The notes beneath the pieces are model-generated. The model saw only the letters and a program-made list of their open reading frames with translations. It ran no database searches and was not told the origin of the DNA. A DNA stretch of 20,000 nt from an uncultured virus (IMG/VR IMGVR_UViG_3300029922_000018) (Duplodnaviria; Heunggongvirae; Uroviricota; Caudoviricetes): IMG/VR virus record IMGVR_UViG_3300029922_000018; one strand, given 5' to 3'. This document shows, one piece after another, positions 1 to 20,000 of the stretch. Position numbers and translations under genes: made by a program. How positions within the stretch are numbered: position 1 is the first letter of the stretch; every line of letters starts with the position of its first letter.

Positions 1-1368
1 AAGTGAATATGCGTCAACAAAACTTAACGGTTCGTTTAAAAACGAGCCAGACGGAATTGCATTTATGCTAACTTTCCAATTTGTTGGATTTGCAATTACA
101 GATGCAATACTGTCGGGATATAGATTGTAGAGATAAGCCGCTTCAATTTTAGTTCCAGCCGCATAAGTAGCCGGATTTCCTGCGGTTGGGTCATTTCCAA
201 ATACACTTGTAATGTAATGCGGGTCGCTTTCATCCAATGAGAAATTATAAACTCCATATCCACTTCCCAACGAAGAACTTAAGTATAAGTCAAATTCATT
301 GATGATTTGGTTTGAACCACTTGGTCCAAACGTGCCACCAGTCAAGTCGTGATATGATGCAGAAGAACCCAAAAATCCAGGGGCTTCTAAGTTATTGTTA
401 ATTCCGCCCCATTGAGTATCGGCCAATACTGCCAACACCATCGCATTTGTTCCGTTATTGACCCACTGATTTGAGCATGTATTATATGTCAAATTTCCAG
501 ACGTAAACTTCCCATCAAAATAGCCAAGCGAACCACTCAACCATCCATTTAATGAAAATGAACCAACTCCACAACTATTTAAACTCTGAGTAATTGATGA
601 TGATACGATATAAGGTTCTCCATCAGTAAACGTAGACGATATAAATTCTACGTTTGCTGTATTATCAGCACCGATTAATTTTCCAGTAAATTGGTTATAA
701 GAATTGAACAATATCTGGCTCAATACACTTGAAGTCGTTGCCGAAGCGGAAATTTGCAATACTCCCTTAAACTGAAATGATGAACTTAGAATTGTTCCGG
801 CAATAGTCGTTCCGGCATAGACATTACTTCCACTGTTGTTAGTAATCCCAACCTGACCAGTTCCTTGTCCACTTACAAGGGTTACGCTCACTGGTTGATT
901 TGTAAATATTACAGACGCAGTTACTGCGCTTGCAGTTCCAACCGGAGAAACGGTTAGGGATGACAAATTTATAGTGGATGGAACAACTCCATTGGGAATT
1001 ATAACATTGGAAACAGTTGACAACACTCCAATATCACCAGCACGTTCCCAGACTCCTTGTTCTGCCCATATAACCAGAGGATATTTCTGATGATATCCAG
1101 TTAAAGCACCAACACGGCACACCGTCACAAACCCCTTTTCTTGGAGATATTGGGCGGCGGCATAAGGACCATAATACGTTCCATCTGGAATTCCAAAATT
1201 GGTCTGTAAGTCATTTAAACTCGTGCAAATTGTTGGTGAAAATCCAGGACCTTTAGGAAATGGAGCAACTACTACTGCCCCGATGTCGGCTACTCCTTGA
1301 GCAACTCCGCTCTGGTCGATTTGCTGGGTGAAAACCCCCGGACTCATGAAATTTGGTAAATTTGACAT
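1..1368 (-). CDS. Contractile tail sheath protein, 5' part (runs off the window start)
   Basis: Manual translation from ATG at 1368 gives MSNLPNFMSPGVFTQQIDQSGVAQGVADIGAVVVAPFPKGPGFSPTICTSLNDLQTNFGIPDGTYYGPYAAAQYLQEKGFVTVCRV. The SPGV...KGP...FG...RV pattern is the typical sheath (gp18-like) N-terminus. The frame stays open to position 1. Confidence 0.9.
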   Translation of the reverse strand, partial: MSNLPNFMSPGVFTQQIDQSGVAQGVADIGAVVVAPFPKGPGFSPTICTSLNDLQTNFGIPDGTYYGPYAAAQYLQEKGFVTVCRVGALTGYHQKYPLVIWAEQGVWERAGDIGVLSTVSNVIIPNGVVPSTINLSSLTVSPVGTASAVTASVIFTNQPVSVTLVSGQGTGQVGITNNSGSNVYAGTTIAGTILSSSFQFKGVLQISASATTSSVLSQILFNSYNQFTGKLIGADNTANVEFISSTFTDGEPYIVSSSITQSLNSCGVGSFSLNGWLSGSLGYFDGKFTSGNLTYNTCSNQWVNNGTNAMVLAVLADTQWGGINNNLEAPGFLGSSASYHDLTGGTFGPSGSNQIINEFDLYLSSSLGSGYGVYNFSLDESDPHYITSVFGNDPTAGNPATYAAGTKIEAAYLYNLYPDSIASVIANPTNWKVSINAIPSGSFLNEPLSFVDAYSL

Positions 1369-1442
1369 ATATTTTTTATTTCCTTCGTGTTATTATTTTA
1401 TTCGTTGTTCTATTAAATAAAATAGACATTGAAACTATTAAC

Positions 1443-1450
1443 TATAAATA
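1443..1450 (-). promoter_or_regulatory. TATTTATA putative phage promoter motif upstream of the tail sheath gene
   Basis: The same octamer recurs on the sense strand upstream of several genes. Confidence 0.5.
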
Positions 1451-1489
1451 TAAGTCAAAATTTCGAAACGATAATTAAATATAAAAAAC

Positions 1490-1780
1490 TTATGTAGTTT
1501 TAGCCGTAGAAGTGAAAGTTCCGTTGGTAAGTGAGAGGTTTCCTTCACCATATGCCGACAATATCTTATCCAATACCTCTTTTTCATTTTTTTGGAGGGA
1601 TGTCCATTCTTCCTTGAGAAGTTTGTCCTTGGCGATATACGCAGCAACGGCATTGTCAAGTGCCATCTTTTCAATTTGCAAGTCGCCGAGCTTAAGTCGG
1701 ATAGTCTGAAATTTTACCTGCAAGTCTTTTATTTCAGTTATTTCGGTATCTTTTAGTTTTGTAACGATTGGTTCATTCAT
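1490..1780 (-). CDS. Small coiled-coil hypothetical protein (96 aa, MNEPIVTKLK...)
   Basis: ORF track gives 1490..1804. ATG at 1780 is preferred because a TAGTTATA motif lies 5 nt upstream. The sequence is helical/heptad-like and ends YGEGNLSLTNGTF. Confidence 0.7.
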   Translation of the reverse strand: MNEPIVTKLKDTEITEIKDLQVKFQTIRLKLGDLQIEKMALDNAVAAYIAKDKLLKEEWTSLQKNEKEVLDKILSAYGEGNLSLTNGTFTSTAKTT

Positions 1781-1825
1781 ATGATTATAACTATAATCGA
1801 ACAATAAAATTTTACTTATTATATT

Positions 1826-2326
1826 TTAAGAATTGAGAGTTTCTTTTAGTCTTGTCCCCAAGTCTTTGATATCGACGTAATCATAATTACCATCGGAGAA
1901 AGTCTTAAATTTCTCCCATACCTTATTAGCATCGTTACTTCTATGTAAGGTTGTTGATATCAACCCTTTAAATTTATGTTGTTGGGCATATTTTAATGCT
2001 GCCTTATATAATAGATATCCATATCCTTGAGATTTCACATTTGAAACTATACTATCAACAAATAGATATCCCTGCCTTCTTGGGATTTTATTGTCTAAAT
2101 CTTCTACGGGAACCCTATCCAACAATACAATTTGACCCATCATATGTTCATAGTCTTGGTCTTGAGTATATGCCCCACTCGTGTTTGAAAAGTCAGAAAC
2201 ATACATCCATATTTTAGCCCGACCCGACGATATATATTTATCATCGATTCTATAAGAAATTTTACCTTCCTTCTCTTTTTGAAAGGCTTCTTTTTCTTCG
2301 GTTAATAAATTTTTCAGTTTAATCAT
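1826..2326 (-). CDS. GNAT-family acetyltransferase with MIKLKNLLTE leader
   Basis: Motif A-like VDSIVSNVKSQGYGYLLYKAAL and C-terminal RSNDANKVWEKF. Carries the shared N-terminal leader. Confidence 0.7.
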   Translation of the reverse strand: MIKLKNLLTEEKEAFQKEKEGKISYRIDDKYISSGRAKIWMYVSDFSNTSGAYTQDQDYEHMMGQIVLLDRVPVEDLDNKIPRRQGYLFVDSIVSNVKSQGYGYLLYKAALKYAQQHKFKGLISTTLHRSNDANKVWEKFKTFSDGNYDYVDIKDLGTRLKETLNS

Positions 2327-2410
2327 ATTACTCCAACGGTCTATGTTTAAATATAAACCATAATAAAAATTTTATTCCATCAGTAAAAAATGTAATTGAT
2401 TTATATAATT

Positions 2411-2797
2411 TCATTTTGGCAATCGATACATGGACATATCATCAAATTCATCTCTCAAATACATCCCACTATTTTCAACAAACCCAAATTGTTTATAAAA
2501 TCTAATTAATCTACGAAGACCACTTGGATTTATACTGTCAGTTGCCGGTATTAAAGCCACCGGCATTTTTTTATTGTCGGCGAACTGGCATATCTCAGAC
2601 ATTATTTTTGTTCCCCAACCTTTTCCCTTGAATTGAGGCTTCATATATATGTCGGATATAAATATAGACTTGTTTTTGTCATCATAATAGAAATATAAAT
2701 CCTCAACATATTGTTTATATTTAGAATGTAATTGTCGCTCGAAACTTGAAATCTCTTGTCCGGTATTTTCAATTAATATAAATTTTAATTTAATCAT
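2411..2797 (-). CDS. GNAT-family acetyltransferase with MIKLKFILIE leader
   Basis: Acetyl-CoA binding motif IYMKPQFKGKGWGTKIM and the classic C-terminal LIRFYKQFGF. Confidence 0.85.
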   Translation of the reverse strand: MIKLKFILIENTGQEISSFERQLHSKYKQYVEDLYFYYDDKNKSIFISDIYMKPQFKGKGWGTKIMSEICQFADNKKMPVALIPATDSINPSGLRRLIRFYKQFGFVENSGMYLRDEFDDMSMYRLPK

Positions 2798-2798
2798 A

Positions 2799-5078
2799 TT
2801 ACTTTACGTTTGATTTTGAAAACCATCCAGTTCCATGTTTTTTAGACATATTATCATAATATTTCTTCGTCATACCAACTCCATCATCGGTCATCTGTCC
2901 AATTTTTGCTTTTCCAGATTTAACGTCGGGTCTTTGTTCGATGTGTTTTTCCAATAGTGCCACGCCTATTCCTCGTTTTTGGTAAGGCTCTTCCACCCAT
3001 ACACCAACTGCTCCAAATTCATTAGATGCCAATCCTATCGGCGTATTATCAATGAAGGCGGCAATTGATGTATCCTGCATAGGAAGATTAGATTCCAGTT
3101 TTTCTGCATCGGTCATCATTATAACATTTCCACCGGAGTCTCTTTTTATTTCCCCACTTTCATCATAAGCAACATACTCGTTTTTCTCACCACGCTGTCG
3201 AAATTCAACTTTAAATTCACCATATTGACCAACATCTAATAATACTGGCCATCGGGAGACATCCCCCAACCATTTTAATCCGCCCGCTTTTCTGTATTGT
3301 TTATAGGCAGTTGATGGTATATGACCAGTATAGTGATGTTTCATGAATTTATCCTTGTCAATTTCATGCGGTGATTTTTCCTTTTCCTTTTTTATTTCGT
3401 CGGCTAATTCTACAATTCTCTTTTCCAATCGACGTTTAATATATCCATCCGGTTCTTTATCCCACTCGTCTATTAAATCATTCTTTTCTTTTCTTAATTT
3501 GGACAGTATTTCATCATTTTCACATATTAAAAAATAATTTCGAATATCCTTATGCTCTTCTAAGAAGGTGAGTTTTCCTATGGTTCTTAAAAAATTATTT
3601 ATAATATCCCAAGCCGCCGCTTCATGTCCAGTTTCCAATAAATCATCAACTTCTAACTGAGTATTTAAATTTGCGTTATCATAGAATAAAGTCAATTCGT
3701 GGATGCCAACCATATCACTGGACATTACTTCATCCATTTCTATATTTTCAAACAATAAAGATTTTAATTTAATATGTCGCATTTTATTTTCTTTTATACC
3801 TATTAAAGTTTCCAAATATCCAGCGACATTTTCATGTCCGGTTCTTTTTAATACAAATATAATATCATTTATGTTTCTAATCTGGACGGATTCTTTAGAT
3901 GTTGCAAATATTTGTTGTTGTTGGGAATTCAACATTTTATTATACTTGGTTATAGCATCAAATATTTCTTCATCAATCGTTCCATTGTTATACAACCGAG
4001 TATATTCTTGCGGTGGAATTGCTTGTTGTAAAATTTCTAATACTCCATCTATATTTCGTTGATTATGAGCGTAGTCGACATCGATTTGCTCTAATGTATC
4101 TTTAATTTTAGGTTCATTTCCCATATCATTTAAAGATCGTCTTAAATCTTCATTATCTCGAAAATATCCCAAATCATCAACGTCACCACCACTTATTAAT
4201 TGTTCCCATACGAATGATTTAGCCAATTCATCTAGTTTGTCGGTATCTAGTCCATATCCATTAGCAATAACTTTAAAATCATTCAGTGAACTTACACTAT
4301 CTTCCAATTTATATTCTCGGTTAAGGTTATCAACATATGATTTCCAAATTGAGTCGGTTCCTTCATTTTTTACAAATTCGTCTATCAACATTGCGTCATA
4401 TTTATTTTTTCTTGATTCAGGATCATCTGATGACATATAATTTTCAATGGCTTCTTGAACGTATTCAGGCCACTGATATTCTCCATCACCAATCATATTA
4501 CTATAACTTATGGTATTATCATTTTTTTCATAAACGGTATAATCGCCGTTAGAATCTCCAGTTATAGCATATTTTTGATTATCTCGTTTATCCAGTAATA
4601 TTATAATGGTTTCTTTATAGTAATAATTATTCCACCACTTTTCACTGGCAACAATACACCACTTCGTATTATTTCCGTAATAGGCACAGGACTCATGAGT
4701 TGTTGGAGCGACAATTAGGAATTCCTCATCGTCAAGTATCATATTAGCCCCTTCACGAGTTTTTTCTTTATTGCTCTTTACACGAGTTGATAAGGCAAGT
4801 TTTAAATCATTATATGATTTTAATTTGTAAATATCCCTAAGAGAGGCTTGATATTTATCAAATTGATTAACATCTTTTAATAAATCTTCTATATCGGTAT
4901 TTGGTTCTGAACTAGCAATTTTTCCTATCCAGTCTATATACTTTTTATTTGAAGATGGGTCATTTAGAATAATTCTTCTTCGTAATTCCGGTTGCAACAT
5001 TTCATATTTCTTATTGAAATCTTCTATACGACCTTCTAATAGAATGTCTTCTAATAATAATGTTTTTAATTTAATCAT
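2799..5078 (-). CDS. 759-aa multidomain protein: N-terminal leader, conserved phage domain, internal second leader, C-terminal GNAT domain
   Basis: Starts MIKLKTLLLE. Contains a conserved-looking SCAYYGNNTKWCI segment. Internal MRHIKLKSLLFE at aa 433-444. C-terminal VWVEEPYQKRGIGVALL...QMTDDG is GNAT motif A. Confidence 0.75.
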   Translation of the reverse strand: MIKLKTLLLEDILLEGRIEDFNKKYEMLQPELRRRIILNDPSSNKKYIDWIGKIASSEPNTDIEDLLKDVNQFDKYQASLRDIYKLKSYNDLKLALSTRVKSNKEKTREGANMILDDEEFLIVAPTTHESCAYYGNNTKWCIVASEKWWNNYYYKETIIILLDKRDNQKYAITGDSNGDYTVYEKNDNTISYSNMIGDGEYQWPEYVQEAIENYMSSDDPESRKNKYDAMLIDEFVKNEGTDSIWKSYVDNLNREYKLEDSVSSLNDFKVIANGYGLDTDKLDELAKSFVWEQLISGGDVDDLGYFRDNEDLRRSLNDMGNEPKIKDTLEQIDVDYAHNQRNIDGVLEILQQAIPPQEYTRLYNNGTIDEEIFDAITKYNKMLNSQQQQIFATSKESVQIRNINDIIFVLKRTGHENVAGYLETLIGIKENKMRHIKLKSLLFENIEMDEVMSSDMVGIHELTLFYDNANLNTQLEVDDLLETGHEAAAWDIINNFLRTIGKLTFLEEHKDIRNYFLICENDEILSKLRKEKNDLIDEWDKEPDGYIKRRLEKRIVELADEIKKEKEKSPHEIDKDKFMKHHYTGHIPSTAYKQYRKAGGLKWLGDVSRWPVLLDVGQYGEFKVEFRQRGEKNEYVAYDESGEIKRDSGGNVIMMTDAEKLESNLPMQDTSIAAFIDNTPIGLASNEFGAVGVWVEEPYQKRGIGVALLEKHIEQRPDVKSGKAKIGQMTDDGVGMTKKYYDNMSKKHGTGWFSKSNVK

Positions 5079-5479
5079 TGATAATCCTTTATATCAATAA
5101 ATGTAGAAGAAGGGATTATTCCCTTATATATAAAAGGTCTAAAATCTTCATCCTCATGAGCAATAACATTGGGGTCAACATCAAATTTAGAAATATCTAA
5201 TTTTGAAGTATCAATCGAAATAATAACAATTTCATCAAACCAATGTTCTGGAATTTTAGGGTTTTCACTTACCTCAATAAATGAACCAGCCGCATTCTCA
5301 TCTTCAGCAAGATAAACTCCTGACTCGATACCTTCGAAATTATGTAGAATTTCATCATCTTTTGGAAGCAATCCAAGTTTTTGTATTCTTGGTATTAACG
5401 CATTAAACGTGGCATGATACAATACCGGAGGAATTGGTTTATGTAGTGCTTCTGTTAATAATGATTTTAAAAGTATCAT
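5075..5479 (-). CDS. ADP-ribosyltransferase-fold / Tpt1(KptA)-like NAD-binding protein with MILLKSLLTE leader
   Basis: LYHAT...RIQKLGLLP...GVYLA...YKGIIP resembles the H-x-T / GL / V-Y-L pattern of the Tpt1 C-terminal NAD domain and related ART domains. Confidence 0.6.
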   Translation of the reverse strand: MILLKSLLTEALHKPIPPVLYHATFNALIPRIQKLGLLPKDDEILHNFEGIESGVYLAEDENAAGSFIEVSENPKIPEHWFDEIVIISIDTSKLDISKFDVDPNVIAHEDEDFRPFIYKGIIPSSTFIDIKDYQ

Positions 5480-6228
5480 AGCGTAAAAAAGTAATGAATA
5501 TCTGAGATAGTATCATAGGCAAATATAAATCTAGACCCTTCTCCAAATTCAAAGTCATCTGGATTTCTTGATAAATGAACTCTAAACAACTTGTATTGTT
5601 TAGGAATACTATTTTCCATTATCTTATCGATAAATTCTAATTTAGTAAGGGGAGTGCTATTTTCAATTGCCTGTGCCATTTCAGTGGCATCACTAAATAA
5701 TTGACCGCTATCCAATATAGTTCGACAATCCCCACAAAAAAAATACTTTTCATTAAATCCAGTTTCTTCCGATAATTCATTGCCCGTTTCACTTTCCGGA
5801 TAAAAAAGAGTGATGGGGCGAATAGGACCAAATTTTGAACTTACCCATCTCTGCCAAATTATACTTTTGCTTTTATCTTCTAATACTTGTTTTTGTGCCT
5901 TGGTTGGCTCATTCCCTTCGACAAAAATCTTATTATTCCAAGGAACTTTTACAACTCGCATCCATCCCTTTGCGAATGCTTGTTCACACATTGCGGCGGA
6001 TGCTTCATCGAAATCAAAACTTTTATCTGTATTCGCATTCTTAAAAACCTGTTTTACTAAAGCATTATTTACCCCGAAAAGCGAGTTGTTATCGGCAACA
6101 TATAACCCATGCTGTGTATCGTTAGTGTCATATACTGTCCCATCTTTATCCAACCAAATCAAAATTGCATTAATTTGAGTTACATTTTTTAATGTATTTT
6201 CAGTTAATAATGATTTAAGTTTAATCAT
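5476..6228 (-). CDS. Hypothetical protein with MIKLKSLLTE leader, probably two domains
   Basis: 250-aa ORF with ATGA coupling to the next gene. N-terminal domain WLDKDG...HG...KGWMRV, an acidic linker NELSEE, then a C-terminal domain starting YFFCGDC. Confidence 0.7.
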   Translation of the reverse strand: MIKLKSLLTENTLKNVTQINAILIWLDKDGTVYDTNDTQHGLYVADNNSLFGVNNALVKQVFKNANTDKSFDFDEASAAMCEQAFAKGWMRVVKVPWNNKIFVEGNEPTKAQKQVLEDKSKSIIWQRWVSSKFGPIRPITLFYPESETGNELSEETGFNEKYFFCGDCRTILDSGQLFSDATEMAQAIENSTPLTKLEFIDKIMENSIPKQYKLFRVHLSRNPDDFEFGEGSRFIFAYDTISDIHYFFTL

Positions 6229-6313
6229 ATTATTATAAATATCAAGTCTTTGAAGCTAAATGCGCCTTAATTAAATCTAAATATTCCTCTTTAGTAGTAT
6301 TGGGATTTTCAAG
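6226..6313 (-). repeat. Diverged 88-bp direct repeat, copy 1 (cca 3' end + TATTTATA + next ATG)
   Basis: Encodes LENPNTTKEEYLDLIKAHLASKT* followed by TATTTATAATAATATG. Collinear without gaps with 7682-7769. Confidence 0.8.
6234..6241 (-). promoter_or_regulatory. TATTTATA motif 5 nt upstream of ATG 6228
   Basis: Recurrent intergenic octamer. Confidence 0.5.
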
Positions 6314-7684
6314 TTGTTGGTCTTTAACCAAATCCAATAGTTCTTTGAATAAAGGGCCTTGCTTCAATCCCAAATCCATTAAATCTTTCCCCGTCACTGG
6401 CAACTTAGCATTTTTTGCTGGAATGGTATTTTTTAACTTTTCTATACGAGAACGTATATTAGGTATTTGGTTTGGCATGGTATGACTTCCCTCGTGCGAA
6501 GCATTGTCAGCCTCCATGACATCAAGCATAGTTTCTAAATGGTCTCCTAAATCAACTGAAAATTTTCTAAGTGTTTTGTCCGTGGCGACCTCACCATCAT
6601 CACCCGCTCGTTTCAATCTCATATGATTAGCAATCCCGACAACTACTGCATCAATAATATCAGTTGGGTATTTTAATCGGGTTAATATATCTTTCGCCAT
6701 TTCACTTCCAACTTTCTCATGTGCGTAAAAATGAACTTCCCCATCGATGACAGTTTTTGTCTTCGTTTTTCCGATATCATGTAGGAGCGAAGTCAGCCTA
6801 TTTAATAATTCTGGCTTTGTTTTTTTCATTACCTCAATAGAATGCATCCATACATCAGATTTATGATATTTATTTTGCCCTAGTTTATATGCCGCTTTAA
6901 ATTCTGGTATTATATAATCCAATAGTCCCACTATCTTTAATAATTTTAATGCCTTTTCTGGTCGAGTAGTAACCAACATTTTATTTAATTCCGATTGAAT
7001 TCGTTCTGCCGATATATTTTTTAGTTCCCCCGCATTTCTTTTTAATGATTTTATTATGTATAGCGGAATTTCATGTCCATATTTTGCATAAAATCTTACA
7101 ATTCTCAGTTGTCTAAGCGGGTCATCTTTGAAAGTTTTATCGGGGTCTATTGGAGTTCTTATTATTCCATTTTTTAAATCGTCCATTCCCTTCCCCGTCA
7201 AATCTAATATTTCTCCGGTAGATATATTTTTATATAATGAATTGTAGGTTATGTCTCTTCTCTCCGCATCTCCTTTTAATGTAGTCGATTGAACTTCTGG
7301 ATGTCTAGACCCAACCGTGTATTTTTCAGACCGAGGCATAACCGCCTCAATCTCAAATCCGTTTAAATTTATTCCATTATGCGTTATTCCATTTAAATTA
7401 AATTTACTAGTTCCAAATTTTTCAAATGTAACTGGGTTTGAATGTTCTTTATAATTTCCGATTTTTTTCGTAATCCAATTGGAAAATAATATTCCTCCAT
7501 TTTCTTTATCGATAACTATATCCAAGTCCTTGGCATCCCGGCCTGAAATTTGGTCTCTGACGTATCCTCCACAAGCATAAACGAGTCCATCCCACTCAGT
7601 TCCTTTTATAATTTGCTTTATAAAATCTTCGGCGGTTTCTTCTAATTTCCCTTCCAAAAGGATTGATTTCAAACTTATTCTCAT
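6242..7684 (-). CDS. cca: tRNA nucleotidyltransferase (class II CCA-adding enzyme) with HD domain and MRISLKSILLE leader
   Basis: GGYVRD, DLD metal-binding motif, RRDITYN, DDPLR template motif, SAERIQSEL, and HD-domain motifs DVWMHS and LLHDIGK. Confidence 0.92.
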   Translation of the reverse strand: MRISLKSILLEGKLEETAEDFIKQIIKGTEWDGLVYACGGYVRDQISGRDAKDLDIVIDKENGGILFSNWITKKIGNYKEHSNPVTFEKFGTSKFNLNGITHNGINLNGFEIEAVMPRSEKYTVGSRHPEVQSTTLKGDAERRDITYNSLYKNISTGEILDLTGKGMDDLKNGIIRTPIDPDKTFKDDPLRQLRIVRFYAKYGHEIPLYIIKSLKRNAGELKNISAERIQSELNKMLVTTRPEKALKLLKIVGLLDYIIPEFKAAYKLGQNKYHKSDVWMHSIEVMKKTKPELLNRLTSLLHDIGKTKTKTVIDGEVHFYAHEKVGSEMAKDILTRLKYPTDIIDAVVVGIANHMRLKRAGDDGEVATDKTLRKFSVDLGDHLETMLDVMEADNASHEGSHTMPNQIPNIRSRIEKLKNTIPAKNAKLPVTGKDLMDLGLKQGPLFKELLDLVKDQQLENPNTTKEEYLDLIKAHLASKT

Positions 7685-7769
7685 ATTCTTATAAATATTA
7701 AGATTTGGAGGATAAATAAGATTTTATTATATCTAAATATTGTTCTTTACTTGTATTTTGATTTTCAAG
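7682..7769 (-). repeat. Diverged 88-bp direct repeat, copy 2 (immediately upstream of cca)
   Basis: Encodes LENQNTSKEQYLDIIKSYLSSKS* followed by TATTTATAAGAATATG. Confidence 0.8.
7690..7697 (-). promoter_or_regulatory. TATTTATA motif 5 nt upstream of the cca ATG
   Basis: Recurrent intergenic octamer. Confidence 0.5.
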
Positions 7770-8258
7770 TTTTATGTTTACAATCATATTTAATATATAA
7801 ATACAATCAATAGATGATAAATTATATGGGATATCTGATATTGTGAGTGGAAATGTTACTTTACCGCCTCGCCCAATGTTAAACCTGCGGTCATTATCAA
7901 TATATACTCCGGCTTCTTTCAATACTCTTTGTATAGGATAGGAAGATAATTTATAAATGCCAAATCCTGATAGGACTAACGCTATAGATTCTGGAGTTAT
8001 TATTTTATATAAATTACATATTACGTCAATAACCTCGCTTGATAGTTTTATTTTCATCTTTTCCGACTCCTCCGGACACTTCCTTCCTCGGTTCCACGCA
8101 GGTCTCCCTTTACTGGATGCTGAAAGATTTCGTTTGTGTTCTTCGGTAAATATACATCCCAACTTTGCTTTGCTTATTTTACGTCCCGCTAATCGAAGTA
8201 TTTCTGGGTTATTTTTTATAGTAATTGTTCTAGATTTTATGACTTTATCATAAATTTT
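7698..8258 (-). pseudogene. Degenerate NUMOD3-type DNA-binding ORF (homing endonuclease remnant) ending in a copy of the CCA enzyme C-terminus
   Basis: The frame is open from 8258 and reads RKISKAKLGCIFTEEHKRNLSASSKGRPAWNRG (NUMOD3-like). There is no in-frame ATG at the 5' end, and the coupled ATG at 8251 reads only MIKS*. No nuclease motif is visible. The C-terminal 23 aa match the cca C-terminus. Confidence 0.5.
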
Positions 8259-8631
8259 CTACGGTTCCGGTTAATGATATACCATTTTCGACTGGTTGCC
8301 AATTTATTATATTATTGCTATCAACGGCCTTGGCTCCCGCAGATTTGTTAATTGCTAGTGTAATATGTGGTATTTTATTGGTAGAATGGTATCCTTCAAC
8401 TTTAACGGCAAATGCCTTATCATCTTTTCCAATTGCCACCACTTTTAATGTGACTGGAGTTCCTGTATTATCTACTAATTTCCCAAAAGATATCGTCATG
8501 TGATGAGCAATTACAAACCATCCATCAGGTATTTCTGATTTATAGGTTTCCAATAATAAATTTCTAGATTTATCATCTAACAATACTGCCGAATATGTTG
8601 GCTTTTTGAGTAATTCTTTTAATTTTATCAT
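8248..8631 (-). CDS. 2H phosphoesterase (2',3'-cyclic phosphodiesterase-like) with MIKLKELL leader
   Basis: Two HxT motifs, AHHMTI and PHITLA, plus N-terminal YSAVLLD, as in the CPDase domain of tRNA-ligase-type RNA repair proteins. Confidence 0.82.
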   Translation of the reverse strand: MIKLKELLKKPTYSAVLLDDKSRNLLLETYKSEIPDGWFVIAHHMTISFGKLVDNTGTPVTLKVVAIGKDDKAFAVKVEGYHSTNKIPHITLAINKSAGAKAVDSNNIINWQPVENGISLTGTVENL

Positions 8632-8957
8632 AACGTTTCTTCAAATTTTATAACTCTCGTAGAATATATATCGCTCATAATAAAATCAATTGCATCCAAC
8701 GGCAACCAAACTTTCAATACTGCAACTTTATCTTCTGGAGTATTGTGATATGTTGATGCTATTTGCTTAGAATATTCAGGTCTAAGCGAAAAATAAGTTT
8801 TAGACTTAAATCCATTTAATTTTATAGATTTTAAGTTTTTGATGGGAGTTCCGTGATATGCCAAGAGTCTATTATGTTCGACAATTCCTTTATGTCTAGA
8901 AATCCAGTCGGCTCTATATTCTTCAGCAGACTCTAATAATGTCATTAATTTAATCAT
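8628..8957 (-). CDS. Small ART-fold protein with MIKLMTLLE leader
   Basis: LAYHGT...SIKLNGF...TYFS...A..Y pattern typical of ART/NAD-binding domains. Confidence 0.6.
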   Translation of the reverse strand: MIKLMTLLESAEEYRADWISRHKGIVEHNRLLAYHGTPIKNLKSIKLNGFKSKTYFSLRPEYSKQIASTYHNTPEDKVAVLKVWLPLDAIDFIMSDIYSTRVIKFEETL

Positions 8958-10096
8958 AACTGTTTTATATATTTTATTGGTATAGTGTGGTTTATTATCA
9001 ATGTATAGGGCGACATATCCGACGGTATTTCCGCATTAAAATCAATTTCTAAAGTCGACCCAATATATTCATGTATTAAATACTCCGAAACCTCTGGTTC
9101 ATATTCGGCGTTTAATTCCGGTATATTATTTTCCAGTTTAAATCTCGGCAAGTCTATCTCTAAACAAACGTCACCATAAGTTCCATCTTGATATTCTTCT
9201 ACGTTTACAGTTGTAAATATTCCATATGCGCCTCGGTTATTAATTCCAGTTCCATAACTACCAACCATTTTGCCAGAGGTCTTAATCAATTCTAATTTTT
9301 CAGGTGTTGTATAGTGATATACCTTAATTGGGTTATTTTTAAAATCCTTTAGAGTTGACTCTAAAACCCTACTGTAAATAATGTCGACATCAACTTCCAA
9401 TTCCTGCTCGGCTCTGTCATATATCCACTGATGTATATCTTTTATAACATCGAAAGTTTCATTTTCTTTATTGTGAATTAACCATACCGTATTTTTATCA
9501 TCCGTTAACTTTACAATTTTTTCCTCGAAATACGTATCATATTGTAAATCAAATCTCTTAATCAATTTTGAAAGTTCTAACTTTAAACATTCATAATCGA
9601 AATGGTCTATATATTCTTGCCAATCATCCCATTTATCAGAGTCTTCCGGATACATTTCTTCACGTTCTTGGTCAGTTATTTCGGATATTTTCTTAGGTAA
9701 TACCAACTTATTTTTAACAACATCACCCGGAGCATTTTCAATTTTTTCCGCTTTTAACATCTTTATTTGTTTTGGAGACATCACGAAACAATCAAATCCT
9801 CTATCATTGGGTAATATTGCGCCATCATACCCTTCTCGCTCTAATTCCCAAAGTCCAAGAGAAGAATACTCTCTCCAACCGGCCGGTTTATTAAATGTTA
9901 TTTCAGCCGTAATTATAATTCCCTTTCCAGCAGCACCAACGTCTCCATTTACAATATTTTCTTTTTTTGAAGTAAACCAAATAAGTCCCTGAACAGATTT
10001 TTTTAAACTAAACTTCCTAAACTTTATATTAGTTCCATGATACACCACAAGTTTAGTAGGAGTAACATTTTCCAATAATGACTTTAATTTAATCAT
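8954..10096 (-). CDS. Protein with two ART-like domains and MIKLKSLLE leader
   Basis: N-terminal VVYHGTNIKFRKF...IWFTS...GYDG...SPKQIK resembles the ART of polyvalent proteins. C-terminal VYHYT...GIFTT...YG...IPIKYI is a second ART-like unit. Confidence 0.65.
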   Translation of the reverse strand: MIKLKSLLENVTPTKLVVYHGTNIKFRKFSLKKSVQGLIWFTSKKENIVNGDVGAAGKGIIITAEITFNKPAGWREYSSLGLWELEREGYDGAILPNDRGFDCFVMSPKQIKMLKAEKIENAPGDVVKNKLVLPKKISEITDQEREEMYPEDSDKWDDWQEYIDHFDYECLKLELSKLIKRFDLQYDTYFEEKIVKLTDDKNTVWLIHNKENETFDVIKDIHQWIYDRAEQELEVDVDIIYSRVLESTLKDFKNNPIKVYHYTTPEKLELIKTSGKMVGSYGTGINNRGAYGIFTTVNVEEYQDGTYGDVCLEIDLPRFKLENNIPELNAEYEPEVSEYLIHEYIGSTLEIDFNAEIPSDMSPYTLIINHTIPIKYIKQL

Positions 10097-10463
10097 ATAT
10101 AGATACGTCTTCTATGTTGATGTCGTATAAATTATTAAATTTAATATAATGTTTCAATGTTCCTTTTGAAAATTCATAAGGAATTCCATTCAAACTTACC
10201 CAATGATGAGTCATCACATCAATTACTTCTTCATCTTCACTGCTATAAAATGGTTCATCTGTTTTAATATGTCCGAAATGTTTTTTAAATTGTGGAAATT
10301 CCGATATTATTGATGAGACTATACCCTGACAATCACCCAACCTCTGATGGTCTATAAACTCATTCCACGACGAATATCCCTCATATTCATATAATGAGTA
10401 TTTCACTCTTTCCAACAAATCCGGAATAGGCTGCTCCGTTAATAATGATTTTAATTTAATCAT
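10089..10463 (-). CDS. Cys-His (transglutaminase/papain-like) hypothetical protein with MIKLKSLLTE leader
   Basis: GDCQGIV helix-start Cys and HHWV strand His, followed by YEFS. Confidence 0.5.
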   Translation of the reverse strand: MIKLKSLLTEQPIPDLLERVKYSLYEYEGYSSWNEFIDHQRLGDCQGIVSSIISEFPQFKKHFGHIKTDEPFYSSEDEEVIDVMTHHWVSLNGIPYEFSKGTLKHYIKFNNLYDINIEDVSIYD

Positions 10464-11032
10464 TTTAAATGTGGCTGAATAAAGGTTTTAAAGAATATTT
10501 TATTTCTTCCCAAATCAATTTTATGTCCGGCCCCAGTTGTAACTGTTCTTTTATATTCTTTAGACACGGTTTTCCAGTCATTTGTTAATACGGCTCTGAC
10601 AAAATGTGGAAATTTATGTAAAGATCCAAGATTAAACGCAAAATCAATCAACATCTCCTCCTTGTCCTGTTCTAACTGTGGAATCTGAACTTTAAACATA
10701 CTCTTAATATCATGATAGACAATCTGTTTAGCAATTCCCAAATCATTAATTAACAACTGTTCAGCTTCCTTGTCGGTTAATCCATTACTATAATTACCAC
10801 CCCGTCCCCCAATTTTATGTCCATATCCTACAGTTGGAGACCCACCTTCTACTGATGGATATGGATAAAATTTTCCATTTTTATATCCGGTATGATTGTT
10901 ATTTTCAACTTGCTTCATATAATTAATGAGGGTTGACGAAAAATGTCCTCTAGATTGATGTTGAATATGTGCCGGTGGAACGTCTAATGCCTCAAGCATA
11001 ATGATTTTATAAGTTAATTTATCAATTTCCAT
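10460..11032 (-). CDS. Phage lysozyme (GH24 / T4-lysozyme-like muramidase)
   Basis: QVEN...YPSVEGGSPTVGYGHKI...AEQLLINDL...LIDFAFNLG...FPHFVRAV..W motifs. Start MEIDKL at 11032 is preferred because a TATTTATA motif lies 9 nt upstream. Confidence 0.85.
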   Translation of the reverse strand: MEIDKLTYKIIMLEALDVPPAHIQHQSRGHFSSTLINYMKQVENNNHTGYKNGKFYPYPSVEGGSPTVGYGHKIGGRGGNYSNGLTDKEAEQLLINDLGIAKQIVYHDIKSMFKVQIPQLEQDKEEMLIDFAFNLGSLHKFPHFVRAVLTNDWKTVSKEYKRTVTTGAGHKIDLGRNKIFFKTFIQPHLK

Positions 11033-11041
11033 AGTATAAGG

Positions 11042-11049
11042 TATAAATA
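11042..11049 (-). promoter_or_regulatory. TATTTATA motif at the head of the leader-tagged gene array
   Basis: Lies 9 nt upstream of ATG 11032, in a divergent intergenic region. Confidence 0.55.
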
Positions 11050-11108
11050 TATTGATGTCAACCAATTATTTAAATTAAAATAAGTTGATGTTTTGTTGTT
11101 TCTTGATA

Positions 11109-11116
11109 TATTTATA
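11109..11116 (+). promoter_or_regulatory. TATTTATA motif upstream of the RHH / endonuclease / gp13-like genes
   Basis: Divergent partner of the 11042 motif. Confidence 0.5.
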
Positions 11117-11138
11117 TATGATAACCATATAACAAATT

Positions 11139-11300
11139 ATGAATGATACATTAAAAAAAGCCCAAAAAAAATATATGAATAAAAAAATGATGGAGGGCTG
11201 GCGGCATGTTCGGGTATTTATTCCAGTCGAATTAAAATTTAAATTATTGAAGTTCAAAAATGATATGATGAAAGAATATTATGAGAAATTTAAATCCTAA
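11139..11300 (+). CDS. Small basic protein, likely ribbon-helix-helix DNA binder (53 aa; not in the ORF track)
   Basis: Manual translation: MNDTLKKAQKKYMNKKMMEGWRHVRVFIPVELKFKLLKFKNDMMKEYYEKFKS*. It has an alternating beta-strand then a helix, is preceded by TATTTATA, and overlaps the endonuclease start. Confidence 0.55.
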   Translation: MNDTLKKAQKKYMNKKMMEGWRHVRVFIPVELKFKLLKFKNDMMKEYYEKFKS

Positions 11301-12072
11301 AACGAGAATTTCAAAGAAAGAGAAGTCGGAAAAGATTTGGTTGGAAAAATATGGAGTTATTAATCCGTTTGCTAATCCAGAAATAATAACTCAATTACAA
11401 GAAACCAAATTTAAAAAATATGGGAGTAAATATTACAACAATAGAATAAAGGCCAATGCTACATGTATAGAAAAATATGGGGTGAGTCATCCATCACAAA
11501 TTCCGTCGGCACTAAAACAAAGAACAAAAACTAGGACTCATAAATTTCTAAATTCAATTTTTAATGGAAATAGATTGGGGAATCTGATTGCACCTCTCTG
11601 GACAAGAACTCAGTTTATAACTGTTCAAGAAGAATATCCGTTTCAATGTATTAAATGTAAAACGGTATTTGATGATAATCTCGAAGATGGGAAGATTCCC
11701 AAATGCCCTAAATGCTTTAAACAGAACAACATATCAAAGATGGAAATAGAATTTTTAGATATATTAAAAATAACCAGTCGACAGAAATATATAACTCCGT
11801 TCAAAGTTGATGGTATACAGAACAATAAAATATATGAATTTCTAGGTGATTATTGGCACGGTAATCCCAATCGATTTAATCATTCTGACATAAATAAAAA
11901 GAATAAAAAATCATATGAGGTTTTATATAATAATACAATTTCTAAATTTAAATCATTGTTTGATAGAGGTTATACTATTTATTATATGTGGGAAGCTGAT
12001 TATATGCAGTGGAAGAAAACTAAGAAACTTCCATTCCCACTTAAAATTTTTAATTCAGATAAACTAATATGA
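11281..12072 (+). CDS. Putative free-standing homing endonuclease (KYGV repeats, Zn ribbon, Vsr/DUF559-like PD-(D/E)xK domain)
   Basis: EKYGV/KKYG repeats, CIKC...CPKC, and KVDG...YEFLGDYWHG...YMWE. Confidence 0.75.
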   Translation: MRNLNPKTRISKKEKSEKIWLEKYGVINPFANPEIITQLQETKFKKYGSKYYNNRIKANATCIEKYGVSHPSQIPSALKQRTKTRTHKFLNSIFNGNRLGNLIAPLWTRTQFITVQEEYPFQCIKCKTVFDDNLEDGKIPKCPKCFKQNNISKMEIEFLDILKITSRQKYITPFKVDGIQNNKIYEFLGDYWHGNPNRFNHSDINKKNKKSYEVLYNNTISKFKSLFDRGYTIYYMWEADYMQWKKTKKLPFPLKIFNSDKLI

Positions 12073-13235
12073 TAGATAACGAACAAATACGATGGCCGGG
12101 TAGCGGAAGTCTAAATGTAGACTCATTAACCGTATTTGGCTCTTATTCAGGGGATGCTCAATTTCAAAAAGATTGTGCTTCGGCAGCAAAATGGGCGTGT
12201 TTTAGACTTGGATACCCGACGGTCGATGTAGAATTGCGGGATTCTCAATTATATCCTGCATTTGAAGAATCGTGTAATACTTACAATGCAAAAGTTAATG
12301 AGTATAACATGATAAATAATATGTTAGCCCTTCAAGGACAAAGTAAGTCATCAATGGGAAACTTAGCCGGTAAATTACCAGCCACCACCGGATTGCAACG
12401 CCTAACTATACTAGCAAGAGATTATGGAAGTGAAGCTGGTAGTGGTGGTAATATTGACTGGAAGAAATTTAGAGTTCAGGTAAATGCCGGGCAACAAGAT
12501 TACGATTTACAAGAACTTATAGGAAATGTAGAGAATTGTAATAGAATTGAAATTAAGAAAATATTTCATGATAGACCACCAGCCTTTGCTAGAATATATG
12601 ATCCGATGTCAATGACTGGAATGAGTTATTCTAATGTATTAACAGAGCTAGGATTTGGAGCATACAGTCCAGCGGTGCAATTCTTAATGACTCCTATATT
12701 TGAAGACTTACTTCGTGGCCAAGCAATCCAATTTAACGATTTGGTTAGAAAAAGTGCCTTTTCATTCCAATTAATCAATAATAAACTTCGATTATTTCCA
12801 ATTCCGACGTTTCATTATGATTGTTGGGTAGAATATACGACCGACCAAGATAAACTAGAAAGTGATGCATTAGTCGGAACTGGGTCTGACATAGCAACCG
12901 ATTTTGCCGATATCCCATATCAAAACCACAAATACTCAGATATTAATGCGCCGGGGAGACAGTGGATACGAAATTACTTTTTGGCAAACTGTAAAGAAAT
13001 TCTGGGGAGTATAAGACAAAAATATCAAACCGTTCCGATTCCTGGTTCTGAAGTTGCTATGGATGGTGCTGAATTGAGAAGTGAAGCTGCCCAAGAAAAA
13101 ACATTACTAATGGACAATCTCAAAGAAATGTTGGAACAAAGTGGTAAATTTGCACAGATGGAGAAAATGGCAGCATTTAACCAACAAATTCAAGATAATT
13201 TTAAAAGTGTTCCTATGGTAATTTATTCGGGATAA
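12069..13235 (+). CDS. Neck / head-completion protein (T4 gp13-like)
   Basis: RLGYPTVDVEL..SQL N-terminal motif and WIRNYFLANCKEILG..R.KY..VPIPG.EV.MDG..L C-terminal motif. Lies in a structural context. Confidence 0.8.
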   Translation: MIDNEQIRWPGSGSLNVDSLTVFGSYSGDAQFQKDCASAAKWACFRLGYPTVDVELRDSQLYPAFEESCNTYNAKVNEYNMINNMLALQGQSKSSMGNLAGKLPATTGLQRLTILARDYGSEAGSGGNIDWKKFRVQVNAGQQDYDLQELIGNVENCNRIEIKKIFHDRPPAFARIYDPMSMTGMSYSNVLTELGFGAYSPAVQFLMTPIFEDLLRGQAIQFNDLVRKSAFSFQLINNKLRLFPIPTFHYDCWVEYTTDQDKLESDALVGTGSDIATDFADIPYQNHKYSDINAPGRQWIRNYFLANCKEILGSIRQKYQTVPIPGSEVAMDGAELRSEAAQEKTLLMDNLKEMLEQSGKFAQMEKMAAFNQQIQDNFKSVPMVIYSG

Positions 13236-14787
13236 TTTCCCATTCAAATTTAATAGTTCCACAGTCCCAAATTCTATCATATCCATTTAATTTCATATTT
13301 TCCCATTCCGAAATGTCTGGGTTAAATGTTTTCAATTTTTTATGTAACTCCGATTTTCTAAAATTAAATCTATACAACCTTTTAGTATGGTCTTTCATAT
13401 AGAAATAGTTTGGGGAGGACGTTGATAGTTTTTTAAATCCTATCTTCTCATATAAATTTCCAACACTCCATCGCCTATCAGCATATGATATAACTCTTTT
13501 TGGCATATATAATTTTACAAAATGAGCGTATAATTTTCCTGCCGCTCCAACCACTGAATAATTCAATTTAGAGCAAAATCTATATAATTCGTAATTATCT
13601 TCCAAAGATTTACTTCCCATACATTTTCTAAGTCCTCCGAATGTCATTGTAGATACCAATTCATTATTATAATATAATCCTAATTTAATATTGCTCAAAT
13701 CCTTACCCTGAATATGATTAATATCAAGAAATACCGAGCACTCTTTACTAGGTATTATCCTAACTTCACATTTTCTAGCATATATTACATTAGTTGATTT
13801 GTGTAATAGAGACTTTAACCTGCTTTTAACAATATCTTTTTTAGAATTCCACTCATCCTCAAATATGTGAATTAACTGAATTCCTTTACATGCACATTCG
13901 AGGGTTTTATTTAAATGATATTGTTTAGATATACCTCCACTTATTTCACCGTGATAATATAATCCATTAAATTCAATCGCTAAATTTTTAGATGGCATAT
14001 ATATGTCTAACTCTTTTCCATTTAATACTTTTCTATCGTTTATTACTATATCAATAGATAATGATTTGATGAATTCTTGAATTTCGGACTGTGCCAGTGA
14101 AGTTGACGGCGGATAACAAGTATAACATCGAGGAATTCTTCCATCTTGTAAATGACTATCAAATTCGTGATTACACAATTTACATTTCCATTTATGTTCT
14201 AGTTCAACTCCACAATATTCTTCTTTTGTAAAGAGGGGAACTACTTCTTTATATCTATCATCCGTTAAAAATCTCTCATATAATATTTCTAAATTGCGTT
14301 TTATAATTACTGGAGATTGATTTGGATGTTCCGTCCCATATTTCTTTAAATTTGTCTGTTTAATTTGTTCTTTAGTAGACTCCAACTTCAAATTACAATC
14401 CACTCCAAAGTGAGATAAATAAGTTTCTTTCTTTTTATTTTTAATTTCCTGTGCTTGAGAAATATTCTTAACCCCATACTTTTCCATTGTTGTTTTTTCT
14501 TTTGATTGTTGTGCCGCTCGATTGTGGCAAGTATAAGAACATCTATAAGAAAATCCCTTATTAATATGTATAAATTTACAATCTTTTCCGCAATTAGGGC
14601 ATATTCCTAAATTCTTATTGTCTATGTTAATATACCGATATAATTTTTCAGGAAATCTGCTTCCTTTAAAATTAACATTGATGAAATCATAGAATTCTCG
14701 ATTACTCGATTTTATCATTCGACCGAAATTAAATGGATTTTTTTTAATTAAATTGACCAATTCTTCGGGTGTTAATTTCTTACTCAT
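13213..14787 (-). CDS. Putative homing endonuclease (Zn fingers, KYGV repeats, Vsr-like nuclease, C-terminal GNAT-like domain)
   Basis: CPNC...CSYTC, KYGV repeats, CKLC...CYTC, ELDIY...AIEFNGLYYHG...IHIFEDEW, then YARKC...NHIQG...ELYRFC...SYADRRWS.GNLY.K.GF. Confidence 0.8.
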   Translation of the reverse strand: MSKKLTPEELVNLIKKNPFNFGRMIKSSNREFYDFINVNFKGSRFPEKLYRYINIDNKNLGICPNCGKDCKFIHINKGFSYRCSYTCHNRAAQQSKEKTTMEKYGVKNISQAQEIKNKKKETYLSHFGVDCNLKLESTKEQIKQTNLKKYGTEHPNQSPVIIKRNLEILYERFLTDDRYKEVVPLFTKEEYCGVELEHKWKCKLCNHEFDSHLQDGRIPRCYTCYPPSTSLAQSEIQEFIKSLSIDIVINDRKVLNGKELDIYMPSKNLAIEFNGLYYHGEISGGISKQYHLNKTLECACKGIQLIHIFEDEWNSKKDIVKSRLKSLLHKSTNVIYARKCEVRIIPSKECSVFLDINHIQGKDLSNIKLGLYYNNELVSTMTFGGLRKCMGSKSLEDNYELYRFCSKLNYSVVGAAGKLYAHFVKLYMPKRVISYADRRWSVGNLYEKIGFKKLSTSSPNYFYMKDHTKRLYRFNFRKSELHKKLKTFNPDISEWENMKLNGYDRIWDCGTIKFEWEIIPNKLP

Positions 14788-15109
14788 GTTTAGTCGTTAA
14801 TGTTTCGTTTTCTTTTTTTATTTTTTTAAGAAATGCTTCGGCAAATACAACTCTACAATCACCCATAAGATACAGTTGTTTTTTTCGTTTTTCTACTTCG
14901 ATAGGATTGGTCGCTTCAACCGCTTCCTTTAGTTTATCTTTCATATATTCAATATCCTTGAATGAGTTTAAATATTCGATTAGCACGTCATATTTGAGAT
15001 TTACAGTTAACAACTCTTCTGCCCACTCATTCAACTTTAATTTATGTTTGGCACAGTGAGTTTTTAATTTCGTATGTAATTCTTCGGATATTTTCAATGT
15101 TTTTATCAT
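14780..15109 (-). CDS. Ribbon-helix-helix DNA-binding protein (MIKTLKISEELHTKLK...)
   Basis: KTLKISEELHTKLKTHCAKHKLKLNEWAEELL is a canonical RHH pattern. ATG at 15109 is preceded by TACTTATA. The gene overlaps the endonuclease start. Confidence 0.75.
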   Translation of the reverse strand: MIKTLKISEELHTKLKTHCAKHKLKLNEWAEELLTVNLKYDVLIEYLNSFKDIEYMKDKLKEAVEATNPIEVEKRKKQLYLMGDCRVVFAEAFLKKIKKENETLTTKHE

Positions 15110-15180
15110 ATATATAAGTATAATAGAAAAGTAGAAAAGTAGCAACTTATTTTAATTAAATTATTCCTTAATCTCTATCA

Positions 15181-15188
15181 TATTTATA
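15181..15188 (+). promoter_or_regulatory. TATTTATA motif 4 nt upstream of ATG 15193
   Basis: Recurrent octamer in a divergent intergenic region. Confidence 0.55.
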
Positions 15189-15192
15189 TATT

Positions 15193-15354
15193 ATGAATCA
15201 ATCACGAGAATTTACAATTGGAGAGGAACTTTTAGATTTAGCCAAGAAAATTATAAGTTTGGAGTTGAATGACTCCAATTCTAAGATTGCGGTTCAAATA
15301 TGGAAACTCGGCAAAGAACTTATAGATTTACAGTATAAACACGAAACAATATGA
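15193..15354 (+). CDS. Small helical hypothetical protein (53 aa; not in the ORF track)
   Basis: MNQSREFTIGEELLDLAKKIISLELNDSNSKIAVQIWKLGKELIDLQYKHETI*. TATTTATA lies 4 nt upstream, there is an ATGA overlap with the next gene, and it resembles that gene's C-terminus. Confidence 0.7.
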   Translation: MNQSREFTIGEELLDLAKKIISLELNDSNSKIAVQIWKLGKELIDLQYKHETI

Positions 15355-15920
15355 ACACACCACTATTTAAAAAAACTGGTAACAATAAATTTCAGTTATT
15401 AACTGAAAATACTACCACTCAACCTAAAACCAATGAAGTAATTCAACTAAGCAATGGATTAAAAAAGATATTCTGTGAAGAAGGTATAACGGAAGTATCT
15501 TATAATAGAGTTCAAAATATGGGATTTGGCTTCATAAAAGATATACATAGTGCTAAAGCAGTGGCTCTTGAAGAGTCTCGGATATTAGCCGAAGAATTGG
15601 GGTATAGTGATGATGTTGACAATGCTAAATTTATTAAGGAAGATGGAGAAGTATCTGATTATGATAGAGCCAGTGCTGAAAATCCAACATCTCAGCCAGC
15701 ACCATCCCCCGAAGAACTTACAACCGGTAAAAATGCCGGATGGTCAAGTAAATCAGAAGAAAAACGAGAAGTTCAAATTGGTAATGAGATTTTAAAAATT
15801 ACTTCTAATTATGGATTAAAAACTTCCAACCACAGTATACCAGAAGAAACAAGTAAAGCCGGATTTGATAGAATTTCTGAATTAGCAAATGAATTAATTC
15901 AACTGCACGGAGCAAAATAA
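15351..15920 (+). CDS. Hypothetical protein, possibly virion-associated (QLLTE near the N-terminus)
   Basis: 189-aa ORF coupled to its neighbours within the neck gene cluster. Confidence 0.7.
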   Translation: MNTPLFKKTGNNKFQLLTENTTTQPKTNEVIQLSNGLKKIFCEEGITEVSYNRVQNMGFGFIKDIHSAKAVALEESRILAEELGYSDDVDNAKFIKEDGEVSDYDRASAENPTSQPAPSPEELTTGKNAGWSSKSEEKREVQIGNEILKITSNYGLKTSNHSIPEETSKAGFDRISELANELIQLHGAK

Positions 15921-15922
15921 TC

Positions 15923-16396
15923 ATGGGAAACGGAAGATACTTCAGTCCAAGAGACCAAAGACTAATACGAAGTCTCAACGATGAATTATTAAACGATATA
16001 ATCCAGACAGAAGTCGTGGTCTACAGAATAGCACCGGATAAAACCTCAACTAACATTTATGGTGAAACGTCTGGAAAAAATAAGAAATCCTATTATAAAG
16101 GCATAAAGATAAACGCATATGTTGATAGAGGGGAACTTACTACGGAACCAAATGATTTCATTGACAAGAAACAAGCCACAGTTTTTAAATTCTTATATCA
16201 TGAGTTTAAAGGTCTGGGAGTGTATTTACAGGAAGGCGACATTATAGATTTCAATTCTCGTATACATCAGATTGATAATGTTGCTGGACAGGAACAGTTG
16301 TTGGGCGGAATTCCTGAGAAATCATTTTCAATAATCGTTAACACTCACTATAGCCGCTTGAGTCTAAACGATTTAAATTTTATAGACCAACAATAA
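15923..16396 (+). CDS. Neck / head-closure protein (T4 gp14-like)
   Basis: TNIYGE motif, EGDII.FN..I beta-barrel pattern, and position between the gp13-like and gp15-like genes. Confidence 0.65.
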   Translation: MGNGRYFSPRDQRLIRSLNDELLNDIIQTEVVVYRIAPDKTSTNIYGETSGKNKKSYYKGIKINAYVDRGELTTEPNDFIDKKQATVFKFLYHEFKGLGVYLQEGDIIDFNSRIHQIDNVAGQEQLLGGIPEKSFSIIVNTHYSRLSLNDLNFIDQQ

Positions 16397-16431
16397 CCTA
16401 ATAATTGTTGATTTTATATTGACATATTCTA

Positions 16432-16439
16432 TATTTATA
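16432..16439 (+). promoter_or_regulatory. TATTTATA motif 9 nt upstream of the gp15-like ATG
   Basis: Recurrent octamer. Confidence 0.55.
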
Positions 16440-16448
16440 TAATATAAT

Positions 16449-17567
16449 ATGTCAACTCCCATAAATCTAAATTCGTTAAACCGAGCCTCGGAAATTAGAC
16501 GTGACACCGATTCTCAAAAGAATTTGTCAATATCACTATACGATATTGATGCGACTATATTAAATCACATCGTTGATAATTTAAAACCAGAGGTAACTCA
16601 GGCGGGAGTAATTAAAAAAGCACATTGTTCTTATGGGTCTCCCGAACTCTGGAATGCAATGAAAAAAGACTCCTTCGTTCGTGATTACCAAGGAAAAATT
16701 CAACTTCCGGCCATTGTTCTTAAACGAACAACGTCAACTGATGATGAGCAATTAATTCATTTTAATCGATATTTAAATGAAACTGTAATCCGAACTTATT
16801 CTGAGAAAAATAAATATACCAAATTCTCGGCTTTACAAGGAAGAAATGTTCCGGTAAATGAAGTATATAATATAACATTTCCAAGCCATATGATGCTGAC
16901 ATACCATGTGGTATTATGGACTGAATATGTAGAACAAATGAATAAATTAGTAGAATTATTTCAGTTCGCCGGTAAAGATTATTGGGGAAATAAAAAAGGA
17001 TATAAATTTAGGGTTGATGGTATTTCATTTGGTCACACCGTCGAATTACAGTCAGGCGACGATAGAATGATAAAAACTGAATTTGATTTGAATGTGCATG
17101 GATATATTCTACCGGAAACTATGATTAAACTAGACACCCAAGAGTCAACTTTTAAAAAAGTAATGACCCCCAAGAAAATCATAATGGGACTTGAAGTAGT
17201 TGGAACCGATTATAATTTTGAGACTAAAGGTTCTAATAAAAGTAAGTGGAAAAATCAACAATATCCAAATAAAGATTTGTCCGAGGTTCTCCCATCTGCT
17301 CCAATTTCGGTGGTTGATGGGACCGCAACTCTTTCGGGAGCAGGTCAAATAGTATCAACTTTAAATAATATAAAAGTAAACGTTCAATCATCAAATACTC
17401 CACAAAGCGGAACTTCAATTCAAAATTATCCGTATCTCAGAATAGTTGGAACTCCGATTGCAATTGATAATCCCGGTCAAGATGGAGATGTGTCGTATGA
17501 TGACCAATACTTTTATATATTCGCAAGTGGACAGTGGAGACGAGTCGCCATTTCAAATTTTTCATAA
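16449..17567 (+). CDS. Tail terminator / sheath stabiliser (T4 gp15-like) with a C-terminal extension
   Basis: YGSPELW, RD..GKIQLPAI..KRT, LWTEYVEQMNKLVE and F.LNVHGYILP motifs, plus gene order. Confidence 0.7.
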   Translation: MSTPINLNSLNRASEIRRDTDSQKNLSISLYDIDATILNHIVDNLKPEVTQAGVIKKAHCSYGSPELWNAMKKDSFVRDYQGKIQLPAIVLKRTTSTDDEQLIHFNRYLNETVIRTYSEKNKYTKFSALQGRNVPVNEVYNITFPSHMMLTYHVVLWTEYVEQMNKLVELFQFAGKDYWGNKKGYKFRVDGISFGHTVELQSGDDRMIKTEFDLNVHGYILPETMIKLDTQESTFKKVMTPKKIIMGLEVVGTDYNFETKGSNKSKWKNQQYPNKDLSEVLPSAPISVVDGTATLSGAGQIVSTLNNIKVNVQSSNTPQSGTSIQNYPYLRIVGTPIAIDNPGQDGDVSYDDQYFYIFASGQWRRVAISNFS

Positions 17568-17570
17568 TAT

Positions 17571-18044
17571 ATGATTGCAATATTACAACCATCATTATTT
17601 TATTATCGCTCATCACCGCCGACTTCATCCGCATTAATTCCGGTAATGACTAGCAATACATCTCCAAGTGGAATCGCAAGCAGCACTGCAATTGAGTTTC
17701 CGGCATTCGAAGCCGCTTGGATGGCGTTTGATAACAATAACTCCACCATTTGGGGAACGAGTGCTTGGCCGGGATGGTTAATGTATCAATTTCCATCCGC
17801 CAAGACCGCCACTAGCTATTCCACAACATGTAATGGTGGGGCAACCCTTTCATCTTGGGTATTGGAGGCAACCAACAATACCTCCGGAACATGGACATTA
17901 TTAGATAGTGAATCATTAGTTAACCCAAATGGAACTTGGACATTTTCAAATTCCACTCCTTATTTGTATTATAGACTAACCATAAGTTATCAAAATAATA
18001 CTGATTTTTTAACTATAAACTCATTCCAACTTTATGGATATTAA
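17571..18044 (+). CDS. Discoidin / F5-8 type C-like carbohydrate-binding virion protein
   Basis: IPVMTSNTSPSG...AWMAFDNNNSTIW...WLMYQF...W.LEA.N..GTWTLLD...YLYYRL.I pattern. Confidence 0.7.
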   Translation: MIAILQPSLFYYRSSPPTSSALIPVMTSNTSPSGIASSTAIEFPAFEAAWMAFDNNNSTIWGTSAWPGWLMYQFPSAKTATSYSTTCNGGATLSSWVLEATNNTSGTWTLLDSESLVNPNGTWTFSNSTPYLYYRLTISYQNNTDFLTINSFQLYGY

Positions 18045-18047
18045 CAT

Positions 18048-18458
18048 ATGAATAATTTATATAAAAAAGCAAAAGATATTTTTATCCAGCGCAGAACTCC
18101 AGATGGGAAGTTTGAGGAACATCCCTTAATAGTCAGTCCAAACTCCGTTATTGCTACGGATGGATGTAATAATCTGATAATGATACCAACTTCAAGTTTC
18201 GGAGTTGGTGGGAGTAGTTATTTTTTAAAAAATCAAACCGTAAATTCGGCTGAGACAATTCATACATATGACTCAATTTTTAACCCCGCAAACCTATTAA
18301 TCGTAAGTTCCAGTATATTTATAATAGAAGCAAGTTCTGATTATTATGTTCTTGGCGATTTAATAAATAGCGGGTCTATGGTCGTTGATGGAACATTAAA
18401 AATAGGGGGTTCCTTATTTAATGCCGGGACAATTGTCGGAACCGGAATTATACAATAA
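18048..18458 (+). CDS. Hypothetical virion / fibre-associated protein
   Basis: 136-aa ORF with a beta-rich Gly-repeat C-terminus (GDLINSGSMVVDGTLKIGG), located in the tail cluster. Confidence 0.6.
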   Translation: MNNLYKKAKDIFIQRRTPDGKFEEHPLIVSPNSVIATDGCNNLIMIPTSSFGVGGSSYFLKNQTVNSAETIHTYDSIFNPANLLIVSSSIFIIEASSDYYVLGDLINSGSMVVDGTLKIGGSLFNAGTIVGTGIIQ

Positions 18459-18464
18459 AACATT

Positions 18465-20000
18465 ATGCCAACATATATAGAAGTAGAAAAAAATCAGTTT
18501 AATCAACTCCCAAATGCATCAGGAGATGGCACGGTAATATTTGCTGTAAGTTCCAGTGGAATGATAGTATTAAAAGATGTTAATGGAAATAACATAAGCT
18601 CAGAAGAAACTTCTTCATATTCTATAAGTGCCAGCTATTCTCCAAGTCAGACGCCGGACATAACTGATAATACCGACCTACATTATGTAGGAATTAATAA
18701 TTTAACACCTTCATATTCTCTAGATGTTACTGGAACTACTCAGACCACCAACCTATATCTTAGCGGAGGAGATTATGCCGGTGCGTATATAAAAACAGCA
18801 AATTTAAGCAATTATTTGACGCTGTTAAGCGGAACACCGGGAGACAGCGGCTCCGGATTTACTGCGGTAGGGGATATTTCAATATCCGCAACCCAGGGCG
18901 CAGTTCGATTATTCAGTAATTCCGACGAAGGAATAACGGTTGCAAATGACTCTGGAATATTGGTTGGAATTAATAATACCAATCCACAATATACATTGGA
19001 CGTTAGTGGAAGAATTGCTAATTCAATTGGGGATTTAATTATTCAGGCTGGAATTGATAATGAAACTCCATGGTTGGGAGTTCCGGCTGATTTATATCTG
19101 AATGCGGACTGTGGTGGCCACGAGGTTTATATTGGGGATGCTGGTAAAATATATTTAGGCGGAGGAGGCACAATGGTAGATTGTAGTCTAGGCAATATTT
19201 ATAATATCGGTGCTTACAAGCTTACTGGTGGTGATAGCAACTCGTATGTTGGTTGCAATGGTGGTAATTTTGGTATTGGAATGACTACACCTAATTATAC
19301 ATTAGATGTTACTGGAGATATTAACTTTGCTGGCAACCTTTATAACGGTGGTTCCATCTATGTTCCGACGAATGCGGTTACGGCATCTTATATTACTTCT
19401 AGTAATATAGTTGGAACCGTGTTAAGTTCTAGCTATTCAGTAACCTCCAGCTATTTAATAGGATATGTTCCACCAACTCTAGTAACAAGCTCCATTAGTT
19501 CTAGCTGGGCATCGTCGAGTATTTCATCGAGCTACTCAGCCACAGCGTCAAATATTAATTTTATTCCTAATTTATCCAATACATCTAGTTATATAACTTC
19601 AAGCGGTGTTGTAGGATTGGTATTAAGTTCCAGCTATTCTATTTCAGCATCATATGTTCCAAATTTATATCCAGTTATAGGATATGTTACAACCTCAAGT
19701 TTTAATTCATATACGTCAAGTAATGATAGTAAAGTTAATAATTTGATTACTTCTACAAGTTCTTATTTAACTACTTCAAGTATAATTAATAGTTCAATTA
19801 GTAGTAGTTGGGCAAGTAGTTCATTAAGTTCTAGTTATGCATTAAGTTCTAGCGCAGCAACGAGCATTACATTTATTCCCAATTTATCAAATACTGCATC
19901 CTATGTCACCGGCAGCAATTCTTATATTTCAAATATTACAGTTAACAATATTTCATCACCCCATATAACCGACCTAAACATTTCGGCTGCGACGAATATA
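18465..20000 (+). CDS. Long tail-fibre-like Ser-rich repeat protein, 5' part (runs off the window end)
   Basis: ATG at 18465 (MPTYIEVEKNQF...) opens a frame to 20000. It has three (V/F)GIxxxxPxYxLDVxG repeats and many SSSY/SASY repeats. Confidence 0.8.
   Translation, partial: MPTYIEVEKNQFNQLPNASGDGTVIFAVSSSGMIVLKDVNGNNISSEETSSYSISASYSPSQTPDITDNTDLHYVGINNLTPSYSLDVTGTTQTTNLYLSGGDYAGAYIKTANLSNYLTLLSGTPGDSGSGFTAVGDISISATQGAVRLFSNSDEGITVANDSGILVGINNTNPQYTLDVSGRIANSIGDLIIQAGIDNETPWLGVPADLYLNADCGGHEVYIGDAGKIYLGGGGTMVDCSLGNIYNIGAYKLTGGDSNSYVGCNGGNFGIGMTTPNYTLDVTGDINFAGNLYNGGSIYVPTNAVTASYITSSNIVGTVLSSSYSVTSSYLIGYVPPTLVTSSISSSWASSSISSSYSATASNINFIPNLSNTSSYITSSGVVGLVLSSSYSISASYVPNLYPVIGYVTTSSFNSYTSSNDSKVNNLITSTSSYLTTSSIINSSISSSWASSSLSSSYALSSSAATSITFIPNLSNTASYVTGSNSYISNITVNNISSPHITDLNISAATNI

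Follow-up and report, generated by a model that had tools for sequence, protein, structure and literature searches.

The clustering of genes for a CCA-adding enzyme, a 2H phosphoesterase and a Tpt1-like protein in one phage locus, all with a common N-terminal leader, raises the question of whether they form a pre-made tRNA-repair set, as an earlier note on this DNA had proposed. The source phage is large, uncultured and T4-like. The window is the whole stretch of 20,000 nucleotides that was analysed; open reading frames (ORFs) were called on the entire 42,886-bp contig, which gave 44. The cluster, at positions 5075-8631 on the minus strand, is bounded by exact ORF borders: 5075 is the end of a 134-aa ORF and 8631 the start of a 127-aa ORF, both on the minus strand. 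The same interval spans two ORFs that the note leaves out, a leader-bearing 250-aa ORF (5476-6228) and a leaderless 154-aa remnant ORF (7698-8162). The features of the locus are listed below.

10460..11065, minus: lysozyme gene opening the array (Pfam Phage_lysozyme, 1.6e-10)
10089..10463, minus: leader ORF, 124 aa, MIKLKSLLTE (ORF call, leader scan)
8954..10096, minus: leader ORF, 380 aa, N-terminal ART-PolyVal ADP-ribosyltransferase (PF18760, 9.3e-10) and a C-terminal domain
8628..8957, minus: leader ORF, 109 aa, ART-like, AYHGT motif (weak PARP match, E 0.0062, below cut-off)
8248..8631, minus: minimal 2H phosphoesterase of the CNPase/Trl1-CPD clade, 127 aa (motifs, model, fold match)
8602..8631, minus: leader of the 2H protein, MIKLKELLKK; its only L-x-E is L4-K5-E6
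7698..8162, minus: leaderless remnant ORF, 154 aa (BLASTP, DNA alignment)
6242..7684, minus: class II CCA-adding enzyme with C-terminal HD(IG) phosphohydrolase domain, 480 aa (Pfam, PHROG, NCBIfam, PDB)
7652..7684, minus: leader of the CCA enzyme, MRISLKSILLE followed by G, 11 residues (one extra), ending in I-L-L-E
5476..6228, minus: leader ORF, 250 aa, MIKLKSLLTE (ORF call, leader scan)
5075..5479, minus: ART-fold protein, NAD lobe of Tpt1/KptA only, 134 aa, leader MILLKSLLTE
2799..5078, minus: leader ORF, 759 aa, second in-frame leader MRHIKLKSLLFE at residue 433
2411..2797, minus: leader ORF, 128 aa, GNAT acetyltransferase (PF13508, 2.4e-7; PF00583, 1.2e-6)
1826..2326, minus: leader ORF, 166 aa, faint GNAT similarity (PF00583, E 0.012), last gene of the array

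The leader and its gene array

In a scan of the whole contig, the leader MIKLKxLLxE was found to open 10 consecutive minus-strand genes (window positions 1826-10463), and it is absent from the remaining 34 of the 44 ORFs. The tagged set comprises the CCA-adding enzyme, the 2H cyclic-phosphate esterase and eight further proteins. The three clustered genes carry the leader, as had been noticed, in the forms listed above. The array shares its strand with the tail sheath gene and lies directly upstream of it, the sheath gene coming after the 166-aa ORF. A degenerate DNA pattern for MIKLK matched seven times in the contig versus no match for the reversed control pattern, and the recurrence of the leader is beyond chance.

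The leader logo was derived from 33 leader ORFs of the window and of four relatives' loci. Ile occupies position 2 in 32/33 and Leu position 4 in 31/33, position 7 is Leu or Ile and position 8 hydrophobic in all 33, and 30/33 have Glu at position 9 or 10, beyond which conservation ends. In a wider set, [LIV]-x-E occurs within the first 12 residues of 63/66 leader ORFs versus 32/137 other ORFs. In the predicted models of both the 134-aa ART and the 2H protein, the leader is of low confidence and stands apart from the fold. The leader codons vary synonymously between the array genes (CTG/CTT/TTA, ACC/ACA/ACT/ACG) and the DNA upstream of these genes is not conserved, so that the conserved element is the peptide.

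The CCA-adding enzyme and the 2H phosphoesterase

The assignment of the 480-aa protein as a complete CCA-adding enzyme with an HD domain was borne out by matches to Pfam PolyA_pol (head, 3.3e-19), PolyA_pol_RNAbd (1.4e-14) and HD (3.6e-9) and to a PHROG of tRNA nucleotidyltransferases (5e-57). The catalytic motifs are intact: the GGxVRD, DxD, RRD and DDPLR stretches align with those of CCA1 in the PDB (9ns2, 2.8e-31). NCBIfam TIGR02692 is matched at 3.8e-66 over residues 35-469, with 223.6 bits, below its equivalog cut-off of 438.8. The multifunctional E. coli CCA/HD enzyme shows the same combination of domains, and the phosphatase role ascribed to the HD domain derives from work on E. coli Cca. 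That the nucleotidyltransferase is instead a poly(A) polymerase or another RNA-tailing enzyme, injected to destabilise host RNA, is very improbable. Its head domain occurs both in CCA enzymes of class II and in PcnB poly(A) polymerases, partial NCBIfam PcnB matches reach 1.2e-30 and specificity is not settled by sequence alone; however, the PcnB matches span residues 135-272 only, whereas the best NCBIfam match, to the CCA family TIGR02692, is a full-length one. The protein also matches the NCBIfam multifunctional CCA addition/repair model, which likewise has the HD domain, and the closest solved relatives are CCA1 and CCA2. PcnB enzymes are not known to carry an HD domain.

The last 32 codons, the stop, a 13-nt spacer and the ATG of the adjacent remnant ORF duplicate the 3′ end of the CCA gene (BLASTP 16/32 identical, E 4e-9; DNA mean column identity 83%). 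The remnant has no family match in Pfam or PHROGs, and its N-terminal part looks similar to a homing-endonuclease DNA-binding motif.

The 2H identity of the 127-aa protein likewise held: its two HxT motifs, H44-x-T46 and H89-x-T91, are invariant in 31/31 aligned relatives. The predicted model (pLDDT 93.7) matches the CNPase catalytic domain with Z 13.1 (rmsd 2.3 Å, 119 aligned) and the Trl1 kinase-CPD structure 6u05 with Z 11.1; PF08302 scores 22.3 bits against a cut-off of 23. Like Acb1, it is a small phage protein with two HxT motifs. Membership of the Acb1 family was rejected, as there is no PF23474 match even at E 10 and the fold match to Acb1 (Z 7.5) falls short of that to CNPase.

The CCA enzyme and the window's 2H family are linked well beyond the window, by fusion, by adjacency and by co-tagging in another leader lineage. 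The 80 best-scoring of 293 viral loci were surveyed, a choice that leans towards relatives of this lineage, and they contain 64 distinct ORFs of the family. Among these 64 ORFs from the best 80 of 293 loci, direct fusion to a CCA domain occurs in 11, in architectures confirmed by Pfam, and 25 further ones have a CCA gene within the locus (10 kb), six of these 25 at a distance of at most 10 bp; the CCA-2H pairing is real. Fusions to a P-loop polynucleotide-kinase-like domain, in the order of the Trl1 kinase-CPD healing module, account for at least 16 of the 64. A second lineage carries the leader MKxxIKxILRE, and in two of its loci (L052 and L088) the only two tagged ORFs are a CCA enzyme and a kinase-2H protein. 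Fusions within the array lineages (L005, L009, L022) may have arisen by the neutral joining of adjacent cassettes; that of L022 retains a relic internal leader. Since the kinase and CCA fusions of the family point there, the substrate of the window 2H is likely to be RNA ends rather than an Acb1-type one.

These features recall the fungal and plant Trl1 healing module: the nearest counterparts of the window 2H are CNPase and the Trl1 CPD, many phage relatives show the kinase-then-CPD order and, as in the Trl1 plus Tpt1 system, an ART of the Tpt1 lineage lies nearby. Unlike in that system, there is no RNA ligase or kinase within the window, neither the RNA lobe nor the catalytic residues are present in the Tpt1-like protein, and the preferred phage partner of the 2H is the CCA enzyme. 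No tRNA genes were found in the 7 loci scanned. Iyer et al. 2021 (PMC7824862), a study of jumbo-phage RNA repair, already counts CCA-adding enzymes, 2H esterases, KptA-type ARTs and HD or HAD phosphatases among the tRNA-repair components of phages; a term search of that study for ‘capsid targeting’ gave no occurrence.

The ART-fold protein and the remaining array proteins

The description of the 134-aa protein as Tpt1-like fits its fold. Among the Foldseek PDB matches listed, the first 17 are without exception Tpt1/KptA, and residues 11-131 of the model (pLDDT 81.9; leader residues 1-9 below 50) align with residues 85-177 of P. horikoshii Tpt1, the C-terminal NAD lobe (Z 11.6, rmsd 2.1 Å, 91 aligned). 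It does not extend to the RNA lobe and the catalytic residues, which are absent. The invariant residues of the family are H22, A23, T24, I32, G36, E72, D102, P103 and Y118, while no Arg of the family is invariant or nearly so, and nothing in the protein corresponds to the Arg of the GRQYVHL segment of Tpt1. The family also fuses promiscuously: its partners include GNAT, lysozyme, ParB, Toprim and zeta-kinase domains, but CCA in only 1/55 of the long members examined. For these reasons a role in tRNA repair is unsupported, and we take the protein to be a polyvalent-type NAD-binding ART module, a separate ADP-ribosylating effector and not a 2′-phosphotransferase.

Residues 250-377 of the 380-aa protein are 36% identical to the product of L009:15076-15621, which has a faint Tpt1 match (PF01885, E 0.0016, below cut-off). 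The 759-aa ORF, with its second leader, looks like two fused cassettes. No family was found for the 124-aa ORF in Pfam, PHROGs, NCBIfam or PADLOC, nor for the 250-aa ORF in Pfam, PHROGs or NCBIfam, the latter having no usable ESM Atlas match either.

The same domains, ART-PolyVal, GNAT, 2H and lysozyme, occur in the polyvalent proteins of phages and conjugative elements (Iyer et al. 2017, PMC5512222); delivery along with the DNA is predicted for these proteins and for the array products alike. Relatives of the phage likewise merge such modules into polypeptides of 700-2000 aa, whereas here the modules are separate genes with one leader each. The term ‘CCA-adding’ does not occur in that paper, as searched by term. 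A rather unlikely alternative is that the tag does direct packaging, with the three proteins as mutually unrelated members of a mixed effector array and no concerted repair pathway. The 2H would then destroy nucleotide immune signals or act as an RNase, the ARTs would act on host proteins in the manner of T4 Alt, by modifying them, and the CCA enzyme would merely mature phage or host tRNAs. The GNATs, the other ARTs and the proteins without assigned family are in keeping with such a mixture, as are the varied fusion partners of the 134-aa family, with CCA so rare among them, and the separate LigT/Acb1-like 2H cargo of L009 (PF23474, 4.4e-9). Moreover, Iyer et al. 2017 (PMC5512222) argued that the 2H domains of polyvalent proteins are never found with RNA ligases, and proposed RNase or signal-degrading roles for them. 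However, the 11 fused and 25 nearby CCA genes in the survey of the best 80 of 293 loci are far above what a mixed bag predicts, and the Trl1-like kinase fusions, the missing Acb1 Pfam match (up to E 10) and the CNPase-like fold also speak against this alternative.

Comparison with the T4 internal proteins

The T4 internal proteins IPI, IPII and IPIII (and Alt) also share a tag of about 10 N-terminal residues while being otherwise unrelated. According to the passages of PMC9026906 on this tag, the first 10 residues of IPIII make up the capsid-targeting sequence; targeting depends on residues 4 and 7, processing requires residues 8 and 10, and gp21 cleaves after L/I-X-E. IPIII and IPII begin with MKTYQEFIAE followed by A. 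The phage leader is as long as the T4 tag, is likewise conserved at positions 4, 7, 8 and 10 and has L/I-x-E at its end, but differs from that tag in sequence. The T4 gene order is nudE-e-ipIII-ipII, and here too the array follows a lysozyme gene, with a Nudix gene (T4) or domain (relative) also adjoining. The window lysozyme, whose N-terminus ..KLTYKIIMLE followed by A looks like a T4-type leader, is weakly similar to T4 e lysozyme (BLASTP, E 0.004). In L009 the orthologue is fused to a NUDIX domain (NUDIX::lysozyme), has the N-terminus MFTYKNFFNE and is followed by 14 leader ORFs. As at the T4 loci, the cargo varies highly among relatives. The array differs from T4 in having ten tandem genes instead of two or three, and in its sizeable enzymes (CCA-HD, 2H, ARTs, GNATs), where the T4 cargoes are small and DNA-associated or anti-restriction. 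T4 internal proteins are processed and ejected with the DNA, a fate that is predicted for the array products.

As T4 does, relatives of the phage encode an S77 protease. Peptidase_S77 scores above the cut-off in 5/15 related records (G004, G005, G008, G011, G012) and in none of the other 10, nine of which are IMG/VR fragments of 4-54% estimated completeness; the 735-kb LR756501.1 has sub-threshold matches only. MIKLK arrays are present in G005 and G008, both S77-encoding. The gene immediately upstream of the prohead protease starts with MIKLKELLNV in G008; in G005 it bears the leader MIRLKNLIKIQE, which lies four codons into the called ORF. The 42,886-bp contig of the window contains no head genes or protease, and the protease link is therefore drawn from these relatives.

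CCA matches to relatives without a leader there (L009-L011, L004) begin only at query residues 15-19, and four fused forms and one polyprotein form have [LIM]-x-E just upstream of the CCA domain (LIME/G, LIME/A, LLME/R, MLNE/A). The leaderless L010 orthologue starts about where cleavage would leave the tagged and fused forms. As L010 and L011 have leaderless CCA orthologues in the same structural-gene neighbourhood, the tag is dispensable for the function of the enzyme. The 2H leader lacks Glu at positions 9 and 10, as does that of its L009 orthologue (MIKLKEIISQ), so that this protein may be targeted but unclipped there; more distant 2H relatives have no leader and start directly at the domain.

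It is unlikely that the leader serves another purpose, be it in translation initiation or expression, in protease recognition or turnover, or in directing proteins to another location in the infected cell, with the enzymes acting in the cytoplasm late in infection. Its A/T-rich codons (ATG ATT AAA TTA AAA) can favour initiation, ATGA overlaps between array genes are consistent with coupled translation, and the leaderless CCA orthologues just mentioned could be read in the same way. Against such functions speak the conservation that reaches positions 7, 8 and 10 despite synonymous codon changes, the confinement of the leader to array genes among the 44 ORFs of the contig, its presence next to the prohead protease in two relatives, the conservation of the four functionally important positions of the T4 tag, and the location of the array at a site matching that of ipIII and ipII. 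Delivery of pre-made enzymes is the best reading because of this resemblance to a T4-type capsid-targeting and protease tag, and the tagged enzymes are probably injected ready-made along with the DNA. Of the proposed repair set, delivery and the CCA-2H link are supported, and the part of the Tpt1-like member is not.

We consider the chances somewhat better than even that the locus is an enlarged T4-type internal-protein locus, whose leader-tagged cargoes include a CCA and 2H pair for the repair of tRNA 3′ ends. The leader would dock each protein on the prohead scaffolding core, like the T4 capsid-targeting sequence, and a gp21-type (Peptidase_S77) prohead protease would clip it after the Glu of L/I-x-E. 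The mature proteins would be retained in the head and exit with the DNA at infection. In the host, the CNPase/Trl1-type 2H would open the 2′,3′-cyclic phosphate left by a metal-independent RNase to a 2′-phosphate and a 3′-OH, the HD domain of the CCA enzyme would take off the remaining phosphate, and the nucleotidyltransferase head would restore CCA. If this is true, translation capacity would be regained before any phage gene is expressed.

The leader-bearing gene array

The viral contig measures 42,886 bp, and the window is its final 20 kb. In cluster records, identical proteins are found on a contig of 168,489 bp. A scan of the whole contig identified the leader, an N-terminal tag of about ten residues (MIKLKxLLxE), at the start of 10 consecutive minus-strand ORFs between positions 1826 and 10463; the remaining 34 of the 44 ORFs called on the contig do not carry it. 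The cluster of tagged tRNA-repair genes that the earlier note had placed at 5075-8631 is real. Its limits coincide exactly with ORF borders, and the leader is present on the genes of the CCA-adding enzyme, the 2H protein and the 134-aa protein. The genes of this region are the following.

5075-5479, minus strand, ORF of 134 aa with an ART fold, with leader
5476-6228, minus strand, ORF of 250 aa, no family assigned
6242-7684, minus strand, CCA-adding enzyme, 480 aa
7698-8162, minus strand, leaderless remnant ORF, 154 aa
8248-8631, minus strand, 2H protein, 127 aa

Taken as a whole, the array encodes two proteins of GNAT type, three that are ART-like and two of no family, and the folds of the cargo behind the leader differ from one another, as judged by Pfam and structure matches. 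The search of the ESM Atlas with the 250-aa ORF gave no usable match, and the comparison of the C-terminal part of the 380-aa ORF with PDB sequences gave matches at chance level only. The three ART-like ORFs were considered as recent paralogues, and this was rejected by profile comparison with the 134-aa family: only the leader and a YH(G/A)T strand of the 380-aa ORF could be aligned with the family profile, and the 109-aa ORF showed no significant match to it. PADLOC returned just faint Cas3-HD matches to the HD domain of the CCA-adding enzyme and nothing for the other proteins.

The array lies between an upstream lysozyme gene and a downstream gene, encoded on its own strand, for a 1065-aa tail sheath protein. 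Elsewhere the contig has genes for a tail tube like T4 gp19, a baseplate hub of the T4 type, a protein resembling head-tail adaptors and many homing endonucleases. These genes therefore identify the phage as a large myovirus with T4-type parts. No tRNA genes were found in the seven loci scanned, so neighbouring tRNA genes do not explain the presence of the CCA gene. The T4 late-promoter motif TATAAATA has 12 matches against 5.8 expected, and one of them (11109-11116) precedes the lysozyme gene in the right orientation. The same count is reached in 3 of 200 shuffled sequences, and the signal is too weak to establish late transcription. Scans for sigma-70 promoters and terminators were uninformative.

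Homing endonuclease genes of the phrog_3339 / DUF7487 type are wedged among the structural genes, with at least six full or partial copies in 42.9 kb.

11281-12072, plus strand, homing endonuclease gene
13213-14787, minus strand, homing endonuclease gene
Loci L001 and L003, several places, further copies

Upstream of the window, a leaderless polyvalent-type protein of 1106 aa (L001:9556-12876, contig coordinates) adjoins the tail tube gene; it contains two ART-PolyVal domains and an adenylate-cyclase-N-like nucleotidyltransferase region.

The leader and the T4 capsid-targeting sequence

The sequence logo of 33 leader ORFs from the window and the loci of four relatives reads M1 I2 K3 L4 K5 x6 L7 L8 x9 E10. 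Positions 4, 7 and 8 are hydrophobic throughout, glutamate occupies position 9 or 10 in 30 of the 33 ORFs, and conservation ends after the glutamate. In a wider set, 63 of the 66 ORFs with a leader contain [LIV]-x-E within the first 12 residues; among the other ORFs, 32 of 137 do. The leader codons vary synonymously among the genes and the DNA preceding each start is unrelated; selection therefore acts on the peptide. In the structure models of the 134-aa and 2H proteins, the leader lies outside the fold with low confidence. More distant members of the 2H family begin at the domain itself (MYSAVVLD...), and the leader is thus a modular addition. Two other distant members, P0066 and P0067 in alignment A2, have signal-peptide-like N-termini in its place, which suggests that these are secreted bacterial versions.

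The T4 capsid-targeting sequence comprises residues 1-10 of IPIII; targeting depends on residues 4 and 7, and processing on residues 8 and 10 (PMC9026906). Cleavage by gp21 takes place after L/I-X-E, and a tag with Asp at position 10 is blocked in processing but not in targeting (PMC9026906). The internal proteins of T-even phages are diverse defence proteins with just this tag in common (PMC3012670), and the tag may be a route by which T4-like phages recruit varied proteins into their heads (PMC9026906). The capsid-targeting tag and variable internal-protein loci are textbook T4 biology (PMC9026906, PMC3012670).

The leaders of the CCA-adding enzyme (ILLE) and the 134-aa protein (LLTE) fit an L/I-x-E site. 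In the 2H protein, the only L-x-E is L4-K5-E6 and there is no glutamate at position 9 or 10; the same is true of its L009 orthologue. The similarity to T4 extends to the gene order. In the T4 record, IPIII and IPII begin with MKTYQEFIAE/A and the genes are arranged as nudE, e (lysozyme), ipIII and ipII; in the window, the lysozyme gene is likewise followed by the array. The related locus L009 contains a NUDIX-lysozyme fusion (6944-7957) followed by 14 leader ORFs, which is comparable to the T4 nudE-e order, and the start of the fusion, MFTYKNFFNE, is identical to MKTYQEFIAE at five of ten residues. The lysozyme of the window (10460-11065, minus strand) has a T4-like leader of its own, ..KLTYKIIMLE/A, and this array-opening enzyme may itself be loaded into the head.

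A gp21-type prohead protease (Peptidase_S77) scored above the Pfam cut-off in 5 of the 15 related records searched. Of the ten records that did not reach it, nine are IMG/VR fragments with an estimated completeness of 4-54%; the remaining one, the 735-kb phage LR756501.1, gave sub-threshold matches only. The 42.9-kb contig of the window yielded no head genes. MIKLK-type arrays occur in two of the protease-positive records, G005 (250.8 kb) and G008 (279 kb). The gene directly upstream of the protease starts with the leader MIKLKELLNV in G008, and in G005 the leader MIRLKNLIKIQE is located four codons inside the called ORF at this position. Neighbouring head genes start with related peptides ending in L/I-R-E, much like the start of T4 gp22, MLKEQLIAE/A. 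By analogy with T4, the leader is most likely a capsid-targeting and prohead-protease tag of the T4 type. Another dialect of the leader, with examples MIKKYIQFINE/A and MDKYNNFINE/A, is found on many ORFs of L004 (LR756501.1 134887-176257, reverse complement).

The 759-aa ORF (2799-5078, minus strand) contains a second in-frame leader, MRHIKLKSLLFE, at residue 433 (about 3741-3782), and its orthologue in the related locus L005 keeps a degraded copy, HIKLKDLLLRE. From its sequence, the ORF appears to consist of two fused cassettes, and the protease may split these apart again.

The predicted repair enzymes

The 480-aa protein matches the Pfam models of the head domain (3.3e-19), the RNA-binding neck (1.4e-14) and the HD domain (3.6e-9), and the NCBIfam HDIG domain with 32.0 bits against a cut-off of 27.6. 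The catalytic stretches GGxVRD, DxD, RRD and DDPLR are present in the alignment to the solved CCA1. The best NCBIfam match is a full-length one to the CCA family TIGR02692 (3.8e-66), and the matches to PcnB are partial. Judged by sequence, the protein is a divergent family member with a TIGR02692 score of 223.6 bits, under the equivalog cut-off of 438.8, and it is probably CCA-adding rather than A-adding or poly(A)-forming. It shares 51% identity with a segment of the uncultured phage LR756501.1 and 52-92% identity with seven IMG/VR loci. The matches to relatives that are leaderless at this point (L009-L011 and L004) begin only at query residues 15-19, and the leaderless orthologues of L010 and L011 start about where cleavage would leave the tagged ones. 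L005, L009, L022 and L004 between them provide four fused forms and a polyprotein form, and in all of these [LIM]-x-E is located just ahead of the CCA domain. In L004 this domain is the end of a 1179-aa protein that has a cytidine-deaminase-like domain at its start and in which DPYGEE[DER]W linkers recur.

A second copy of some 95 nt from the 3′ end of the CCA gene, with the stop codon, a 13-nt spacer and the ATG that follows, lies a short way upstream of the gene (7698-8162 and 6242-6345) and forms the tail of the leaderless 154-aa ORF. The front of this ORF resembles a homing-endonuclease DNA-binding motif. The duplication looks like the scar of a cassette exchange or a homing event.

The motifs H44-x-T46 and H89-x-T91 of the 2H protein do not vary among 31 aligned relatives. 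Its structure model (pLDDT 93.7) superimposes on the catalytic domain of CNPase with Z 13.1 and an rmsd of 2.3 Å over 119 residues and on the fungal Trl1 kinase-CPD (cyclic phosphodiesterase domain; 6u05) with Z 11.1; the matches to Acb1 (Z 7.5) and LigT (Z about 6) are weaker. The fungal tRNA-ligase CPD family PF08302 scores 22.3 bits, under its cut-off of 23, which is passed by relatives, for example L036 with 27.2 bits. The reading of the protein as an anti-CBASS nuclease of the Acb1 type was rejected on the weaker fold match and the lack of any match to PF23474 (Acb1) up to an E-value of 10. On its model, the protein is a predicted phosphoesterase of the CNPase/Trl1-CPD clade. Enzymes of the CNPase type open 2′,3′-cyclic phosphates to 2′-phosphates, and PDB titles list complexes with 2′-AMP.

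A scan of viral contigs identified 293 stretches encoding this 2H family. The best-scoring 80 loci, which lean towards kin of the window phage, contain 64 distinct 2H ORFs. Within this best-scoring set, 2H and CCA domains are fused in the same ORF in 11 of the 64 cases, a further 25 have a CCA gene in the locus (six within 10 bp of 2H), and at least 16 carry a P-loop kinase fused to 2H in the Trl1 order. Pfam confirms CCA+CPD, kinase+CPD and 2H+CCA+HAD_SAK_1 ("Swiss Army Knife RNA repair") architectures. A single 863-aa protein of L022 combines the leader, a LigT-type 2H domain, a module of the 134-aa family, a relic internal leader and CCA-HD. Neutral merging of adjacent genes may account for the fusions seen within the array lineages. 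A second lineage has the leader MKxxIKxILRE. In L052 and L088, with 32 ORFs each, this leader is present on two ORFs only, the CCA-adding enzyme and the kinase-2H protein; in L062 and L089 it is present on the same pair and one more ORF. Two large contigs whose kinase-2H protein bears it encode the S77 protease. Giant polyproteins of 1300-2000 aa with C-terminal CCA and 2H domains start with MTYDEF..., close to the T4 tag itself. These gene arrangements argue that the CCA-adding enzyme and the 2H protein do form a set. Fusions of CCA and 2H may already have been described by Burroughs and Aravind in 2016.

Proteins of about 310 aa with a P-loop kinase (AAA_33) and 2H in the Trl1 kinase-CPD order, starting with MKxxIKxILRE, are common in large phage contigs.

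L036:9425-10363, kinase-2H protein
L052, L062, L088, L089 and about 25 further loci, kinase-2H proteins

The model of the 134-aa protein (pLDDT 81.9) has Tpt1/KptA proteins as all of the top 17 Foldseek matches listed. Its residues 11-131 superimpose on residues 85-177 of a 177-residue Tpt1 (Z 11.6, rmsd 2.1 Å, 91 residues aligned), and the profile match to 6e3a (E 2.6e-4) covers chain residues 93-140; this region is the NAD lobe. Ahead of the position aligned with Tpt1 residue 85 there is no more than the leader, with its 10-13 or so residues, and the N-terminal lobe that binds RNA with its 2′-phosphate is absent from both the fold and the profile alignment. The catalytic tetrad of Tpt1 is Arg-His-Arg-Arg, and three of these four residues would fall in the missing lobe. 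The alignment of the 134-aa family contains no invariant or near-invariant arginine and no conserved counterpart of the arginine in the GRQYVHL segment of 6e3a. The PF01885 score is 13.3 bits against a cut-off of 26. The reading of the ORF as a canonical Tpt1/KptA was rejected because the RNA lobe and the catalytic arginines are absent.

The 134-aa family comprises 987 representative clusters at E-values up to 0.001. In a scan of 55 long members, the module was fused to GNAT in 4, to a lysozyme or cell-wall hydrolase in 2, to a zeta-type kinase in 2, to a region with a weak Tpt1 match in 2 and to CCA-HD in 1; ParB, Toprim, ART-PolyVal, peptidase M91 and three DUF families occurred once each, and 37 members gave no Pfam family. 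Such architectures are typical of a module of polyvalent proteins rather than of a dedicated repair factor. In polyvalent proteins many effector domains share one polypeptide, whereas the three proteins of the window are separate ORFs; fused forms of the same modules are found in the relatives L005, L009, L022 and L004. The repair set put forward in the earlier note is upheld for CCA and 2H, which are linked by fusion, adjacency and co-tagging, but the 134-aa ORF is not a canonical Tpt1. The 2′-phosphate role suggested for that protein is not supported, since only the NAD lobe is present and the RNA lobe and a conserved arginine are missing.

Proposed role of the array

By analogy with T4, the array is probably an internal-protein system of the T4 type with a tRNA 3′-end repair pair among its predicted cargo. 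Beyond the identification of the genes, we infer all steps of the mechanism. The leader would dock the protein on the prohead core and would be clipped by the protease after the glutamate, and the cargo would leave the head with the DNA at infection. The 2H protein would then open the cyclic phosphate, the HD domain would remove the phosphate and the nucleotidyltransferase would rebuild the CCA end. A broader reading, which we regard as possible rather than probable, is that T4-like phages of several lineages pre-load their capsids, by means of lineage-specific tags, with a tRNA 3′-end repair kit consisting of the CCA-adding/HD enzyme and the cyclic-phosphate esterase. Arriving together with the DNA, the kit would reverse a tRNA-directed abortive-infection attack of the host before phage gene expression, and the internal-protein locus would be a cassette array that recruits any enzyme by leader acquisition.

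Parts of this scheme have precedents. Damage and repair of the CCA end act as a translational switch in eukaryotes (PMC3757041), the delivery of multi-enzyme effectors with the DNA is the polyvalent-protein idea (PMC5512222), and the RNA-repair parts of jumbo phages already include CCA enzymes, 2H esterases and KptA-type ARTs (PMC7824862). Phage Atu_ph07 has a tRNA nucleotidyltransferase gene, for which no virion-proteome entry was found in the paper text and one supplement file (PMC6102473). The mass-spectrometry table of phage SU10 includes, among "early gene products", a protein with a CCA nucleotidyltransferase domain (PMC4281155); we do not regard this entry as evidence of packaging. A literature search of limited breadth returned no paper linking a capsid-targeting sequence with RNA repair or a CCA enzyme, and within this search the new element is the combination, namely repair enzymes that bear a head tag.

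The ten-residue tag of T4 can load almost any protein into the head, and tRNA repair is a known phage answer to host defences that cut tRNA. The array may provide natural examples of large enzymes passing through the tail, which would be useful for engineered protein delivery by phages in laboratory strains. For uncultured T4-like phages, the proteins that are injected could be predicted by a simple rule, the leader of the lineage followed by L/I-x-E. Should the tag act as it does in T4, the repair enzymes would arrive as protein and be active even though the host has already crippled translation, which would alter the view of the timing of defence and counter-defence.
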